From the NCBI GenBank assembly GCA_963664705.1, contig OY761556.1:4448001-4512000 (forward strand): a stretch of 64,000 bases of DNA. Reading direction: 5' to 3'. The notes beneath the pieces are model-generated. The model made no database searches and was not told where the DNA came from. It was given only the letters and a program-made list of their open reading frames with translations. Made by a program: the position numbers and the translations under genes. The stretch is from Acidobacteriota bacterium (GTDB lineage: Bacteria; Acidobacteriota; UBA6911). Positions within the stretch are counted from its first letter, which is position 1. Each line of letters begins with the position of its first letter. Below are positions 1 to 64,000 of the stretch, one piece after another.

Positions 1-790
1 TCGTGACAGATGACGACAGGAATGCATAAAAGGGCCGGCCCAGGAAGATTGCCCTGGGAATATTGGCAAACGCGAATACCGTCAGGACCACTATTGCCCA
101 CGACCATTGATGGTCACGAAAATTGTGCAACGCCTGAGGCATCTCCGCCAGGGTAAACATGGTTGCCAACATGTACACAATCAGAGTCATGCCGAAGCCC
201 CGCCACATCCAGCGATGCACCACCTGCTGCAATTCTCCCTCGGTTTTCAAATAGAGATAAATAGCCCCGTGCATCGCGGCAAAGAATACGGTAAGCAGTC
301 CGATCAGAACCGGGTAGGGACGCACCAGATCAAAGAATGACCCTGTAAATGAGCCCTCGGCGTTAATGGATATGCCGACCAGGGCATTTCCGGCCGCCAC
401 GCCGAAAAGGAATGTGGCCAGCACGCTTGCGCCAAAGAAGGAATAGTCCCAGAACCGCTTCCATGCAGCCGAATCCACCTTGCTTCTGAATTCGATGGAT
501 ACCGCTCTGAAAATAAGGGCGAACAGCAGCATCATGAATGCGACATAGAATCCGGAAAAAATCGTGGCATAGGCATTCGGGAATGCGGCAAACATAGCGC
601 CTCCAAACGTCACAAGCCAGACTTCATTGCCGTCCCAGATAGGCCCGATCGAATTGAGCATGATCCGGCGTTCCCGTTCGTTGCGCGCAGCCAGGTGAAG
701 AATCCCGACGCCCAAATCGAAACCATCCAGAATGGCATACCCGGCAAGGAGCACTCCCAGCAGCACATACCATAGCGTATTCAGATCCAC
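1..790 (-). CDS. cydB: cytochrome bd ubiquinol oxidase subunit II (3' part runs off the window)
   Basis: Manual translation from GTG at 790 gives MDLNTLWYVLLGVLLAGYAILDGFDLGVG...IGPIWDGNEVWLV (CydB signatures); GGAGG RBS upstream; directly downstream of cydA; absent from the ORF track because it is truncated. Confidence 0.95.
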   Translation of the reverse strand, partial: MDLNTLWYVLLGVLLAGYAILDGFDLGVGILHLAARNERERRIMLNSIGPIWDGNEVWLVTFGGAMFAAFPNAYATIFSGFYVAFMMLLFALIFRAVSIEFRSKVDSAAWKRFWDYSFFGASVLATFLFGVAAGNALVGISINAEGSFTGSFFDLVRPYPVLIGLLTVFFAAMHGAIYLYLKTEGELQQVVHRWMWRGFGMTLIVYMLATMFTLAEMPQALHNFRDHQWSWAIVVLTVFAFANIPRAIFLGRPFYAFLSSSVT

Positions 791-873
791 AGGTATCTCC
801 TCCAGCTTAAGAAATCGCGCGCAGCCCTTCTTTCCGTTGCTTCCACCCTACGAGGCTTCAGTAGAAAAATGCC

Positions 874-2298
874 TCATTCCTTTGATTCCGTCAGCGAATC
901 AGTGTGCCCCGCGTACCGGGAAGCCACATCCAGCGCATCGCGGAAGGATGCCTCATTCCGCAAAGGTACCGGTTCCGGCCCCTTCTGGATTTTGTCGTTT
1001 AACAAATAAATCCACACGGCAAACAGAAGCGAATAGATAACGCCGAACATAATGATTGAGCCCAGGACCTGAGATGAACTGAGGTTCGGTGAGACAGCGG
1101 CACTTGTTCTAAGCTGGTTATACACGATCCAGGGTTGACGCCCGACTTCCGCCACAACCCAACCAAGTTCATTGGCAATAAACGGACCGACAACCGAAAA
1201 AACAAAGACCCACAAGAGCCATCTCTTGTTGAACAACTGCCCCCGAACTCGGCACCAGACCGCATAAAGCGTGAGCAGGATGAAATAGGTACCCAGCCCG
1301 ACCATGATATGAAATGAGAAAAACGGAAGGCCAACCGGGGGGACATCGGGCTCAAACTGATCAAGTCCCGGAACCGGCTTATTCATGTCCCGATACACAA
1401 GGAAACTTAGCAGGCCGGGAATCTCTATGTTATAGCGCACCGTCTTTGCCTTGGAATCCGGAATGCCAATCAAATGAATTGGCGCCCCGGATCCGGTGGA
1501 TTGATAGATCCCTTCCATCGCGGCAAGCTTCGCAGGCTGATATCTGGCCACGATCCTGCCTTGGGAATCGCCTGTGGCCAGCCCCGCCAGCGATGCAACC
1601 GCAGCCACCACCAGGGCGGTTGTGAAAGATTTCCGTGCAAAATCGACATGACGATTCTTCAGCAGATAATAAGCCGAAATGCTCAAAACAAAGAAGGACC
1701 CGAGGATAAACGCGCCAATCAACACATGAGCCAGGCGGTCCATGGCCGATGGATTGAAAACGACTTTCCAAAAATCAGTCAGTTCCGCCCTTTTGACAAT
1801 GCCGGCCGGTGTAGCGACTTCGTGAATCTCAAAACCTGCCGGAGTCTGTTGCCACGAAATCGCCACCACAATCCAGATAGCGGAAAAAATGGATCCCAGC
1901 GCGACCATCAGGGTTGCAATGAAATGCATGCGCGCTGAAACCCTATCCCACCCGAAAACCAGCACCGCCAGAAATCCGGATTCAAGGAAAAATGCAAATA
2001 TGCCTTCCGCCGCAAGTGCGGAGCCGAAAACATCGCCAACATACCTCGAATATGCCGCCCAGTTCGTTCCGAACTGAAATTCCATGACAATTCCAGAGGC
2101 AACTCCCAGCGCAAAATTCAGGGCAAAGATCTTGGTCCAGAATTTTGTCGCCGCCTCAAACTGAGGATCGCCTGTTTTCAGATATCTTCCCTCCAGGAAG
2201 ACCAGGAATCCCCCCATTCCAATGGCAAGCGGGGGGAAAATATAGTGAAACATGATCGTTAGGGCGAACTGAATACGTGAGAGCGTTACGACGTCCAT
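874..2298 (-). CDS. cydA: cytochrome bd ubiquinol oxidase subunit I
   Basis: [46 protein letters not shown] and EVGRQPW motifs. Confidence 0.97.
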
Positions 2299-2622
2299 AG
2301 AGTTGAGTTCTCCAGACGTTGAATGTTTAAGAGCGGCAGCCTCAATACTATAGCGAATCTTAACCTCAAAGAGTCGAAGGCTCCACGAAATTTTTTTATC
2401 TTTGGAACTTCCAGGGGTATCGCAGCATTCCTGGCGCCGGCATGGTGCAAAGAAACCATCGCACCGCTAACTCCAACTGTTGCATTTTGTTATATATCAG
2501 GTGTGAAGTCCGCAACGATCCCCGCCGATGAATAACAGCAAGGAGCGGACTCCTGTGCTGTTGGATCGCAACAGTCGCTTTAGTCAAATTTCCTTGAATT
2601 CACCTTTAGGGAGTTTTGGTAA

Positions 2623-3933
2623 ATGAACAGCCAAGGCAGACAGCCTGTCGCAGCGGACGACCAATATGAAGCCACAGTCCTGGACTTCCTGGATAAGGAA
2701 ATGGCGATAGCCCAGGAAGCGCAGAAAAAGAACCAGCAATCAGACGAACTGGATGCGCTTGTGACCGATCTGCTGAAGCAGGTTATCACGGAAGCGGACC
2801 AGACTCCGCCGCAAGCCCAGGACAGGCCGTTGTTTGATGATGACGAGTTGTTTGCAGGCATGGCGCCCGGGCAGACGCAGGTTGTGGAGGCCAGCACGGC
2901 TCCCAATGCCGCACCACCCGCAGAGGAAACACTGCCAGCGTCTCCGCAAAAGGAAGCTGTTGCAGAACCGCTAACGCCAAGTCCGGAAGAAGATCATGCG
3001 GCTAAAGCCGAGGCTCAATCAGCCGCAGCTCCAGCCGTAATGTTCGGTTCCAGCATGGCCGCTCCCCAAAAGAAATTCCCCTTAGTGGCTGCCATCGTGG
3101 CGGGAATGGTAGTGGTTCTAGGCGCCGGGTTCTATTTCTTCAGCGGATCCTCCGCCAAGTCCCCGGTCAATCCGGAACCTCCGGCAGCAGCCGTTCAGCA
3201 GACAAAGCTCGAAACCTCAAATCCGCCGGCACAGGTTGCAACCTCGAACGTCAACCCGGCACAACCGGTAGCCAAGCCAACGTCCCCTGCTGCGGGAACG
3301 CCGGCTGCGACCGCGGCGCCCGTAAAACAGGCGGCCGCACCGGCCAAGCCTAATACCGGATCGACCGACGCAGTGAAACCGTCCAAACCGGCTGCGGCAA
3401 ATGCAAAGGCAGAAGCTGCCCCTGCAGCCCCTGTAAAGAGTGCAGGCGAGGAGAAACCGGTACAAACCCCCGTTGTTGCCACACCTCCTCCGCCCGTGCA
3501 AACTGCAGCGGTGGAAAAAACGGCACCGCCTTCGGTGACAGAGCATTCTGCTCCTGTTACTCCTTCGGTCCCGGAGAAAAAGCCGGTCCCGACACAATCG
3601 GCCAGCGTTGTCGAGCCTCCGGCTCCGGCCCCCCAACCTGCGCACTCTACACCGGTGGCCAAGAATTTAATTGAGGCAGTCCCGCTTATGCAGGCAAGTC
3701 CGGCATACCCGGAACTGGCGGTGAGAGCCAGACTCTCAGGTTCCGTTGTGCTCGATGTGCAGATCAACGACCAGGGGAAGGTAACAAAGGCAACCCCCGT
3801 CAGCGGGCCCAACATCTTTTATAGTTCGGCAGTCGCGGCAGTAATGAAATGGCGCTACAAACCCGCATCCATCGGCGGCGTCAACGTGCCCAGCCAGAGC
3901 AGGGTAACAATGGCTTTCAAAATGAAGAATTAG
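2623..3933 (+). CDS. TonB C-terminal domain protein (energy transducer TonB family) with acidic N-terminal extension, one TM helix and a long Pro/Ala linker
   Basis: C-terminal PAYPELAVRARLSGSVVLDVQI...AVMKWRYKPA is TonB_C; TM segment FPLVAAIVAGMVVVLGAGFYFF. Confidence 0.85.
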   Translation: MNSQGRQPVAADDQYEATVLDFLDKEMAIAQEAQKKNQQSDELDALVTDLLKQVITEADQTPPQAQDRPLFDDDELFAGMAPGQTQVVEASTAPNAAPPAEETLPASPQKEAVAEPLTPSPEEDHAAKAEAQSAAAPAVMFGSSMAAPQKKFPLVAAIVAGMVVVLGAGFYFFSGSSAKSPVNPEPPAAAVQQTKLETSNPPAQVATSNVNPAQPVAKPTSPAAGTPAATAAPVKQAAAPAKPNTGSTDAVKPSKPAAANAKAEAAPAAPVKSAGEEKPVQTPVVATPPPPVQTAAVEKTAPPSVTEHSAPVTPSVPEKKPVPTQSASVVEPPAPAPQPAHSTPVAKNLIEAVPLMQASPAYPELAVRARLSGSVVLDVQINDQGKVTKATPVSGPNIFYSSAVAAVMKWRYKPASIGGVNVPSQSRVTMAFKMKN

Positions 3934-3945
3934 CGTGGAGGTCCA

Positions 3946-4188
3946 ATGTTGACTGAACAGCAGAAGCATAAATATGAAATGACCCGGCAGATGGCCAAGG
4001 AGGAACTGGAGCAGCTGGACAAAGAAATCAGCACCGAGTTGGCTAAGGTCAAGGATAAGCTGCTCGAGCTTCAACAGGCCAAAAAGGCTGTAAAGCAGAT
4101 CTATGATGGGGCCTGTGCCCGGATGGGCGTGAAATCAGTGTTGGAAGTAACAGAAGTCAATCTCACCGATCTCGTGAAACAGTCCTGA
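3946..4188 (+). CDS. small coiled-coil hypothetical protein
   Basis: GGAGG RBS, 12 bp after the TonB-C stop, E/K/L heptad-rich sequence. Confidence 0.75.
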   Translation: MLTEQQKHKYEMTRQMAKEELEQLDKEISTELAKVKDKLLELQQAKKAVKQIYDGACARMGVKSVLEVTEVNLTDLVKQS

Positions 4189-4204
4189 CGGACTTCTGCA
4201 TCCA

Positions 4205-5098
4205 TCAATTCTGCAGGCAGTTTTCAATGGTCTGCCTTCTCTCGGCGGCAGACCACTCTCTGATTTCCGCATACGATCGGCAGAGCAGGTTGCAGGAAAA
4301 CACAACATCCTGTTCAATCAACTCTGAAATTCCGACTGAATCAAAGAGTCCGGGCTCGTCGTGGACAAGTTGCATCAGAATGGAGAACAAATCCTGCCAG
4401 GCTCCCTGGCTGACATAGGAAATGCGCAGGATAAACCGGATCAATCCCGGTGCCAGATCAGGATCCTGAAGACCATGACGGATCAAATCCTCTCGCAGCG
4501 AAAATCCCGCGCCCGGAAGGTTTACGACCTGCTTGATCATAATCTGCGAACTAAGCAGCCGGTCAAAGGTAAACGCCTGCAGAAACTCGCCGGATGAGAG
4601 ATGGGACATCGCATTGGCTTCGAGAACTGCGACATCATCCAATGTAAAGTCCACCGCCTTTAGGGTCATCCCCGCCCTCTGCAGCGATTGGCGGAATTTG
4701 TTCATGAAATCCTCAAATTCCCTATCAAAGAGCGTGGCGGCATTTCCAAGATAGACAGCAAAAGTTCGGGTCAACTGATTGGTCAGATCCATCACTGGGG
4801 AAAGATCCACCTCCGGCCCGTCCCAGAAAGAGTCGTCGAAGGTCTCCAGCTTATCGAGTTTCTCCAGTTCCTTCGCGACATCCACTTTCACGGTCAAATC
4901 TTCTTTGGACAGCTCGGTTTTGCCTGCATGCTCGTCCAGCACAAGCCTCTCGTACAGCGCGGGATCGGCAACCAGCAGATTGATAACCTCATCCCTATTC
5001 AGGACGTGCGGAATCATCCGCGCTTCCTGAACGCAGCGCCGGATCAAACTCCCGATCAGCATTGCCAGTTTCTTCCTGATTTCCACCGAGGCTTGCAT
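4205..5098 (-). CDS. hypothetical protein (acidic, helical)
   Basis: Long ORF with protein-like composition; start moved to MQASVEIRKK (5098) because the upstream extension looks non-coding. Confidence 0.7.
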   Translation of the reverse strand: MQASVEIRKKLAMLIGSLIRRCVQEARMIPHVLNRDEVINLLVADPALYERLVLDEHAGKTELSKEDLTVKVDVAKELEKLDKLETFDDSFWDGPEVDLSPVMDLTNQLTRTFAVYLGNAATLFDREFEDFMNKFRQSLQRAGMTLKAVDFTLDDVAVLEANAMSHLSSGEFLQAFTFDRLLSSQIMIKQVVNLPGAGFSLREDLIRHGLQDPDLAPGLIRFILRISYVSQGAWQDLFSILMQLVHDEPGLFDSVGISELIEQDVVFSCNLLCRSYAEIREWSAAERRQTIENCLQN

Positions 5099-5292
5099 AT
5101 TCGCTTTGACCTGTGAAAGGTCCAGAGTAATCAATTGTTCCGCGGGCTTCCAGCAGAAAAACAGCCTTCCGCATTTCGGCCGCGGGATTTCGCGGCCTTG
5201 GTGACCGCCCGAATAAATCATCCCATGATATACTTTCGCCCGTCAGTTGGAACAATGGAGTTGGTCAAAACAGATTTATCCCGGATCCGAAA

Positions 5293-5766
5293 TTGGAAAA
5301 CACGCTTCACATCGCGCTCTTAAAACCGGAAATACACCCGAATGCCGGCAACATTGCGCGTCTGTGCGCCGCCAATGGACTGCCGCTGCACCTGGTTGGT
5401 GCGCTGGGATTCAGAATCGACGATAAGTCTGTACGCCGCGCCGGACTTGATTACTGGCCCTATGTGGACATCCGCCGCGAAGAGGATCTTCAAGCGCTGC
5501 AGGCAGCCATCCCCGAATCGCGCCTGTTCTATTTCAGTGCCCGTTCAGGAAAACCCTATACGGAGGTTCAATACAAGGCCGGCGATTGTCTTGTGTTCGG
5601 ACCCGAATCGACCGGACTTCCGCCGGAGTTGCTGAATGCAAATCAGGACTCCGTTTTGACAATCCCGATGCGCACACCTCACGTCCGGAGCCTGAACCTG
5701 GCGGTTGCCGTTGCAATCGCGGCGTACGAAGCTATGCGCCAGTTTTCACTTCTCCAGCCCCAATAA
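5293..5766 (+). CDS. trmL: tRNA (cytidine/uridine(34)-2'-O)-methyltransferase, SPOUT family
   Basis: PEIHPNAGNIARLC, RRAGLDYW, FGPESTGLP, IPM...RSLNLA motifs; TTG start. Confidence 0.95.
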   Translation: MENTLHIALLKPEIHPNAGNIARLCAANGLPLHLVGALGFRIDDKSVRRAGLDYWPYVDIRREEDLQALQAAIPESRLFYFSARSGKPYTEVQYKAGDCLVFGPESTGLPPELLNANQDSVLTIPMRTPHVRSLNLAVAVAIAAYEAMRQFSLLQPQ

Positions 5767-5776
5767 TGGATTGGAG

Positions 5777-7159
5777 CTAATCCGCTTCGCCATTCTCTCG
5801 CCCGGAATATGGAATTCCAAGCTGGCGAATCTTTCGATACAGATTGCTTCGCTCTATGCGCAAGGCCTGTGCGGCTCGGGCCACATTGCCTTTAAACTCC
5901 ATCAGCTTCTGAAGAATAAACTCCCGCTCAAAGCGATCGCGCGCTCCCTGAAGAGAGCTTTCTTCCCCCGGTTCAGTTTGCGCCGGCAGAGCCCGCTGCA
6001 GAATCGGCTCGGGCAGGTCATAAATATCGATGCGGGTCTGCGGAGTCATGATCACCATGCGTTCCATGATGTTCCTCAATTCGCGCACGTTCCCGGGCCA
6101 CGCATAGTTTTCAAGCGTTTCCACCGCCTTGCGGGTCAACAGGGGCGGCTTCCTGCCATACTTCCGGGCAAAATCCTCCAGGAAGTAAGTCGTAAGGAGG
6201 GAGATATCCTCTCTGCGTTCTCTCAAAGGGGGTAACTGGAATGGAAGGACGTTCAATCGATAGTAGAGATCTTCGCGGAAATTCCCAAGTTCGATCTCGC
6301 GCTCCAGATTTTTGTTAGTGGACGCAATCACGCGGACATCCACCTTCACCGAGACATTTCCCCCGACGGGCGTAAACCGCTGTTCCTCGAGAACGCGGAG
6401 AACCTTCGCCTGGGTTTTCGAACTCATATCGCCGACTTCGTCAAGAAAGAGCGTGCCTCCATCCGCCTGGGCAAACTTCCCTTCCTTGTCTTCCGATGCT
6501 CCCGTGAAAGATCCTTTCACATGGCCGAAAAGCTCGCTTTCGATCAGTTCCTCGGGAATCGCCGCGCAGTTCATTTCCACAAAGGCAGCATCACACCGCG
6601 GGCTTTGCAGGTGGATCAGGTGCGCCACGAGCTCTTTGCCCGTGCCGTTTTCACCATAGATGAGCACGCGGCCGTTGGAAGGAGCGGCAAAGGCTATTTG
6701 CTGCCGCAACGCCTGCATGGGGACCGAGTCCCCGATCATCACATATTTCTGTTCGACCTGCTCACGAAGGATACGGTTCTCTTCCTGCAGTTGATTCTGG
6801 TGCAGCGCATTCTTCACCACAAGAATGGTCTTTTCCAGGGAAAGCGGCTTTTCTACGAAATCAAAAGCACCCAGCTTTGTGGCGCGCACCGCCGTTTCGA
6901 TAGAGCCGTGCCCCGAAATCATAATAACCACGGCGTCCGGAGAAATGCGCCGTATCTGAGCCAGTGCCTTCAGGCCATCCATTCCAGGGAGCCAGACGTC
7001 CAGGAGCACAACAGGAAAGCTTCTTTTGGCCAGAATATCGAGGGCTTCTTCGGCAGACGAAACAGCCTGAGAGTCAAACCCCACATCCTCGAGAATTCCC
7101 TGGATGGAGCTTTGCACACCCTTTTCGTCATCAACGATCAAGACTGCCGGTCGAGTCAT
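5777..7159 (-). CDS. ntrX: sigma-54-dependent response regulator, NtrX-like
   Basis: REC domain (VDD, LLDVW), AAA+ (GENGTGKE, ESELFGH.KGSFTGA, WPGNVREL), Fis HTH; downstream of the NtrY-like kinase. Confidence 0.85.
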   Translation of the reverse strand: MTRPAVLIVDDEKGVQSSIQGILEDVGFDSQAVSSAEEALDILAKRSFPVVLLDVWLPGMDGLKALAQIRRISPDAVVIMISGHGSIETAVRATKLGAFDFVEKPLSLEKTILVVKNALHQNQLQEENRILREQVEQKYVMIGDSVPMQALRQQIAFAAPSNGRVLIYGENGTGKELVAHLIHLQSPRCDAAFVEMNCAAIPEELIESELFGHVKGSFTGASEDKEGKFAQADGGTLFLDEVGDMSSKTQAKVLRVLEEQRFTPVGGNVSVKVDVRVIASTNKNLEREIELGNFREDLYYRLNVLPFQLPPLRERREDISLLTTYFLEDFARKYGRKPPLLTRKAVETLENYAWPGNVRELRNIMERMVIMTPQTRIDIYDLPEPILQRALPAQTEPGEESSLQGARDRFEREFILQKLMEFKGNVARAAQALRIERSNLYRKIRQLGIPYSGRENGEAD

Positions 7160-7176
7160 AGGAGCCTATTGTAGCA

Positions 7177-7208
7177 TTGACGATTGATGAATGACGATTG
7201 ACGATTGA
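7177..7208. repeat. short 7-nt tandem repeat (TTGACGA-like) in the ntrY-ntrX spacer
   Basis: ttgacgattgatgaatgacgattgacgattga. Confidence 0.7.
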
Positions 7209-7214
7209 AAACGT

Positions 7215-9488
7215 CTAAATGGGAAGATCGATGATGATTCTGGTACCCAAAGGCACATTGGCTTCCGCGCGCACGTGCCCGTGATGGTCCGAAACGATCT
7301 GCCTGACAATAGCCAACCCCAATCCCGTCCCCCCCTTCCGTGTTGAGAAGTACGGGAGGAACAGGCTGTCCTGGTATTCCTCGGGAAAACCTCGGCCAGT
7401 ATCGCCGATCTCTATTCGTACCGAATCCTGTTCGGAATTGCGGCGCGTGCGCAGGTACAAAACCCTGTTGCCCGAATTCTGCGCCATCGCTTCCAGCGCA
7501 TTATCGAAAAGATTGATAAACACACGCTTCATCTGCTCCGTATCCAGCTTTAGTTTTGGAAGGGTTGAATCAAATTCCTTTTGAATACGGATTCCCTGCA
7601 TCCGGCCATCATAGAGGCTCAGAGTCCCTTCCAGAATTCGATTCAGGTCTGCCTCCTCAAGCCGCACTTCCGGAAGGCGGGCGAATCGGGAGAACTCGTC
7701 AACCAGGTTTTTTAACGAGCCGGCCTCATTGATGATGACCTGCACACACTCTGACAGCAGCTTATCGAATTTTTGAAATTCCTCTTCCCACTGTCCGGAA
7801 GATCCGAACCGAGGACCATCATTGAGCTGTCGGTATCTTCGCAGTATGCGCTCTGCGGAAAGCTGGATCGGCGTTAAAGGATTTTTGATTTCGTGAGCCA
7901 TCCGCCTCGCCACTTCCTGCCACGCGGACATTTTTTCCATCCTGAGCAGTTCCGTCATGTCATCCAGAACAACGACCCAGCCTCTCCTTAGACCGGCGTT
8001 ATCCACCAGCGGCGTCACGGTTGCCGCAATTTGAAGGACCTTTCCGGAAAACGTCAGCTCGATATTCCGCACCACTGTTCCGAGAACGGCGGATTTCTGC
8101 AGGAGAGAACGAAGTGTTTCGAATGCCTGCGGCTGAAGGACTGCATCGAGCGTCGACTCGGTCACCGAGTCCCCGGTCTGCAGCATCTGCATCGCGGCAC
8201 GGTTCATGGTCCTGACATGAAAGCTGCTGTCGAGCGAAATGACTCCCGTGGTAATCGTCTGGAGAATGGTTTCGATATAGCGGCGTCGATCGGCATTCTC
8301 GGCATTGGTCTGACGCAGGCTTTGCTGGGCGGCCTCTATGCGCTTCTCGTTTTCCTCGAGATCAATGGTCATCCGGTTGAAGGAGGAAACCAGGCTTCCC
8401 AATTCATCAAATGCCTGGCATTCCACCCTGTAGGCAAGGTTGCCCGCGGCCAGGGCGGCTGCACCCTGGGCCAGCGCCTGAATTGGGACGGTAATGCGTT
8501 TGGCCAGATACAGCGCAAACCATGAGAAGGCGAATATGATCAGAAGGGTGGCAAGAACCAGCATGAGCAGTGCATTGAATCGGAGTGCAACCTTCTCCTG
8601 CTGCAGTTGCTTGTATTTGTCGATGGCTTCCTGAACCGAATCAACGCGGAACTGGATGCTTCGCTGCCGGACCGTTTCGGTAAGAACCCCCCCGGCAACC
8701 TTCCCCTGCGCATCCCAGATCGGAGCCGCGGCGAACATGATCTCGGGCATGGGGTCTCCGGGGGTCATTCGCTGGACTCGGAAATCCTGCTTCCCCAGGA
8801 TAGCCTGGCGCACCAGGCCGTCCATCAGATCATGATGCCAGGGTTTGGAACGGGCGGAGCCGGATTCCGCAATCGGCCTGGATTGACGATCGTAGACTTG
8901 AATGGCCCCAAGTGCATATTCGCGGCAGAGCTTTCTCAACTTTTGCTGCATTTCCACGCGGGATTCTGAAGAGAAATCCTGCGGCAACAGGGATCCGGCA
9001 ATATTCGCTGCAAAATACTTCGCCTGCTCTCCCATTTCCGCATAATATTCATCCGCAAGGAGCCGGCTGTTTTCCATCATCTGGGCCGGCGGCTTCAGAA
9101 ACCACTTTTCGATGGATGAGCTGATCAGAGTATAGGCCAGCAGAAACAGCAAAAGCGCCGGCAGCAGCGAAAGCACGATAAACGTGCGCACCATCTTGGT
9201 TTTAAATCCGCTCCCCAGTGCCCCGCTCTTCTTTTCAAAATATAGCTTGATCAGATTTCGCCCAAGAACGGTCGCCAGGATCAGGAGCGCCAGGACAACA
9301 ATAATTGTTATTGTCCACAGCAGGAAGGTCATCCGCACAAATCGCGGACTCCCCACGGAAGTGATATTCAGAAAAATTTGCGTAGCGGCCAGCGAGACCA
9401 AAAGAAATGCAATAGTCGCGACGATATACCGGCGCGCCCGCGATCCGTCCCGCCTGGGCGGGTTTGTGAAGCTGGAAAGTTCGCTCAT
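7215..9488 (-). CDS. ntrY: NtrY-like sensor histidine kinase (TM, periplasmic, HAMP, PAS, HisKA, HATPase)
   Basis: AWQEVARRMAHEIKNPLTPIQLSAER H-box typical of NtrY; NLFDNA, DTGRG, FSTRKGGTGLGL. Confidence 0.88.
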   Translation of the reverse strand: MSELSSFTNPPRRDGSRARRYIVATIAFLLVSLAATQIFLNITSVGSPRFVRMTFLLWTITIIVVLALLILATVLGRNLIKLYFEKKSGALGSGFKTKMVRTFIVLSLLPALLLFLLAYTLISSSIEKWFLKPPAQMMENSRLLADEYYAEMGEQAKYFAANIAGSLLPQDFSSESRVEMQQKLRKLCREYALGAIQVYDRQSRPIAESGSARSKPWHHDLMDGLVRQAILGKQDFRVQRMTPGDPMPEIMFAAAPIWDAQGKVAGGVLTETVRQRSIQFRVDSVQEAIDKYKQLQQEKVALRFNALLMLVLATLLIIFAFSWFALYLAKRITVPIQALAQGAAALAAGNLAYRVECQAFDELGSLVSSFNRMTIDLEENEKRIEAAQQSLRQTNAENADRRRYIETILQTITTGVISLDSSFHVRTMNRAAMQMLQTGDSVTESTLDAVLQPQAFETLRSLLQKSAVLGTVVRNIELTFSGKVLQIAATVTPLVDNAGLRRGWVVVLDDMTELLRMEKMSAWQEVARRMAHEIKNPLTPIQLSAERILRRYRQLNDGPRFGSSGQWEEEFQKFDKLLSECVQVIINEAGSLKNLVDEFSRFARLPEVRLEEADLNRILEGTLSLYDGRMQGIRIQKEFDSTLPKLKLDTEQMKRVFINLFDNALEAMAQNSGNRVLYLRTRRNSEQDSVRIEIGDTGRGFPEEYQDSLFLPYFSTRKGGTGLGLAIVRQIVSDHHGHVRAEANVPLGTRIIIDLPI

Positions 9489-9630
9489 GATGAAAGTCCA
9501 GGAGGCCCATTATAAAGAGAAAAGGCAAAGACTCAAAGGCTCGAAGTCCAGAGAAGCATCCGGAAATGCCACTCCGCTGTTGACGGGGCGACCCCGAAAG
9601 ACTAGATTCAGAGATTCGCGGAGGACTCAG

Positions 9631-10596
9631 TTGAAAATACTAATCACCGGCGGTGCCGGCTTCATTGGTTCCTATCTTGCCGAAGCCTACTTGCTCCAGG
9701 GAGACGAAGTCTACGTCATCGATGACCTCTCCACTGGAAGCCTGGCTAACATCAAGCCATTGACCCACAATCCTCTATTCCATTTTGTAAATGACACGAT
9801 CCTGAATCGTGAAATCATGCTGGAACTGACGGGGATATGTGATGTGGTCGCGCACCTTGCGGCAGCCGTGGGCGTCCGCCTCATTATTGACGAACCGCTA
9901 AAATCGATCCACACCAACATCGTCGGCACGGAGATCGTGCTCGAGCTGGCGAACAAATTCAGGAAGAAGACATTTCTGGCGTCCACGTCCGAGGTCTACG
10001 GAAGAAACTCCCAGGTACCCCTGGCGGAAACAGATGCCCGCATCTATGGATCGACCCACATTGCCCGCTGGAGCTACGCGGCTTCGAAGGCAATGGATGA
10101 ATTCCTGGCTCTTGCGTATTATCGGACCAAGCAGCTTCCGATCATCATCGCCCGGTTTTTCAACACGGTAGGCCCGCGGCAGACCGGTCAGTATGGGATG
10201 GTGATTCCACGCTTCGTGGGACAAGCGCTGCGAAATGAACCGATTACGGTCTATGGCGACGGCACGCAAACGCGCAACTTCACCTATGTCGATGATGTTG
10301 TCCGAGGCATCATCCGGCTGATTGACGAGCCGGGAGCGGTCGGAGAGATTTTCAACATGGGCGGGAATGGCGAAATTTCGATGAACGACCTCGCCGAGCG
10401 TGTCAAGTCGATCACCGGGAGCTCCTCCCCAATTCGTCATGTCCCGTACGACCAGGCATATCAGGAAGGCTTCGAGGACATGGAGCGCCGCGTCCCCGAC
10501 ATTTCAAAGATAGAAAAACTCATCGGCTATAAAAACACCCACACCCTGGATCAGATTCTAGCCAAAGTCGTGGAATACGAAAGGACTAGGGTTTAG
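9631..10596 (+). CDS. NAD-dependent epimerase/dehydratase (UDP-glucose 4-epimerase-like extended SDR)
   Basis: TTG start after GGAGG; ITGGAGFIG, STSEVYG, YAASK, RFFNTVGPRQ. Confidence 0.9.
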   Translation: MKILITGGAGFIGSYLAEAYLLQGDEVYVIDDLSTGSLANIKPLTHNPLFHFVNDTILNREIMLELTGICDVVAHLAAAVGVRLIIDEPLKSIHTNIVGTEIVLELANKFRKKTFLASTSEVYGRNSQVPLAETDARIYGSTHIARWSYAASKAMDEFLALAYYRTKQLPIIIARFFNTVGPRQTGQYGMVIPRFVGQALRNEPITVYGDGTQTRNFTYVDDVVRGIIRLIDEPGAVGEIFNMGGNGEISMNDLAERVKSITGSSSPIRHVPYDQAYQEGFEDMERRVPDISKIEKLIGYKNTHTLDQILAKVVEYERTRV

Positions 10597-10782
10597 GAAG
10601 GCTGCAAAAAAGGCCACAAATTTACCAATGGGCTCCCATGGAGTTCGATGGGGCTGCATGGCCCTCCCGTAAGTATTCTCGTCATATTTACCCAAAGGAC
10701 TTGCGAAACCTCTAGTTGCGACATACAATCATGCGGCTGGACAAGGGATCTCAACCAATCCCGCTTCCGGTGCTTTCAATCT

Positions 10783-10869
10783 GGAGAGGTGTCCGAGTGG
10801 TTGAAGGAGCACGCTTGGAAAGCGTGTGTAGGGGTAACCTTACCGAGGGTTCGAATCCCTCCCTCTCCG
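10783..10869 (+). tRNA. tRNA-Ser(GGA), long variable arm, CCA not encoded
   Basis: GGAGAGG/CCTCTCC acceptor stem, CCGAGTGGTTGAAGG D-arm, CACGC-TT-GGA-AA-GCGTG anticodon arm, GAGGGTTCGAATCCCTC T-arm. Confidence 0.97.
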
Positions 10870-11107
10870 CTCTTACCATCGCGGTCCAGAAAACCTCACA
10901 TTCCCCCGCCTCAGATCAGCAAAAAAATTGTCGCCAGGCCGATATTTAGGATTCTTTTTAGTCAGTCCGGGGCGCAACCCGCTATTCCCGATTCCCAAGG
11001 CCTCAATTTTGCCAACTGGCCCACAACGCAAACAGCTCCGAAGCCCCGTTCTAAAGAGAAAAATTGCATCGAGGCGGGAAAGAAGAAGTTGGCGGAAGGA
11101 TGTAGCT

Positions 11108-11923
11108 CTATTCGCGGATCGGCTTCACGCCACAAGCCTTGAAGAACGTATAACAAAACACTCCATCAGATTCTGCCGTTCTATAAAGATCCTTTATCCC
11201 ATCATCAAAGTGCGGAGGATCGATAATGCCGGCCGTAATCGCAGACTCGCGCACTCCTTCAATCATTGCAGTAAAGGTTTTCCGTGTGAAACCATCAACA
11301 AGCTTGGGTTTGCTGGAATCGACATAAACCATTCGTGGAGAGACAGTAATCCTTTGATAACCGGCTCCATGCAACAGGGGGTAGAGCTCTCTCCCAATTA
11401 GAGCATTGCCGCCGGCACGTTTCTGCAGTTCTACCTGGCATTGTATTGCAGCTTGTGCCGCTTCACTTTTGGGATAGTAGAAGGCGGAACCATGATCCCC
11501 TTCAATTGAAACGATCGTGCCTCCCGGTTTTAGAACGCTCTTCAGAGCCCTTAATGCAACAAGCGGCTGCGACAAGTGTTCCAGCACAAAACAGATGAAC
11601 ACATGATCAAAAGACTCGGGCGGAAATTCCAGGTTGAAGAGATCCGCGTGTTGAAAATGCACATTCTTTATATCCGTTCCCATGATCCTGTGTTTTGCAG
11701 CAGCCAAGGATGTTTCCGAAATATCAATCGACGTAAAGATCGCCTCAGGACTATTTCTTGCAAGGGTGACGGTTTGTGCTCCCACGCCGCAACCAGCCTC
11801 AAGCACCAAGCTTCCGGCAGGATAGGCAGTGTCGGCGTGCAGGAGTTCAACTAATGTGGAGGCCTGATCTTGCAGGCGGATGCCTTCCCTGAAATCATAT
11901 CCATGGACATAAGAATCATTCAT
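11108..11923 (-). CDS. class I SAM-dependent methyltransferase
   Basis: VLEAGCGVG, SIDIS, FDHVFICFVLEH, LKPGG; start taken at MNDSYVHGY. Confidence 0.88.
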   Translation of the reverse strand: MNDSYVHGYDFREGIRLQDQASTLVELLHADTAYPAGSLVLEAGCGVGAQTVTLARNSPEAIFTSIDISETSLAAAKHRIMGTDIKNVHFQHADLFNLEFPPESFDHVFICFVLEHLSQPLVALRALKSVLKPGGTIVSIEGDHGSAFYYPKSEAAQAAIQCQVELQKRAGGNALIGRELYPLLHGAGYQRITVSPRMVYVDSSKPKLVDGFTRKTFTAMIEGVRESAITAGIIDPPHFDDGIKDLYRTAESDGVFCYTFFKACGVKPIRE

Positions 11924-12285
11924 CGGATTTCCCACCAAAAGCGGCTTTACCAAATTCAATTATCTCATCATTACCATCCATTTTCGCTTTCCAAATCAAC
12001 CCTTCTCAGGAATCAAGAGAGACACGAGGTCTCGACTTCCGCAAGGATCTTGTATTGCGGCCGATGGATTCAACCCCGTTGTCTTGCATCACTAAACCTC
12101 CTAGGATAACTAATAGAACGATAACGCGACCAACCGGTCTCGAAAAAAAGTTGTGTCAATGATCTCCCAAAAGTGGGCAGTGGATATTTGGGCGTTCTAA
12201 ATTGGATGGGAGAAGGCTACACTAGCAGTCAAATGCCGTGGATCTTCCAAACCTCGGCATTGCGACAAAAAACCGGAGAACGATC

Positions 12286-13119
12286 ATGAATAGCCGTAAA
12301 AGTGTTCCTGTCATGTTCCTGCTTTTGCTTTTGTCTGTATCGTCGCTTTATGCCGCGACGGTGGATGGCATATCAATCCATTCGACCAGCACGGGCAAAG
12401 GGCCTAAAACAATAATTCTGGTACATGGCTGGACCTGTGATGAGACCACGTGGCAATTTCAGGTTCCTGCGCTATCAAAAAATTATAGAGTCATTACGCT
12501 CGACCTGCCGGGGCATGGAAAGAGCGGATCGCCAAAAGACGGCAAGTTCTCCGTCAATCTGTTTGCCCGCGCAATCGAAGCCGTACGCATCGAAGCAAAG
12601 GTCGACAAGGTCGCGCTGGCAGGGCACAGCATGGGGACTCCCGTAATCATTAATTATGCGCAGATATTCCCGCAGCATGTTGCCGCGCTGGTTTTTATTG
12701 ACGGCATGGTGGCGGTTCCAACCAATGCCGCTCAATTTGGCTCTTTTGCAGATCAGTTCGCGGGTCCGAACGGATTAAAGGCTCGCGAGAATATGATTCG
12801 AGGAATGTTTTCGCCGGCAACAACGCCCGAGATTCAGAAGAAGATCCTTTCCATGATGTTGAGCGCTCCGGAAGCCACGGCAGTGGGAGCAATTAAGGCG
12901 ATGGTGGATCCGGCCCAATGGAAAGAGGGTGTTTTCCCGCAGCCGATCCTGGGCATTTATACCGAGCACTCCACAACCGTCAATCGAGAATATGCAAAAG
13001 TTCATTATCCCAAAATGGAATATCACGAGATCTCCGGCGCCGGCCATTTTCTAATGCTGGATAAGCCGGAGGAATTCAACCGCCTGCTCCTGGAATTTCT
13101 CGATAAACAAAAATTGTAA
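12286..13119 (+). CDS. secreted alpha/beta hydrolase
   Basis: Signal peptide; LVHGW, DLPGHG, GHSMG nucleophile elbow, AGHFLM; GGAG RBS before ATG 12286. Confidence 0.9.
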   Translation: MNSRKSVPVMFLLLLLSVSSLYAATVDGISIHSTSTGKGPKTIILVHGWTCDETTWQFQVPALSKNYRVITLDLPGHGKSGSPKDGKFSVNLFARAIEAVRIEAKVDKVALAGHSMGTPVIINYAQIFPQHVAALVFIDGMVAVPTNAAQFGSFADQFAGPNGLKARENMIRGMFSPATTPEIQKKILSMMLSAPEATAVGAIKAMVDPAQWKEGVFPQPILGIYTEHSTTVNREYAKVHYPKMEYHEISGAGHFLMLDKPEEFNRLLLEFLDKQKL

Positions 13120-13297
13120 GCCAGCTATTGGGTCGGTCATCGGAAACAGGGGATTGCCGTTACCCACAGTTTTAAGTAGATGATAGTTCTGCGGCGGTTT
13201 ATAGTTTTCATTATCTACTGACGCTTGCCGGTTTTTTCGGGACGATAGAACAGCCTGAGAGCAACAGGGTGACTGAAAAAGGCCCAAGGGGAAAGCT

Positions 13298-13948
13298 ATG
13301 GTTAATGCAAACGAGGAATGCACTACCCGAAGGAAGTTCTGTAAGAAATTGGCCGGGGTTGCCTTAACTGGAACGTTCGTTGGTTTGGGAACCACCGCTA
13401 TCGCGAATCCACAATCAAAAGTCGAAGCTGCGGGAAAGGGAGAGCAGCTGGCAGGCGCATGCGGAATATATTGCGGAGCCTGCCCGGCTTACATCGCTAA
13501 ACACAGTGATAGCAAGCCCAAGGATATGAAACAGCCAAAGAGACTCTCATCCGGACCGACGCAAGCGCTGAAGGGAATTCCAGATCCGAGTTGGATGGAT
13601 GGCCTTCTTTGCGACGGCTGTCTCAGCGGCGGCACGCTTGCAGCTCATTGCCAAAGCTGCGCCATACGGACATGCGCGGCGAGCAAACAGAGTGATGCCC
13701 GTTGTACTGATTGTGCCGAGTTACCCTGCTATCGTATTACGGGCCTGATCAATATGGGGAGCTATCTGCACCGTAAGGAATACCTGCCAAACCTCAAAAA
13801 AATTCGCGAAATGGGAATTCAGAAATGGGTTAAATACGAACAAGAACTCTGGACATGCCCTAAGTGCAGTAGTCCCATATCGTGGTATGACGCGGCATGC
13901 TCCAATTGTGGAGCAGCAAGGTCTGAGCGATTGTTCTCTTTGGGATAG
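13298..13948 (+). CDS. Cys-rich DUF3795-like protein with Tat-like signal and C-terminal Zn ribbon
   Basis: TRRKFC plus hydrophobic stretch; CGIYCGAC, CDGC, CAIRTC, CTDC...PC, CPKC...CSNC. Confidence 0.75.
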   Translation: MVNANEECTTRRKFCKKLAGVALTGTFVGLGTTAIANPQSKVEAAGKGEQLAGACGIYCGACPAYIAKHSDSKPKDMKQPKRLSSGPTQALKGIPDPSWMDGLLCDGCLSGGTLAAHCQSCAIRTCAASKQSDARCTDCAELPCYRITGLINMGSYLHRKEYLPNLKKIREMGIQKWVKYEQELWTCPKCSSPISWYDAACSNCGAARSERLFSLG

Positions 13949-14146
13949 GATCGATGAATCACCGGTTCATTGCAGCCCAGCCGTGAAGCAGCGTCAGAAA
14001 GTCAGACCTACCTAAATTGGCTCCGATTGATAAGGGCCGAAGGCGCGCCAGAAAACAGCCAGGGGATCGCAGAGCCTCTTTACATTACGACCTCTTTCTT
14101 AACCAATCGGGAATACCCCAACGGTTCATCCTGCCTCCTTCGGTCG

Positions 14147-16573
14147 CTATTTTGCTGCAAGAACTTCCGCCACGGTGCGGGCGAGGGTTTTGACCGAAAA
14201 CGGCTTCTGAATAAAGCCATGGCCAGCACTGAGAATATCGTCCTGATTTATGATATCGGCCGTATACCCGGACATAAAAAGGCACTTGATCTCCGGATAA
14301 ATGGCCTGGATAACCGCAGAGAGGTTCCGCCCATTCATTTCCGGCATGATCAAATCCGTCAGCAGAAGATGGATCGACCTGGAATGCTCTTTCGCAATCT
14401 GGATAGCCTCCGTCGGACCGGATGCCGCGAGGACTGTGTATCCGCGGTTTTTCAAAACCTTTTCGATCATCGTCAGGATGGATTGTTCATCTTCCACAAG
14501 TAGAATGGTCTGAGAACCATGCTGTGGCTCATTATCTTCCGCTGGTTCAACATGCGCCTCCACCTCCCGATGATGCGGTAGATGTACTCTGACGACAGTC
14601 CCCTGTCCAACTTCACTATTTACTTCGATAAAGCCTTTGTTCTGTTGGACAGCTCCATAGACCATGGAAAGGCCAAGTCCGGTCCCCACCCCGACTGCCT
14701 TTGTTGTGAAAAAGGGCTCAAAGATGTGGTCTAGAACTTCTTTATCCATACCATGGCCGTTATCCTCAACCGCAAACCAGACATATTCGCCCGGAACAAC
14801 CTCTTCGCCAAAACTGCTGCGGGCTTCACCGATCGTCGTATTGCCGGTCGTAATCGTTATCTGCCCCAGGCCGCCAATTGCATCGCGTGCATTGACGCAT
14901 AGATTGACAATGATCTGATCTACCTGCGAAGGATCTACCTTAACCGGCCAGAGATTGTGCACCGGCTTCCACTGAATGGAAATATTCTCGCCAATCATTC
15001 GCTCCAGCATCCTGATCATCCCGGCAATTGTCGCGTTCAGATCCAGCACTCTCGGCGCGACAGTCTGCCTGCGGGCGAAAGCAAGCAGTTGCTGCGTCAG
15101 GTCACTCGACCTTTTTGCAGCTTTCTGAATCTCGCTGAGATCCTCGAAAACCGGCTGATCCGGGGGAACCGTCTGAAGGGCCATTTCTGCCCGTCCAAGA
15201 ATCACTCCGAGCATGTTGTTGAAATCGTGAGCAATTCCTCCGGCAAGCCTGCCGGTTGATTCCATTTTCTGAGACTGGGTCAACTGCTCCTGTATCTTCG
15301 CTTTCTCCTGATCTGCCCGGATCCGCTCCGTTACTTCCGTCAAGGTCAGCACCAGGCTGCCCACGGTTCCATCCGACTCTTTGACTGGAATCAGCCCCCA
15401 ATCCCAAAATTTGGTGCCTCGCTCGGGGTGCTCCGGGTATTCAAATGGCCGGGCCAACGCAAAATAGGGCTCGCCGGTATCCACCACACGCTGAAAGATG
15501 GCCTGGTTTTCCGGATGCGGGTACAGTTTGAAGTGGTTCTTTCCTGCGAAAAAACCCGGCTCGTGATCATCGGTTTCCGCGTAGGCGCGGTTGACCCAAA
15601 TGAAATTGAATTGAGTATCGAGGTAAGCCGCAAGAACGTAGGTGTGGTCGAGGACCGCCGAGAGAATCACATTAACTTCGGCCAGCCGCTTTTCGCTCTG
15701 CCGCAAAGCCCTCTCGGCTCGCTTCCGCTCAGTGATATCCTCCACCACCGCCAAATGAAAATCTGCCGTCTCTCCTGTGCTCCACATAGGCACCACAGTC
15801 AGGTTCACCCAGACAATGGAGCCATTCTGGTGGATATAACGCTTCTCGATCGTAAACTTGGGGACATGCCCCTCGACCAGCAGCCGCATGTTATCAAGAT
15901 CTTTTTTGAGGTCTTCCGGATGCGTGATGGATTTAAAGCTGCGCATCCTCATCTCTTGTTGCGTATAGCCCACAATCGAGCAGTATTTCTGATTGATGGC
16001 CACAAGCTGGCCATCGCCGGTCCTGGTCAGGGCAATGCCAACCGCATCCTGCTCAAACAGCTTTCTGAAGTACTTGTTTGAATTCTGCAGTGCATCCTCG
16101 GCGCGTCTCCGTGCAAGGACGTGCTCCGTAACATCGGTGCCGCTGCCCAGGACTCGCGTGCAGGCACCGTCCGGATCGATGAGCGGCAGATAGGTAAGAT
16201 CGATATATCGCTCTTCCGGCGGGGCTCCCTCCGACCGGATCAACATGATCGGCATCTCATGTCCGACGAATGGCTCGCGCATTGCCATTACATGGGTGAT
16301 TTTATCCCGATAACCGCTTTGAATTGCTTCCGGGATGACCTCGAACGCGGGCTTGCCTATCAGATTGTGGCGACCCACAAGCCGGCAATACGCTTCGTTC
16401 ACAAATTCGAAGACAAGGTCAGGGCCTCGCAATATGTGCATGAACGAAGGAGATGAACGGAAGGCTTCTTCAAATAATTTCAAGCGCTCGAGCTGAAGGG
16501 AATGATTATGGACAGACATTGCCGATGCCGGATCTGGGCCATCGCGCAGGATAGTCATTATGTGCCCCCCCAT
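14147..16573 (-). CDS. cytoplasmic hybrid histidine kinase (3 PAS, HisKA, HATPase, REC); start may be 16558
   Basis: GRLAGGIAHDFNNML, NLCVNARDA, FEPFFTTK..G.GTGLGLS, LLVEDE...LLTD. Confidence 0.93.
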   Translation of the reverse strand: MGGHIMTILRDGPDPASAMSVHNHSLQLERLKLFEEAFRSSPSFMHILRGPDLVFEFVNEAYCRLVGRHNLIGKPAFEVIPEAIQSGYRDKITHVMAMREPFVGHEMPIMLIRSEGAPPEERYIDLTYLPLIDPDGACTRVLGSGTDVTEHVLARRRAEDALQNSNKYFRKLFEQDAVGIALTRTGDGQLVAINQKYCSIVGYTQQEMRMRSFKSITHPEDLKKDLDNMRLLVEGHVPKFTIEKRYIHQNGSIVWVNLTVVPMWSTGETADFHLAVVEDITERKRAERALRQSEKRLAEVNVILSAVLDHTYVLAAYLDTQFNFIWVNRAYAETDDHEPGFFAGKNHFKLYPHPENQAIFQRVVDTGEPYFALARPFEYPEHPERGTKFWDWGLIPVKESDGTVGSLVLTLTEVTERIRADQEKAKIQEQLTQSQKMESTGRLAGGIAHDFNNMLGVILGRAEMALQTVPPDQPVFEDLSEIQKAAKRSSDLTQQLLAFARRQTVAPRVLDLNATIAGMIRMLERMIGENISIQWKPVHNLWPVKVDPSQVDQIIVNLCVNARDAIGGLGQITITTGNTTIGEARSSFGEEVVPGEYVWFAVEDNGHGMDKEVLDHIFEPFFTTKAVGVGTGLGLSMVYGAVQQNKGFIEVNSEVGQGTVVRVHLPHHREVEAHVEPAEDNEPQHGSQTILLVEDEQSILTMIEKVLKNRGYTVLAASGPTEAIQIAKEHSRSIHLLLTDLIMPEMNGRNLSAVIQAIYPEIKCLFMSGYTADIINQDDILSAGHGFIQKPFSVKTLARTVAEVLAAK

Positions 16574-16790
16574 GATAGGTTGCGGCGACCTGATACGGTC
16601 TGGCTTCTAAAAAGCTACTATAAGCCAGAACCGCGGCCGTTTCACCATAACTCTTCATGGAGTTTTGAAATGCATCGCCCATCGCTGCACTCAATCGAAA
16701 ACAACCCGCCATTTAACATCCAATGCCCCGTGGTATCATGAGATTTTGGTCGATTTTGGTTCTGGATAGGTTAATTCGATAGGAGTTTAC

Positions 16791-19520
16791 GTGACCACTA
16801 ATCAAATCCCAGCGCTCCCCTACGAAAAATACCAACTGAGAAACGGGCTCGAGGTTATTCTTCTCGAGGATCACCGACTGCCGCTTGTCGCCGTAAATAT
16901 CTGGTACCACGTCGGCCCCGCGAACGAACGTCCGGGCCTGACCGGATTCGCCCACCTGTTCGAACACATGATGTTCGAAGGCTCCAAACATGTCGGGGCA
17001 AAAGCTCACTTCCTTTACCTTGAATCAGCCGGGGCAAGCAGCATCAACGGAACAACCGATTTTGATCGCACCAACTATTTTGAAACACTCCCATCAAACC
17101 AGCTGGAACTTGCCCTGTGGCTGGAAAGCGACCGCATGGGGTTTCTGCTGGAAAATCTGGATGACGAAAAACTGGAAAACCAGCGCGATGTCGTGCGAAA
17201 TGAACGCCGCCAAAGCATCGAGGGCGCTCCTTATGGATTAGTCCAGGAAGAGCTGTTTCATCAACTCTTCCCCAAGGATCATCCATATTATGCTTCGATT
17301 ATCGGGTCCCACGAAGACATCGAGGCTGCACGGCTAGCCGATGTCCGCGAGTTCTTCCAGCTGTACTACTCACCCAGCAATGCCAGCCTTGCCATTGTGG
17401 GAGATATCGATCCCATAAAAACACGCGAACTTGTGGAAAGATATTTTGGTCCAATACCGGCGGGGAAACCGGTGCCGCGCGCTGCCGTTGCAACACCACC
17501 CATCGGGGCTCAGAAACGCGCTACCGTCACCGACCAGGTAGAACTGCCGCGGATCTTCATGTCATGGCTGACTCCGGCAATCTTCTCCCAGGCCGACGCT
17601 GAGTGCGACCTGCTGGCGAGAATCCTGGGTGGAGGCAAATCGAGCCGGTTATACGAAAGACTTGTATACGAAGACAGAATTGCCCAGGACGTCGGAGTCC
17701 ATCAATCGTCCCTTGCGCTGGGATCGATCTTCGCGATTGAAGCCACCTGCAAACCGGGCATTGACCCCTCCCAGGTTGAAAACGCTATCTGGAAAGAACT
17801 CGACAGACTCCAACAGGAGGGCCCTACACAGGAAGAACTCGAGAGAGCCCGGAACACCATCGAATCCGCCATCATTCGCGGCCTCGAGAGTCTTGGAGGG
17901 TTCGGTGGCGTGGCGGATCGGCTGAACCAGTACAATCACTTCCTGGGAGACCCGGGATACCTTGCCAAAGATCTGGAACGCTATCGACGGGCTACGGTGG
18001 ATTCCCTGCGCCGGCTGGCTAAGGAGGAACTGAAAGATAAAGGGTGCGTGATCCTGTATGGCGTACCCGGTCCGAAAGTTGTGCATGATGTCCCCAGATC
18101 CTCGCACGAGCCCACCGCATCGCTGCAAAATGGGGATCCCATTGCCGGCCAGGAATGGAGGGAAACGACTCCGGCCCCAGGCCCATCCCATCCACTCAGT
18201 CTTCCTGTCCCAAAGGAATTCCGGCTGCCCAATGGCTTAACGGTTCTCCTGGTTGAACAGCACAACCTGCCGATAGTGTCGGCCAACGTGATTGTGCTCA
18301 GCGGCAGCGAGCGCAATGCACCGAACCATCCGGGCGTGGCCTCGTTCACAGCCGAGATGCTGGATGAGGGGACCGGGAAACGGTCTACTCTGCAAATCGC
18401 CGCAGACTGCGATCAGATTGGTGCTTCGCTGTCGTCCGGATCGTCTACCGATCTTTCCTATGTCGCGGTCCGCACATTGAAACGAAATGTCGATGCGGCT
18501 TTTGAGCTGGCTTCCGATATTCTTTTGAACCCGGCCTTTGATCCGGCGGAAATCGAGCGCATCCGCAACGACCGGCTGACGCAGATCCTGCAGCAGAAAG
18601 ACAATCCGGGGGCACTGGCTTCCAAGGCATTCTTTAACGCGATCTACGGTCCCGGTCATCCCTACGGATATATAGATGTCGGGACGGAAGAATCCAATCG
18701 CACCATGACACGGGATCTTCTAACAGGATTCTATGAGGCCGGGTATGTCGCCGCAAATTCGGCGCTGGTTGTGGCCGGGGATATTACGGAATCGGAACTG
18801 CGCAGCCTGGCGGAAAAGAGTTTTGGAAGATGGACGCGACCCGGGTCCATTTCACAGATCCCTGCGGTTGACATCAAACCCGCGCGCCGCATTGTCATCG
18901 TGGACAAACCGGACTCGCCCCAAACCGTGCTCCGCATCGGACACATCGGCACCTCCCGCGCAAATCCGGATTATGTGGCCATCGATGTCATGAATACAGC
19001 CCTGGGGGGGCTGTTCTCGAGCCGAATCAACCTGAACTTGAGAGAGACCCATGGATATACCTATGGGGCCTATTCCGCGTTTGTGTTCCGGCGCGGGCCG
19101 GGGCCCTTCATGGTCGGGACTTCTGTTCGAACCGATGTGACGGCGCCGGCCGTGGCGGAAATCTTCCGGGAACTGGACCGTATACGTCAGGAAGAGGTTA
19201 CGCAGGAAGAGCTCCTGACGGCCAAGGATTCATTGTCCAGATCCTTGCCGGGACTGTTCGAGACGACGCCGGAATCAGCATCCAGCATCGGGCAGCTTTT
19301 CGTCCACAAGCTGCCATTGAACTATTATCATGACTGCCCGGAAATGATTGACAGCATTTCCGCATCCCAGGTGCTCGAAGCCGCCCGAAAATATCTTCGC
19401 CCGGAAGAAGCGGTTATCGTGGCAGTCGGAGACCGGGCCAGGATTGAGCAGGAATTGGAAAAGCTAAACCTGGGTTCGATGGAGATTCGGGACGCAAATG
19501 GAAATATTGTCGCCAAGTAG
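16791..19520 (+). CDS. M16 family zinc peptidase (pitrilysin-like), fused active and inactive halves
   Basis: GFAHLFEHMMF (HxxEH), NGTTDFDRTNY, LWLESDRM; the second half lacks HxxEH. Confidence 0.93.
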   Translation: MTTNQIPALPYEKYQLRNGLEVILLEDHRLPLVAVNIWYHVGPANERPGLTGFAHLFEHMMFEGSKHVGAKAHFLYLESAGASSINGTTDFDRTNYFETLPSNQLELALWLESDRMGFLLENLDDEKLENQRDVVRNERRQSIEGAPYGLVQEELFHQLFPKDHPYYASIIGSHEDIEAARLADVREFFQLYYSPSNASLAIVGDIDPIKTRELVERYFGPIPAGKPVPRAAVATPPIGAQKRATVTDQVELPRIFMSWLTPAIFSQADAECDLLARILGGGKSSRLYERLVYEDRIAQDVGVHQSSLALGSIFAIEATCKPGIDPSQVENAIWKELDRLQQEGPTQEELERARNTIESAIIRGLESLGGFGGVADRLNQYNHFLGDPGYLAKDLERYRRATVDSLRRLAKEELKDKGCVILYGVPGPKVVHDVPRSSHEPTASLQNGDPIAGQEWRETTPAPGPSHPLSLPVPKEFRLPNGLTVLLVEQHNLPIVSANVIVLSGSERNAPNHPGVASFTAEMLDEGTGKRSTLQIAADCDQIGASLSSGSSTDLSYVAVRTLKRNVDAAFELASDILLNPAFDPAEIERIRNDRLTQILQQKDNPGALASKAFFNAIYGPGHPYGYIDVGTEESNRTMTRDLLTGFYEAGYVAANSALVVAGDITESELRSLAEKSFGRWTRPGSISQIPAVDIKPARRIVIVDKPDSPQTVLRIGHIGTSRANPDYVAIDVMNTALGGLFSSRINLNLRETHGYTYGAYSAFVFRRGPGPFMVGTSVRTDVTAPAVAEIFRELDRIRQEEVTQEELLTAKDSLSRSLPGLFETTPESASSIGQLFVHKLPLNYYHDCPEMIDSISASQVLEAARKYLRPEEAVIVAVGDRARIEQELEKLNLGSMEIRDANGNIVAK

Positions 19521-19586
19521 TTTATGGAGAATTCCCGGTCTTGTTTTGTCGGAATTCTCTCGATTGGCGCTTTTCTGTGATAAATT

Positions 19587-20996
19587 TTGAATATGCAACT
19601 AGATATAAAGATTCAGGGACAAACTCTGAACCTTACCCAGGAAATTCTTGATCGCTACAACGTTGCGGGTCCACGGTACACCAGCTATCCGACGGCTCCG
19701 GAGTGGTCGGATTCCTTCGGCCCGGCAGACTACGAAGAGGCATTAAAGAAGTCGAATGAGGCAACGATTCCAAGGCCGCTTTCGATGTATATGCACCTTC
19801 CCTTCTGCGAACGGCTGTGTCTGTTCTGTGGATGCAACGTCATCATCAACAAAAACCATGAAGTTTCGATCCCCTACCTCGGAAGGCTCAAATGGGAAAT
19901 CGACCAGCTTTCACGCCGGCTCGACACTTCCCGCCAGGTCGTCCAGTTCCATTGGGGAGGCGGAACTCCAACATACTTCAGCGCCGAACAACTCGAAGAT
20001 CTGTTCGGCTATACCAGTGACCGCTTCCGCATTGCTTCCGATGCGGAAATCGGCATCGAAATCGATCCCCGCGTGACACGCGAATCCCAATTGCAGACGC
20101 TGCGCCGCCTGGGCTTCAACCGTCTCTCCATGGGAATCCAGGATTTTAATCCCGAGGTTCAGAAGAGGGTCCGACGCATCCAGTCCTTCGAGGATACTAA
20201 AGCCCTGTTCGACACCTGCCGTGCACTCGCCTTTGAATCGGTCAATATCGACCTGATCTATGGGCTTCCGCTGCAGACGCCGGAAAGCTTCCTGGATTCG
20301 GTTGAGAAGGTAATCAGCCTGGGCCCGGATCGCGTAGCCATGTTCAGCTACGCCCATGTCCCCTGGCTGAAGAAGCAGCAGGGATCCTTCGCAAAACTCG
20401 TCCCTCAAGGCATGGACAAATTCAATATATTCCGGGCAGGCATCGAACGCTTTACGCAGGCGGGATATGTCTATGTCGGGATGGACCACTTTGCCCGTCC
20501 GGATGACGAACTCTGTCGCGCTCAGAAGGATCGGACTTTGCATCGGAACTTCCAGGGCTACACGACAAAGGCAGGAGCGGATCTGATTGCACTAGGCGTC
20601 AGCTCGATCAGCGGCCTCGACCGGGTGTATGCGCAGAATTTCCGGGATCTCAAGGATTACAATGCGGCCATCGACAGCCATGCCCTTCCCATCATGCGCG
20701 GCATTCATCTGACCGATGACGATGTTATCCGGCGGACCGTGATCAGCAAATTGCTTTGCCACTGTGTCCTTCACAAGAAGGAGATCGAATCGGAGTTCAA
20801 CATTTGCTTTGATGAATACTTCGCGGATGCTCTCTCGCGACTTGAAGTTTTGCAGCGTGATGGTCTTGTTACATTAGAGTCCGATACAATTTCCGTCACT
20901 CAGCTTGGGCGAATATTTATCCGAAATGCAGGGATGGTTTTCGATAAGTATCTCCTGAATCCGAAGAATAAGCCTGTTTTCTCCAAAACTCTTTAG
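19587..20996 (+). CDS. hemN: oxygen-independent coproporphyrinogen III oxidase
   Basis: GPRYTSYPTA, HLPFCERLCLFCGC (radical SAM), HWGGGTP, GMDHFA, HRNFQGY. Confidence 0.95.
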   Translation: MNMQLDIKIQGQTLNLTQEILDRYNVAGPRYTSYPTAPEWSDSFGPADYEEALKKSNEATIPRPLSMYMHLPFCERLCLFCGCNVIINKNHEVSIPYLGRLKWEIDQLSRRLDTSRQVVQFHWGGGTPTYFSAEQLEDLFGYTSDRFRIASDAEIGIEIDPRVTRESQLQTLRRLGFNRLSMGIQDFNPEVQKRVRRIQSFEDTKALFDTCRALAFESVNIDLIYGLPLQTPESFLDSVEKVISLGPDRVAMFSYAHVPWLKKQQGSFAKLVPQGMDKFNIFRAGIERFTQAGYVYVGMDHFARPDDELCRAQKDRTLHRNFQGYTTKAGADLIALGVSSISGLDRVYAQNFRDLKDYNAAIDSHALPIMRGIHLTDDDVIRRTVISKLLCHCVLHKKEIESEFNICFDEYFADALSRLEVLQRDGLVTLESDTISVTQLGRIFIRNAGMVFDKYLLNPKNKPVFSKTL

Positions 20997-21016
20997 TATT
21001 CCTGACTCGCAACCAC

Positions 21017-21054
21017 TTGTGAAGATGGCCGCGGCTCCGCCGCCATCTTCACAA
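21017..21054. other. perfect 13-bp inverted repeat between hemN and hemH (hairpin or operator)
   Basis: ttgtgaagatggc...gccatcttcacaa with no U-tract. Confidence 0.55.
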
Positions 21055-21068
21055 ATCCTGGCCTCGAT

Positions 21069-22058
21069 ATGAATAGAGGGGTGCTGCTTTTCAACTTGGG
21101 AGGCCCTGAAACCCTGGACGACGTCCGGCCGTTCCTCTACTCTCTATTCTCCGACCCGGAAATCATCCGGATCAAGAATTCCCTTCTCCGCCGGTCGCTG
21201 GCATGGGTGATCGCCGAAACCCGGCAAAACAAATCCCGGGATTTATATCGACAGATCGGCGGCGGCTCCCCGCTGCGCCAGATAACCGAAAAACAGGCAG
21301 AAGCATTGGCAACTGCACTAAGAGCGGTAGGACTCGATTCGAGGGTTTATGTAGGGATGCGCTGCTGGAAGCCGACGATCGACGAAGCGGTGAAACGCAT
21401 CCAGGAGGACAAGATCAACCGCCTGGTTCTCCTGCCCCTCTTTCCCCAGTACTCGGTGACCACAACCGGATCCTGCCTGAAGTACTTCGAACTGCTGGAT
21501 GCGAAACTCGGGCTCTCCTCCCGGGTCCGCATTTCAACCATCAAAACATGGTTTGAGGATCCATTTTATATCGACTCCATGGCGGCCCTGATCCGGAACG
21601 AATTGCCGAAGTTTTCACAGGATCCCAAATCGGTTCACTTGCTGTACAGCGCACATTCCATCCCAGCCAGCTATATTGCCCACGGAGATCCATACCTGGA
21701 TCAAACCAGCCGGACAGTGGCATTGATCAATAGCCGCCTGGGAAATGGACATGCGTCCACACTGGCATTTCAGAGCAAGGTCGGACCGGTGAAATGGCTT
21801 GGGCCTTCAACCAGCGAAGTCCTGAAGGAACTGGGCAAGACAGGCAATACCGCCGTGCTCACCATCCCTGTCAGTTTTGTTTCAGACCACATTGAGACGC
21901 TGCAGGAAATTGATATAGCCTATCGGAGAATCGCGTTCCAGGCAGGGATCACGGAATTCCGGCGCGTCCCTTCGCTGAATCTAAATCCAAAATTTATCGG
22001 GGCCTTGGCCAATCTTGTCATTGAGGAACTGCGCCGGGTAACGACGGGCAACCCGTAA
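21069..22058 (+). CDS. hemH: ferrochelatase
   Basis: LLFNLGGP, YRQIGGGSPL, LPLFPQYS.TTTGS, SAHSIP, FQSKVGP..WL.P, SDHIETL.EID. Confidence 0.96.
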   Translation: MNRGVLLFNLGGPETLDDVRPFLYSLFSDPEIIRIKNSLLRRSLAWVIAETRQNKSRDLYRQIGGGSPLRQITEKQAEALATALRAVGLDSRVYVGMRCWKPTIDEAVKRIQEDKINRLVLLPLFPQYSVTTTGSCLKYFELLDAKLGLSSRVRISTIKTWFEDPFYIDSMAALIRNELPKFSQDPKSVHLLYSAHSIPASYIAHGDPYLDQTSRTVALINSRLGNGHASTLAFQSKVGPVKWLGPSTSEVLKELGKTGNTAVLTIPVSFVSDHIETLQEIDIAYRRIAFQAGITEFRRVPSLNLNPKFIGALANLVIEELRRVTTGNP

Positions 22059-22088
22059 GGCGCGCGGCCAAAAAGGGAGCTTTAGACC

Positions 22089-22604
22089 TTAGCGAAGGTT
22101 GGCGATCTCTTCCCGCAGCTTTTTAGCCATTCGGGGGTTGTACCCGGTCAGGATATCGCGGACAACGCCTGTCTTGTCTATCAATACCTGCATCGGAATC
22201 GCTTCCGTCCCATACCTGCTGCCCACTGTGCCGGCCTCATCCAGCAGAATCTGGGATTTCAACTTCTGTTGCCGCATGTATTCGAGGACGGCATCCTTGG
22301 GTTCCTGCAGGTTGATTGCAAGGAGAACCATCGTGTCCGGGAATTCCTTCTGGAGATCTTCCAAAACAGGCATGGTCATGCGGCAGGGGCCGCACCAGGT
22401 TGCCCAGAAATCCAGCAACACAACTTTCCCTCGATATTGATCAAGGGCGACCTGTCGGCCATTGATATCCGGAAGCTTGAAAGCCGGAGCGGGCCGCCCG
22501 GTTTCCAGAACATCGCCTTGAGAAGAACGGCGGGCACAACCTGAGATCACTAAAGCAAAAACAAGCACCATCGCGCTTACGATAAAAAGTTTCTTTGCCT
22601 TCAC
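22089..22604 (-). CDS. TlpA/ResA-like thiol-disulfide oxidoreductase, predicted lipoprotein
   Basis: DFWATWCGPC; lipobox-like ISGC; GTG start at 22604 with GGAGG RBS. Confidence 0.9.
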   Translation of the reverse strand: MKAKKLFIVSAMVLVFALVISGCARRSSQGDVLETGRPAPAFKLPDINGRQVALDQYRGKVVLLDFWATWCGPCRMTMPVLEDLQKEFPDTMVLLAINLQEPKDAVLEYMRQQKLKSQILLDEAGTVGSRYGTEAIPMQVLIDKTGVVRDILTGYNPRMAKKLREEIANLR

Positions 22605-22718
22605 GGTAGCAACCTCCTGCGGCGGGCCTGGAACCAGCACCCTTCAGAACGAACTGTGAAGTATACCCCAAGAGCCGGACACTCGAAGACTGGAATAATT
22701 TGCGCTAAACTGGGGCCA

Positions 22719-23168
22719 ATGATCCGTCAATTCCGCCCAGAAGACGCTCAAGCCTGTTGCACGCTCATTCATGCGTGCCAATCCAGTGATCCGGGCATGT
22801 CCCCGGGTCTGCTCAAAAAGCTAAGGAAAGCCGAAACGCCGCAGTCAATGGAGGAACGCGCACGGTTGTTTTACGTGGCGGTGTATGAAGATACGCAAAG
22901 GATATTGGGAATCGTCGGCCTGGATTTGAACGAAATCCGAATTCTATGTGTCGCCCCTGGATATCAACGGAGCGGCATCGGTCGGGCGTTGCTCGACCAT
23001 ATCCGCCCCATGGTGCCCAAAGCCCTGTTCCCCGATGTTTTTGTTTATTCTTCGCCCGAAGGAAAGGAGTTTTATAAAGCGCTCGGATTTCTTGAAAAGG
23101 GTCCGGTTGAGTTCAGCATCGACGGAGAACAGATGCCCGCGATATTTATGATTCTGCCGCTTGAGTAA
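22719..23168 (+). CDS. GNAT family acetyltransferase
   Basis: MIRQF, VAPGYQRSGIGRALL (motif A), FYKALGF. Confidence 0.85.
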   Translation: MIRQFRPEDAQACCTLIHACQSSDPGMSPGLLKKLRKAETPQSMEERARLFYVAVYEDTQRILGIVGLDLNEIRILCVAPGYQRSGIGRALLDHIRPMVPKALFPDVFVYSSPEGKEFYKALGFLEKGPVEFSIDGEQMPAIFMILPLE

Positions 23169-23252
23169 AAATTGGTAACACCTGCCGCCGTTGCATTATG
23201 AATTATCATTTCACAATCCATAGAATAAAATTCAATTTTTTGATTTCTTTAT

Positions 23253-23300
23253 TTGCGTTTTAGCCGAAAATAAATATGATAGGTAGCACTTAAATATGAT
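23253..23300 (+). promoter_or_regulatory. putative sigma70 promoter and TAAATATGAT direct repeat upstream of the LysM-NlpC/P60 gene
   Basis: TTGCGT-16 bp-TATGAT in an AT-rich spacer; taaatatgat at 23271 and 23291. Confidence 0.45.
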
Positions 23301-23397
23301 TTTTATTTAAGCAGCAGGCATTACGATTAATACTCAGTTTCGAGCCACCCCTGGAAGGCTCGGAAAACGCGCAATCATCAATCTGGTAGATAGGATA

Positions 23398-24213
23398 ATG
23401 AAGGGACGATCCTACATTACTGTTTTGTTTGTTATTGTGGTTCTCCTATTCTCTTCGGCTGCCGGATACTCCAAGACTTCGGCCCGTAAGCGGGCTAAAC
23501 GTGTATCTCAAAAGACCACCCAAACAGGACAAAAATACACGGTTCACCCGGGCGACAATCTGGGAAAAATCGCCAAGGATTTCGGCATCACAACCAAGGC
23601 GATTCAAGCGGCCAACGGGATGAAGAACAACAGGATCAAAGCGGGCCAAGTCCTGAACATACCTGTCTCGAAAACGGCAAAAGCCAAACAGGAAAAAGCA
23701 CCGGTAAAACCGCAGCTGCCCGACATTCTGAATACGTTGAACAAGGCAACCTATATGTCCGCGGTAGCTCCGGCTCCTGCCGACACGGAAGAGGTAAAGG
23801 ACTCTGAAGATATCCCGACGAGGATTCGTCTGGTGCAGGCCGGGTTTGAAATGCTCGGCGTGCGCTATCGTTTCGGGGGATCCGGATCCAGCGGAATTGA
23901 TTGTTCCGGCCTGGTAAAAAATCTTTTCTCCAAATTCAACATTGATCTGCCCAGATCTTCGAAAGAACAGTACCAGCAGGGAAAGAAAGTCAGCAAAGAT
24001 GACTTGCAGGTTGGAGACCTGGTTTTCTTTTCCTCAGGTGGTACCCAGCCGACGCATGTTGGGATTTATATAGGCAACAACCAGTTTTTGCATGCGGCTC
24101 GAAAGGCCAAGCAAGTGGTTGTCAGCGATCTCAGCAAATTGTGGTATACGATGCGCTACCTTGGAGCCCGACGAATCGCCGGACTCTGGGGGGATGACCC
24201 GGTTACCGAATAA
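23398..24213 (+). CDS. LysM + NlpC/P60 (C40) cell-wall endopeptidase
   Basis: Signal peptide; YTVHPGDNL.KIA LysM; YRFGG...GIDCSG, GDLVFF, HVGIY, FLHA. Confidence 0.94.
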   Translation: MKGRSYITVLFVIVVLLFSSAAGYSKTSARKRAKRVSQKTTQTGQKYTVHPGDNLGKIAKDFGITTKAIQAANGMKNNRIKAGQVLNIPVSKTAKAKQEKAPVKPQLPDILNTLNKATYMSAVAPAPADTEEVKDSEDIPTRIRLVQAGFEMLGVRYRFGGSGSSGIDCSGLVKNLFSKFNIDLPRSSKEQYQQGKKVSKDDLQVGDLVFFSSGGTQPTHVGIYIGNNQFLHAARKAKQVVVSDLSKLWYTMRYLGARRIAGLWGDDPVTE

Positions 24214-24297
24214 TCTTCGCTCTCAAAAGCAGCCACTAATTCCACGAATTCCCACGAATTTAGTTGATCAAATTGTATCCAGCCCAATTAGATAGGT

Positions 24298-24663
24298 ATG
24301 TTGCTGAACAAGGAACTATCCTATCGCATTGTGGGAGCAGCCATGGAGGTGCACCGTGAACTCGGTTGCGGCTTCCTCGAAGCAGTGTACGAAGACGCAC
24401 TGTGTCACGAGTTCATTCTGAGCAGCATCCCATACCAGCGCCAGGTGGAGATTCCAATCTATTATAAGGGAGTTCGGATGGGTAAATATTTCGCCGATCT
24501 CCTGGTCGATGGGACGATCATTGTTGAAATCAAAGCTGCCTCCGGCTTTGCAGAGAGGCATATAGCTCAGGCGCTGCATTATCTGGCTGCAACGGATCTT
24601 AGATTGGCAATCCTCATTAACTTTGGCACTCAATCCCTGCAAACAAAGCGTGTTATCCGGTGA
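24298..24663 (+). CDS. GxxExxY family protein (PD-(D/E)XK nuclease-like)
   Basis: IVGAAMEVHRELGCGFLEAVY (GxxExxY), ADLLV...IVEIK, Q..HYL, LINFG. Confidence 0.93.
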   Translation: MLLNKELSYRIVGAAMEVHRELGCGFLEAVYEDALCHEFILSSIPYQRQVEIPIYYKGVRMGKYFADLLVDGTIIVEIKAASGFAERHIAQALHYLAATDLRLAILINFGTQSLQTKRVIR

Positions 24664-24762
24664 TTCGTGTAAATTCGTGGAATTCGAAGCCAAGCAGCCA
24701 CTAATTCCACGAATTCCCACGAATTTTATTGATCAAATTGTATCCAGCTCAATTAGATAGGT

Positions 24763-24903
24763 ATGTTGCTGAACAGTGTACGAAGATGCACTGTGCCACG
24801 AGTTCATTCTGCGTTGCATTATCTGGCTGCAACGGATCTTAGATTGGCAATCCTCATTAACTTTGGCACTCAATCCCTGCAAACAAAGCGTGTTATCCGG
24901 TGA
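24763..24903 (+). pseudogene. internally deleted GxxExxY copy 2; still an open 46-aa mini-ORF
   Basis: MLLNSVRRCTVPRVHSALHYLAATDLRLAILINFGTQSLQTKRVIR*; lacks the equivalents of 24311-24384 and 24421-24571. Confidence 0.8.
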
Positions 24904-24991
24904 TTCGCGTAAATTTGTGGAATTCGAAGCCAAGCAGCCACTAATTCCACGAATTTTTTGATCAAACTGTATCCAGACCAATGAGACAGGC

Positions 24992-25132
24992 ATGTTGCTG
25001 AACAGTGTACGAAGAGGCACTGTGTCACGAGTTCATCCTGCGCTGCATTATCTGGCTGCAACGGATCTTAGATTGGCGATCCTCATTAACTTTGGCACTC
25101 AATCCCTGCAAACAAAGCGTGTTATCCGGTGA
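24992..25132 (+). pseudogene. internally deleted GxxExxY copy 3; still an open 46-aa mini-ORF
   Basis: MLLNSVRRGTVSRVHPALHYLAATDLRLAILINFGTQSLQTKRVIR*; same two deletions as copy 2. Confidence 0.8.
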
Positions 25133-25324
25133 TTCGTGTAAATTCGTGGAATTCGTGGCCGTTTTTGTTTTTGCAATCTGAAATTATCATGTTGTGGTAT
25201 GCTTGCGCACTCATGACAATGCAGTATCAGCATGAAGCAGTAGCCCGGCATCATTGTCTGAAAAATTGTTTTAAGCTGAAATACGCCCAATTTCAGCCAT
25301 TCTGATCACTAAAAGGAGCGAAGC

Positions 25325-26686
25325 ATGGTTGATTATGTAAATATTTTTATGTCCCGCCTGCAGGCCAAGAATCCCGGTGAAACGGAATTCCACCAGGCTG
25401 TTCAGGAAGTTGTTGAATCTCTCTCTCTTGTTCTGGACAGGCATCCGGAATATCGGTCTGCCAAGATTCTGGAACGCATCGTTGAGCCCGAACGCGTCCT
25501 CATGTTCCGGGTACCCTGGACAGATGACCAGGGAGAAATCCAAGTAAACCGCGGATTCCGCATTGAAATGAACAGCGCTATCGGCCCATACAAAGGCGGC
25601 CTGCGTTTTCATCCTTCCGTAAATCTCGGCATTCTGAAATTCCTGGCCTTCGAACAGGTATTCAAGAACAGCCTGACGACGCTTCCTATGGGCGGTGGCA
25701 AGGGCGGATCGGACTTTGATCCTAAGGGGAAAAGCAACAATGAAGTCATGCGCTTCTGCCAGAGCTTCATGACCGAGCTCAGCCGACATATCGGCCCCAA
25801 CACGGACGTTCCGGCCGGAGACATCGGCGTCGGCGGACGGGAGATCGGTTATATGTTCGGTCAGTACAAGAGACTGCGCAATGAGTTCACCGGTGTATTG
25901 ACCGGCAAAGGCTTGAACTGGGGCGGATCCCTAATCCGGCCGGAAGCCACCGGCTATGGCTGCGTTTATTTCTGCGCCGAAATGTTGGCCACTCGCAACC
26001 AGACCATGGAAGGCAAGATTTGCCTTGTTTCCGGAAGCGGAAACGTATCTCAATACACCATCGAAAAGATCCTGCAACTGGGCGGCAAAGTTGTCACATG
26101 CTCCGACTCCGACGGCTACATCTATGATGAAGAAGGCATCGATGAAAAGAAGCTGGCATACATCATGGAACTGAAGAACGTGAAGAGGGGAAGAATCAAG
26201 GCCTACGTCGAAAAGTACAAGAACGCCGTGTACACACCGGTGGATCGGTCCAAGGATTACAATCCTCTCTGGGATCACAAAGCAGACTGCGCATTCCCAA
26301 GCGCGACCCAGAATGAAATCAACGCGAAGGATGCCCGCAATCTGTTGAAGAACGGTGTCTACGTGATCGGAGAAGGCGCCAACATGCCGACGCACTTCGA
26401 AGGCGTGCGCCTCTTCCTCGATGCGAGGGTTCTGTACGGACCGGGAAAAGCAGCCAATGCCGGCGGCGTGGCGGTATCCGGACTGGAAATGTCCCAGAAC
26501 AGCATGCGTCTACCCTGGACCAAACAGGAAGTGGACAACAGGCTGGGCATGATCATGAAGAGCATCCATGCCACATGCGTGGAATGTGCAGATCGTTTCG
26601 GCACTCCTGGCAATTACGTCAACGGTGCCAACATCGGCGGATTCCTCAAAGTTGCGGATGCAATGATCGATCAAGGCTTGGTCTAG
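25325..26686 (+). CDS. gdhA: NADP-specific glutamate dehydrogenase
   Basis: GPYKGGLRFHPSV, FEQVFKNSLT.LPMGGGKGGSDF, DVPAGDIGVG, RPEATGYG, SGSGNV, GKAANAGGVA.SGLEMSQN. Confidence 0.96.
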   Translation: MVDYVNIFMSRLQAKNPGETEFHQAVQEVVESLSLVLDRHPEYRSAKILERIVEPERVLMFRVPWTDDQGEIQVNRGFRIEMNSAIGPYKGGLRFHPSVNLGILKFLAFEQVFKNSLTTLPMGGGKGGSDFDPKGKSNNEVMRFCQSFMTELSRHIGPNTDVPAGDIGVGGREIGYMFGQYKRLRNEFTGVLTGKGLNWGGSLIRPEATGYGCVYFCAEMLATRNQTMEGKICLVSGSGNVSQYTIEKILQLGGKVVTCSDSDGYIYDEEGIDEKKLAYIMELKNVKRGRIKAYVEKYKNAVYTPVDRSKDYNPLWDHKADCAFPSATQNEINAKDARNLLKNGVYVIGEGANMPTHFEGVRLFLDARVLYGPGKAANAGGVAVSGLEMSQNSMRLPWTKQEVDNRLGMIMKSIHATCVECADRFGTPGNYVNGANIGGFLKVADAMIDQGLV

Positions 26687-26707
26687 TCGAGTCTTAGGGA
26701 CTTCTTC

Positions 26708-26771
26708 AGCCACGAATTGCACGACTTCAGCGAACCGTTTATGGCTCGTGTATTGCGTGCAATTCGTGGCT
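26708..26771. repeat. gene-less CACGAATT inverted-repeat element (REP/MITE-like), possibly also a terminator after gdhA
   Basis: Perfect 16-bp IR agccacgaattgcacg / cgtgcaattcgtggct followed by a T-rich tail; same ends as the GxxExxY cassette. Confidence 0.85.
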
Positions 26772-26804
26772 TTTGTTTTATACTGATAGCCGGGAATCAA
26801 CTAT

Positions 26805-29786
26805 ATGGCCGAAAGACATTTGGATCCGCTCTGGATCGAACACGGTTACGGAACGCGCTTTCAGGGCTTTCAGAACCTGATGCGCCACAGGATCAGAGAC
26901 GTTCTTCTTGTTTCAAGTCTGTACGATCTCTACCTGTTTGAGGAGGATGGCCGATTTGACGAGCTTATCAGCAATGAATACCAGAAGCTGAATCTGAGCC
27001 ATTCCCCTGAACTGACGCGTGTATCTTCCGGAAAGGAAGCGATCACTCTCGCGAAAGAGGAGCGCCGTTTTGACCTCATCCTGACGACATTGCATGTCGA
27101 GGATATGACGGCCGTCCAGCTGGCGGAACAGGCACGAGCGGCAGGGGTGGAAATTCCAATCGTCCTCCTGGCCTATGACAGCAGAGAACTGAAAGACCTC
27201 AAGGCGCACAATTACACGGCCGCATTCGACCGTGTGTTTGTGTGGCAGGGAGACTTCCGGCTCATTGTCAGCATCATCAAACACCTGGAAGACCGGATGA
27301 ATGTCGACCACGACACACGCCTGGTCGGCGTCCAGTCCATCCTCTTCATCGAAGACAACATCCACTATTACTCTACCCTCCTCCCGATCCTGTACACGGA
27401 GCTGCTTAACCAGTCGCAGCGGCTCATTTCGGAGGGGATCAACCTTTCGCACAAAGTTCTGAAGACGGTAGCGAGACCCAAGATTCTTCTTTGCCAGACC
27501 TACGAAGAAGCCTGGCACTTCTACGATTCGTACAGGGAACACATCCTCGGAGTCATTTCCGATATCGATTTTCCGCGCAATGGAAAGCCCGATCATGGCG
27601 CCGGGCTCAATTTTGCCAGGGCGATCCGAAGTGAACACCCGGAGCTTCCCATCCTGCTGCAATCGCTGACTTCCGACTACGAGAAGCAGGCCAAGGAACT
27701 GAACCTCTCTTTCATGCCGAAGGGTTCGCCAAACCCTTCCCAGATCCTTCGGCAGTTCATGACCGAATATTTCAGTTTCGGAGATTTTATTTTTCGAACT
27801 CCCGAGGGACACGAAGTAGGCAGAGCCAATGATCTGAAGAGTCTCCGTGAACAGCTCGAATATGCCCCTGAGGAAAGCGTGCGTTTTCATGCAGAGCGGA
27901 ATCACTTTTCCAACTGGTTGAAGGCTCGAACGGAATTTGGGCTTGCGCACAAACTCCGCCCCAGGAAGGTTTCCGATTTCCCGACAGTTGCGGAGCTGCG
28001 ACAGGACCTGATCTCCTCCCTGGGAGCATATACGCGGTCGCAGCAGCGCGGGCTGATTACCGACTTCAAGAAAGACACCTTTGATCCCGAGACCAGTTTT
28101 GCCCGAATCGGCGGCGGGTCGCTCGGCGGCAAGGCGCGCGGCCTGGGGTTTGTGAATACGTTGATCAACAATTACGACGTGCGCCGTCAATTTGCGGGCA
28201 TTCAGATCGCGGTCCCTCCGGCGGTAGTTCTCGGGACAGACCTTTTCGACCGTTTCCTGGACGAAAACAATCTCCGGAAATTTGCGCTGGAGTGCACGGA
28301 CGATGCCGAGATCACCCGAAGGTTCATTGAAAGCGGCATATTCCCGGAAGATCTGCTGGGAGACCTGGCCTCTTTCCTGCACCTGATCCGGGAGCCGCTG
28401 GCAGTGCGGTCCTCGAGCATGCTCGAAGATACTCAGTATCATCCGTTTGCCGGTGTTTACGAAACCTACATGATCCCCAACGATCATCCGGATCCATTTG
28501 TCCGGCTTGGGCAACTGGTGACGACCATCAAACGCGTTTATGCCTCGACTTTCTACCAGTGCGCCAAGGATTACTTCAAAGTCACCGACTACAAGCTTGA
28601 AGAAGAGAAGATGTCGGTCATCGTTCAGAAAATGGCAGGAGTGCAGCACGGCACGCGCTTCTATCCCGATTTCTCCGGAGTGGCCAAATCCTATAACTAT
28701 TATCCGGTACCGCCACAAAGAGCCTTGGACGGAATTGTCTCCGTAGCGCTCGGCTTGGGAAAAACCATCGTGGACGGAGGAATCACGGTCCGATTCTGCC
28801 CGAAATATCCCAACCACATACTTCAGTTCTACTCGCCGCGGGAGGCGTTGAATACGAGCCAGACGCAGTTCTTCGCCCTCGACCTGAGCGCCGCTCCGGC
28901 ACAGCCGGCCGAAACGAGCGATGTTCAGGTGAAGGCCTTCGGGATTGATGTCGCCGAAGAAGACGGATCCCTGCAACATGTGGCTTCAACCTATTCAGCG
29001 GAAAACGATGCCCTATACGAGGGAACTTCCAGATCGGGTCCCCGAATTGTGACCTTTGCCCCGATACTTAAGAACAAGATATTCCCGCTGCCCCATATCC
29101 TGGAGCTTTTGCTCGATATGGGCAGTTGGGGAATGGGGGCCCCGGTTGAGATGGAATTTGCCGTCACAATGTCGAGGAAATCGAATCAACTGAGAGATTT
29201 CGCACTTCTGCAATTGCGCCCCCTCGGCATGAGCAAGGATTCTGATCCGCTGATATTTGAAGAGGTCGCGGAAGACAGCCTGATTTGTCGAAGCACCCAG
29301 GTTCTTGGACATGGCGTGTCCAATGATATCCACGATATCGTTGTTGTGGATATGGACCGGTTCAACCGGGCCAGGAGCAAGGATGCCGCCCATGAGGTAT
29401 CGCAATTCAATGAAAAGCTGGTGGACGAAAAACGGCCCTACCTGCTTATCGGCGTAGGCCGGTGGGGATCTCTCGACCCGTGGCTTGGGATTCCGGTAAA
29501 ATGGGATCAGATCTCGGGTGCAAAGGTGATTGTTGAAGCCGGATTCAAAGATATGGAAGTAGACCCGTCCCAGGGTTCACACTTCTTCCATAACATTACC
29601 TCGTTCCGCATCAGCTACTTCACTGTGAATTCAATGACCCAGGATGGTTTTATCGACTGGGAGTGGCTTCGCACCAACCCTGCGGTCGAGGAAAAACAAT
29701 TTGTACGCCACATCCGGCTGGCAAAGCCGGTGGTGGCAAAGGTCGATGGACATCGAAATAAAGGCGTCATCTTGAAACCGGAGTAG
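26805..29786 (+). CDS. receiver-domain + PEP/pyruvate-binding (PPDK_N, ATP-grasp-like) domain protein
   Basis: Two REC-like regions (LFIED...VISD...LLQS...PK); GGKARGL and LAVRSSS.LED..PFAGVY PEP-synthase N-domain motifs; no recognisable phospho-His swivel domain. Confidence 0.85.
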   Translation: MAERHLDPLWIEHGYGTRFQGFQNLMRHRIRDVLLVSSLYDLYLFEEDGRFDELISNEYQKLNLSHSPELTRVSSGKEAITLAKEERRFDLILTTLHVEDMTAVQLAEQARAAGVEIPIVLLAYDSRELKDLKAHNYTAAFDRVFVWQGDFRLIVSIIKHLEDRMNVDHDTRLVGVQSILFIEDNIHYYSTLLPILYTELLNQSQRLISEGINLSHKVLKTVARPKILLCQTYEEAWHFYDSYREHILGVISDIDFPRNGKPDHGAGLNFARAIRSEHPELPILLQSLTSDYEKQAKELNLSFMPKGSPNPSQILRQFMTEYFSFGDFIFRTPEGHEVGRANDLKSLREQLEYAPEESVRFHAERNHFSNWLKARTEFGLAHKLRPRKVSDFPTVAELRQDLISSLGAYTRSQQRGLITDFKKDTFDPETSFARIGGGSLGGKARGLGFVNTLINNYDVRRQFAGIQIAVPPAVVLGTDLFDRFLDENNLRKFALECTDDAEITRRFIESGIFPEDLLGDLASFLHLIREPLAVRSSSMLEDTQYHPFAGVYETYMIPNDHPDPFVRLGQLVTTIKRVYASTFYQCAKDYFKVTDYKLEEEKMSVIVQKMAGVQHGTRFYPDFSGVAKSYNYYPVPPQRALDGIVSVALGLGKTIVDGGITVRFCPKYPNHILQFYSPREALNTSQTQFFALDLSAAPAQPAETSDVQVKAFGIDVAEEDGSLQHVASTYSAENDALYEGTSRSGPRIVTFAPILKNKIFPLPHILELLLDMGSWGMGAPVEMEFAVTMSRKSNQLRDFALLQLRPLGMSKDSDPLIFEEVAEDSLICRSTQVLGHGVSNDIHDIVVVDMDRFNRARSKDAAHEVSQFNEKLVDEKRPYLLIGVGRWGSLDPWLGIPVKWDQISGAKVIVEAGFKDMEVDPSQGSHFFHNITSFRISYFTVNSMTQDGFIDWEWLRTNPAVEEKQFVRHIRLAKPVVAKVDGHRNKGVILKPE

Positions 29787-29790
29787 GACT

Positions 29791-29997
29791 TTGGCCGAAA
29801 ACAGCGAAGAAGATAAGAAAGGATATGCGAAAGCACGCAAGGTGTTCGAAAACTGCCCGCATTGCGGTCAGGAATTGAGCCCCTGGCAACAGGTGCTGCT
29901 TTCAATCGACCGGGCTCTGGTATGTAAGAACTGCTGGTACCGGATCATCCTTGATATCTCGGAAGATGAAACTTCCCCACAACCGAATAAGGAATAG
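29791..29997 (+). CDS. small Zn-ribbon protein
   Basis: CPHC...CKNC; TTG start 4 bp after the upstream stop; ends 3 bp before the next ATG. Confidence 0.7.
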   Translation: MAENSEEDKKGYAKARKVFENCPHCGQELSPWQQVLLSIDRALVCKNCWYRIILDISEDETSPQPNKE

Positions 29998-30000
29998 GCA

Positions 30001-31248
30001 ATGCAATCCTACAACTCGTTTGAGGTCGCTCAGACGGAGATCCGGGCGGCCGCAAAGGTATTAAACCTTGATCAGGCCACGCTGGATCTGCTGCTTTGGC
30101 CCCAACGGGAGTTTCAGTTCACACTCCCCGTGAAGATGGACAATGGGGAAACAGTCATCCTGCGCGGCTATCGTATCCAGCATAATTTCGCACGCGGCCC
30201 GGCGAAGGGCGGGATACGATTTCACCCTGATGAAACCATCGATACCATGCGAGCCCTGGCGGGCTGGATGACATGGAAGACTGCGGTGGCAGACCTTCCT
30301 TTGGGCGGCGGCAAGGGCGGAGTGGTTTGCGATCCGCGCAAAATGTCGGCCAGGGAGTTGGAAAACACCGCCCGCGCCTATGTGCGCGCGATCTGGCAGC
30401 ACATTGGCATAGACCGGGATGTACCGGCTCCGGATGTCTATACCAATCCTCAGACCATGGCATGGATGATGGATGAGTATGAAACGATAACCAATCAGCA
30501 TCAGCCCGGCGTGATGTCGAACAAACCGTTATCTCTCGGTGGAAGCGAAGGACGGCGCGATGCCACGGCCCGCGGCGGTGTCACGGTCGTCAGAGAAGCC
30601 TGCCGGGCTTTTGGCGTGGATCCGCGTGGACCGTACGCCATCCAGGGTTTCGGCAGCACCGGCCAGCGCATTGCCATGTTTCACCGCGAATTGCTGGGAG
30701 GAGGAAAGCTGATTGCGGTCTCCGATTCGAGCGGCGCGGTTTACAACCCGGATGGATTCAATCCGAAGGATCTGGTGAATCACAAGCTGCGTACCGGATC
30801 GGTCACCGGTTTTCCAGGATCTCAATCGATCGAAATCAATTCTGTACTGGAACTGGACGTTTCGATTCTCTACCCGGCTGCACTCGAGAATGCAATCAAC
30901 GCCGGAAATGCGAAAAAGATTAAGGCAAAGATTATCTGCGAACTGGCAAACGGGCCGACAACACCGCAGGCGGACCGGATCCTGTTCGAAAAGGGAGTGC
31001 ATGTCATTCCGGATTTATTGGCCAACGCAGGAGGCGTAATCGGATCCTACCTGGAGATGGTGCAAAACCGGGAGGCATACTACTGGAAGGAATCGGCGGT
31101 ACACGATACTCTCGATGCGACCCTCACGCGAGCCTACCAGACGGTAGCCCATGGGGCAAAAGCGAGGAAAATCCCGATGCGCACGGCTGCGATGGTGGTG
31201 GCTGTTGCTCGTGTCGCGGAAGCCTGCAAACTCCGCGGCTGGGTATAG
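30001..31248 (+). CDS. second Glu/Leu/Phe/Val dehydrogenase, with divergent motifs
   Basis: GPAKGGIRFHP, MTWK, LPLGGGKGG, DVPAPDV, ELANGPTT, ANAGGV. Confidence 0.92.
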   Translation: MQSYNSFEVAQTEIRAAAKVLNLDQATLDLLLWPQREFQFTLPVKMDNGETVILRGYRIQHNFARGPAKGGIRFHPDETIDTMRALAGWMTWKTAVADLPLGGGKGGVVCDPRKMSARELENTARAYVRAIWQHIGIDRDVPAPDVYTNPQTMAWMMDEYETITNQHQPGVMSNKPLSLGGSEGRRDATARGGVTVVREACRAFGVDPRGPYAIQGFGSTGQRIAMFHRELLGGGKLIAVSDSSGAVYNPDGFNPKDLVNHKLRTGSVTGFPGSQSIEINSVLELDVSILYPAALENAINAGNAKKIKAKIICELANGPTTPQADRILFEKGVHVIPDLLANAGGVIGSYLEMVQNREAYYWKESAVHDTLDATLTRAYQTVAHGAKARKIPMRTAAMVVAVARVAEACKLRGWV

Positions 31249-31303
31249 AGACGGTCGTCCATAACTGGAGTTTTTCTGGCGGCTAACGACTGACGACTGT
31301 TGT

Positions 31304-32476
31304 ATGGCTATTCCACTGATTTTCTATTACCACCGGCTGAATTGCTATAGCTTCAATGCGCTCGCTGGAGCGCTCGACGCCGACCCATTTTTCGAAGACT
31401 TGAAGATCGACCTGGCGCTGTCTGTCGACCAACTCCAGGCGATGGCGGCTGACAGCATCAACCGCCATGGCTGTGCCATCGTCGCCCTCTCGATTCTTAC
31501 CTGCCAATTTGTGGACACCCATCGAATGATCGGAGAGCTGCGGTCGCGGTTCGGGCAGGAAATCACAATCCTGGCGGGTGGCCCGCATGCGACAGCCTGC
31601 CCGGAACAGGTTCTTCAATCGGGCGCCGACATCATTTTTCAGGGCGAGGCGGAAGCGATCTTTCCCGCTGTTCTCAAAAGAGTTATCGAAAAACTGCCAT
31701 GCAAACCTGTATATGCCCCGGCAGGCCGGGTTGCGCTCGACGACTACTGTTCGTTTTCGCCTAAACGGGGCATGTTCGGACCCATTGAGATTACGCGTGG
31801 CTGCGCGTTCGCCTGCAACTACTGCCAGACCTCTCACATTTTCGGCACACAACTGCGGCACAGAAGCATTGACGCCATTGTCCGGCAGGCGGAATCGCTT
31901 CGCTCCGTCAATCGCAAGGTGGTTCGACTGCTCTCGCCCAACGCCTTTTCCTACGGATCCCCGGATGGGCGGCAGATCCATCTGCCATCCATGCGTGAAC
32001 TGCTGTCGGCCCTGCGCTCCAGCCTCGAGAAAAACACGAAGATCATATTCGCTCATTTCCCGTCGGAGGTCCGACCCGAACATGTTGTCCCAGAAACACT
32101 TGAGCTGTTAAAGGAATTTGCGGGAAACGATGAGATCGTCATCGGGGCTCAGTCCGGCAGCAACCGGATGCTCGACGCCTGCCATCGGTCCCACGACATT
32201 GCCAGTGTATTGCAGGCCGTAGCACTGGCTCGAAAATACGGGTTTAAGATCATCGTGGACTTTATTTTCGGACTGCCCGGGGAGACTCCGGAGGATCTTA
32301 CAGAAACATTGAAGGTCATGGAAGAGGTGGTACGGCTGGGGGCGCGCATTCACCCGCATATTTTTGCGCCGCTCCCCCAAACGCCCTTTGCATCCGCACA
32401 ACCCGGGGCCATCTCCGCTCAGGTAGCGGCAGCCCTGGAAGGACTCAGGAATAAACGGGGAGTATATGGATGTTAG
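31304..32476 (+). CDS. B12-binding domain / radical SAM protein (TIGR04013-like)
   Basis: AGGPHATA, GEAE, PIEITRGCAFACNYCQT, SPNAFSYG, FPSEVRPE, GAQSGS. Confidence 0.85.
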   Translation: MAIPLIFYYHRLNCYSFNALAGALDADPFFEDLKIDLALSVDQLQAMAADSINRHGCAIVALSILTCQFVDTHRMIGELRSRFGQEITILAGGPHATACPEQVLQSGADIIFQGEAEAIFPAVLKRVIEKLPCKPVYAPAGRVALDDYCSFSPKRGMFGPIEITRGCAFACNYCQTSHIFGTQLRHRSIDAIVRQAESLRSVNRKVVRLLSPNAFSYGSPDGRQIHLPSMRELLSALRSSLEKNTKIIFAHFPSEVRPEHVVPETLELLKEFAGNDEIVIGAQSGSNRMLDACHRSHDIASVLQAVALARKYGFKIIVDFIFGLPGETPEDLTETLKVMEEVVRLGARIHPHIFAPLPQTPFASAQPGAISAQVAAALEGLRNKRGVYGC

Positions 32477-32503
32477 CTGGATTCCAGAGTCCGGATATCC
32501 CGA

Positions 32504-33778
32504 CTATCCAATCACATCCATCAGGTTCATAACCTTCTGAGGCCTCTTCATCCGGACGATTCCGTCAAGCAGCTGGAACTGGCAGCCGGGACAGGCCGTT
32601 ACCACGATGTCTGCTTCCGTGGATTCGATATTGTCGATTTTCTTTTCGACTATCTTTTTGGAGAGTTCATAATTCAACAGGCTGAACTGTCCGCCCATCC
32701 CGCAGCACCGATCGGCTCCAGGCATTTCGATATACTGAGCACCATCCAGAGATTTCAGGATATTGCGCGGCTGTTCTTTTGCACCGAGATGCCGATTTAA
32801 GTGACAGGGATCGTGCCAGGTGATCTTCTTCCCCTTGAGAGCGGCCGGCGTTTGAAATGCGGACGCCTGCATTCCGATTACATCCATGATGAACTGGGTG
32901 ATATGCGTGACCCTTTTGCCAAAGTGGGCGTAGGCTTCTCTCCGCTCCGGCGTATCGGGCAGGAAGCGCTGGTACTCGCGCAGTGTGCAGGCGCAGGTAG
33001 CACAATCGGTCACGATATAGTCCAGCCCCTCAAATGCTGCAAAATTGCGGTCGGCAATTCTTCGGCCGGTCTCGAAATCGCCCCCCCCCAGAAACACGGC
33101 CGCACCGCAGCAAACCTGGTCCTGGGGCATCACGACTTCAACGCCCTGACGGGTCAGGAAGTCGATGGTTTTCATCCCCAGCTGGGGCAAAACGAACTCA
33201 TTCATACAGCCGGGGAAATACCCAACCCGTATCTGGCTCTTCGCCTGTTTTGGCCTGCTGATTTCCGGGGCGAGCTGACGCAGAAATTTGGGAGCAATCG
33301 AAGGTATCTGGCGCCCCTGGGTCAACCCGGACAGGAAATTGGGCATGTGGCGAATGATGCCGTTGGATTTCGGCATAAAAGCGGATTGAAACAGCGATGC
33401 CGCGCTCAGAAACTTTCCGAAAAGCTTCCGGTTCGGCAATAGTCTGCGATAAACAAGACCAAGAGGAAATGGCAGTCCCATGTTTCGGGCAATATCAGCT
33501 TTGGCGGCAACAATGAGCCTTGGAATCGGGGCTTTGGCAGGGCAATTCTCGGTGCAGGCCATGCAGGAGGTACATTTATAAAAGCGATCCGCCAGCTCCC
33601 GGTTGATTTCCAGCTCGCCCGACATAAGCCTCTTCACAAGCTCATTCTTGCCTCGGGCAACCCCAGCCTCGATTCTCTCTTCCTGGTAAACGGGACAGAC
33701 ATAAGAGCAGAAGCCGCACTTCATGCATTGTTCTGTCTCTTTTTCATATTTGCTGAGTTCTACCAGAGATGCGTTCAT
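32504..33778 (-). CDS. glcF: GlcF-like Fe-S subunit (2x 4Fe-4S + 2x CCG domains)
   Basis: CMKCGFC..VCP, CTSCMAC..NCP, CCG twice, WHDPCHL, TACPGC; ATGA overlap with the upstream gene. Confidence 0.82.
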   Translation of the reverse strand: MNASLVELSKYEKETEQCMKCGFCSYVCPVYQEERIEAGVARGKNELVKRLMSGELEINRELADRFYKCTSCMACTENCPAKAPIPRLIVAAKADIARNMGLPFPLGLVYRRLLPNRKLFGKFLSAASLFQSAFMPKSNGIIRHMPNFLSGLTQGRQIPSIAPKFLRQLAPEISRPKQAKSQIRVGYFPGCMNEFVLPQLGMKTIDFLTRQGVEVVMPQDQVCCGAAVFLGGGDFETGRRIADRNFAAFEGLDYIVTDCATCACTLREYQRFLPDTPERREAYAHFGKRVTHITQFIMDVIGMQASAFQTPAALKGKKITWHDPCHLNRHLGAKEQPRNILKSLDGAQYIEMPGADRCCGMGGQFSLLNYELSKKIVEKKIDNIESTEADIVVTACPGCQFQLLDGIVRMKRPQKVMNLMDVIG

Positions 33779-35160
33779 TGTCTTTCCCAAATCTTGTCCG
33801 GATTCATAATGTTGTTCGGATCAAAAAGAGTTTTGATTCTCTGCATAAACGAGATGGCCATCGGATCGAGCGCCTTGGCCAGCAGACGCTTCTTTTCCAA
33901 TCCAATGCCATGCTCGCCCGAAAGCGTCCCCCCTAATTCGAGGGCGGCATCAAAGATGGCAGTCAAGGTATCCTGCAGGCGATCCAGATCTTCCTTTTCC
34001 CGGCTGTTTGTAAAGACGCTCGGATGGATGTTCCCGTCGCCGGCATGGCCGATCAGAACGATTTCAAATCCGGACTTCTTGGAGATTTCGTCGAGCTTTT
34101 CGATAAAATCGGAGAGACGATCGCGCGGAACGGTGCAGTCTTCCGCAACAACCGTGCGTGCAGCACCATAGATTGCCGCAAAACCCGCGCTTCGCGCTTT
34201 CCAATAGGTGTTCGCTTCGGCATCATCCTTGGCAAGGCGCGAGATCTTTGCCCCACCTTTGTTGAGCAGTTCCACGATCTGGCCTGCTTCGCTCTCAACC
34301 GCGGCAACAGACCCATCACACTCAATCAGCAGCATGGTCTTGGCATCGACCGGCAGCCCGATCTTCATCTTTTCTTCAATCCGGCGAATGACAAAGTTGT
34401 CGACGAATTCGATCTTCGCGGGCACAATGCCATCAGCAAGAATCCTGGACACAACGGTCCCCGCCCGAACCATGTCATCAAATATCGCCATCACGGTTCT
34501 GCGGGCAGCCGGTTTCGGTATCAACCGGAGAGTTATCTTGGTAATGATGCCCAGCGTTCCTTCGGAACCGGTAAACAAAGGAACCAGGTCGTAGCCGGTG
34601 CGGTTCTTCACTGTTGAGCCGCCAAGATTCATGATATAGCCATCCGGAAGCACCACCTCCAGGCCGAGGACGTATTGTTTCGTCACCCCATACTTGATGC
34701 ACATGGGGCCCCCGGAATTTTCTGCAACCGTGCCGCCGACGGTACAACTGAGGAAACTCTGCGGATCCGGTGGGTAAAACAGGTTTTCCTTGGCAAGCAA
34801 CAGGTTGAAATCCTGCAGCACCACCCCGGGTTCCACGGTCGCAGTCAGATTTGCCTTATTGATCTCCAGAATCCGGTTCATTTTGGTCGTGCATAAGACC
34901 ATCCCGCCATTGATTGGAACCGAACCGCCGCTGATGTTGGTGCCCGAACCTCGTGGAGTCACAGGAATCCGGTTCTCGTTTGCAATCTTCAGAATCTCGG
35001 ATATCTGGGCAGCAGAGGTCGGCAGGAGAACAACTTCAGGAGAATTGGACCAGGTGGTAGTGCCATCATACGAGTATGTGGCCAGATCTTCCTTTGCGGT
35101 TAGTACGTTTGCTTTACCTACAATGTTCTCAAGCTTCTGGATAATACTTGATTTCAACAT
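33775..35160 (-). CDS. glcD: GlcD-like FAD-linked 2-hydroxyacid oxidase (glycolate or D-lactate)
   Basis: PRGSGTNISGG, YPPDPQS, GSEGTLGIIT, GHAGDGNIHP, SGEHGIG. Confidence 0.85.
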   Translation of the reverse strand: MLKSSIIQKLENIVGKANVLTAKEDLATYSYDGTTTWSNSPEVVLLPTSAAQISEILKIANENRIPVTPRGSGTNISGGSVPINGGMVLCTTKMNRILEINKANLTATVEPGVVLQDFNLLLAKENLFYPPDPQSFLSCTVGGTVAENSGGPMCIKYGVTKQYVLGLEVVLPDGYIMNLGGSTVKNRTGYDLVPLFTGSEGTLGIITKITLRLIPKPAARRTVMAIFDDMVRAGTVVSRILADGIVPAKIEFVDNFVIRRIEEKMKIGLPVDAKTMLLIECDGSVAAVESEAGQIVELLNKGGAKISRLAKDDAEANTYWKARSAGFAAIYGAARTVVAEDCTVPRDRLSDFIEKLDEISKKSGFEIVLIGHAGDGNIHPSVFTNSREKEDLDRLQDTLTAIFDAALELGGTLSGEHGIGLEKKRLLAKALDPMAISFMQRIKTLFDPNNIMNPDKIWERQ

Positions 35161-35393
35161 CAGCTAAACTGTTCCTCCCTATCAAAGGCGTCCTCAGACT
35201 GAATCGATCTTGATTCTGATCAGGGCAGGAACAGCGGTACCGCGCAGTCCAGATCTCCAAACACGCAGAAAATGATCGATGCCAATTTACGGCCTGGCCT
35301 TAAAAGAATTCATTATACAGCCAGGAAACAGAGGCCGTCACGAAAATTTCCTTTTTCGGTATCGAAAGCCGATTCCCACATCACTCTCAAAAA

Positions 35394-35825
35394 TCAGCTA
35401 TTTGCAGGCATAGCCTTTGGGGTGGGGGCCGCAGGGTGGCAATCAGGGACACCAGAAAAGCTGCGGTAAAGCAGAAAGCCGCAACAGGCCAGTAGGCGCA
35501 AGGTCCTTTTAATCCAATCAGATAGCTGGCCGTCGCCTATACGCGGGAAGAAACAAACTGTCCAATTCCAAGGGCGCAGGAAAGGATGGCCAGAGCCCTG
35601 GTCGCCACAGCTTTCGGGCCGCTGCCGCTGAATTTCAGCGCAATTCCCGGAACAAATTTCCCAAACCCAAATCCTTGGAGCTGTATTGGCATTGGGCGGG
35701 ATAAACCCAAAAGCCAGAAACGCGAGAGCTACGACGAGAGTGAAGCGTTTAAACATCTGGGTAATTCGACCCAGTAAAAGGCCCGAAAAATCCCTCCGAA
35801 GTTGGGGATCGTCATAATCAGGCCG
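35394..35825 (-). pseudogene. decayed duplicate of the 3' third of the neighbouring MFS gene
   Basis: 35432-35825 aligns by eye with about 36057-36480, with substitutions, deletions and frameshifts. Confidence 0.88.
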
Positions 35826-35865
35826 GCCACATAGGCAATTTCAGCTTCAGGACAAATGGCAATCA

Positions 35866-36048
35866 ACAGATGTGGACACCCATCGTTTCCGGAGACAGAT
35901 GTGGACACCCATCGTTTCCGGAAAAAACCGAAAACCTGGATAATTCCTACAACCGAGAATGCAAAGGGCTTGGCTATTTGCGCTAGTAGCGAGCAAACCG
36001 GAGGGTAGCGGGTAGAATCAAGAAGCCTCCATGTCGGTGGGTGTCCAC
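35866..36048. repeat. 28-bp tandem repeat (x2) and an inverted GTGGACACCCA arm at the MFS duplication junction
   Basis: acagatgtggacacccatcgtttccgga at 35866 and 35895; tgggtgtccac at 36038-36048. Confidence 0.85.
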
Positions 36049-37172
36049 GTTTCCTTCAGGGTGGCGACCAGGGACACCAGAAAGGCTGCGGTAAAGCAGA
36101 AAGCCGCAACAGTCCAGGAGGCTCGAGGTCCTTTTAATCCAAGCAGATAGTTGGCATAGGCGTATACGCGGGGAGAAACAAACTGTCCAATTCCAAGGGC
36201 GCAGGAAAGGATGGCCAGAGCCCTGGTTGCCGCAGATTTCGGGACGCTGCCGATAATTTTCAGTGCAATTCCCGGAATAAATGTCCCAAACCCAAATCCC
36301 CATATGGCACAGGAAACCGCAAAGGTCAGGGCTGTATTGGCAACGTTGAGCAGGATAAACCCAAAAGCCAGAAACCCGAGGGCTACGACGAGAGTGAAGC
36401 GCTTACACATCTGAGTAATTCGACCCAGTAAGAGGCCCGCAACAATCCCTCCGATGTTGGAGATTGTCATGATCAGGCCGATTGTCCGGGCAGAGCCAAC
36501 CCTGGCCGCAGACATTACAAAGGACGCATTCGTGTGATAGCACATCATAAAGACGTTGAAGAGAAAGTACATGGCAACAAAAAACCACATCGTCGAAGTC
36601 AGTTCCCCTTTGCTGTCGGTTCCTTGCGCCGGGGTTTTCTCGGGCTCAGGCATCCGGAATAGGACAAGGATGAAGACCGGGATGACCAGGAGATATGCAA
36701 AAAATGTGTTGCGCCAGTAGATTGCGCAGAGGTACCCCCCGACGGTGGTAAAAAACATGCCAAAGATGGCAGCCACAGAGCTCCGGTAGCCCATGAAGAT
36801 ATCCCGATCCCGTCCCTGAAAAAAGTCAGCAATCAAGCTCTGGGAAAGCGGTATCAGGAAACCGCAGCCGGCTCCATACACTCCCCTCATGATGAGGATG
36901 AATGGCATTCCTCCGAAAAACGCGGGCAAAAGCCCACCGATGGCGTAGAGGATCATACCTGTCAAAACCAGGGTTTTCTTGCGCATCCGCCGGGAAAGCT
37001 GGCCACAGACCAGCGTCGACACCATAATCATCAATGCCGGAACGGTGGCAATCATCTGAATGGTCTCCCGGCTTTTGTCCGGGAAAACTTTGGCAATATC
37101 GGCCAGAGCCGGCGTGACGGCGCCGGCACCATACACCAGGCTGGAAATAGCAAGAACGATCAACAGGAGCAT
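36018..37172 (-). CDS. MFS transporter
   Basis: About 12 hydrophobic segments; TPALADI, GQLSRRMRKK, RGVYGAGCG, LIADFF.G.DR; start uncertain because the upstream extension is repeat-derived. Confidence 0.88.
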   Translation of the reverse strand: MLLLIVLAISSLVYGAGAVTPALADIAKVFPDKSRETIQMIATVPALMIMVSTLVCGQLSRRMRKKTLVLTGMILYAIGGLLPAFFGGMPFILIMRGVYGAGCGFLIPLSQSLIADFFQGRDRDIFMGYRSSVAAIFGMFFTTVGGYLCAIYWRNTFFAYLLVIPVFILVLFRMPEPEKTPAQGTDSKGELTSTMWFFVAMYFLFNVFMMCYHTNASFVMSAARVGSARTIGLIMTISNIGGIVAGLLLGRITQMCKRFTLVVALGFLAFGFILLNVANTALTFAVSCAIWGFGFGTFIPGIALKIIGSVPKSAATRALAILSCALGIGQFVSPRVYAYANYLLGLKGPRASWTVAAFCFTAAFLVSLVATLKETWTPTDMEAS

Positions 37173-37196
37173 CGATTGGTCTCCAAACAAGCCGCA

Positions 37197-37430
37197 ATCA
37201 TAGATCGTCCATCGTAAATCGTAAATCGCCAATTGAAGTGGGACTCCTCTGATTCTGAAAAGCGGCTACGAATTTACACCATCGCACGGAGCTTTTGATT
37301 TTTCTGGAGCGTGCCGCACTTCACGGTTCCCATTCAAATAATGTTTTTGCGGCATCAGGCGAGGCACCGGGGCCCATTGGGAATGAGCGCGTTTCCTTCG
37401 TCAATCATCAATCATCAATCGTCAATCGAT
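37197..37430. repeat. intergenic region with two clusters of ATCGT(A/C)A 7-mer repeats and a degenerate CACGAATT arm
   Basis: atcgtccatcgtaaatcgtaaatcgcc (about 37204); tcgtcaatcatcaatcatcaatcgtcaatcg (about 37398); ggctacgaatttacacc (about 37264). Confidence 0.7.
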
Positions 37431-38546
37431 ATAGTGCGTCCGGATCATCGTCCAGTAGTCGCGAAAGCGCCCCTCGTCGAAGTCTTTCAGAAATACGGAA
37501 ATATATTGAAGCATGGTGCAAAGGCTATAACCGGACCGTTGCTGCGGATGGCGATAAAAAGAGAAAGTGGATCGGATCAGCAGGCTGTGTTCGTTCGTCG
37601 GCAGTTTCCGAATATTTTCGACGAAGCCCTGGAAGTTGCCGCTCATCCCCCAGTCAAACAGGACGATTTCAACATTGGATGCATAGAAGGCGCTGACGAC
37701 ATACCCTTTTCCCCGCAGGTACTTTCCAATGGCCGCCAATGCTTTCTTACCGCCGAAATCGCCGACAACCGGAATAATCAGATTTCTTCGGTGCAGGTCC
37801 CGCACGAAAGCATAGTCTTCGGTATTCGCAAGGAAGTTGCCCCGTTTCCCCTTCAGGTCCTTCTGGAGGATGATCTCCCGCAGCACGGGAAGATGGCCGA
37901 AGCGCCGGCTCAATCTGTTATCGAGGTCAAAACCTATTTCAAATCCCTGGTCTCTGAAGCTCCTGTATACATAATCCAGGCTATCGCTATCCTGGATAGA
38001 AAGCGGGATTTTAAAATCCTTCTCAATGGCATTGCGGACTGCGGCGAGATTCTCCGCATAGGCTTTTGGATCGGCAGGGACAGCGGACAGATAGGCAATG
38101 ACGTCATCGATGGAGGCCTTTGGATCCGGTGCTTTTCCGGTCATGGGCCGGCTCAGCAGGCGGGATAGAAAATCTGCCGGCGTCGGGGACAACTGGAAAA
38201 TGGCCTTATACATGAGGTGCTGAATGATTGCCTGCCTCCGGATATCCACGATAAAGGCAATGCGCGGCCGCACCCTGGCTATGTATGTGAAATTCTGCTC
38301 TGGCCCTACGCCGATATAAGCGCCCCCGGTAGCGCCCAACTCTTTTATTCTATCCACTACCGTGAGGTAGGAGTCTTCATTGGAAGTAAAATTATCGGAG
38401 AAGAAAAAGCCTCCCTCTTCGGAGAAGGTTTGCACCAGGCGCGAAAACTCAGCACTGGTCAGGCTCTCCTGGGCCGCACTCAATCCGGCGGGTACTAGAA
38501 GGAAAAACAGCAGCAACCAATTCCGTGAGGATTTGCGCAGGGACAT
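37422..38546 (-). CDS. secreted hypothetical protein, possibly a SAM-methyltransferase-like fold
   Basis: Signal peptide; GGAYIGVGPEQNFTYI, AFIVDIRR, PVVGDFGG, AFYASNVE resemble Rossmann strands. Confidence 0.75.
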   Translation of the reverse strand: MSLRKSSRNWLLLFFLLVPAGLSAAQESLTSAEFSRLVQTFSEEGGFFFSDNFTSNEDSYLTVVDRIKELGATGGAYIGVGPEQNFTYIARVRPRIAFIVDIRRQAIIQHLMYKAIFQLSPTPADFLSRLLSRPMTGKAPDPKASIDDVIAYLSAVPADPKAYAENLAAVRNAIEKDFKIPLSIQDSDSLDYVYRSFRDQGFEIGFDLDNRLSRRFGHLPVLREIILQKDLKGKRGNFLANTEDYAFVRDLHRRNLIIPVVGDFGGKKALAAIGKYLRGKGYVVSAFYASNVEIVLFDWGMSGNFQGFVENIRKLPTNEHSLLIRSTFSFYRHPQQRSGYSLCTMLQYISVFLKDFDEGRFRDYWTMIRTHYID

Positions 38547-38577
38547 GGGGCCCCCTTTTTTGGTCGAACCGGCTTCT

Positions 38578-38636
38578 TGCCACGAATTACACGAATTATA
38601 CCGAATCAGGCCTCAATATTCGTGCAATTCGTGGCA
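38578..38636. repeat. gene-less CACGAATT inverted-repeat element
   Basis: tgccacgaattacacgaat / attcgtgcaattcgtggca (18 of 19 complementary). Confidence 0.85.
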
Positions 38637-38645
38637 GGTGCAAGC

Positions 38646-39218
38646 CTACTTAATGAGGGTACGAGCCAGTTCTTCCGCCTGTTTCAGGTACTGATCCGGA
38701 ACGCCAAGAGCTCCACCGCCACCCACTCCCACGCCGCGGATGATATGCGCTTCAGAAAAACCCATGGACCGTTTGAAATACTCGGGGTACTTGGCAGCAA
38801 TATCCGCAAACATCGTATCGACGGGAGCCCCTTGTGTAACAATATACACAAGTTTCTTTCCGGCCGGGACACGCGACGGGGCGCCTTCCAGAAAGTTCGG
38901 AGGCATATAGGAATAGGTGCGATCTATGAAACACTTCACCTGCCCAGGAACATCAGAACAGTAGACCGGCAATGCCAGCACGACAACATCCGCCGCTTTC
39001 AGCGATTCCAGAACTTTGGCCAGATCGTCTGGAACCACGCATTTATCCGAGACGGTTTTGCAGGCCATGCAGCCCTGGCAGCCCCAGTATTTGAGCTTGT
39101 TCAGGACAATTGTCTCAACCTGGGCTCCCAAACCGGCTGCTGTTTCCGTAAACCGGGCGGCAATGGCGGCGCTGTTGCTCTTGGGACGAGGGCTTCCGAT
39201 CAGACAGCTGACTTTCAT
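38646..39218 (-). CDS. flavodoxin-family iron-sulfur flavoprotein
   Basis: GSPR..SNS, GCQGCMACK...C, LALPVY, FIDR; GGAGG RBS before ATG 39218. Confidence 0.9.
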   Translation of the reverse strand: MKVSCLIGSPRPKSNSAAIAARFTETAAGLGAQVETIVLNKLKYWGCQGCMACKTVSDKCVVPDDLAKVLESLKAADVVVLALPVYCSDVPGQVKCFIDRTYSYMPPNFLEGAPSRVPAGKKLVYIVTQGAPVDTMFADIAAKYPEYFKRSMGFSEAHIIRGVGVGGGGALGVPDQYLKQAEELARTLIK

Positions 39219-39287
39219 GCAGTACCTCCTAAGTTGGAGAATCGTATGTCCGCACTTTAACCCCAAAGGTAGAAAGGCTCAAAGAAA

Positions 39288-39326
39288 GAAAAAAGCCCCG
39301 AAGGACCAGGGCGATCCTCCGGGGCG
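39288..39326 (-). terminator. intrinsic terminator after TonB-dependent receptor 1
   Basis: gccccgaagga...tcctccggggc hairpin with an A-run on + (U-tract on -). Confidence 0.8.
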
Positions 39327-39359
39327 GAGTCGATGCACTGACCGGCGAAGCCGGCTTAG

Positions 39360-42300
39360 CTAAAAGTTGAATCTGGCAACAAGCTGTCCTGTCCTCTGGC
39401 CAGCGGAATTGATATAGCCGGGCGTGGTGCCAAAAGTCGATATCAGCATGGAATTCGAGGGCGTTGGAATGCGGGTTCGGTTGAACGCGTTCATTAATTC
39501 CATGCGCAGGCTCAGCATCATTCCTTCCCTGAACCGGAATACCCGTTCCAAGCTCATATTCTCGGTCGGGGCACGTCGATATCGGTAATCGTTGTAATAG
39601 GCGGATCCGGTGCCGAACTGGCCGGCAGCCGGCGCAGTCCATGCATTCGGATTCAGAATGACAGTGGTAGCAGGATCATAATGCGAGTTGATGTCCCGCG
39701 AGAACACTGGCTGGCCCGGCACTCGGCTGCTGAATGAAGCCGGAGCGCTGAAATATGGGGAGGTGTTGCATCCGCCCAGAACGCTCATGGGCGCACAAAG
39801 CGACAGTTCCTGAGCCGGGTTGGGGAAATTGGATGCCATGGGAGCGGCGATAGGCATTCCAGACTGATAGATCAGGAAAGCACCGATACGCCAGTCCTTG
39901 AGGACAGAGGACACGAGCTTGGGAGCTGATGCCCAAGTCGGAGTAATGTAGGTTCCGGCAATGACAAGGCGATGCGGAATGGACATGCCGGAGATAACCT
40001 TGTTTCCGCGCAGATCGTTCAGGTTGACCACTGCGGGGTTAATCTGAAATGCGGTGTCCTGGGTTTCGGCACCAATCGTCAATTCCTTCTGAAAGCTGTA
40101 GTTGGCCTGCAGGTCCAGGCCGTGAGAATACCTTTTGGTCAGCTTCACCTGAAGTGAATCGTACCAGGTATTCCCCAATGGTGCCCACAGATTATAGATG
40201 CTGCCAAAGTGCGGGTAAGGACGAAGCGACTGCGAGACACTCCCCTTGAAGCCGGGGTAAGGCACCTTCAGATTGTATTTTGCAATCTGATCGGCAGTCA
40301 GCGTGTCGAATTGCTGCAACAGCACCAAATCATCGCTAACAGTGGCAAGCGTCGGGTCAAAATTGTGTGCCTTCAGAATTGCCGGTGTGACCCGGTTCGG
40401 ATCGGTCAGCGCTCCGCCGGCATTCCACCACACTCCCCGGTTGCCCACGTAGGAAACATCCAGGCTTAGATCTTTTGTTATCTCACGCTGAATTCCGAGA
40501 CTCCACATGATCTGTCTCGGGGGATATCCCGCGTGACGGTCGAACGCAGTCATGAAGATAGAACCTGGAGAAGCGGGCGCTTGTGCGGGATCGTAATTCG
40601 GCCATACCGGGGTAACAGGCGGGCCGTTTTTCAGCTGGGTTATGGCGCCGCCATAAGTAGTCGCCGGTCCATAGCGAACGTCCGACCCAAAACGAAGGCT
40701 CCACATTTCCAGGCTGGCCGTTTGGCCATAAGAAACGCCGATCCCCGCGCGGAGCACGGTCTTATCCATGAACTGCCAGGCAAGTCCCAGTCTGGGACCA
40801 AAGGCATAAGGATAGTTGTCGGCGTAGTTGCAATTGCATTTGCCCGGTCCACTGCCCTCAAAAATGACTGCGCCCGGGATATTGCCATATGCGGGATTCG
40901 GAGTGTCATATCCGAAACTCGGAATGCGGCCATAGCCCTCTTTCAGATAGGTCTGAAAATCATAGCGCAAGCCATAATCGATGGTGAGTTTCGGCGTTAC
41001 TTTCCAGCTGTCTTGCGCGAAGAAAGACAGGGCGTGTTTCCCGATGTGGAATATGCTCTGTTTGCCGATTTCTCCATTGTTTACGGAGCCCAACAGGAAG
41101 CTGGCATAAGGGAATCCCAGGGTGCCCTGGTTATAGGATGTCGTGGTCAAATAGGGCAGCGCGGTTTGAGCTCCATTGAAATAGAACCAGCCGTTGCCCG
41201 GAGTCGTTGCGGTCGAAGGATAACTCTCAACCCGCACTTCCCCTCCGAACTTATACGAATGGTTTCCTTTTACCCAACTGAGAGTCGCGCTTCCGGTCGG
41301 CTTCTGCTGGAACTGCTTCTGCTGCGCCACCGGTCCAATGGAATTGCCTTGGCCAGACGGGCTGCCCATTCCGCCACCCTGGTTCTGATAGAGATTGAAC
41401 ATGGTTGGGTAAACAGGGGCAAAGGTTCCTGGCAAGCCAAGGTCCTTGAGATTGTCATAGCTTCCGTACCCCGGGACAGGGTCATAGAAGAGGAAATGCA
41501 TGTAGCCGCCGCCCACATGCAGCAGCATCGTCGGCGAAATCGTGTAGTCCATATTGAGACGCGCGGTATGCGACGTTTCAAACAGATCCCGCTGACTGGT
41601 GATCGGAGGAGCATAACCGTCCGGGAACGGAATATGCTGATCGTTCAGCGACCAATACCCCGATATCTTTATTTTGGAGCTGATATTGTGATCCATCTTT
41701 ATGGCATAGATCGAATTTACCGTCTCATTCGAATATCTCAGGTTGAGATTATTCAAAGTATCGCTCGTGGTTGGCTGGGGAATAAGGGACTGGAGTTTTG
41801 TCGATACCGGATCGAGCGCAAAGTATGCCGCCTTGCTCGGATCGAGACAGATGACATTGGGAGTATTCCCGTCGCAGCCCATGAACGGATCCCGGATCGT
41901 TACTGTCTGGCCGGCATACTGTCCGTATGTTCCCACAACCGATCGGGTCGTACTCGGATTGTAAATCGCTCCATCCATGATGGGCCGCCCGATGGCGTCA
42001 ATCCCGATCTGTTTCCCGGTATAGAGGGCCGGATTGCTGAAATTGCCGTTGCGATAAGCCAGCGTCGGCACGGTAGACCATGTGCTGGACGATACATTGT
42101 TTCGGTTTTGCTCGAAGCTGAAAAAGAAGAAGGTTTTTGATCTTCCGTCATACAGCTTGGGCAGGAATACCGGACCTCCGGCAGTAAAGCCAAAATCATT
42201 TCGGCGATCTCTCGGCCTGAATTGATTGTAAGGCTGGCCTGCGTTGAGCGCCTCGTTTCGGAAGTAATCGAATGCGCTCCCGTGAAAAGCATTCGTTCCA

Positions 42301-43031
42301 GACCTCACGGTCATGTTGAATACACCGCCACCCGCCTGACCGAATTCGGCGGCAAAGTTACTAGTCTGAATAGCGGTCTCTTCAATGGAGTCCACGCTGG
42401 GCTGCGACATTCCGGCGGCAGACGTGGCTGCAGTCTGAGTCGCATCCTGCCCTTCAATCCGCAGCGCCAGAGTACCTCCCGGCATTCCGTTTACCCGCAT
42501 GGTTCCGAACATGGCTCCCGGAGCCGATCCCTGGAAGGTGCCCGGAGCCAGGTTCATCGATGCATAAGCATCGCGCATGCCACCAGCCACAGACAGCATC
42601 GGCAGATTATCCATCGTATCCGATGTCACGTTGTGGCTCATTTCACCGCTCTCAGTCTTCAGCAATGGAGCATCCGCGCTTACGCTTACGGTTTCCGAAA
42701 TGTTTCCGACCTCGAGCTTGACATCAATGCGCAGAGTCTGCGCAACAAGAACCGTGATACCGGTCCGGACGTACTGTTTGAATCCGCTCGCAGTAACGGT
42801 GACCTGGTAGGCACCGGCCGGCAACTGGGCAATTGTGTAATTGCCCGTGGCCGAGCTTTCCGTTTTATAGACGGCACCGGTCTCGATATTTTTTGCTTCT
42901 ATCGGGGCGCCGGGAATCATCGCGCCAGTCGGATCAGAAATGGTACCCGTGATTGTACCTCGATCGGACTGCGCGAAAGTTGCGGGTATCAGCAAAAGCA
43001 AACACAGAACAGCACAGGCAGTGAAACGCAT
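39360..43031 (-). CDS. Oar-like TonB-dependent receptor with N-terminal carboxypeptidase-regulatory-like domain (copy 1)
   Basis: AQSDRGTITGTISD, SNFAAEFG, SGTNAFHGSAFDYFRN, FAQDSWKVT.KLT..YGLRYD, C-terminal ARFNF. Confidence 0.93.
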   Translation of the reverse strand: MRFTACAVLCLLLLIPATFAQSDRGTITGTISDPTGAMIPGAPIEAKNIETGAVYKTESSATGNYTIAQLPAGAYQVTVTASGFKQYVRTGITVLVAQTLRIDVKLEVGNISETVSVSADAPLLKTESGEMSHNVTSDTMDNLPMLSVAGGMRDAYASMNLAPGTFQGSAPGAMFGTMRVNGMPGGTLALRIEGQDATQTAATSAAGMSQPSVDSIEETAIQTSNFAAEFGQAGGGVFNMTVRSGTNAFHGSAFDYFRNEALNAGQPYNQFRPRDRRNDFGFTAGGPVFLPKLYDGRSKTFFFFSFEQNRNNVSSSTWSTVPTLAYRNGNFSNPALYTGKQIGIDAIGRPIMDGAIYNPSTTRSVVGTYGQYAGQTVTIRDPFMGCDGNTPNVICLDPSKAAYFALDPVSTKLQSLIPQPTTSDTLNNLNLRYSNETVNSIYAIKMDHNISSKIKISGYWSLNDQHIPFPDGYAPPITSQRDLFETSHTARLNMDYTISPTMLLHVGGGYMHFLFYDPVPGYGSYDNLKDLGLPGTFAPVYPTMFNLYQNQGGGMGSPSGQGNSIGPVAQQKQFQQKPTGSATLSWVKGNHSYKFGGEVRVESYPSTATTPGNGWFYFNGAQTALPYLTTTSYNQGTLGFPYASFLLGSVNNGEIGKQSIFHIGKHALSFFAQDSWKVTPKLTIDYGLRYDFQTYLKEGYGRIPSFGYDTPNPAYGNIPGAVIFEGSGPGKCNCNYADNYPYAFGPRLGLAWQFMDKTVLRAGIGVSYGQTASLEMWSLRFGSDVRYGPATTYGGAITQLKNGPPVTPVWPNYDPAQAPASPGSIFMTAFDRHAGYPPRQIMWSLGIQREITKDLSLDVSYVGNRGVWWNAGGALTDPNRVTPAILKAHNFDPTLATVSDDLVLLQQFDTLTADQIAKYNLKVPYPGFKGSVSQSLRPYPHFGSIYNLWAPLGNTWYDSLQVKLTKRYSHGLDLQANYSFQKELTIGAETQDTAFQINPAVVNLNDLRGNKVISGMSIPHRLVIAGTYITPTWASAPKLVSSVLKDWRIGAFLIYQSGMPIAAPMASNFPNPAQELSLCAPMSVLGGCNTSPYFSAPASFSSRVPGQPVFSRDINSHYDPATTVILNPNAWTAPAAGQFGTGSAYYNDYRYRRAPTENMSLERVFRFREGMMLSLRMELMNAFNRTRIPTPSNSMLISTFGTTPGYINSAGQRTGQLVARFNF

Positions 43032-43319
43032 AGAGTTCCTCCTATCGGCAGAGAACTAAACTAAGAACTTGGAATTCCCGTTACCTAGTCTTAATGCGTT
43101 ACAGATTTTTTTTCGCCGTGATTTCAGAATCCTCAGGAATCCGCGAGGGGGGATCGGCAAAAGAACCCATTGGGGGAGAGATCTGGTGGGTTCCAAATAA
43201 TATGTATAAATTGTAGTCGAAAAGAAAACGCGCGCAAATAGGAAAAAGACCGCCCCGGAGGGCAGAGACTTCGGGCAATGGGATAGTCTGCATGCTACTT
43301 GTCGAGGGCCAAGCCCTTC

Positions 43320-43384
43320 GGAGTGCGGTGGCTTGCCACCGCCTTCCGCTTTTATTCAAAGGCTGCAGCAGGCCGCCGAACTCC
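43320..43384. repeat. degenerate REP-like palindrome pair
   Basis: ggagtgcggtggcttgccaccgcctt ... aaggctgcagcaggccgccgaactcc (imperfect inverted pair; the first arm is itself a hairpin). Confidence 0.55.
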
Positions 43385-43507
43385 ACGGCTCGCAGTGGGA
43401 CCAGACTTCCTAGCAGTGCTGATAAATAGCAGATCCAGGCGTAGCACTATCCGAAATATGTGGTTTCTGATTCGGTCTCTCAGGCGTGCGCCCTACCGGG
43501 CGCACCC

Positions 43508-43545
43508 CAAAAAGCCCCGAAGGATCGGGCAATCCTTCGGGGCTC
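43508..43545 (-). terminator. intrinsic terminator after TonB-dependent receptor 2, homologous to the one at about 39290
   Basis: aaaaagccccgaaggat...atccttcggggct. Confidence 0.8.
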
Positions 43546-43567
43546 CACTATTGGGATGACCGGCGAA

Positions 43568-46500
43568 CTAGAAGCTGAAGCGCGCAACGAACTGACCTGT
43601 ACGCTGGTTCGTTGTGTCTCTCGCATCGATGCGTCCGAAGCCGAAAATCGTCGTACCGTCCGGCATGGCGGCCTGACCCCAACCCGTGCTGTTGCTGTTA
43701 AAATCGATTCCTGGATTGGGAATTCGAACCCGGTTGAACACATTCATCAATTCAATGCGGATCGACAGGTTCATTCCCTCCCGGATCGGGAAAAGACGCC
43801 CGAGGCTCATGTTTTCGGTCGGGCGGCGCCGATACCGGTAATCGCCGTAGTATGGAGAACCGGTACCGTACTGTCCGTCCGGAGGATTCTGCCATGCGTT
43901 CATATTGAGCAGAAAGTGTTTGAACGGATCAAAGCTCGAATTCGGATCTATCAGGAACAATGGCTGTCCCTGTACGCGGCTCGCGTACGAGGCCGGAGAT
44001 GACCCGTTAAACAAACTTCCGTTGCATCCGCCGAGAACACCCATCCCGGAACAAAGCTTCAGCAAGTTGCCGATATCGTGGCCGGGCGTACTGCTGCCTG
44101 CTCTGGGAGCCATGATGGGCTGGCCGGAGGCGTAGGTAAGCATGGTGCCGAAAGTCCAATCCCGAACCAATGCCGACACCAACTTGTTGGTACTCAACTT
44201 GGGGAATTGATAGCTCGCGGCAATAACAAGGCGATGCGGGATGGAAAGCCCGGAGATCGTCTTGTTGGAGTTAAAGTCATTGATATTGTTGACAGCCGAC
44301 GCGGTCACAAACGCAGTATCGTTGGTCTCCGCACCGATGGTGAGTTCCTTCTGCCAGCTATATGCGGCCGAGAGATCAAGTCCTCTCGAGAACCTCTTCG
44401 TGAGTTTCACCTGAAGCGCGTCATACCAGGTTCTTCCACGCGGAGCCCAGATCTCAAATATGTTCCCCACATGTGGAAACGGCCGAATCGACTGATTCAC
44501 TGCCCCTGAAAATCCGGGGAACGGCACGGAGAGCTTATGGGCAGTCATATCCGCCGCACTGAGACTGCTCAGCGGTTGAAGCAACATATCGCGGTCACTG
44601 GAACTGCTGAGATTAAAATTATGCGCAGCAAGAATCGACGGGGTTACACGGTTGGGATCGGTGATGGCCCCATTCGAATTCCACCAGGCTCCGCGATTCC
44701 CCACATAAGAAACATCAAGACTCAGGTTAGGTGCGATTTCGCGCTGAATCCCGATGCTCCACTGGAATTGCCGGGGCGGACGTCCGGCCTGATCATTGAT
44801 CAAAGGCATGACATCGGACCCTGCAGCTACCGGAGCCTGTCCCGCATCGCGGTTTGGCCAGACCGGTACCACGGGAGTACCACTCACGTTCGGGCCATTT
44901 TTAAGAAGACCGATGGCATTTCCCGCTGTCGGGTTTGGACCATATCGGACAAAGGATCCCATGCGCAGGTTCCACATTTCCAGGGCCCCTGTCTGGCCGT
45001 ATGAGATTCCAACGCCCGCGCGGAGCACTGTCTTGGGCATGAACTGATATGCCAGGCCCAATCGAGGACCCCATGCATGCGGGTATGTGTGGGTAATGTT
45101 CTTTTCGAAAATATCGGCTCCAGGAAGGTTCCCATAGCTCGGATTAGGTGTCGTCGAACTCCAGGTCGGCATGCGGCCGTAAGTCTCCTGCAGCGCCGTC
45201 TGATAATCCCACCGCAATCCGTAGTCTAGAGTCAGCTTTGAGGTAATCTTCCAGCTATCCTGAGCAAAGAAAGCCCAGGCCTGTTTGCCGAGGTGAAATC
45301 TGTTGGACTTCCCGATCTCCCCTTTGTGGAACATGCCAAGCAGGAAACTGGCATAAACATGCCCTGTATTGCCCGATGTCCCAAGATATGGGTCCGAAGT
45401 TTCAGACGGGTCAAAAATAAAATTACCGTTGGCAGGCGTAAACACATTTGAAGGATGAGAATCAAAACGTGCCTCGGCCCCAAATTTGTAGGAGTGATTT
45501 CCTTTAACCCAGGTAAAACTCGCGGTCGCCGTGGGCTTGATTTGCCAGGTATTGCCATAGGCCACCGGGCCTGTGGTGCGCAATCCTCCCATGGTTGTAT
45601 CCATGGTCATGTTGGGAGCGATCGTCGCAAAAGTCCCAGGCAAACCAAGTTCTTTGTTGCTGTCGAAATTAACGTTGGTCTGGGGATCCTTAAAGATGAA
45701 ATGCATCATTCCCCCTGCAACATGCAGCAACATCGTAGGCGAAATCGTATAGTCTGCGTTCAGCCGTACGGTGTGGGATTTCTCGGTAAGCACCCTGCCC
45801 GACGAAAGCGGCACAGGAAGGCCGTCGACATAGTCGGCGTGCTGGATGTTCGCCGAATAGTAGCCGGAGATCTTGAACTTGGAGCTTAAATTGTGATCTA
45901 TCTTGAAAGCGGTGATAGTCTGGAGGGTGTTGCTTGGCCAAGCCACCGTCAGGTTATTGGTCAGGTTGCTGTTGGTGAGTGTCGGATAGAGCTTCTGATA
46001 CTTCAAAGCCACCGGGTCCAAGGCAGCAGAAGTCATGCAGATCTGGTTCAGATGCTTTCCATCGCACCCCATGAACGGATCTCTGAACGTCTTGCCATTC
46101 AGAGTCTTGGTTGTTGAAGGATCAAAAATCTCACCTGCGAAAACATCGCGCCCGAGCGGGTCTACTCCGATTTTGCTTCCCAAAAGCGCGCTGAAATCGC
46201 CGTTTTGAAAAGCCTGGGTGGGAAATGTATAGCTGGCGCTGCTGCTGGTTGTCAGCCGATTCTGTTCGAAGGAATAAAAGAAGAAGGTTTTGTCGCGGCC
46301 ATCATATATTTTGGGAATATAGACTGGCCCTCCCATGTTAAATCCGAAATCGTGCTGGCGATCGCGTGGTTTTTCGTAGGTTGGGGCCTTTTTATACGGC
46401 GGGTTTGCGTTGAATACTTCATTCCTGAAGTATTCAAAGGCGCTCCCGTGCAATCTGTTGGTCCCCGACTTCATGGTCATGTTCAGGATGCCGCCACCCG

Positions 46501-47182
46501 CTTGCCCGAATTCGGCCGCAAAATTGCTGGTTTGAATCGCCGTTTCCTCAACCGCATCCACACTGGGCGTGGACATCGTATAAGCCAAAGTCCAAATTTG
46601 TTGAGTGGCATCCTGGCCCTCGATACGGAGCGCCATCGTGAAGCCCGGCATTCCATTAACACGCATGATGCCATTGCCGGATGAGCCATCCGTGCCGGGC
46701 ATCAGGTTCACTGCCGCAAACGGGTCCCGCATTCCGGTCGCCGACAGCATTGGCAAGGTATCCAACCGGTCTGATGTCACGTTATGGCTCAGTTCGCCGC
46801 TCTCCGTCTGCAGCAGGGGAGCATCCGCGCTGACCGTAACTGTCTCGGTGATATTTCCTACCTCCAGCGGTATGTTGATGCGTATCGTCTGCGCGACCTG
46901 CACGGTAATGCCGGTACGCACATATTGCTTGAACCCTTGCACTGTGGCAATCAACTGATAGGATCCAGCCGGCAATTGGGCCAATACATAGTTTCCTGTC
47001 GTCGAACTCGCGGCTTTATAAACAGCCCCCGTCTGGGTGTTCTTAGCCTCGATCTGAGCATTGGGAACCATGGCACCGCCGGCATCGGAAACCGTACCCG
47101 TAATTGTCCCCCTGTCGCTCTGGGCGAATGCCGCGGAAAGCAGCAAAAGCAAACATAAAACAGCACAAGCAGTGAAACGCAT
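43568..47182 (-). CDS. Oar-like TonB-dependent receptor (copy 2, tandem paralog)
   Basis: Same architecture; near-identical N-terminus MRFTACAVLCLLLL...AQSDRGTITGT; C-terminal ARFSF. Confidence 0.93.
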   Translation of the reverse strand: MRFTACAVLCLLLLLSAAFAQSDRGTITGTVSDAGGAMVPNAQIEAKNTQTGAVYKAASSTTGNYVLAQLPAGSYQLIATVQGFKQYVRTGITVQVAQTIRINIPLEVGNITETVTVSADAPLLQTESGELSHNVTSDRLDTLPMLSATGMRDPFAAVNLMPGTDGSSGNGIMRVNGMPGFTMALRIEGQDATQQIWTLAYTMSTPSVDAVEETAIQTSNFAAEFGQAGGGILNMTMKSGTNRLHGSAFEYFRNEVFNANPPYKKAPTYEKPRDRQHDFGFNMGGPVYIPKIYDGRDKTFFFYSFEQNRLTTSSSASYTFPTQAFQNGDFSALLGSKIGVDPLGRDVFAGEIFDPSTTKTLNGKTFRDPFMGCDGKHLNQICMTSAALDPVALKYQKLYPTLTNSNLTNNLTVAWPSNTLQTITAFKIDHNLSSKFKISGYYSANIQHADYVDGLPVPLSSGRVLTEKSHTVRLNADYTISPTMLLHVAGGMMHFIFKDPQTNVNFDSNKELGLPGTFATIAPNMTMDTTMGGLRTTGPVAYGNTWQIKPTATASFTWVKGNHSYKFGAEARFDSHPSNVFTPANGNFIFDPSETSDPYLGTSGNTGHVYASFLLGMFHKGEIGKSNRFHLGKQAWAFFAQDSWKITSKLTLDYGLRWDYQTALQETYGRMPTWSSTTPNPSYGNLPGADIFEKNITHTYPHAWGPRLGLAYQFMPKTVLRAGVGISYGQTGALEMWNLRMGSFVRYGPNPTAGNAIGLLKNGPNVSGTPVVPVWPNRDAGQAPVAAGSDVMPLINDQAGRPPRQFQWSIGIQREIAPNLSLDVSYVGNRGAWWNSNGAITDPNRVTPSILAAHNFNLSSSSDRDMLLQPLSSLSAADMTAHKLSVPFPGFSGAVNQSIRPFPHVGNIFEIWAPRGRTWYDALQVKLTKRFSRGLDLSAAYSWQKELTIGAETNDTAFVTASAVNNINDFNSNKTISGLSIPHRLVIAASYQFPKLSTNKLVSALVRDWTFGTMLTYASGQPIMAPRAGSSTPGHDIGNLLKLCSGMGVLGGCNGSLFNGSSPASYASRVQGQPLFLIDPNSSFDPFKHFLLNMNAWQNPPDGQYGTGSPYYGDYRYRRRPTENMSLGRLFPIREGMNLSIRIELMNVFNRVRIPNPGIDFNSNSTGWGQAAMPDGTTIFGFGRIDARDTTNQRTGQFVARFSF

Positions 47183-47504
47183 AGAAATCCTCCCGTCCAG
47201 AAAGAGTTGCCTGAGAACCTGGAAATTCCCGCTATCGCTTATTTCTGCTTATCGAATTTGGCTGTAACTGTTTTTAAGGCTGAGATCGTAAGAATCCGCA
47301 AAGGTGTGGTGCCGCAAAAAACCAGCCGAGGGTTTGGTTTTCGCAGATTCCTTGATTCTCGGATTGTATTTCAAAGGGAAAAGTTGGTCCAAGAGAAAAC
47401 GAGTTCACTAAAGAAATTTAATCTGGCAAGAGTGGAGACGATGCACCGAATGGCTAAAAACGCCGCCATATGGAATAAATGCGGGATATGGCAAAAGCAA
47501 TAAA

Positions 47505-47539
47505 CAAAAGCCCCAAGAAAACACATGTTTTCCTGGGGC
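47505..47539 (-). terminator. intrinsic terminator after the aldo/keto reductase
   Basis: On -: gccccaggaaaac-atgt-gttttcttggggc-ttttgttt. Confidence 0.8.
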
Positions 47540-47568
47540 CGATTTGCCTGAAGCGAATAGGTTATTGC

Positions 47569-48711
47569 TTATGCCAGGATCGACTGCGCCCGAATCAGTC
47601 TATCCTGAACATGGACGCCGTTCGGACACTTGATGGCACATTCGGAACAATCGCTGCAGCGAACATCTCGAATTTCCTTGGCCAGACCTCTGAAATTCGC
47701 AACGGCCTGGTGGTAATTGCCTGCGAAATCATTGTAGGCCAGGAAACGAAGGACATCCGTGACAGGCATGCCTTGCGGGCACTTGCCGGTGCATTCATAG
47801 CACATGCGGCAATACGAAGGACGGATCTGCTCATTCATTACATAAAGCAGCTTTTCGTCGGTCGCAGTGTATGGTTCCGACATGGCGCGGAAGTTCATCT
47901 CGAGTTCCGGAATCGTCTGCATAAACGGGACCGTGGTTCCAATCGCGGGATTGTTCAGAACCCATTTTATGCCCGCAAGCGGTCCTTCTCCCTTTTTGGC
48001 AGGAGGATTGTCAAAGCCCTTCAAATTCAGGCCGGTGAGTGCGACCACGACTTTCATTGCGATCACGCCGATGCCCGCTTCCTGCAGTTTCTTCGTTGCC
48101 GCCTCCCGGTACCGCCCGCCGATGGGGAAGCTGTAGGTTGTCTGCATGACATCGAAGATTTTGCTCTTGATCGAGAAATCGGCCATCTTGTTCGGATCGT
48201 GGCAGCTGAAGCCGATGAAGCGAGCCTTCCCGGATTTCTTGGCCTGCGCCATGACTTCAAGCGCCTCATCCGGAGCCGGCGTATCCAGGGCATGCATATG
48301 CCAGATGTCGACGTAATCCGTCCCGAGCATTTTCAAGCTGGTTTCCAGGTGCTCCATCATTTCTGCTTTTTTTCTGCTGCCGGTCTTAGTGGCAATGTGG
48401 ATTTTGTCTCTCTTGCCTTTGATAACCTTTGAAAAGATCTCTTCGCTGTCGCCATAATCGCGCGACGTATCAAAATAATTAATGCCCATGTCAATGGCGC
48501 GCGCGACAACTTCCGGAACCGGCTTGAATCCAATGCCGTATCCGACACCCGAGACCTTCAGACCCGTTTTGCCCAGGGTTCTATAGACCACCTTGGGACT
48601 GGTGGGCGCCGCTTGAAATGTCGATTCCAGCGCGTTGGGTGTTACGAGTCCGGCTGCGGGCAGAGCCAGACCTGCCTGCAAAAATTGTCTTCTTGACGGG
48701 TTGGAGCTCAC
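47569..48711 (-). CDS. aldo/keto reductase with Tat-like signal and C-terminal ferredoxin domain
   Basis: SRRQFL; YRTLGKTGLKVS, FDTS..YG, IATK, DYVDI.HMH; CRMCYEC...CP and CSDCSEC...CP. Confidence 0.9.
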   Translation of the reverse strand: MSSNPSRRQFLQAGLALPAAGLVTPNALESTFQAAPTSPKVVYRTLGKTGLKVSGVGYGIGFKPVPEVVARAIDMGINYFDTSRDYGDSEEIFSKVIKGKRDKIHIATKTGSRKKAEMMEHLETSLKMLGTDYVDIWHMHALDTPAPDEALEVMAQAKKSGKARFIGFSCHDPNKMADFSIKSKIFDVMQTTYSFPIGGRYREAATKKLQEAGIGVIAMKVVVALTGLNLKGFDNPPAKKGEGPLAGIKWVLNNPAIGTTVPFMQTIPELEMNFRAMSEPYTATDEKLLYVMNEQIRPSYCRMCYECTGKCPQGMPVTDVLRFLAYNDFAGNYHQAVANFRGLAKEIRDVRCSDCSECAIKCPNGVHVQDRLIRAQSILA

Positions 48712-48930
48712 AAAACCTCCTTTGTCTTTTGAGATAATAGACTGTTCGATTGCTCCTGGGTGATTTCCCGGGTAGCCGCGCTACCACCTTACTACCAATT
48801 CAGGTAATCGGGATATAAAAATTTCGTGGAAGCGCCGGGTGAAATTCGTGTAACCGTGGCGGAAAAGAGCGGTCAATCCGTCACCAATTTCATGAATGGC
48901 GCGAAAGCTACCCAGGCAAACCTCCGGAAA

Positions 48931-48970
48931 TAAAAAACGGAGAACACCGTTCTCCCGATGCTCTCCGTTT
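48931..48970 (-). terminator. intrinsic terminator after the CoA-transferase
   Basis: On -: aaacggagagcatc...ggtgttctccgtttttt. Confidence 0.7.
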
Positions 48971-48993
48971 CGCACTTACTTTATTTCCGTGAC

Positions 48994-50610
48994 TTACAGT
49001 GTTGAAACCAGCTTGTCGGCAATCTCTTCGCCGGTCTCAAACACCGGGGCAGAAGGCTGAATCAATATCTCCGGCAGCCGTCCCCATTTCGGCATAAACA
49101 TCTCCGGATCCATGATCTTCAAATCCGGGGATATTTCCGGCTGGAAATCCATCATTCCCAGGATGTCTTTCTCGATACTGACGCCGGGAGCGATTTCAGT
49201 CAGGATCAGCTTCTGGTTTTCGAGTTTGAACACGCACCGCTCTGTCACAAACAGGATGGGCGCTTTCCTCTTGGCAGCAAAAGCACCGCTGAAGGTGATT
49301 TGATCCACCTTCTCCACGAACTTCTTCCCAGTTCCTTCTTTCGTGATGCGAAGCTTTCCGTTCTCGATTACCTCTTCCGACCCGATGGAAAACATTCCGC
49401 AAAACACGACTTTCTTGGAATTCTGGGTAATATTGATGAAGCCGCCCGGACCGGCCACGCGGTTTCCGAACCGGCTCACATTCACATCGCCGTTCTTATC
49501 CGTTTGAGCCAACCCGACAAAGGTCACATCCAGCCCGCCGCCATCGTAATAATCAAACATGGAGGCATGTTCGATCATGGCTTCGGCATTCACCGCTCCA
49601 CCAAAATCCAGACCGATCGCGGGGACTCCGCCAAAAACGCCCAGCTCGGTTGTCGTCGTCACTTTGCCGGTCATCCCCTCCTCAGCGATGACGCTGGGGA
49701 TAACCGCTGGGATTCCAACACCCAGATTAATGACATTCCCGCCGGCCAATTCGGCCGATGCCCGTCGACCGATAATCTTCCGCGCATCCAGTGGAAGCGC
49801 CGGGATCCCTTCCATCGGGACCTTGATGTGGCCCGCAAGAACGGGGCTGAAATAGGTAGCCTGGGTTTGATGGTGGTTTTCCGGCTTTGCGACCACGACA
49901 TAGTCAATCAAGGTACCAGGCACCTTGACATTTTTCGGATGCAAAGATCCGCCCATGGCCAGGTTATGGACTTGAGCAATGACAATACCGCCGCTGTTTT
50001 TGACGGCCATGGCAAGCGGCAGCGCTTCCATGATGACCGACTCGTTGTCCATCGTCAGGTTTCCGTTTTCATCTGCAACGGTTCCGCGGATCAATGCGAC
50101 GTTGATCGGGAACGGCTTGTACAGAAGGAGTTCCTGTCCTTCCAGCTCAATCACCTTGACCAGGTCTTCTTTGGTGATAGAGGTTATCTTGGCCCCTCCC
50201 ATGCGCGGATCAACAAATGTTCCCAGCCCCACATTGGTAATGACGCCGACTTTTTTCCCGGCAATGGCGCGCCATAGCTGGCAAATAACGCCTTGCGGCA
50301 AAAGATAGCATTCGATCTTGTTCTGTTCGATCAGACTGATCATATTGGGCGAAGTAAATGTGTGCCCGCAAATCAGCCTTTTGGTCAATCCTTCGTGGCC
50401 AAGATGCGTGGTTCCTCGCTTCTTGTAATCTCCGCAGGTGCAGCTGTGGATCAGCGTGATGTTCTTGGGGTGCCCTGACTGCAAGAACCTTTCTTCAATA
50501 GCAATGGCTATTTCTTCAGCCCATCCGGACAGCCCCTGTGTGCTGGCGCCTACCGTAACGCCATCCTCGATTAGTTTGGCAGCTTCCTGGGCTGTGATAA
50601 CTTTTGACAT
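48994..50610 (-). CDS. acyl-CoA:acetate/3-ketoacid CoA-transferase (YdiF/propionate CoA-transferase family)
   Basis: GLGTFVDPR, GTVADENGN, NLGVGIP, TTELG (catalytic Glu), FDYYDGGGLD, GPGGFINITQN, TERCVF. Confidence 0.92.
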   Translation of the reverse strand: MSKVITAQEAAKLIEDGVTVGASTQGLSGWAEEIAIAIEERFLQSGHPKNITLIHSCTCGDYKKRGTTHLGHEGLTKRLICGHTFTSPNMISLIEQNKIECYLLPQGVICQLWRAIAGKKVGVITNVGLGTFVDPRMGGAKITSITKEDLVKVIELEGQELLLYKPFPINVALIRGTVADENGNLTMDNESVIMEALPLAMAVKNSGGIVIAQVHNLAMGGSLHPKNVKVPGTLIDYVVVAKPENHHQTQATYFSPVLAGHIKVPMEGIPALPLDARKIIGRRASAELAGGNVINLGVGIPAVIPSVIAEEGMTGKVTTTTELGVFGGVPAIGLDFGGAVNAEAMIEHASMFDYYDGGGLDVTFVGLAQTDKNGDVNVSRFGNRVAGPGGFINITQNSKKVVFCGMFSIGSEEVIENGKLRITKEGTGKKFVEKVDQITFSGAFAAKRKAPILFVTERCVFKLENQKLILTEIAPGVSIEKDILGMMDFQPEISPDLKIMDPEMFMPKWGRLPEILIQPSAPVFETGEEIADKLVSTL

Positions 50611-50928
50611 GCCTTACTTCTCCTTATCCCGCGTGCCGGCGTTCAATAAAGCCGCACCAGGACATTCAGCAATTGGCCGCTCATTTTGGTTATTTGCATC
50701 CGGTAAAAGCAAAGCGGAAAACCAAAAACATGCAAAGCAGCGAACCAAAGCATCGATTTGCAGCAGATACAATACCCGAGTTTGAAAACAATTCCCTAAA
50801 ATGAGCCCCTAGCATATCGCTTTATCCTCGGTGTCTCAATGTTTTTTGGCAGCCCGGAGGGGATATTCAATCAGGCGTGTAAGAATGAGGAATTGGGGGA
50901 GATGCAGGACAATTGCCCGGGTCAAAGA

Positions 50929-50963
50929 TATTCGGACACACTCTTGCCTGGTGTGTCCGAATA
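50929..50963. repeat. perfect 12-bp inverted repeat with a GGACAC core
   Basis: tattcggacaca...tgtgtccgaata. Confidence 0.6.
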
Positions 50964-51056
50964 CCTTCAGGCAAAGCTACGCCTTAAGCCGGAAAAGGCT
51001 TTCTTTTTTAGCGTAAACAGCGGAATAAAGCGCTGGCAGTTTTCGCGCGCGGGACT

Positions 51057-51728
51057 CTAGACTACGTCTTCTTCGTCCGAATCCTTAAAATCAGCCATAT
51101 AATCTAGATCCGTCTCTTCGTTGTGGTCATCATCATACTCACCGAAGATCTGGCCTCCGTTGCGCTCCCGAATGGGCCCTTTTCTGAATCCCATTTCGGT
51201 TTTGGGTCCGTAATTGGCTTTTCGCTTCCGAGCCGGCTTGGCATCCGGGCCAAAATTACGGCTGCGCCGTTCCGCACGTGACGAACGCTCATTTTCCATC
51301 GGATTTGAAGAAAAATCCGATGGTCCGCCCAGCGAAGGCCGGGGCGTAAATCCCGGTCGAGGCGTGAATCCCGGTCGAGGCGTAAATCCCGGCCGAGGTG
51401 TGAATCCCGGTCGAGGTGCCCCGGTGTTCGCTCCCGCAGGCCGCGCATACCCCGGTCTTGGTCCGGAATCGGGACGATTCTCCCGTGCACGGGCTTCATT
51501 GATAGTAATGTTGCGCCCTTTGAACGGCTGGTTGTTTAGCTTACGGCTCGCTTCCTCGGCTTGCGCCGGGTCGCTGAACTCGACAAATGCAAACCCTCGC
51601 CGTTTACCGGTTTCGCGATCCACCGGAATAATGACGGTCGAGAGTGGTCCGACGGATGAAAAGAACTCCCTCAGATCCGGCTCAGTCACATCGTAGGGAA
51701 GATTCCCCACAAACAAACGTACAGGCAT
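51057..51728 (-). CDS. RRM RNA-binding protein with a low-complexity RPGFTP-repeat tail and acidic C-terminus
   Basis: RNP2 LFVGNL, RNP1 RGFAFVEF, INEARAR. Confidence 0.92.
   Translation of the reverse strand: MPVRLFVGNLPYDVTEPDLREFFSSVGPLSTVIIPVDRETGKRRGFAFVEFSDPAQAEEASRKLNNQPFKGRNITINEARARENRPDSGPRPGYARPAGANTGAPRPGFTPRPGFTPRPGFTPRPGFTPRPSLGGPSDFSSNPMENERSSRAERRSRNFGPDAKPARKRKANYGPKTEMGFRKGPIRERNGGQIFGEYDDDHNEETDLDYMADFKDSDEEDVV
51337..51418 (-). repeat. 18-bp coding tandem repeat (x4) encoding RPGFTP
   Basis: ggcgtRaatcccggtcga units. Confidence 0.9.
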
Positions 51729-52002
51729 ACTCTCCCTTTAAAACCCCAACATACGCATACAGCGCACGTCCTCCAGCGACACTTCGGCCATCGAAATGTT
51801 TGGTTTATTCATGCGTATTGGATCGGGGTCATGTTGTGAATTGGCGCTGTGTTTTCTTCTATACCTCAGCAGCTGGTTGGATGCTCCTTGAATCCACTTC
51901 CTACCGCATAGGCGGAATTTTACACCAAAAAAATCTGAAAAGGCAGCAAGAATTCTCTAAATGACTATTCAGGAGAGGGTTGTTGCACCTCCCCCCTCTC
52001 TT

Positions 52003-53385
52003 CTATTCTTCGGCAGAATCAAAATAATGATTATAGTAGATCCGCTGGGCGGGATTCCGCACGACTCCGGACTGCAATTTCTCAAAGATCGTCCGAGCTG
52101 AGCCATCAATGGTCTGCAGCGGCGTAAAACCGAGCGCCTCATTTAGTTTAGAGAAAGAAACCCGGTAATCGCGCGCATCCAGATTAGAGCCATCCCGGAC
52201 AATCGGAATGCCTCCAAGAGCCGATCCGATCATCTCCGCCACCTGATCGATCTGATAGTTCTGCTCATCCGATCCTACATTAAAAATCTGGTTGCCGACA
52301 GCCTGGAGGTTCGATTCCAGACACCGAACATATACTTCAGCCGCATCCTCCACGCCAAGAAGCGGACGCCATTGCCGACCTCCGAACACCTGGATCTTCT
52401 TATCCACAAACGACTTCATGCTCATGGTATTCACCACCAGATCGAACCGCATTCTTGGCGAATATCCATAAAGAGTTCCCATGCGCAAAATCGTGGGACT
52501 GAAGTATTCATCGCCCATGCCCAGAATTATTTTTTCCGATTCAATCTTGGTGCGCGCATACAAAGAAACCGGGTTCAGGGGAGCGGCCTCATCAAGCAGG
52601 TCCGCACCAATTCCGTACACACTGCAGGTCGAGGCATACAAAAACCGGTTGATATGGTGCAGTTTACTGGCCGAGGCCAGCGCCTGGGCGGCCAGCACAT
52701 TGGTTTCGATCGTCTCGGTCGGGCGCACCTTTGATGCCGGATCCCCCACAATGGCAGCCAGAAGCACCACCGCATCGGTCTCGGCAAGCGAACTCACACA
52801 GGTGTGTATGTTTCGCAGGTCTCCCTCAATAATTTCTAGATTTTCATCCCCCGCTAACGGCTCCAGCGAGCGGCGGCCATAAATAAAGCTGTCAAGAATG
52901 CGAACCTTAAATCCTCGGCTTAAAAGCTTCTGGGTCAGCACGGTCCCCAGGTAACCCGCGCCTCCAACCACCAGAACTCTCCTGGAGGGCTCCAGCGAAC
53001 CCGAATCTATTTTGGGAAGGTTATGCATCTGGACCAGGTCTTCCACCGACAATATTTCCACAATTTTCCCGGCGGCGTTGATGATCGGCAAAAACCGGAT
53101 TCCATGCAACTGCATATCGGAAATCATTTGATCCGCGTTTTGCCGGTTTTTCAGGTCCGCCTGGGTGAACCTGAATGTATGCATCGGATAAGTCCCGATG
53201 CCTTCCTCGCTTTGGGCTCCACTGATCAGCAGTCGCCGCAGCTCCGCCTTGGCAGCGGCCCCCAGGTAGGTACCGGATTCGTCCAGCACAAAAGCAACGT
53301 CAAAGGAACTCTGCTCAATCAGTTGAATAGACTTTTGTATAGAGGTATTGCGTTCCAGACAAACTACAGGGTATTTCATGTCCAC
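52003..53385 (-). CDS. CBS-pair + NAD-dependent epimerase/dehydratase fusion
   Basis: N-terminal CBS-like segments (AFVLDESG.YLG, RFLPIIN..GKIV.ILS); VVGGAGYLG, LAAIVGDP, ASTCSVYG, YARTK, RFDLVVN. Confidence 0.85.
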   Translation of the reverse strand: MDMKYPVVCLERNTSIQKSIQLIEQSSFDVAFVLDESGTYLGAAAKAELRRLLISGAQSEEGIGTYPMHTFRFTQADLKNRQNADQMISDMQLHGIRFLPIINAAGKIVEILSVEDLVQMHNLPKIDSGSLEPSRRVLVVGGAGYLGTVLTQKLLSRGFKVRILDSFIYGRRSLEPLAGDENLEIIEGDLRNIHTCVSSLAETDAVVLLAAIVGDPASKVRPTETIETNVLAAQALASASKLHHINRFLYASTCSVYGIGADLLDEAAPLNPVSLYARTKIESEKIILGMGDEYFSPTILRMGTLYGYSPRMRFDLVVNTMSMKSFVDKKIQVFGGRQWRPLLGVEDAAEVYVRCLESNLQAVGNQIFNVGSDEQNYQIDQVAEMIGSALGGIPIVRDGSNLDARDYRVSFSKLNEALGFTPLQTIDGSARTIFEKLQSGVVRNPAQRIYYNHYFDSAEE

Positions 53386-53419
53386 ATGCTCCCAACCCCG
53401 AATACCGGGGGCGAGCCCG

Positions 53420-53470
53420 GAATTGGAACAGGGACCGATTCCGATCCCGATTCCGATTACGGCCCCGATT
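53420..53470. repeat. 6-nt (CCGATT-like) intergenic tandem repeat
   Basis: ggaccgattccgatcccgattccgattacggccccgatt. Confidence 0.7.
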
Positions 53471-53484
53471 TGCTTTATAACAGT

Positions 53485-54399
53485 TCACGCCTGGTGCTTC
53501 ATGAACCAATCGACATATCCGCGCATTGCATCTTCATAGGAGACTTCGGGCTCCCACCCCAGCAATTGGCGTGCTTTCTCCGATGAAATAAACCGTCCCT
53601 TGAAATTTCCTTTTCGATCTTCCACAAAAGAAATGGTCGCCTTCTTCCCAATGATCTCTTCCAGCGTTCTAACGATCTGAATCACGCTGATTTTTTTTCG
53701 ACCGTTCAGGTTGAAGATCTGATTTTCCGCCGCCTTGTTTACACAGGCTGCATTGCCGCGCGCGAGATCACGGATATAAATAAACTGCCTTGATTGGCTG
53801 CCATCTCCATGAATAGTGATTGGCTCCCCATGAAGGATGCGCCGGATGAAAATTGGAGTCACGGTTTCCGGGCGGGCTCTTTCACCAAACGGAATACCAT
53901 AGCGCATGATCGTATAATTGACGCCATACAGGGCATTATAGTTTTTGCAGAATAGCTCGGCGGCAATTTTCGATGATGTATAAATGTGATCTGGATTTCC
54001 CGTGGGCGGCGTTTCTTCGGTAATGTTTTCGTCGCCGGCATCGGGCAGGGATCCGTATACCCACTCGGTGGAGGCCAGGATTACGCGCGCAGCGGAGGTA
54101 CGCCGGGCTGCTTCGAGCACCGCGAGGGTAGCATTGGCCGTAATATCATTCGAAAACACCGGGCTCTCGAGAAATCTGTTTACGTTCGCCTCGGCTGCGA
54201 GCAAATAAACAATGTCTCCGTTCTTAACAAGCTGGGATAGACGATCGATGTCCCGGGTATCTCCCCGGACAAAGGCGCATGCCTGGCCATAGTGCGGAGC
54301 CTCCAGGTCATAAATAACAACCTCGTGTCCCTGCTCCATCAACGCATCCACCACGTGGGACCCGATAAACCCGGATCCGCCTGCAACAACGATTTTCAT
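53485..54399 (-). CDS. NAD-dependent epimerase/dehydratase
   Basis: MKIVVAGGSGFIG, ASTEWVYG, YTSSK, RYGIPFG, HGDGSQSRQF. Confidence 0.9.
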   Translation of the reverse strand: MKIVVAGGSGFIGSHVVDALMEQGHEVVIYDLEAPHYGQACAFVRGDTRDIDRLSQLVKNGDIVYLLAAEANVNRFLESPVFSNDITANATLAVLEAARRTSAARVILASTEWVYGSLPDAGDENITEETPPTGNPDHIYTSSKIAAELFCKNYNALYGVNYTIMRYGIPFGERARPETVTPIFIRRILHGEPITIHGDGSQSRQFIYIRDLARGNAACVNKAAENQIFNLNGRKKISVIQIVRTLEEIIGKKATISFVEDRKGNFKGRFISSEKARQLLGWEPEVSYEDAMRGYVDWFMKHQA

Positions 54400-54486
54400 G
54401 CCTCTTCCTTTTGCTTTATAGGCAGACGGCCCCGGCATGCCCCATCACAATCCGATGCTCGCCAGGGCCGTCTGTCACCGATTCCG

Positions 54487-55806
54487 TTATTTTTCGTGAA
54501 TGCAGAACAATGTGTTCTGCCCTCGGAGAAAGATCTCACCCCCCACAATAGCCGGGGAAGCAACGAACATTTGATCCGCCAGGGTATTAGTCGCCAGGAC
54601 TTCAAAGCTCTCTCCCATCTTCAGAACAACCACATCCTCATTCTCACTGGAGAGATAGAGCTTGCCGTTGACTCCCACGGGGGAAGCCTTGAAGCTGTAT
54701 GTTTTCGGCAACCGTTGCTGTTGATAATAGGGAACACCTGTTTTGGCGCTATAGCAACTGATCATGCCATTGTCGGTCAGAACATATAACTTGTTATCGA
54801 AAAGCACTGGAGAAGCGGTATAGGAATTCCCCTTTGTCTGGCTCCAGACAACCGCATCCGTTCCAGTCAGATCGCCCTCTCTCCCGAGCTTGATGGCCAT
54901 CAGATTAGGATTAATGTAACCGCTCATGACAAACACCATGTCGTCCTGTCGAACCGGATGAGGGATCACATTGACCCCAAGTCCCCCGCACTCCCAGATC
55001 ACTTTGCCGGTTTCAAAATCATAGCTGCGCACCCTTTTGGAAGCAGAGACCAGAATTTGTTTTTTCCCGCCAAATTCAAAGACCAGGGGGGCAGCCCATC
55101 CGGATTTTTCGTCGCGATTGGCTCGCCAGATTTCATTCCCGGTCTTCTTGTCCAGGACAACCATGAAAGAATCTCCTTCATGGTCAAAAACGAGGATCAA
55201 CCGATCCCCCGAAAGGACAGGCCCCATTCCCTCGCCAAAGGACATGCGCATTTTCATCTGGATGCCAAAATCCTTCTTCCATACCAGCTTGCCGTTCATG
55301 TCATAGCAAAACATCCCGCGGGAACCAAAGAAGGCATAAACAAATTTTCCGTCCGTTACCGGCGAATTGGATGCAAAGCTGCCATATTGGGGGTGGTAGC
55401 CTTCATGAGGAACTCCGGTGGTCGCGGTCTGCTCCCATAGCAGCTTTCCCGTTTTGCGATCAAGGCACAGCACTTCAAACTTATGCTCGACCTGCGGGCC
55501 CGGCGTCGTCAGGCCCGGCTTGGCTCCGGGTGCAGGCTTGGGGGCCGGAGGCTCCGAGGCTGCCCCGATCTTGACTGCGGTGGTAAGGAAAATTTTATCG
55601 CCCCAGATCACCGGGCTGGAATGCCCGCGGCCAGGGATATTTGCCTTCCACTTTATATTTTGCGTATCACTCCAATGCAGAGGCGCATCGCCCACGGCCA
55701 TGCCATCGGCTGCAGGCCCACGCCAGTAAGCCCAATTCGTGTTCACTTGAGGCGCTGCACTTAAAGCCACCGCACACAACAGCAAAGTTGCCAGAACAGC
55801 TTTCAT
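54487..55806 (-). CDS. secreted PQQ-like beta-propeller repeat protein
   Basis: Signal peptide MKAVLATLL; WAYWRGP, GHSSPV, repeated CLD..TGK..W motifs. Confidence 0.88.
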   Translation of the reverse strand: MKAVLATLLLCAVALSAAPQVNTNWAYWRGPAADGMAVGDAPLHWSDTQNIKWKANIPGRGHSSPVIWGDKIFLTTAVKIGAASEPPAPKPAPGAKPGLTTPGPQVEHKFEVLCLDRKTGKLLWEQTATTGVPHEGYHPQYGSFASNSPVTDGKFVYAFFGSRGMFCYDMNGKLVWKKDFGIQMKMRMSFGEGMGPVLSGDRLILVFDHEGDSFMVVLDKKTGNEIWRANRDEKSGWAAPLVFEFGGKKQILVSASKRVRSYDFETGKVIWECGGLGVNVIPHPVRQDDMVFVMSGYINPNLMAIKLGREGDLTGTDAVVWSQTKGNSYTASPVLFDNKLYVLTDNGMISCYSAKTGVPYYQQQRLPKTYSFKASPVGVNGKLYLSSENEDVVVLKMGESFEVLATNTLADQMFVASPAIVGGEIFLRGQNTLFCIHEK

Positions 55807-56103
55807 ATGTCCCCCTCCGGTTGGTGCATAAGCTTCATCATTCAGGGGGATAAGGTCAAGAGAAACTTGGAAATGGATCCAATAAAGCCGGGCGCAGGCA
55901 GTGAGGCGGATTGGTTCCCCATGGACTGCCGCCGGCATTATTTGCGATACAGCACTTCCCTGCTCAATCACATCGCCGGCCAATTATTGGTTCTGAAATA
56001 TCGGCAGGAAGGCGACTATTGCCCGCGCCGCGCGGAATTCCATCGTTCATCGGGCAACGCAATTGCCGCCTGAGAAGACCGGGGCAGATCAAACGAATGC
56101 AGA

Positions 56104-56742
56104 TCAGGAAATGCAGGAATCGAAAATGCGGGATGCATCCGGCACGGGAATCCGAATGCGGTACTCGTTCATTTCCCGTCCTTCGGGAGTGGTGGCCCAG
56201 CCGGCAAGGCTGAATCCCAACTCCTGGTAGAATCGGTTCACGGCATCATTCTCAAGTCGATCTGTTGTCAGATTGACCTGAGTGCAGTTGCGGTGCGCAG
56301 CCTCCTCGAGGAACGCACGAACCAACTGCTTGCCGATCCCCATATGCTGGGCATTGGGAGCGACGGCAATAGACATCAGGGTGCCGCAGGTAGCTTCGAC
56401 ATTTGCTTTCGAAGGCATCTGAATCGCCCGGAAAAGACGCCCAATGATCCTGGGCCGTCGCAGCACCGGGCGGATGCTTGCCAGGAAGAACCGGAATAAG
56501 CGCCCGCGCAGCAGCCGTCTGTAGAAATCAGCAAGATGATCACTGCCGGCAACAAAGCCGGTTACGCTCTCTGCGCTCACAAAAACAAAAGCAATGCCGG
56601 AGGGGTCCGCGAGAATTCCGGCATATAGTTCACGCAGAAAACGAGGTCCCAGAAAAGACAAAAAGAACCCCTGGAAGGAAGCCATGTGGATTCGCACGAC
56701 ATCCGGAATATCATCTGATGATAATGGACGTACGCTGTTCAC
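56104..56742 (-). CDS. GNAT acetyltransferase of the type found in polysaccharide clusters
   Basis: FLSFLGPRFL..LY, SIAVAP.AQ.MGIGKQL, LTTD...N..VN.FY..LGF. Confidence 0.85.
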   Translation of the reverse strand: MNSVRPLSSDDIPDVVRIHMASFQGFFLSFLGPRFLRELYAGILADPSGIAFVFVSAESVTGFVAGSDHLADFYRRLLRGRLFRFFLASIRPVLRRPRIIGRLFRAIQMPSKANVEATCGTLMSIAVAPNAQHMGIGKQLVRAFLEEAAHRNCTQVNLTTDRLENDAVNRFYQELGFSLAGWATTPEGREMNEYRIRIPVPDASRIFDSCIS

Positions 56743-56838
56743 TGCTTTCCATGAAAAAGGTAGATCTGTTTATAAAGCTATTATCGGGAATGCGAGCCTG
56801 AACGCAAAGCAAAATCTCGAGAGAAACCGGGACGCAGC

Positions 56839-57078
56839 TCAACTGAATATGCGATGGCGCCGGGAGTTTTTAACCGGGAGGTATGACATGCGTTTCGCGG
56901 CTCTTCGCTCCGGGCCGGAATACCTGGATTTCCTGATGCGTATGGGCTGGCTGCCAACAACGACCCATCCGCTCGAACGGCGAAACGCGGCAATTCTGCC
57001 CAGTTGTATCATTTGATCCAGTTTTGAAGCATCCAGCATGCCTTCGCTGTAATCATTGCCTATTACCTCAATCAACAT
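56839..57078 (-). CDS. small protein resembling the GSU3473 family
   Basis: MLIEVI...LD.MI..GRI.AFRRSSGWVVVG..PIR...YSGPERR; GAGG RBS. Confidence 0.7.
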   Translation of the reverse strand: MLIEVIGNDYSEGMLDASKLDQMIQLGRIAAFRRSSGWVVVGSQPIRIRKSRYSGPERRAAKRMSYLPVKNSRRHRIFS

Positions 57079-57098
57079 AAGCCACCTCTCTTCCTGAC

Positions 57099-58067
57099 TC
57101 AGTTGCGATAGCGCGGACTCCTGAAATCTGAGAATACGTTGCTGTGAATGGCCTGGATAACTTCTCTCGCACCATCCCCGATCCTGCGCCGGGTATTCAG
57201 GCCCAGTGTTTTTTTGATCTTCTCGAAGGAAACCCGATAGTCCCGCGGATCTTCGTTCTTATGCACTCTTTCGATTTCAACGGGGAAATCAAGCAACGAG
57301 CGGATCACGTCGACAATCTGCCCCTTGGTGTAGTTTTCGTCGCTGCTGCCGACATTGAAGACCTGGCCGCATACCCTTTCGACCGGGCTGTTCAGGACCA
57401 GGGTAATGGCTGCCACGACATCCGTTATGTGCACATAGGGACGCCAAAACTGTTCTCCAAAAATCGCGAGCCGGCGGTTTGTGAAAAGCTCCATTGCAAA
57501 TTCGTTGATAGTAAGGTCAAAGCGCATGCGCCGGGAAAGCCCGTGCAAGGTCGCAAAGCGAAGAATCGTTGGCGCGGGGCATGCCTTGGGGTGGCCGAGA
57601 AGCTTTTTCTCCACCGCAACCTTCGTCTCCGCATAAAGAGAGACCGGCCGCAATTCCGCCTCCTCATCGGCCGGCATGCCTGGATCCCTCATCTTGCCAT
57701 AGTTGCTGCAGGTTGATGAGAATACAAACCGCTGCACACCGGATTGAACGCTCGCTTCAAAGAGAGCCAGCGAGGCATCAAGGTTGATGGACTTCGCCAT
57801 TTCCGGCATCCGGGAACAGGCCGGGTCGCCCACGATCGCGGCAAGATGAATCACCGCATCCGTTCCGTGACATGCCTGTTCACACACGTCCTGCTTTCGA
57901 ATATCGCCTGGAATAAACTCAAAATTTTCCTGGCCCAAACATCCAAGCAGCGATTCACCGCCATACATCAATGAGTCCACTACCCGCACTTTGTGCCCGA
58001 GGGACAGAAGGCATGGCGTCAGCACAGACCCCAGATATCCGGCCCCTCCCGAAATTAGAATTCGCAT
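57099..58067 (-). CDS. NAD-dependent epimerase/dehydratase
   Basis: ISGGAGYLG, HLAAIVGDPAC, STCSNYG, YAETK, RMRFDLT.N. Confidence 0.9.
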   Translation of the reverse strand: MRILISGGAGYLGSVLTPCLLSLGHKVRVVDSLMYGGESLLGCLGQENFEFIPGDIRKQDVCEQACHGTDAVIHLAAIVGDPACSRMPEMAKSINLDASLALFEASVQSGVQRFVFSSTCSNYGKMRDPGMPADEEAELRPVSLYAETKVAVEKKLLGHPKACPAPTILRFATLHGLSRRMRFDLTINEFAMELFTNRRLAIFGEQFWRPYVHITDVVAAITLVLNSPVERVCGQVFNVGSSDENYTKGQIVDVIRSLLDFPVEIERVHKNEDPRDYRVSFEKIKKTLGLNTRRRIGDGAREVIQAIHSNVFSDFRSPRYRN

Positions 58068-58429
58068 TGGACCCTCCTCCTGTCGCTATCGCGTCACATT
58101 GCCTGACCCTCAATAACTTCCATTTTCCTTACCGCCACTCGAGCATGATTTCGCTGCAAATAAGAAAAACGTGACAAAAAGCACAGTATTGGCTGCTTAT
58201 CTTCCGATAGAGTCTACGACGAACGAAGTAGTACCGAACGTTTCTGATAGGCCTGGTGCAAGCTCGCGCAAATATCGAGTCCGGCAAATCAGATTGGAAT
58301 GTGAAGTGTAAGTACCAGCACCTGCGGTTGTTCCAGTAACAGATCCTCGTGTACCGCCTCCTCACCGGCCTCTAATATCATTTCACAATCTCTCACTATG
58401 AACCTGGGCATTGCATAAGGACGGGGAGA

Positions 58430-59311
58430 ATGAAAAAGACCTGTGTGGTTTTTCTTAGCATAGTATCCGTTTTATTTGTATTTGGGCAGGCTTTTGCCTC
58501 TGATGCGACATTGGCATGGAATGCCGTGTCATCGGCAGAACTTGCAGGCTATAAGCTCTATTATGGTACGGTTTCAGGCAGCTATGGAACTTCTATCGTT
58601 GTAGGCAACAGCACGTCTTACACAATTTCAGGCCTTCAGGCCGGGACAACCTATTACATCGCGATCACAGCATACGATAGCGCTCTCAAAGAAAGTCCAT
58701 TTTCGGCTGAAATAACGGCGACAACGCCTCAGACGGCGCCATCGATATCCAATGTTCAAAATACACTTCTCACTTCAAATAGCGCCACCATTAGTTGGAA
58801 TACGAATCTGGCTTCGGACTCTAATGTGGATTATGGATTGGATACGAGCTACGGACTTACGGCATCGAACAGCAGTAATGTCACCAGTCACATCGGGAAT
58901 CTGGCCAACCTGAATGCCAGCACCCAGTATCACTACCGAGTGCGCTCCAAAACATCGACCGGGGTTCAATCAGCATCGGCCGATTTCACCCTCACCACAT
59001 TGACCGCTGCCGATACGACTCCACCGGTAATCACCGGGATCGCCAGCAGCAGCATTACCTACTCGGGCGCCGCAATATCGTGGACAACCAACGAGGGCGC
59101 CACCTCACAGGTACAATATGGGACAACCAGTCTTTATGGAAGCGCCTCCACGCTGAACAGCACTTTGCAAACATCGCATTACCAAGCCCTGGGCGGATTA
59201 TCTCCCAGCACGACATATCACTATCGAGTAGTGTCCAAGGACTCGGCCGGCAACATCGCAACCTCGCCTGATTTCACTTTCAGAACCGCGAAACGTCGCC
59301 AACAACGTTAG
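58430..59311 (+). CDS. secreted protein with three fibronectin type III-like domains
   Basis: Signal peptide; TLAWN...GYKLYYG...GL..GTTYY.AITAYD; two ATISW.T....S.V.YG...L...T.YHYRV.S repeats. Confidence 0.88.
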   Translation: MKKTCVVFLSIVSVLFVFGQAFASDATLAWNAVSSAELAGYKLYYGTVSGSYGTSIVVGNSTSYTISGLQAGTTYYIAITAYDSALKESPFSAEITATTPQTAPSISNVQNTLLTSNSATISWNTNLASDSNVDYGLDTSYGLTASNSSNVTSHIGNLANLNASTQYHYRVRSKTSTGVQSASADFTLTTLTAADTTPPVITGIASSSITYSGAAISWTTNEGATSQVQYGTTSLYGSASTLNSTLQTSHYQALGGLSPSTTYHYRVVSKDSAGNIATSPDFTFRTAKRRQQR

Positions 59312-59414
59312 GTGAACATATCCAAAGAAAGGGACATCATTTATGTCGGCTGGAGCATCAAAAGACTTGAATAGGAACCGGTATCACCGAATCATTTTTA
59401 ATACGAGGCCAATT

Positions 59415-60860
59415 ATGCAGAGACATTCATATTTTATTAGGGCATTTGTGCTGATTGTTTTGCCCTTCCTGCTCCTCCAGGCTCCGTCCTTTGCCGCATC
59501 CGGATTCCCCGGTGCGGAGGGTTTTGGAGCCAATACCATCGGGGGCCGTGGAGGACACGTTTACGAGGTAACATCGCTCAGCGACTCCGGCACGGGAAGC
59601 CTGCGCGAATGCGTGAATGCAAGCGGTCCGAGGATCTGCGTCTTCAGGGTCGGCGGACTCATCACTCTCAGCACACCACTCGTGATCAGCAACCCCTACA
59701 TTACCATTGCCGGCCAAACAGCACCTGGCGGGGGGATTACGCTCCGAAAGGCATCTGGAGGCGACGTGTTTTCCACCCGGACGCACGATGTAATCATGCG
59801 ATACCTTACCGTCAGACCCGGTCCCGGGGGCGAAAACCATGCGGATCAGATCGGAGTGAACAATGTTGCCCTCAATAACATCCTGATCGATCACTGCACT
59901 TTTAGCTGGGGTGTGGACTCAAATATTGAAACCTGGTATCGCGTCACCAACGCGACAATCCAATGGTCCATGATTTCCGAGGCGCTCGATTGCAGTACGC
60001 ATTCCAAAGGATGCCATAGCAAAGGCCTCATGATCGGTGGATTTGCCGGCAACGAGGCGGGGACAACCATGGGCGCGGAAAATGTATCGGTACTCCACAA
60101 TCTTATAGCCCATAGCGGAGAACGCACTCCACTGATGCAGCTTTGCGGTCCCGCCCAGGTTATCAACAATGTAACCTATAACCCGTACTGGGCTTTTGCC
60201 GAACAGCAGGACGACTGCGTTCTCCCCTCAAACAACACCATTAACTGGATCGGGAACTATAACAAGAAGGGACCCGACAGCACATCCAATAGCGGCCTTA
60301 TTGTCATTCCGGCAGATTCAGGAATCTATGCCGGCTACTCAAAAGCGTATGTTAAGGGGAATATCGGCCCCAGCCGACCGAATGACACGTATCCGGAAAG
60401 CAACTGGGTCGATTCCAGGTACCGAACATTCGTGGTGACCTCTCCCGTGGCCGCACCTTCGGTCACGACCACGGATGCCACAACCGCCTTTAACGATGTG
60501 CTGGCCGATGTCGGCAACAATCGTGGACTGACTTGCGATGGAGCATGGTTTAATCGGCGGGACTCCATAGATGCCCGAGTCGTAAACGATGTCAAGAACG
60601 GCACCGGCCACATTATTGACGATCCCGCCGAAGTCGGCGGCTGGATTACGCCGGCTCCGGGCACGCAATGCCAGGATTCCGACCATGACGGCATTCCCGA
60701 TGCCTGGGAATTACTGCATGGCCTTAATCCCGCAGATCAGTCCGATGCAGCCAAGGTAAATTCAAGCGGATATACCAATCTGGACGAATACCTGGCGGGA
60801 TCCGCTGTCATCAACACACTGGCAGCTCCCACCGGCCTGCATGTCGTGAATGTCAATTAA
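59415..60860 (+). CDS. secreted pectate lyase-like (PL1-type beta-helix) protein
   Basis: FPGAEGFG.NT.GGRGG.VY.VTSL.DSG.GSLR, ITIAGQTAPG, IDHCTFSW.VD, D.D.DGIPD.WE, GYTNL..YL; alternative start at 59343. Confidence 0.87.
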   Translation: MQRHSYFIRAFVLIVLPFLLLQAPSFAASGFPGAEGFGANTIGGRGGHVYEVTSLSDSGTGSLRECVNASGPRICVFRVGGLITLSTPLVISNPYITIAGQTAPGGGITLRKASGGDVFSTRTHDVIMRYLTVRPGPGGENHADQIGVNNVALNNILIDHCTFSWGVDSNIETWYRVTNATIQWSMISEALDCSTHSKGCHSKGLMIGGFAGNEAGTTMGAENVSVLHNLIAHSGERTPLMQLCGPAQVINNVTYNPYWAFAEQQDDCVLPSNNTINWIGNYNKKGPDSTSNSGLIVIPADSGIYAGYSKAYVKGNIGPSRPNDTYPESNWVDSRYRTFVVTSPVAAPSVTTTDATTAFNDVLADVGNNRGLTCDGAWFNRRDSIDARVVNDVKNGTGHIIDDPAEVGGWITPAPGTQCQDSDHDGIPDAWELLHGLNPADQSDAAKVNSSGYTNLDEYLAGSAVINTLAAPTGLHVVNVN

Positions 60861-60873
60861 GTGAGAGCGTGGA

Positions 60874-60898
60874 GGCCTGAGGCCACAGTCCTCAGGCC
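60874..60898. terminator. hairpin between convergent genes
   Basis: ggcctgagg...cctcaggcc. Confidence 0.55.
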
Positions 60899-60921
60899 CC
60901 GCACTTGCCTGCCAATCCTCT

Positions 60922-62019
60922 TTACCTTTCACCCTGTGCCGCTCGATAATCCCATGAATGCTTGAATAGACGCCCGATGTCCGGCATGCGCTGTCCGATC
61001 CACCTCTTCATAGGATGCTGCACCCTCTTTTCGATGCCTGCATGTATTCCATAAGCGGCACATAGCATTATTACAACCGTACCCCACAGCAATATGTGAG
61101 CACTGATGCCTGGATATAAGGAATTGATAATTGCAAAACCAATATTCTGATGGATCAGATACAACGGATAGGTCATCCCTCCTACCGTCAGCCAGCTTCT
61201 CCGCCCCAGCCAACCCGTGCGCTTCAGTGCAATAACAAGCATCAGGAAATAAAACGAAACAATTATCAGACCTACGCCATAAACGCTCATTGCAACATGG
61301 TAATGCGCTTCCTGCATTCGTGCTCTTCCCAGGGACTGGAAAAGTGCCAGGCCCAATGACGAGGCAACCAGCAGTGTTCGGCCCGGGGAAATGCCCTGAG
61401 ACCAGATCAGATAATAGGCAGCCCCTCCGATGAAATACGCCGCGTAGTCGACAATCAGCAGATTCTGCAGCAGCCGTGAGACGGGAAACGCTTCCAAAAC
61501 GATCGATACTATCATCCAGCAATAAAGAAATGTTTGGGCCCTGCTCATTTTCCCTAAGGCCAGCACAATGGCCACGAGCACATAGAATCGAATTTCGATG
61601 AAAAGCGACCAATAAACTCCATCAATCGAAGGCACACCTATAAATTCGCTCAACATTGTCATATTCAGGAAATACTGACCCAGCGATGATGAATACTGCG
61701 GGTCGCGTGCAATAATGGAAACTGCATAGGTGATGCTGCAGCATGCCCAGAATGCAGGATAAAGCCTGACGACTCTCGATATCACAAAACCGCGCAGGCT
61801 CCCGCCCTTCGCGGTCATGATGATCACAAATCCGCTTATCATGAAAAAGAGGTCCACGCCCATGTATCCGTATTTGCTCAGTGGCACCAAAAGCAAATAC
61901 GGCATGGTGCACATGCCGTCTGCGGCATATCCCCTGAAGGAATAGTGATAGAAAACCACCGCAAGGGCGGCGACAAATCGCAGGAGGTCTACTTCATGGA
62001 CCCTGGCGTTCATTGACAT
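60922..62019 (-). CDS. acyltransferase-3 (OafA-like) membrane O-acyltransferase
   Basis: DLLRFVAALAVVFYH, GVDLFFMISGFVI, R..RLYP, YWSL.IEIRFY, YPLYLIH; start trimmed to MSMNARV. Confidence 0.9.
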   Translation of the reverse strand: MSMNARVHEVDLLRFVAALAVVFYHYSFRGYAADGMCTMPYLLLVPLSKYGYMGVDLFFMISGFVIIMTAKGGSLRGFVISRVVRLYPAFWACCSITYAVSIIARDPQYSSSLGQYFLNMTMLSEFIGVPSIDGVYWSLFIEIRFYVLVAIVLALGKMSRAQTFLYCWMIVSIVLEAFPVSRLLQNLLIVDYAAYFIGGAAYYLIWSQGISPGRTLLVASSLGLALFQSLGRARMQEAHYHVAMSVYGVGLIIVSFYFLMLVIALKRTGWLGRRSWLTVGGMTYPLYLIHQNIGFAIINSLYPGISAHILLWGTVVIMLCAAYGIHAGIEKRVQHPMKRWIGQRMPDIGRLFKHSWDYRAAQGER

Positions 62020-62059
62020 ACCATCATTCCAATAAAAGGGATTGGCGGAACCGGCCGCA

Positions 62060-62797
62060 TTACTGCGCAGGAAGTTTTTTTCCGAAGGCAAATATGCTCG
62101 TTCTAAGAAACCCGGGGGCGTGTCTCTGATGGAGCACTCCCAGAAAATACACAATGCTGGAGAATGCGAGATAACTCGGGGATTCCTCATACCCGTAGAC
62201 AACGCAATAAAATCCGTGCCGAATCATCATTTTCCTGATCTTCGGAATGCTATTGCACCGGTATAGCGTTGGGAAAACGCTATCCTCCGTTCTTGAATTC
62301 TGTGCAATTCTCAAAATTTTCGCATGGTGCTTGTTCGGAATTATCCTCGCGCACATTGCAACATAGCTCCATTGATTGGGCGTTCGGAGGCACAAGTATC
62401 CTCCGTCCTTTAAAACACGATGCGCCTCGGAGAAAAACCGTTCGGGCTCCTCAACATGCTCCAGCACGCTGTCGGACACGATGACATCTATCGATTCGCT
62501 CTCGACCGGCCATGCATTCCCCTGGATGAGTCTAAATTCGTCGATAAATGGGTTGGATTGAGCCTCCGCATCAACGTCAATGCCAATAACCTTGAATACT
62601 TTTCCGCGGATTGTTCTGAGCTGTTTCCGAATTGAAACCTGGTCCTTGCCAATCGTGCTCTTGCCACAGCCCACATCAAGAACCACATGCGAGATCTTTA
62701 TCAGGCCGTTCAATCTTGTGAAGAATGCAATCGTGGAATCGATATCGGTGAAATTGCCAAACCGCGCTTCCGGATAAAATATTTCCTCGGTCTTCAT
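62060..62797 (-). CDS. class I SAM-dependent methyltransferase
   Basis: VLDVGCG, IGIDVD, VLEHVEEP..FF.E..RVLK.GG...RTPN. Confidence 0.9.
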   Translation of the reverse strand: MKTEEIFYPEARFGNFTDIDSTIAFFTRLNGLIKISHVVLDVGCGKSTIGKDQVSIRKQLRTIRGKVFKVIGIDVDAEAQSNPFIDEFRLIQGNAWPVESESIDVIVSDSVLEHVEEPERFFSEAHRVLKDGGYLCLRTPNQWSYVAMCARIIPNKHHAKILRIAQNSRTEDSVFPTLYRCNSIPKIRKMMIRHGFYCVVYGYEESPSYLAFSSIVYFLGVLHQRHAPGFLRTSIFAFGKKLPAQ

Positions 62798-62860
62798 AGC
62801 GGGGATGGTCTCTCAGAATGGCGCCAGGAACCCTGATTTTATTTATGAAAATATTGCAGC

Positions 62861-63976
62861 CTAATTCACACCGCTGCCGGGATTAAGCGTTCGCTTGATC
62901 AGCTGTATGATGGGAGCCGCATTGTCCGGCACTTTCGCGTGTGAGAACAGGCGTTTGTATTCGGGCAGATCCCCTAATACCTTTTGTATCGAACAAAGAA
63001 AGGACTGTGGATCGCCGCTGTCAAAAAGCACACTCGGGATGGGCCGGGGCATTGAATTACTTGCCACTACCGGCACTCCCAGCCAGATGGCTTCGCGAAT
63101 GGAGGAGCTGTCGCCTTCGCTCCTTGTCGGTCGCAGAAAGATATCCGTGTATTTAAGCATGGGCCAGAAAACGTGTTCTTCCGACCGAATATAAACGCAC
63201 TCCGCAAATCCGCTCTTTTCGACATAGCTCCTGAGCTGCCGGATCCGGTCTTCATGCATTTCGCCATCGTAAACACTGAACAGGAAGCCGGCGCAGGGAT
63301 AGTCTTCGAGGATCCTGGGAATAATGGAGAATAGCAGATCCACGCCGTACATCCGGCCCCTTGCATTGATCCACAACTGTCCATTCGCAGCCAAAATCGG
63401 AGTATGCCTTTGCGCAAATCCTATGATCGATGCCGGAGGCTCGGTGTCAGGATCCGTTGGCACGATGAATCCGGGGATTACATGCACTTTGCTCGCGCAG
63501 ACACCCTGTTGCAATATGACGTTGGCAAGGTGTGGAGAAACGGCAACTATATGCTCTGCCTGTCGAAGTGACAGCCTGGTCATCCATTTCGCAAACCATG
63601 GCCCCTTGGCCAGGGTTTCCAGGATTCGTTCTTCACCAATGCGAAGAATATAGCGTTTCCGCCTGAATACTTTGAGCAGGAACGCAAGAAATCGAACCGT
63701 AGGCTGGCTCGTAAAGATGTAGAGGCACTTCTCCGGCGCCAGCAGCGCAAACCTTATGAACCATGATAATTGGTTGTCACGTATGCATAGCACCTGGGGA
63801 GGATTTTGTCCTTTGCTCGCACGGTTGTATACGCGAGTCCTGATTCCCTCCCGTTGCAGACACTCCAGCAACCGGAAGACATGCGTACCCATTCCTCCCC
63901 AGGGCGGAGGATAAGTCCCCCAGATCGCCAGATCCCATTGCCGCTTGCCGTTACATTTGTTTTGTCCGATTCTCAT
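62861..63976 (-). CDS. glycosyltransferase, GT4-like
   Basis: YPPPWGGM..H, IVAVS, VHVIP, DIFLRPT.SEG.SSSIREA...GVPVVAS. Confidence 0.87.
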   Translation of the reverse strand: MRIGQNKCNGKRQWDLAIWGTYPPPWGGMGTHVFRLLECLQREGIRTRVYNRASKGQNPPQVLCIRDNQLSWFIRFALLAPEKCLYIFTSQPTVRFLAFLLKVFRRKRYILRIGEERILETLAKGPWFAKWMTRLSLRQAEHIVAVSPHLANVILQQGVCASKVHVIPGFIVPTDPDTEPPASIIGFAQRHTPILAANGQLWINARGRMYGVDLLFSIIPRILEDYPCAGFLFSVYDGEMHEDRIRQLRSYVEKSGFAECVYIRSEEHVFWPMLKYTDIFLRPTRSEGDSSSIREAIWLGVPVVASNSMPRPIPSVLFDSGDPQSFLCSIQKVLGDLPEYKRLFSHAKVPDNAAPIIQLIKRTLNPGSGVN

Positions 63977-64000
63977 GACCTGGGCCCGGCCGGGTTCCCT

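Follow-up and report, generated by a model that had tools for sequence, protein, structure and literature searches.

In an Acidobacteriota genome, a small gene of the GxxExxY family lies between two runs of a short word that face each other as inverted repeats, which raises the question of whether the encoded protein reads these repeats and whether gene and repeats together form a mobile unit. The family is a large one, since 7,987 of 8,000 scored candidates proved to be homologues. The row that PMC3424549 gives to it lists it as of unknown function with multiple transfers, and repeats are not mentioned in that row. An earlier note on this DNA had proposed an autonomous selfish or addiction-like cassette whose product recognizes its own iterated ends, analogous to RAYT/REP systems with a different catalytic fold. 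Here we analyzed the window, i.e., the whole 64-kb stretch of DNA around the gene, together with its genome (G000) and other genomes of the same genus (the other G numbers). Positions are those of the whole window on the + strand unless given as G000:C1, and A-type designates the type of the window gene.

Results

Organization of the locus

The cassette, its copies and its surroundings comprise the following features.

23398..24213, + strand: host neighbor, LysM-NlpC/P60 gene, outside the element
24227..24691, + strand: unit u1, the full cassette (left arm, GxxExxY gene, right arm), 465 nt
24232..24259, + strand: left arm, a GC tip followed by three 7-base words at 9- and 10-nt spacing
24298..24663, + strand: GxxExxY gene, 121 aa, PD-(D/E)XK fold, with E28, D67, E77, K79, Q91 and Y95 intact
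24601..24603, + strand: codon of R102, which co-varies with the second base of the arm word
24663..24690, - strand: right arm of u1, consisting of three words (two substitutions in the outermost) and overlapping the stop codon by 1 nt
24663..24724, no strand assigned: u1/u2 junction, where two arms lie back to back and form a hairpin (as RNA -29.1 kcal/mol, z -6.1)
24692..24931, + strand: unit u2, a tandem copy with two internal deletions that retains both arms
24932..25159, + strand: unit u3, with the same two deletions, a shortened left arm and a canonical right arm followed by a T-rich run
25325..26686, + strand: host neighbor, gdhA (NADP glutamate dehydrogenase), outside the element
26709..26770, no strand assigned: gene-less hairpin of the same word family, just 3' of gdhA
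38579..38635, no strand assigned: second gene-less hairpin of this word family in the window

The arm word is the 7-base CACGAAT, found in inverted runs on both sides of the gene. Words start at 24234, 24243 and 24253 in the left arm, which begins 19 nt past the NlpC/P60 stop codon, and at 24663, 24673 and 24682 on the reverse strand in the right arm, the last of them being degenerate with two substitutions. The bracketing of the gene by inverted iterated arms described in the earlier note is real, with three words per side and 91% complementarity over 22 nt (24238-24259 versus 24663-24684); the overlap of the right arm with the TGA stop amounts to one base. Family matches agreed with the placement of the cassette between NlpC/P60 and gdhA. 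As had also been stated, the window has no Pfam match to a transposase or integrase family among its 43 ORFs of at least 100 aa (40 searched at E <= 1e-8, the other 3 in a separate search). Between the arms, where a single ORF has a family match, there is no gene for an antitoxin or a methylase/methyltransferase. No rRNA match was found at the locus, the unit being intergenic between protein genes, and a promoter and terminator scan of 24150-25330 yielded nothing above chance, with no canonical terminator called at the locus.

The earlier description of a cassette stands, yet it was incomplete in that it overlooked the tandem copies u2 and u3 and the genome-wide arm family. Units u2 (240 nt) and u3 (228 nt) follow the 465-nt u1 head to tail. 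Their deletions span 74 and 151 nt, with microhomologies of 2 and 1 nt. The copies are mosaic: u3 differs from u1 at 1 of 116 bases in its right part and from u2 at 10 of 84 bases in one stretch of its left part. An assembly artifact was rejected as the origin of the copies, as short-read contigs reproduced the copy junctions without differences, although these come from one sample that is possibly the source of the assembly itself and hence not independent. A 318-nt contig from another sample matches exactly over 130 nt (24835-24964, comprising the gene 3' end and the u2/u3 junction) and has unrelated flanks; it stems either from a copy at another site in a related strain or from a chimera.

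A conserved protein with a PD-(D/E)XK fold

The window protein scored 141.7 bits against TIGR04256 (cut-off 35) and 132.4 bits against PF13366 (cut-off 22). These were its sole family matches, with no HUH/Y1 or DDE transposase among them. A structure model (pLDDT 96) matched best the Cas4 protein SSO0001 (Z 8.3, rmsd 3.4 over 98 residues), followed by BpuSI, BglII and other PD-(D/E)XK enzymes. The best Foldseek match had an E value of 1.1e-3, with none at E <= 0.001, and a search for sequence relatives among solved structures found none. According to the model, the fold is of the Cas4/lambda-exonuclease/restriction type; scores as modest as these speak to fold, not to function. The assignment to GxxExxY and PD-(D/E)XK proteins made in the earlier note was upheld by the curated cut-offs, which were exceeded, and by the model, which shows the core fold with D...E-x-K residues.

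Each of D67, E77 and K79 is found in 266 of 267 proteins, and E28, D67, E77, K79 and Q91 are retained in 264-266 of these 267, whose loci were picked by similarity to the query. The dN/dS ratio was 0.04-0.28 in the 22 unsaturated pairs out of 25; the 3 saturated pairs were all among A-type genes of the genus, two of them involving the window's gene. GxxExxY genes are thus under purifying selection. The nearest database homologues outside the genus are mostly from Chloroflexota, at up to 62% identity, and same-genus A-type genes are 54-60% identical.

Arms form a genome-wide repeat family

Two adjacent words occur 54 times in the genome (47 clusters) and 0 times in each of two order-4 Markov genomes. 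A looser scan detected 135 arms at 92 loci, compared with 3 and 5 raw matches in shuffled sequence. By crude ORF calls, 84 of the 92 arm loci lie outside ORFs, whereas 84% of random positions lie inside, and arm loci are a median of 32 nt past a stop codon. They are found 40 times between convergent, 41 times between tandem and 3 times between divergent genes, against a background of 627 convergent and 779 divergent gaps. The arms make up 29 inward pairs, 44 outward pairs and 32 solo arms, and the hairpin spacers are mostly unique rather than clonal. The tip-to-tip spacers of the 44 outward hairpins fall into groups around 10 and 15-21 nt, approximately one and two helical turns, and several share a common spacer core.

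Arms and their outer flanks pair better within their own hairpin than across hairpins (0 of 2,000 permutations as good). One single arm analyzed alone does not fold (z 0.62, 142 of 200 shuffles as good); arm pairs fold. A target-site duplication of at least 4 nt was found at 1 of 29 hairpins versus 5.9% after permutation, and long direct repeats at 1 of 92 A loci. An Rfam search of six loci gave no match at the gathering score; the 7 matches below it were all to miRNA-precursor models, none at the window's locus. No dispersed remnants of the window's own gene were found in G000, where internally deleted copies occur in tandem only.

The arms are therefore a REP-like, genome-wide repeat family. 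They also occur where no gene was found: a search of G010 (97% complete, in 310 contigs) gave 161 matches to the arm and none to GxxExxY, and nine further genomes devoid of an A-type gene have 11-53 arm matches.

Filled and gene-less alleles of the site

Empty NlpC/P60-gdhA sites, which the earlier note had suggested looking for in relatives, do exist. None of 22 NlpC/P60 orthologue loci in relatives carries a GxxExxY gene; 13 have gdhA directly behind, and the gene is absent from all 13 of these orthologous gaps. The two closest ones, in G002 and G014, hold a gene-less hairpin that belongs to the window's word family right after the stop codon. Those of G005, G017 and G029 (L011, L012 and L014) have other iterated-word runs behind the NlpC/P60 stop codon, and the remaining ones are plain or have single words. 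The presence of other iterated words at the same position suggests that the gap is a repeated landing place. The site thus has filled and gene-less alleles, by gain or loss.

Some GxxExxY match was found in 12 of 30 genus genomes. A comparison of 18 genus loci with G000 allowed placement by both flanks for 6 of them. The A-type gene of G002 lies at a different site, at which G000 has no arm and downstream synteny breaks. A D-type cassette is present in opposite orientations at one site in G002 (L051) and G014 (L042), and in G000 the same slot (G000:C1:361552-362056, L150) is occupied by a four-helix-bundle cassette instead. The C-type gene (G000:C1:3800612-3800947, L003; L053 and L056 in the relatives) has the same neighbors in G000, G002 and G014. 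Its arms face outward, and its arm word drifts while the gene stays in place. The C-type copy of G002 has an in-frame stop near its end. At the site of the B-type gene of G007, G000 has a gene-less hairpin of approximately 7-nt words (G000:C1:442607-442757).

The word varies with the protein

We defined inverted arms by a local alignment score of at least 26 between the upstream flank and the reverse-complemented downstream flank. Such arms were found at 73 of 98 GxxExxY loci; the corresponding counts were 4 of 600 for genome ORFs and 6 of 177 for neighboring ORFs (2 of 100 loci were dropped for short flanks, and one pair of rows was duplicated). In a fresh set, from which 13 of 168 loci were dropped for short flanks, they were present at 109 of 155. 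The enrichment of iterated inverted repeats at GxxExxY flanks anticipated in the earlier note is therefore clear relative to the control ORFs. At 4 of 143 loci, the gene is adjoined by partial copies of its own 3' end; the control gave 4 of 200 ORFs, three of which overlap those same elements and one of which adjoins one.

The expected co-variation of repeat and protein clade was also observed. Similarity across arms grows with protein identity (rho 0.64 over 4,656 pairs, Mantel 0 of 999): 7% of pairs below 35% identity, 56% at 45-55% and 96% above 70% have an arm score of at least 26. G000 has three intact GxxExxY paralogues, each with its own word. Paralogues of different clades in one genome have arms in common in 1 of 13 pairs, and this pair reflects an A hairpin beside gene B. 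The window's word recurs in other phyla, at 46 of 53 loci from Chloroflexota and 7 of 13 from Bacteroidota. In a quick tree, whose arm labels were defined once the arms had been seen, a single starred branch accounts for each of the B, D and E words. Wherever a genome has such a gene (3 of 3), the arm word of the resident gene is also the one that prevails genome-wide; the counts of GAAT and GGAT words are 37 and 0 in G000, 4 and 133 in G002, and 186 and 57 in G024. Co-inheritance of gene and arms explains part of the correlation between word and protein.

Residue 102 tracks base 2 of the word

In the A-type loci of the discovery set, no other core column predicted base 2 of the word as well as column 102. 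Residue 102 is R, K or H with CAC words and mostly E, Q, D, P or S with CGC words. In the discovery set, R/K/H was present in 50 of 51 CAC loci and other residues in 14 of 16 CGC loci. This rule was fixed as a prediction before two further sets were scored. It held in 35 of 38 CAC and 19 of 21 CGC fresh loci (Fisher p 2e-10, with kin that are not independent), and in 31 of 39 CAC and 18 of 23 CGC loci of other word subtypes; mixed-word loci were dropped (3, 3 and 6 in the discovery, fresh and other-subtype sets, respectively). Altogether, 167 of 188 classifiable loci obey the rule and 21 break it, the remaining 79 of the total of 267 loci being unclassifiable. By mutual information, position 102 ranked first in all three sets (0.67, 0.67 and 0.40, with runners-up at 0.34, 0.39 and 0.38). 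Counter-cases also exist: K102 occurs together with CGC words in two E-type genes that the word filter had excluded.

On trees built without column 102, word and residue changed 15 and 15 times, respectively, among 126 loci and 24 and 27 times among 188 loci. Starred, i.e., well-supported, branches provided 6 independent pairs, with on average 5.2 changing the same way and 0.0 the opposite way, and 7 pairs with 4.7 and 0.0. The phylogenetically independent test gave a median p of 0.0625, which is not significant. The association between residue 102 and base 2 is therefore strong and repeated across sets of sequences, with a phylogenetic test that is no more than suggestive.

In the model, residue 102 is located just before the strand that comes after the QxxxY helix. 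The O4 of T is a hydrogen-bond acceptor and the N4 of C a donor, so that T offers an acceptor to R, K or H, and C a donor to D, E or Q. The swap between R/K/H and D/E/Q fits a readout of T versus C on the opposite strand, and residue 102 is predicted to contact base 2 of the word. As residue 102 changes together with one word base across species, the protein likely reads these repeats. Judging from aligned sequences, we consider it probable that it does so by direct binding. Recognition by the product of its own iterated ends, as proposed in the earlier note, would thus be supported by residue 102 in three sets of loci.

C-terminal tails also tracked CGC words, a signal that we set aside because the ORF may simply read into the arm. 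A recognition residue for word position 5 was sought as well; S/T8 and V/I12 came out on top and were not retained, with only 4 independent pairs and a median p of 0.25.

Neighboring families and confounding elements

The paralogous B family comprises 43 arm-paired elements at 26 loci, 41 of them with gene B remnants, and B elements are commonest in genomes with an intact B gene. At 16 of the 26 loci the elements abut ends of an intact IS1634-type element; the other 10 have no such end by that scan. Long flanking direct repeats are present at 12 of 26 B loci versus 7 of 400 controls and 1 of 92 A loci, some of them stemming from tandem arrays or from the element's own flanks. Two IS1634-family members are reported to make long direct repeats, according to the portion of PMC2266710 consulted. 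G000 has an intact IS1634-family element with 13-bp inverted ends (G000:C1:6057793-6059434, L142). Given the abutting IS1634 ends and the long direct repeats, we did not count the B family as proof of mobility driven by GxxExxY proteins; IS1634 ends likely spread it.

Several further features of the B family were observed. Related IS1634-type ends flank B cassettes in G005, G021 and G022. Tandem arrays of 7, 4 and 3 internally deleted B cassettes are located at G000:C1:5193430-5195095, 5548034-5549287 and 5929814-5930814 (L143, L144), and three further B loci have an interior whose orientation is reversed with respect to the flanks.

A similar layout surrounds genes of another kind. G000 has five TIGR02436 four-helix-bundle genes (C1:3325358, 3103103, 1375899, 235720 and 361654; L146-L150), and in wide windows all five have inverted iterated arms of approximately 7-nt period with their own words. 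In the standard window, inverted arms were found at 22 of 30 four-helix-bundle genes overall (3 of 33 having been dropped) and at 3 of 5 in G000. Some of these arm words also flank nearby host genes. To our knowledge, four-helix-bundle proteins are not known as nucleases. As they share this organization, layout alone does not imply a nuclease-driven mechanism.

A RAYT was rejected as the mobilizer of the arms: the genome has a single Y1 tyrosine transposase gene (G000:C1:1439920-1440261, L007), which has its own, unrelated GC-rich palindromes in a RAYT-like layout.

Discussion

A model for the element and its alternatives

We propose that the GxxExxY protein reads its word and cuts at the arms, and that host repair copies, flips, duplicates or deletes the unit, a reading to which we assign a probability of about 0.5. 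The protein would bind the arm word directly, with residue 102 contacting base 2, and might then nick or cut at the arms. Host recombination and gap repair would copy, flip, duplicate or internally delete the DNA bounded by arms, such that cutting would drive the spread. As in homing, gene-less hairpins would serve as landing sites and would at the same time be offspring of the element. With the word present at 92 loci, cutting would have to be limited, and it may be confined, e.g., to extruded hairpins or by low expression. The absence of target-site duplications together with the short microhomologies of the deletions fits repair-based copying better than insertion by a transposase. As the fold is that of a hydrolase without strand-joining chemistry, host repair would be needed. 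The same consideration leaves the autonomy claimed in the earlier note in doubt, as do the stable inheritance of one paralogue and the layout shared with four-helix-bundle genes.

The protein might instead serve the host, reading the word to bind or trim post-stop hairpins as RNA or DNA, with its own arms autoregulating the gene and the spread of hairpins being a slow side effect, as argued for RAYTs. The setting of the arms favors such a service, with 84 of 92 loci outside ORFs, 40 convergent versus 3 divergent gaps and a median distance of 32 nt past a stop, and so do the preferential pairing of arms within their own hairpin (0 of 2,000 permutations), the C-type gene inherited in place while its word drifts, and purifying selection on the gene. 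Against a host function stand a GxxExxY match in only 12 of 30 genus genomes, A-type genes at different sites in G000 and G002, homologues outside the genus (mostly Chloroflexota, up to 62% identity) about as close as same-genus A-type genes (54-60%), and the lack of a called canonical terminator at the locus. We regard it as unlikely, if quite conceivable.

The gene could also be passive cargo, the arms being spread by another factor or by IS transposases, with small genes of several kinds caught between them. This would account for the four-helix-bundle genes, which have this layout with words of their own and in one slot take the place of a GxxExxY cassette, for the B loci that abut an IS1634-type end (16 of 26) or have long flanking direct repeats (12 of 26), and for the persistence of repeats in genomes where no gene was found, such as G010 with its 161 matches. 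Cargo, however, would not show one internal residue tracking one word base in three sets, nor a word conserved across phyla at approximately 50% protein identity; in addition, the A family lacks direct repeats of the IS1634 type (1 of 92), and the palindromes of the genome's only Y1 transposase are unrelated. We thus find it rather improbable. An addiction or defense nuclease that cuts unprotected DNA carrying its word would agree with the restriction-type fold and with the PADLOC results, in which type IIG restriction enzymes and Cas4 were matched weakly (E 0.007-0.03) and nothing was matched strongly. The host chromosome itself carries 92 word loci, however, no antitoxin or methylase gene lies between the arms, and the gene is missing from the site in 13 of 13 relatives. 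With no partner gene enclosed and a gene so readily absent, the addiction part of the earlier proposal is not sustained, and we hold this explanation to be very improbable.

Extending the cutting model to the whole family is possible but doubtful. In that extension, GxxExxY proteins would be minimal nucleases with a simple residue-to-base code for reading iterated words. They would drive transposase-free REP-like elements by cutting at hairpin arms and homing via host repair into hairpins that lack a gene, and would compete with convergent four-helix-bundle cassettes for slots behind stop codons.

Comparison with known systems

According to the parts of PMC3116915 and PMC3337134 consulted, REPtron or REPIN-RAYT systems have a short gene flanked by repeats that are also found without a gene, as extragenic hairpin doublets whose spacers vary; every paralogue is associated with a separate repeat group, and tandem clusters occur. 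The present elements resemble these accounts in their abundant extragenic repeats, hairpin doublets, separate repeat group per enzyme paralogue and tandem copies. They differ in having an enzyme of PD-(D/E)XK fold rather than an HUH/Y1 transposase, an arm made of an iterated direct word of 9-10 nt period rather than a palindrome (z 0.62), and a gene that is often inside the loop between two half-hairpins. The RAYT/REP analogy drawn in the earlier note thus holds for the layout and fails for the enzyme and the structure of the repeat.

In TIRtrons, as far as described in the sections of PMC3733652 consulted, the gene also lies directly between inverted repeats, some of which form moderately abundant families; unlike the protein studied here, TIRYTs keep the HUH motif and the catalytic tyrosine, and those sections do not describe the repeats as iterated words. 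The S23p-bearing intervening sequences of 23S rRNA, as presented in the part of PMC4990558 consulted, similarly have a small ORF within a loop that is closed by the pairing of terminal inverted repeats, but S23p has a fold unrelated to PF13366, and our site lies between protein genes, not in rRNA. IS elements and MITEs (e.g., IS1634, from the same portion of PMC2266710) likewise comprise a full element plus internally deleted copies that keep both ends. They differ from our unit, which has no DDE transposase, no target-site duplication and spacers that are mostly unique rather than clonal. The four-helix-bundle (TIGR02436) cassettes have iterated inverted arms too, but with words of approximately 7 nt and an unrelated fold.

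Free-standing homing endonuclease genes encode a lone nuclease, rely on host repair for their spread and have a unique host target. The GxxExxY cassette is similar in its lone putative nuclease, whose spread would likewise rely on host repair, and in the filled and gene-less alleles of one site; it differs in that its presumed target is a dispersed repeat carried by the element itself and in belonging to PF13366.

We found no published description of a GxxExxY nuclease-plus-repeat system in the literature searched, which mostly excluded subscription papers and supplements, and the GxxExxY gene with its arms would likely define an undescribed element of that kind. This locus contributes four points: a tandem array of deleted copies, a slot shared with a four-helix-bundle cassette, the caveat raised by IS1634 and the rule for residue 102.

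If our reading is true, it would provide a first function for the large GxxExxY family of unknown function and account for intergenic hairpin repeats of a kind that several phyla possess. Until now, REP-type repeats have been linked with HUH transposases; a PD-(D/E)XK partner would represent a second route to the same layout. The residue-102 rule makes recognition checkable by swapping one residue and one base, and a 121-aa nuclease with switchable specificity, if real, would be of interest as a tool.

What the first reader, a model, noticed from the sequence alone, without database searches (positions are those of the whole stretch)
24692..25159. Two tandem mini-copies whose shared double deletion restores the frame to a 46-aa C-terminal peptide
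Seen: copies 2 and 3 keep both arms (the copy 3 left arm is one unit shorter), the ATG and the stop. Both lack the same two blocks, 74 nt (24311-24384) and 151 nt (24421-24571). Each deletion alone shifts the frame, but together they remove 225 nt and are in frame, giving 141-nt ORFs (24763-24903, 24992-25132) that end in the same 30 residues as the full protein (ALHYL...KRVIR). The GxxE part of the motif and the D...ExK catalytic segment are exactly what is lost. Inference: these are either non-autonomous derivatives amplified in tandem, or catalytically dead mini-proteins or RNAs acting as inhibitor or antitoxin. Frame restoration has a 1-in-3 chance of being accidental.
Basis: partly seen in the sequence, partly recalled or inferred. 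Interest (0 to 1): 0.8.

Follow-up and report, generated by a model that had tools for sequence, protein, structure and literature searches.

The report
Dead tandem copies of nuclease cassette
Two shortened copies of a small nuclease-family gene sit in tandem behind the intact gene; they are likely broken duplicates whose restored reading frame is accidental, and their mirror-image ends belong to a genome-wide family of hairpin repeats that this uncharacterised enzyme would likely cut and help spread.

Summary
A 121-aa GxxExxY (PD-(D/E)XK-fold) gene between inverted arms is followed by two copies lacking the same 74 and 151 nt, which give 46-aa ORFs. Read graphs show both copies at single-copy depth. 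Random double deletions leave an open frame 21% of the time. 0 of 43 deleted copies of a second cassette in this genome keep one. 0 of 157 homologous loci have an in-frame mini. The orthologous site in a relative holds a single cassette with a different, frameshifting deletion. The minis are most likely dead duplicates made at the parent locus. The arms belong to 90 intergenic hairpin doublets with co-varying arms, and only one arm pair holds a gene. That gene is conserved in place (dN/dS 0.08), and two sister genomes have only the empty hairpin there. This resembles RAYT/REPIN systems with an unrelated enzyme fold. Caveat: the one cassette lineage with dispersed deleted copies carries IS1634 ends, so dispersal need not be the nuclease's work. 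This scan noted GxxExxY cassettes before on other DNA; I found no paper describing them.

The parts
23398..24213 (+). Upstream host gene, LysM + NlpC/P60 cell-wall peptidase (271 aa); the cassette starts about 10 nt after its stop
24224..24261 (+). Left arm of copy 1: A-tract plus three 9-10-nt subunits (CCACTAATT/CCACGAATT)
   Evidence: pair I2: 36 nt, 86% complementary to 25132-25167
24298..24663 (+). Intact GxxExxY gene, 121 aa, PD-(D/E)XK fold, with invariant D67, E77, K79
   Evidence: TIGR04256 141.7 bits against cut-off 35; PF13366; alignment; model pLDDT 95; fold searches
24311..24384 (+). Block 1 (74 nt) missing from both minis; 2-nt microhomology
24421..24571 (+). Block 2 (151 nt) missing from both minis; junction lies between imperfect 9-nt direct repeats (7 of 9 alike)
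24663..24691 (+). Tip-less right arm of copy 1 (24663-24686) plus 5-nt filler (24687-24691); the duplication junction, repeated at 24903-24931
24692..24931 (+). Copy 2 (240 nt): left arm, 5' leader, doubly deleted gene with 46-aa ORF 24763-24903, tip-less right arm and filler
   Evidence: own contig piece at single-copy depth
24932..25167 (+). Copy 3: left arm 11 nt shorter, same two deletions, 46-aa ORF 24992-25132, complete right arm 25132-25167
   Evidence: own contig piece
25325..26686 (+). Downstream host gene, NADP-specific glutamate dehydrogenase (453 aa)
26708..26771 (.). Gene-less doublet of the same arm family just after the gdh stop (16-nt perfect arms, 32-nt loop); one of 90 such doublets in the genome

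Best explanation
The two minis are likely non-coding, dead duplicates of a hairpin-bounded GxxExxY gene cassette, likely made at this spot by break-and-repair or template switching at the arms, and the breaks would likely come from the cassette's own nuclease, which is predicted to recognise and nick the repeated arm motif. Shown: the anatomy, the shared junction and deletions, the genome-wide arm family, the series full / deleted / arms-only at the orthologous site, and the lack of frame conservation. Inferred order: (1) the cassette was duplicated head to tail, losing the right-arm tip and gaining a 5-nt filler that resembles the left-arm tip; (2) the second copy lost two blocks at short or imperfect homologies; (3) unequal exchange between the shared 121-nt 3' segments doubled the mini, which yields exactly full-J-mini-J-mini; (4) the copies then drifted apart. 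Inferred and untested: the protein is an active nuclease on arm hairpins and maintains the arm doublets in trans, as RAYT is thought to do for REPINs. I put the 'dead duplicates, frame accidental' part at about 0.85 and the 'own nuclease starts it' part at about 0.6 given that.
For: Frame: 21% of simulated double deletions stay open. In this genome 0 of 43 deleted family-2 units are open; of 15 loci that keep both start and stop the net frame is 0 in 4, 1 in 5, 2 in 6, and all four net-0 loci stop at codon 19; 23 of 43 units lost the start region. In G005, 2 of 4 copies of an in-frame deletion lineage already carry premature stops. The orthologous site in L277 has one cassette with a different 134-nt frameshifting deletion. 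All 4 substitutions in the 36-nt middle block change the mini peptide. Deletion junctions have more microhomology than random (mean 1.28 against 0.69, n=25, p about 0.006). Gene-arm link: inverted arms flank 105 of 144 homologous genes against 0 of 129 shifted controls, and every GxxExxY subfamily in the genus with intact flanks shows its own arm motif by eye. Arm family: 90 doublets, 83 outside long ORFs, 71 within 60 nt after a stop against 376 of 2000 random non-ORF sites; both arms deviate from consensus in the same way at 15 positions against a mean of 2.0 (max 8) when re-paired at random. Only this locus has a gene between inward-facing arms less than 500 nt apart. The Y1/RAYT-type gene and the five four-helix-bundle genes of the genome do not carry these arms. 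The gene is kept in place under purifying selection (dS 0.77, dN 0.06 against L277 over 69 codons). Catalytic triad invariant in 100 sequences; PD-(D/E)XK fold.
Against: No activity of the protein was tested; a shared fold shows no function, and the fold matches are tied at Z 7-8. Family-1 minis have not moved: they occur only at the parent locus, and in 5 other genomes with related cassettes no two-ended deleted mini was found. The only lineage with dispersed deleted copies carries the right-end tip of an IS1634 element (17 of 26 loci here; 12 of 16 units in three relatives against 0 of 157 other loci), so that dispersal may be due to a DDE transposase. Loops of arms-only doublets show no detectable remnant of this cassette (best local score 11 among 21 loops), so 'collapse to an empty hairpin' is not shown. 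The doublets' position after stop codons and their co-variation fit ordinary selection for terminator-like hairpins equally well. 5 of 6 substitutions in the retained coding pieces are synonymous in the parent frame (p about 0.014, noticed after the fact), which neutral decay does not predict. One in-frame deletion lineage in G005 reached 4 loci and 2 copies are still open 80-aa ORFs.
Confidence: 0.55

Rival explanations
1. Passive slippage. The minis are dead duplicates made by host replication slippage and recombination at any long hairpin, with no role for the nuclease; the arm doublets are terminator-like repeats spread by host processes or by other transposases, and the gene simply sits inside one.
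For: Microhomology is modest; the minis never left the locus; 71 of 90 doublets follow a stop codon; four-helix-bundle genes, which are not known nucleases (recalled), are bounded by similar short-unit inverted arrays of other sequence; dispersal of the family-2 copies goes with IS1634 ends, and that family is reported to make 8-514-bp direct repeats (PMC2266710, passage), like the 13 of 26 family-2 loci with long flanking repeats.
Against: It does not explain why 105 of 144 homologous genes in several phyla keep subfamily-specific arms tight against the gene nor why the catalytic triad is invariant. Long repeats do not track the IS tip significantly (10 of 17 with tip, 3 of 9 without; p 0.41), and the IS1634 copy itself shows no long repeat at its ends.
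Confidence: 0.3
2. One reading: the 46-aa peptides are selected, catalytically dead inhibitors or antitoxins of the full nuclease.
For: Both copies keep start, stop and open frame, and the 2 of 2 substitutions in the shared 30 C-terminal codons are synonymous (chance 0.06-0.12). An in-frame deleted lineage exists in G005.
Against: Chance of an open frame is 21% and the two copies are one event; 0 of 43, 0 of 157 and the orthologous frameshift listed above; the full gene was maintained at this site to dS 0.77 while the sister lineage shows no mini; the peptide holds only half a helix and two strands of the fold plus 12 scrambled residues.
Confidence: 0.05
3. The minis are kept as DNA or RNA decoys or as a stronger terminator: extra arm pairs titrate the nuclease or insulate gdh from read-through, whatever the reading frame.
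For: Each mini folds into a long arm-closed hairpin (copy 3: -73.4 kcal/mol, z -3.1); the array lies between two co-directional genes.
Against: The genome already has 90 doublets; relatives manage with one hairpin or none at this site; arms of copies 2 and 3 are accumulating damage; no Rfam match.
Confidence: 0.06
4. The array is an assembly artefact.
For: No contig piece spans the whole array, and the supporting runs are one sample.
Against: Copies differ by 8 or more private substitutions each; copy-specific pieces stand at single-copy depth and the shared piece at about 2.3x in 4 of 4 runs.
Confidence: 0.02

Closest known systems
REPtron / RAYT (TnpA-REP) with REP, REPIN and BIME repeats (PMC8266576 and PMC3116915, passages read)
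   Same: A single-copy nuclease gene bordered by inverted repeats; many gene-less intergenic doublets that form hairpins; tandem arrays; no sign that the gene itself moves (kept at one site under purifying selection).
   Different: The enzyme has a PD-(D/E)XK fold, not an HUH tyrosine fold. Arms are short arrays of a 9-10-nt unit, not GTAG-tagged palindromes. Internally deleted gene copies occur. No cleavage or transfer activity is shown.
MITEs derived from insertion sequences by internal deletion
   Same: Both ends are kept and the interior is lost; amplified copies exist.
   Different: No DDE transposase in the cassette; no target duplication seen at this locus; the two minis are not dispersed; deletions differ from copy to copy in the related family.
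GxxExxY protein family (TIGR04256; Pfam PF13366 PDDEXK_3)
   Same: The full gene is a clear member (141.7 bits, cut-off 35).
   Different: The family is listed as function unknown with many horizontal transfers (PMC3424549, table row read); no link to repeats was found in my paper searches.
IS1634-family elements with long variable direct repeats (PMC2266710, passages read)
   Same: Applies to the second GxxExxY lineage of this genome, whose deleted copies often carry the IS right-end tip and 20-118-nt flanking repeats.
   Different: The locus of this finding has no IS end and no flanking repeat.
Cas4 (SSO0001, 4ic1), restriction-type and Hjc-type PD-(D/E)XK nucleases
   Same: Core fold: Foldseek E 2e-4 to Cas4; VIA-align Z 8.1 (rmsd 4.3, 100 aligned), with BpuSI, BglII and SwaI tied at Z 7.5-7.9; Hjc Z 6.6.
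   Different: 11-20% identity; only 121 aa; no cysteine cluster among the conserved columns; no solved relative by sequence.

Membership tests
GxxExxY family (TIGR04256 / PF13366) | Profile score over the curated cut-off and GxxExxY motif (full gene) | tested here: met
   141.7 bits against 35; PF13366 132.4 against 22. The minis score 27.6 and 20-21, under the cut-offs.
PD-(D/E)XK nuclease superfamily | Core fold with conserved D...ExK | tested here: met
   D67, E77, K79 invariant in 100 sequences; model and fold searches
PD-(D/E)XK nuclease superfamily | Nuclease activity and substrate | not testable with these tools
   needs biochemistry
REPtron / RAYT-REPIN | HUH (Y1) tyrosine transposase | tested here: not met
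   Protein is PF13366 with a PD-(D/E)XK fold; the genome's one PF01797 gene has no such arms within 300 nt
REPtron / RAYT-REPIN | GTAG-tagged palindromic REP units | tested here: not met
   By inspection of the doublets listed: arms are arrays of CCACGAATT-type units with A/T-tract flanks and no GTAG tag
REPtron / RAYT-REPIN | Single-copy gene bordered by its cognate repeats | tested here: met
REPtron / RAYT-REPIN | Genome-wide intergenic doublets forming hairpins, with tandem arrays | tested here: met
   90 doublets, 83 outside long ORFs, co-varying arms, three arrays
REPtron / RAYT-REPIN | Enzyme cleaves or transfers its repeats | not testable with these tools
   needs biochemistry
MITE of a TIR transposon | Terminal inverted repeats kept, interior deleted | tested here: met
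   (the right arm of copy 2 lacks its tip)
MITE of a TIR transposon | Copies dispersed to new sites | tested here: not met
   Interior sequence of the minis matches only the parent locus
MITE of a TIR transposon | Target-site duplication | tested here: inconclusive
   None visible at this locus; long repeats absent from non-array doublets; short duplications were not tested systematically
MITE of a TIR transposon | Cognate DDE transposase with the same ends | tested here: not met
   The only gene between these arms is GxxExxY (arm pairs under 500 nt apart were examined)
Type II toxin-antitoxin or nuclease-inhibitor pair | Conserved adjacent partner ORF | tested here: not met
   0 of 157 homologous loci; absent at the orthologous site
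Type II toxin-antitoxin or nuclease-inhibitor pair | Partner frame under selection | tested here: not met
   the one hint the other way is 2 of 2 synonymous changes in the last 30 codons
Type II toxin-antitoxin or nuclease-inhibitor pair | Expression, binding, toxicity and rescue | not testable with these tools
   needs RNA data and bench work
IS1634-carried composite element | IS end next to the cassette | tested here: not met
   Not at this locus (L023 negative); present for the second GxxExxY lineage

The most novel reading that the evidence does not exclude
GxxExxY proteins are the enzymes of a second, RAYT-independent class of repeat-maintaining systems: a minimal PD-(D/E)XK nuclease, inherited in place, that cuts its own subfamily-specific arm hairpins and thereby seeds terminator-like doublets genome-wide. 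This locus is a snapshot of the process acting on the enzyme's own cassette (duplication, deletion, collapse towards an empty hairpin).
Probability: 0.4. Interest if true: 0.8.

Novelty: new variant of a known kind. Interest (0 to 1): 0.5.

Why it matters
The specific claim of tiny inhibitor peptides would have been striking, but it does not survive the frame test. What remains gives a very large function-unknown family a concrete, cheap test: a named substrate (its own arm hairpins), named catalytic residues and a closed genome with three cassette subfamilies, each with its own repeat family. If the enzyme acts on the arms, bacteria have a second route to REP-like repeats, built on a different fold from RAYT. 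The IS1634 observation also matters for interpretation: dispersed deleted GxxExxY copies, the usual argument that the cassette moves itself, can come from riding on another element's ends.

Tried and rejected
Expression: no RNA holder was listed, so nothing is concluded. The raw-read run X6 gave 0 reads and is no test; X5 holds only small low-depth pieces and was not used. No Rfam match at E up to 1. Promoter and terminator scan: nothing above chance. No solved relative by sequence. A TTAGAT-like motif before the start codon, seen in this genus, is not general: 2 of 135 homologous leaders have it at that position; rejected. Programmed, recurrent deletion junctions: junction positions differ between genomes and lineages; rejected. 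Loops of empty doublets as cassette remnants: no signal. IS tip as the cause of long flanking repeats: not significant. RAYT or four-helix-bundle proteins as owners of these arms: their genes lack them. First two census scripts mis-oriented or missed units and were replaced; 2 of 28 regions there had a single arm and gave no unit. In one search one spurious alignment (L109) was left out of the counts. In one search, 13 of 157 loci lacked enough flank and were dropped; the loci are not independent (near-duplicates, many Chloroflexota). Junction microhomology was read from optimal alignments to diverged donors, which can inflate it. Absence of adjacent minis in draft assemblies is weakened by collapse of tandem repeats. 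Paper searches that found no description of GxxExxY-arm cassettes; subscription papers and preprint supplements are not covered.

Full report
1. Observation. The window holds, between a LysM-NlpC/P60 gene (23398-24213) and gdh (25325-26686), three head-to-tail copies of one unit. Copy 1 carries an intact 121-aa GxxExxY gene (TIGR04256, 141.7 bits against cut-off 35). Copies 2 and 3 lack the same 74-nt and 151-nt blocks and give the two 46-aa ORFs described: four native residues, 12 out-of-frame residues and the native last 30. The right arms of copies 1 and 2 lack 12 nt at the tip and join the next copy through an identical 5-nt filler. Copy 2 differs from copy 1 at 8 positions and copy 3 at 8 plus an 11-nt shorter left arm. 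Contig graphs of four runs from one sample show copy-specific pieces at single-copy depth and the shared 3' piece at about 2.3x, so the array is very likely real; no piece spans it.

2. Is the restored frame meaningful? Simulated double deletions of similar total size leave the net frame in 34% and a fully open frame in 21% of 20,000 trials, and the two minis are one event. The genome is a single 6.89-Mb contig with three GxxExxY genes. The second gene has 43 internally deleted units at 26 loci. None keeps an open start-to-stop frame; 23 lost the start region; among 15 loci that keep both ends the net frame is 0, 1, 2 in 4, 5, 6 loci, and the four net-0 loci stop at codon 19. These units share junctions and are not independent. 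Counting 25 distinct junctions across this genome, G005 and L277, 6 are in frame (p 0.40). Against my reading, one in-frame 138-nt deletion reached four loci in G005; two copies are open 80-aa ORFs and two have premature stops; three other lineages there and in G021 that keep both ends are out of frame. Among 157 homologous loci from genome and metagenome collections none has an adjacent in-frame mini; one has a duplicated 3' end plus arm and three have a second longer copy. In five other genomes with related cassettes no two-ended mini was found. Within the minis, the four substitutions in the middle block all change the peptide, while the two in the last 30 codons are silent. Five of the six are silent in the parent frame (p about 0.014, post hoc); I cannot explain this and treat it as probably chance.

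3. History of the site. A metagenome contig (L277) covers the orthologous nlpC-gdh interval and carries one cassette with a different 134-nt frameshifting deletion. Its retained 69 codons differ from copy 1 by dS 0.77 and dN 0.06, so the gene stayed at this site under purifying selection for a long time. Of 19 relative loci fetched, 12 contained both flanking genes; none has the gene there, and two (G002, G014) have an arms-only hairpin of the same family directly after the nlpC stop. On a gdh tree (19 rows, one gene, 1100 columns) these two are sister to G000 plus L277 with support 91/94. The site therefore shows four states: triplicated, single deleted, arms only, and nothing. The tree does not tell whether the gene was lost from G002/G014 or inserted into an existing hairpin.

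4. The arms. They belong to a repeat family with 174 and 187 matches on the two strands (13 in 2 Mb of shuffled sequence, so many solo hits are chance). Ninety doublets lie under 120 nt apart in either orientation; 83 are outside long ORFs, which cover 82% of the genome, and 71 lie within 60 nt after a stop codon against 376 of 2000 random non-ORF sites. Paired arms share deviations from consensus at 15 positions against 2.0 expected on random re-pairing. Across homologues, inverted arms flank 105 of 144 genes against 0 of 129 shifted controls, and other subfamilies in the genus have their own arm motifs. The genome's Y1 transposase gene and five four-helix-bundle genes do not carry these arms.

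5. The protein. D67, E77 and K79 are invariant in 100 sequences. The model is confident (pLDDT 95) and matches PD-(D/E)XK nucleases: Cas4 first by Foldseek (E 2e-4), and Cas4, BpuSI, BglII and SwaI tied at Z 7.5-8.1. The peptide keeps only the second half of helix 86-99 and the last two strands.

6. A caveat on mobility. The second lineage's dispersed copies look like proof that the cassette moves: 13 of 26 loci have long flanking direct repeats (aligned lengths about 20-118 nt) against 4 of 300 random sites, and 10 of 26 are tandem. But their outer right end matches the end of a complete IS at C1:6057793-6059434 that encodes an IS1634-family transposase (325.8 bits, cut-off 100). The tip is present at 17 of 26 loci here and at 12 of 16 units in three relatives, against 0 of 157 other homologous loci and 0 of 17 other loci in the genus. 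Two IS1634-family members are reported to make 8-514-bp repeats (PMC2266710, passage). The link between tip and long repeat is not significant (p 0.41). So dispersal of deleted copies may be hitch-hiking, and the finding's own cassette shows no sign of having moved.

7. Mechanism. Most likely the cassette was duplicated by a template switch from the right arm to the left-arm tip, the second copy lost two blocks at short homologies (junction microhomology averages 1.28 against 0.69 at random), and unequal exchange in the shared 121-nt 3' segment doubled it; the repeat finder's 229-nt period starting at 24571 fits this. These steps are inferred from anatomy. That the nuclease itself starts such events by nicking arm hairpins, and maintains the doublets in trans, is inferred from the tight gene-arm link and the conserved active site, and is untested. 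Passive slippage remains a serious rival (0.3). The inhibitor peptide is unlikely (0.05).

8. Comparison with what is known. It works most like a REPtron: a single-copy, non-moving nuclease gene bordered by repeats that also occur genome-wide as doublets and arrays (PMC8266576 and PMC3116915, passages). It is not a member: no HUH fold, no GTAG tag. It is not shown to be a MITE, since the minis are not dispersed. PDDEXK_3 is listed as function unknown (PMC3424549, table row). The term GxxExxY occurs in 3 held papers, 2 listed: one is an incidental mention (passage), the other I saw only as a listing. Searches found no description of these cassettes. Earlier AI notes of this scan report GxxExxY cassettes with inverted arms and deleted or tandem copies in at least 10 other genomes; no note held all my words for the frame question or for the IS1634 link.

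9. Verdict. Observation confirmed; interpretation half right. The frame-restoring peptides are probably an accident. The underlying gene-and-repeat system is a variant of a known kind of organisation with a different enzyme, apparently not in print, with a clear bench test. Interest 0.5.

Noticed in passing
G000:C1:2163480-2164200 (L034, L280) and 25 further loci listed: Second GxxExxY cassette with 43 internally deleted units of many different deletion patterns; 10 of 26 loci are tandem arrays (up to 7 units) whose repeat unit often includes host flank; 13 of 26 have long flanking direct repeats. The full gene sits inside a duplicated arm of the first repeat family.
   Followed up: yes
G000:C1:6057793-6059434 (L279): Complete single-copy IS1634-family element; its right-end tip is fused to most deleted copies of the second GxxExxY cassette here and in G005, G021 and G022, forming a composite non-autonomous element. 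Short gene-less elements with the same ends also occur (e.g. C1:1230860-1231100).
   Followed up: partly
G000:C1:3325358, 3103103, 1375899, 235720, 361654: The five four-helix-bundle (TIGR02436) genes are flanked by short-unit repeat arrays, each of its own sequence and in most cases inverted, a layout parallel to the GxxExxY cassettes.
   Followed up: no
G000:C1:3800400-3801050 (L041): Third GxxExxY gene with its own arm family (28 matches in 25 clusters) and no deleted gene copies.
   Followed up: partly
window 24383-24419 and 24571-24660 against copies 2 and 3: 5 of 6 substitutions in the retained coding pieces are silent in the parent frame although the middle block is read out of frame in the minis (p about 0.014, post hoc). 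Unexplained.
   Followed up: yes
window 26708-26771 and 38579-38635: Two gene-less doublets of the same arm family inside the window, the first directly after the gdh stop.
   Followed up: partly
G000:C1:4894538-4894990 and 6525317-6525778: Two other tandem arrays of family-1 arm doublets whose loops are unrelated to the GxxExxY gene (BIME-like).
   Followed up: no
G005 loci L066, L069, L072, L075: An in-frame 138-nt deletion lineage (80-aa ORF lacking the catalytic segment) at four loci; two copies open, two with premature stops.
   Followed up: yes
window 25325-26686 and 30001-31248: Two glutamate-dehydrogenase-like genes within 6 kb, on either side of a 993-aa protein with a PEP-synthase-like domain; the second was judged by eye and not scanned.
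   Followed up: no
window 51343-51416, 35866-35922, 7176-7208: Short tandem repeats (18-nt x 4.1, 29-nt x 2, 7-nt x 4.7) reported by the repeat finder.
   Followed up: no

Follow-up and report, generated by a model that had tools for sequence, protein, structure and literature searches.

Glutamate dehydrogenase (GDH) forms the main junction between carbon and nitrogen metabolism, and little is known of how it is switched in anaerobes that lack the enteric Ntr scheme. The Thermus GdhA/GdhB/APRT homologue and actinobacterial GarA are known partners that control GDH, and GudB-GltAB of B. subtilis is likewise a case of protein-level GDH control. These systems resemble the locus described below in acting at the protein level and in having two distinct GDH genes next to each other, but none involves a dikinase, and at the present locus the second GDH retains its catalytic lysines and aspartate and is of another family than the first.

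Among dikinases, the closest precedent is mycobacterial VadK (Rv1127c), a PPDK-derived histidine (di)kinase truncated to two domains and lacking the barrel. It has a link to the methylcitrate cycle, undergoes autophosphorylation on His422 and brings down metabolic enzymes in co-precipitation; the part of the preprint covered reports no phosphoryl acceptor (bioRxiv 10.1101/2025.10.30.685616). RPH (5hv1, 5hv3; PMC4844700) carries a C-terminal His swivel, and HpeHI, MarK and PigC/HapC are grouped with it. In PEP synthase (PEPS) and PPDK (2ols, 1dik, 1kbl), the corresponding domains are accompanied by a PEP/pyruvate TIM barrel. What is most likely the architecture discussed here was named in 2018 as a response regulator with predicted enzymatic output (PMC5847659); the parts of that paper covered give no function, His-domain assignment or GDH link, and mention 'glutamate' a single time, in another connection. 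Literature searches, in a collection with few subscription papers, found no paper on the function or GDH link of the family, and it is unmentioned in the covered portions of PMC4539542, PMC5552732 and bioRxiv 2023.05.11.540287. Database labels for its members vary between PEP synthase, histidine kinase and CheY-like.

The window, a stretch of 64,000 nucleotides of an Acidobacteriota genome (contig OY761556.1), contains four open reading frames on the + strand that encode proteins of 453, 993, 68 and 415 aa, separated by 118, 4 and 3 bp. These coordinates bear out a sequence-only reading of the same DNA, which had described four co-oriented genes with the last three 4 and 3 bp apart. The features are as follows.

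25325..26686, + strand: gdhA, family-I hexameric GDH of 453 aa, above the NF006929 cut-off, with motif residues K90, K114, K126, D166, T193 and S385 intact
26708..26779, + strand: perfect 16-bp inverted repeat (arms 26708-26723 and 26756-26771) followed by a T-rich tract, a terminator-like hairpin
26779..26784, + strand: TATACT, likely the -10 box of the 993-aa gene promoter, judging from conservation among same-genus loci
26805-29786, + strand: open reading frame of the 993-aa protein
26889..27302, + strand: pseudo-receiver, residues ~29-166, without the canonical Asp or Lys
27327..27788, + strand: receiver with E183, D184, D253, S287 and K306 and a helical insertion of ~40 residues, residues ~175-328
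27789..28049, + strand: small alpha/beta linker domain, weakly DUF5752-like, residues ~329-415, with invariant W371
28062..29237, + strand: PEP-synthase-type ATP-grasp, residues ~420-811, with K443, R535, T554, E784, Q803 and R805 (PF01326, E 5e-33)
29250..29786, + strand: most likely a divergent swivel phospho-histidine domain, residues 816-993, with His926 in SQGSH (model pLDDT 93)
29791..29997, + strand: 68-aa CxxC...CxxC zinc-ribbon protein, predicted adaptor for gdh2
30001..31248, + strand: gdh2, family-II Glu/Leu/Phe/Val dehydrogenase of 415 aa, with K69, K93, K105 and D145 kept

The shared orientation probably does not amount to a single transcript, since the terminator-like hairpin and the conserved TATACT box both lie within the 118-bp gap. 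The hairpin (fold z -4.55) is built from the palindromic element GCCACGAATT, the 10-mer of which has 164 copies genome-wide; it was unlisted by a simple terminator scan, the limit of which its loop exceeds. Of 19 same-genus loci, 14 carry the pattern TA[TC]A[CA]T at most 60 nt from the start, compared with 1.8% of random 60-mers of the genome.

The two dehydrogenases are the sole GDH genes in the genome (tblastn) and belong to different families, with 30% identity, as had been proposed in placing the second GDH in another subfamily. The first scores 754 bits against the NADP-GDH equivalog NF006929 (cut-off 536). The best match of gdh2 is NF040817 (GdhA_Arch) at 518 bits, below the cut-off of 750, and it is of the family-II type. 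Its catalytic lysines and aspartate are retained and V346 and S349 of the glutamate pocket are kept as well, while TGK has changed to SNK (SNK, TNK or TDK across the clade) and GxGN to GxGS. The 68-aa protein, which contains CPHC...CKNC, matches no named family in profile searches, and no longer relatives of it were found. All 34 of its homologues lie directly 3' of the large gene, and in 27 of these cases the gdh2 type comes next; the zinc ribbon travels with the second GDH (27/28) and is predicted to be its adaptor.

In the 993-aa protein, Pfam detects PPDK_N at residues 439-812 (E 5e-33) and a weak receiver match at 69-127. The first receiver has S37/S38, T94/T95 and W147 in place of the canonical acidic pair, Asp and Lys; the second resembles solved receivers at Z 13-15 in the predicted structure, and its D253 is conserved in 110/120 and 55/55 rows of two alignments. 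The earlier description of a degenerate receiver followed by one with ED/D/S/K residues thus agrees with both the site residues and the structural match. The linker aligns with PF19027 (DUF5752) over 340-413 at E 0.005, below the cut-off. The ATP-grasp domain, assigned from the start to the PEP synthase type, aligns with a PEP synthase-like protein at an hhalign probability of 97.6% and has an intact nucleotide site: among 120 homologues, K443, R535 and Q803 are invariant, E784 is kept in 119 and R805 in 116. R535 and T554 align with R117 and T136 of RPH, and the equivalents of K22 and E297 are recognized by motif.

No PF02896 pyruvate/PEP barrel was detected in the chain by profile search, and in the model nothing follows the 816-993 domain, which upholds the view that the protein lacks a pyruvate-binding barrel. 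In the genome, PF02896 barrels occur only in two proteins encoded elsewhere, one of the PPDK type (937 aa) and one of the Enzyme I type (613 aa), and no free-standing barrel gene was found. The conclusion that the protein is not a PEP synthase is supported accordingly.

The statement of the sequence-only reading that no phospho-His domain is present is most likely incorrect. A swivel fold is predicted for residues 816-993, with a near-invariant histidine, His926 (codon 29580-29582), which is placed at a helix start and kept in 118/120 homologues. When the model of this region was compared with 48,161 chains, the top four matches were all His-swivel domains: RPH 5hv1 756-867 came first (Z 7.8, rmsd 3.2, 112 aligned), followed by 2e28, 1vbg and 2fm4 at Z 7.3, while Enzyme I took ranks 6, 7 and 10; the range of 7.3-7.8 is, according to the search tool, common for models without a clear match. 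The swivel matches thus include RPH, the pyruvate kinase C-terminal domain, PPDK and the Enzyme I His domains. Residues 420-993 superpose as a single body on PEPS 2ols 4-467 (Z 26.5, 363 aligned, 4.5 A) and also align to RPH 5hv3 6-866 and PPDK 1dik 6-511, so that in the predicted model the swivel is docked on the ATP-grasp in the pose seen in PEPS and PPDK; the second conformational state, 2r82, fits only at 14.6 A. The register of His926 on the catalytic His is taken from secondary-structure spacing. The motif SxG[ST]HF persists in paralogues of only ~26% identity, and GRWGS, LGIPV and W900 are additional conserved surface motifs of the domain. Sequence methods were negative: neither Pfam nor a PDB profile search detected a swivel in 816-993, hhalign against 30 swivel domains, with controls, gave a probability below 1%, and Foldseek on the isolated region returned no match at E<=0.001, its weak rows being mostly swivel-fold proteins.

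The 993-aa protein is probably a barrel-less autophosphorylating dikinase governed by two receiver domains, one degenerate and one genuine (Asp253). It shares with VadK the ATP-grasp and predicted His swivel without a barrel and a regulatory link to central metabolic enzymes. It differs from VadK in its PEPS-type ATP-grasp, Pfam-invisible swivel, two N-terminal receivers and a GDH link across many phyla; the ATP-grasp scores nearer PEPS-type models, which suggests a separate origin. Unlike RPH, it carries N-terminal receivers, and no acceptor domain, for rifampin or otherwise, separates the ATP-grasp from the swivel: the former ends at ~811 and the latter starts at ~816, leaving no room for a substrate-binding domain of the RPH or PigC type, and the NF041857 score is 31.6 bits (cut-off 999). 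In comparison with PEPS and PPDK, the TIM barrel is missing and the GGxTSHAA motif has become SQGSHFF.

Members of the family occur in 103 of 201 genomes sampled in the phylum of the window and in 31 of 151 in a Bacteroidota draw. In the own phylum, 58 of 67 receiver-type copies have a GDH gene within 8 kb (~0.6 expected), the corresponding figure in Bacteroidota is 41/52, and family-I GdhA is present in 64/67 carriers as compared with 12/98 non-carriers, counts that come from related genomes and therefore overstate independence. The copies not near GDH (9/67 and 11/52) are in many cases on short contigs. In GTDB loci with full flanks, which cover many phyla, GDH lies at most 5 kb away in 34/44, in four different orientations, and duplicated modules retain paralogue-specific pairs. 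Neighbourhood and co-occurrence thus strongly support the proposed linkage of homologues to gdh. Receiver-less members of ~580 aa directly adjoin GDH and retain ATP-grasp and His, from which it follows that the receiver is not required as an acceptor. Further paralogues linked to GDH carry an additional nucleotidyltransferase domain, and a metallophosphoesterase is often adjacent, which suggests covalent modification. No GDH accompanied the ~775-aa and ~880-aa paralogues examined, as far as the fetched DNA extended.

Other candidate lines of evidence were discarded. The mirror-distance correlation of linked pairs (0.65, n=55) is confounded by shared descent. Fusions of GDH with PF01326 occurred in 3/102 long GdhA relatives and were rejected as Rosetta-stone evidence, the GDH being truncated in all of them: two are single read-through-like sequences and one is a chimera that breaks both partners. 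The ten long receiver-type relatives scanned have N-terminal extensions instead, and none of the long open frames in 13 fetched regions is a fusion.

The 993-aa protein may control the GDHs. The explanation favoured here, at somewhat less than even chances, is that a receiver-gated, autophosphorylating, barrel-less dikinase passes phosphate to the neighbouring GdhA and switches its activity. By the chemistry of PEPS and RPH, His926 would attack the beta-phosphate, with release of AMP and Pi and formation of His926~P. The swivel would hand the phosphate over in trans, because the chain has no acceptor domain; GdhA would be the acceptor, the reaction would be gated through Asp253, itself phosphorylated by a small donor or an unlinked kinase, and the zinc ribbon would recruit the enzyme to the second GDH. 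Several observations count against this dikinase-GdhA switch. GdhA works without the family in other bacteria, being present in the 12 of 98 non-carriers; the swivel Z is weak, with Foldseek and profile detection failing; no intact GDH fusion was found; and a comparison of 63 linked with 20 unlinked GdhA sequences gave no linked-specific His, Ser, Thr or Tyr as acceptor, the top differences being V36, W199 and D449.

The absence of such a residue in GdhA would fit a self-contained His-to-Asp relay, in which His926~P passes its phosphate to the protein's own Asp253 or to a partner receiver and binding regulates an unmodified GDH. D253 and its pocket are conserved (55/55), yet a histidine kinase, sought with three kinase queries, occurs in only 2/44 full-flank loci (~6 expected from the density in the genome studied), and two loci (L040 and L047) have NarL-type regulators close to the gene with no kinase detected in the fetched flank. 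Orphan receivers are, however, often served by distant kinases, the pseudo-receiver/receiver tandem resembles PleD-type input modules, and the receiver-less members have a His and an ATP site beside GDH; the relay is unlikely, though it keeps a real share of probability. It would be a 'histidine kinase' on a dikinase, not a HATPase, core. The scarcity of kinases also leaves unsupported the suggestion that the NtrY-like kinase of the window could be the phosphodonor; this gene (7215-9488) is ~17 kb off and adjoins its own sigma-54 response regulator.

Lower in probability is a small-molecule dikinase or ligase that would act on a metabolite of the 2-oxoglutarate/glutamate node, by phosphorylating or activating it, with a second subunit (the GDH hexamer or another protein) contributing the acceptor site, as in two-component HpeHI. 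All well-characterised fold relatives (PEPS, PPDK, RPH, HpeI) use small molecules, the GRWGS, LGIPV and W900 surface motifs could make a pocket, and NfnAB-like genes adjoin the family gene in several Terriglobia-type loci. The chain nevertheless has no substrate-binding domain, no third gene is conserved across phyla, and the varied N-terminal sensor-like inputs of the family (receivers, repeats and others) better fit a signalling output.

An energy-charge sensor, in which ATP/AMP binding or reversible autophosphorylation would regulate GDH by binding only, is slightly more improbable still. Regulation of GDH by bound protein partners is known, as for the Thermus GdhA/APRT homologue and for GudB-GltAB, but turnover is the more likely reading when His926 and every residue of the ATP site are conserved. 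An ATP-sensing role is raised for VadK by its authors (bioRxiv 10.1101/2025.10.30.685616). As the swivel is likely present, a catalytically complete, autophosphorylating dikinase core describes the protein better than a passive ATP sensor does; of the proposed 'ATP-dependent sensor or modifier', the tie to GDH stands and the premise of an absent swivel most likely falls. A PEPS or PPDK with its barrel in trans, placed beside GDH for metabolic reasons, is a reading that many database labels suggest but that is very improbable: PEPS is the best match of ATP-grasp and His, and some sources label relatives 'putative PEP synthase', but the genome already has an intact PPDK-type protein and no free-standing barrel, 71 loci share no conserved barrel gene, and the swivel surface has diverged past profile detection.

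If the dikinase-GdhA switch is correct, the dikinase superfamily would reach past small-molecule acceptors into the control of proteins, for which VadK is the sole precedent found. It is possible, although less likely than not, that the family represents a widespread undescribed signalling system, in which a dikinase core replaces the HATPase kinase and covalently switches GDH; with its modular inputs, zinc-ribbon adaptor and nucleotidyltransferase paralogues, the system would then be to GDH what GlnE/GlnD control is to glutamine synthetase. According to the title of a 1996 report by Baggio and Morrison, genes downstream of B. thetaiotaomicron gdhA reportedly affect GDH activity in trans, and a dikinase-GDH system may account for this old observation. 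With His926, Asp253 and GdhA named, direct tests of the family are now possible.

The module is carried by four co-oriented open reading frames, which the ORF and gap check confirmed as placed in the sequence-only reading, including the tight packing of the last three:

25325-26686, + strand, gdhA, glutamate dehydrogenase (GDH), 453 aa
26805-29786, + strand, large gene, protein with receiver and PPDK_N domains, 993 aa
29791-29997, + strand, Zn-ribbon protein, 68 aa
30001-31248, + strand, gdh2, second GDH, 415 aa

The successive gaps are 118, 4 and 3 bp. The gdhA product exceeds the NADP-GDH equivalog cut-off in the HMM search, and gdh2 is indeed of another subfamily, being a family-II enzyme with 30% identity to the gdhA product. 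No other GDH gene was found in the 6.9-Mb single-contig genome, where the large gene is present in a single copy; an 82% identical relative carries an Acidobacteriota label, so an acidobacterial host is probable. The gdh2 product retains K69, K93, K105 and D145, and its clade has SNK, TNK or TDK for TGK. In the fetched loci with family members (L001-L147), each of the 34 Zn-ribbon homologues comes immediately after the large gene; in 27 of them a gdh2-type gene (>55% identity) is next, and the Zn gene precedes 27 of 28 gdh2-type genes. The Zn ribbon matched no named family in the libraries searched and is predicted to be an adaptor. A B12-binding radical SAM gene (TIGR04013, 31304-32476) starts 55 bp after gdh2, and a similar gene comes directly after the Zn ribbon in three loci without gdh2 (L012, L014, L022).

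Transcription of gdhA is probably separate from that of the large gene/Zn/gdh2 unit. The 118-bp gap contains a hairpin (fold z -4.55) that has a T-rich tail and is formed by a palindromic element whose 10-mer occurs in 164 copies in the genome. TATACT follows the hairpin; of 19 same-genus loci, 14 have this box, compared with 1.8% of random 60-mers, a weak control made up mostly of coding sequence. The site is absent from the output of the consensus promoter scan. At 24227-25166, a GxxExxY protein gene (24298-24663, TIGR04256) is followed by two truncated ~230-bp repeats, with palindromic elements (CCACGAATT) on either side, and the same element forms hairpins at 26708-26771 (the gap after gdhA) and 38579-38635.

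Pfam search of the large protein gave a PPDK_N match at 439-812, weak receiver and DUF5752 matches, and none for PF00391 or PF02896. An AlphaFold2 model obtained with 120 diverse homologues (pLDDT 89) has the following parts (residues of the large protein):

~29-166, pseudo-receiver
~175-328, receiver
between receiver and ATP-grasp, small linker domain
~420-811, ATP-grasp
816-993, C-terminal domain

The first receiver is degenerate and the second canonical, as had been read: S37/S38, T94/T95 and W147 stand where receiver 2 keeps E183, D184, D253, S287 and K306, with D253 conserved in 110/120 and 55/55 alignment rows. The ATP site is complete (K443, R535 and Q803 each 120/120, T/S554 in all, E784 119/120, R805 116/120). 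In a PEP synthase-like protein, these residues align with the motifs GGKN, AVRSS, ETY, DIEWA and VQARP (hhalign, 97.6%), and R535/T554 align with R117/T136 of rifampin phosphotransferase (RPH), which are required for rifampin phosphorylation (PMC4844700). Three receiver-type (~1000-aa) members, P0171, P0213 and P0210, have a GAF-like module without a name (ERLKELxCIN...QYPE...EGPFLxEER), repeated one to several times at the N-terminus, which suggests added sensor inputs.

The C-terminal domain was not recognised by Pfam, PDB profile search or profile-profile comparison, and Foldseek returned weak rows only. Folded alone, it is predicted at pLDDT 93, and the best of 48,161 chains for this fold is the His-swivel of RPH (756-867; rmsd 3.2, 112 aligned) at Z 7.8, a value below 8 and by itself not decisive for a single-domain match. 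The other top-four matches are B. stearothermophilus pyruvate kinase (C-terminal domain) and two entries for the His-swivel of pyruvate phosphate dikinase (PPDK); Enzyme I ranks 6, 7 and 10. Superposition of the whole model is the stronger test of this predicted fold: residues 420-993 match PEP synthase 4-467 as a single unit (Z 26.5, 363 aligned, 4.5 A), and likewise RPH 5hv3 6-866 and PPDK 1dik/1kbl 5-511, so that the template-free model docks 816-993 on the ATP-grasp as the swivel is docked there. With the PPDK entry whose title reads 'second conformational state', by contrast, the fit is 14.6 A. No histidine is better conserved than His926 (118/120 homologues), which lies in SQGSHFF, a motif retained in paralogues as distant as about 26% identity. 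Judging by secondary structure rather than residue alignment, His926 would open a helix followed by a strand, spaced as in TSHAAVVARxxxKPCVVG. Domain search and structure prediction thus upheld the PPDK_N domain and, with PF02896 unmatched, the missing pyruvate-binding barrel; given the swivel-fold matches and the docking pose, the claim of no phospho-His domain is most likely wrong.

Lacking the barrel, the large protein falls outside PEP synthase and PPDK, and lacking a substrate domain, outside RPH/PigC. Most plausibly, it would work like VadK (Rv1127c); both are barrel-less dikinase-type proteins, the large protein by predicted structure. VadK, a barrel-less PPDK, autophosphorylates His422 and co-precipitates methylcitrate-cycle enzymes, and the portion of the preprint drawn on here reports no phosphoryl acceptor (bioRxiv 10.1101/2025.10.30.685616).

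The family is large (7,969/8,000 scored candidates; 1,279 representatives at E<=1e-30). In its own genus, 23/24 relatives have a match, mostly in the same gene order. Among 71 GTDB loci taken from the best 80 of 911 confirmed stretches, a sample biased to close relatives and covering Ignavibacteriota, Bacteroidota, Acidobacteriota, Gemmatimonadota, Eisenbacteria, Myxococcota, Bdellovibrionota, Fibrobacterota and others, a GDH lies in the flank of 50 (34/44 with full 5-kb flanks); the nearest is upstream on the same strand in 36, convergent in 7, downstream on the same strand in 6 and divergent in 1. The neighbourhood statistics proposed in the sequence-only reading bear out the linkage, the counts being descriptive as kin genomes are not independent: 58/67 receiver-type copies in the own phylum lie <=8 kb from a GDH (about 0.8% each by chance), as do 41/52 copies (25/31 genomes) in Bacteroidota. 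The 67 are those of 103 carriers among 201 own-phylum genomes that have a match of ~1000 aa; G000, three previously examined genomes and any genome whose only matches were ~590-aa or distant paralogues were excluded. The Bacteroidota sample is an even draw of 151 genomes, 31 of them with the family, from the phylum to which a Bacteroidota genome belongs. Family-I GdhA occurs in 64/67 carriers against 12/98 own-phylum non-carriers (11/80 + 1/18), and in 8/60 tested Bacteroidota non-carriers (60 of 120 sampled). Duplicated modules retain their own partner (Ignavibacteriota L037/L044/L046/L097 vs L035/L039/L041/L048; also L082 and L093). Genes like NfnAB/sulfide dehydrogenase lie downstream or nearby in L057, L058, L062, L063, L070, L071, L072 and L086, suggesting a tie to NADPH supply. 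In B. fragilis, GDH is reversibly inactivated after ammonia shock. Genes downstream of B. thetaiotaomicron gdhA reportedly affect GDH activity in trans, going by a 1996 title of Baggio and Morrison.

Paralogues were surveyed in sixteen fetched regions. Members of ~580 aa consist of the ATP-grasp and His domain only and directly adjoin a family-II GDH. Those of ~1065 aa end in a nucleotidyltransferase domain (PF01909 at E 1e-6 in L143; an FGS...D.D motif in seven sequences) and have a family-II GDH as neighbour; a calcineurin-like metallophosphoesterase gene often comes after them (L143:4329-8488, L132:5886-10828, L139, L140, L142, L144, L145, L147). Nucleotidyltransferase and phosphoesterase could possibly be a writer/eraser pair for GDH nucleotidylation. 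No GDH is near the ~775-aa and ~880-aa paralogues in the fetched regions, the latter (L141:5108-7750, L146:1344-3962) having an N-terminus that is KaiC/RecA-like by eye, with no Pfam match. These varied architectures mark the core as a modular output enzyme, with most but not all branches GDH-linked.

By PEP synthase/RPH chemistry, the core would convert ATP to His926~P with release of AMP and Pi. As the chain has no acceptor domain, either a partner or the receiver would have to take up the phosphate. Transfer to GdhA is tentatively placed first, because receiver-less members retain the core and the GDH link. Two results count against it: a comparison of 63 linked with 20 unlinked GdhA showed no hydroxyl or His residue specific to the linked set, and no intact fusion with GDH occurs among the long GdhA relatives scanned. 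A chimera in Caldisericia assemblies (P0391, P0393), where the large protein (to ~635) runs into the C-terminal half of GdhA within a TGYG-like stretch common to both, was rejected as a fusion, both partners being broken; the many ~875-aa NADP-GDH + PF06245 fusions (P0297-P0374, several labelled Candidatus Izemoplasma) are unrelated to the module.

A relay from His926 to Asp253 is rather unlikely and is ranked second because no kinase is co-conserved (2/44 full-flank loci from the best 80 of 911). The NtrY-like kinase (7215-9488), earlier proposed as phosphodonor, has its own adjoining sigma-54 response regulator (pair at 5777-9488) and is not supported in that role; a further hybrid PAS kinase lies at 14147-16573. 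NarL-type regulators occur near the family gene in L038, L041 and L090, where a kinase is present too, and in L040 and L047, whose fetched flanks showed no kinase. Transfer to a metabolite held on a second subunit is improbable, and a sensor that only binds is still less probable. A split PEP synthase is scarcely credible: no free-standing barrel occurs in the genome, where PF00391/PF02896 matches are 937-aa PPDK-type and 613-aa Enzyme I-type frames, and the earlier statement that the protein is not a PEP synthase holds.

The REC + PPDK architecture is named without a function in the excerpted text of PMC5847659, and the literature search found no account of the family's function or GDH link. 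The module is real, widespread and uncharacterised, and is predicted to be a variant among the barrel-less dikinases that has receiver control and a GDH partner.
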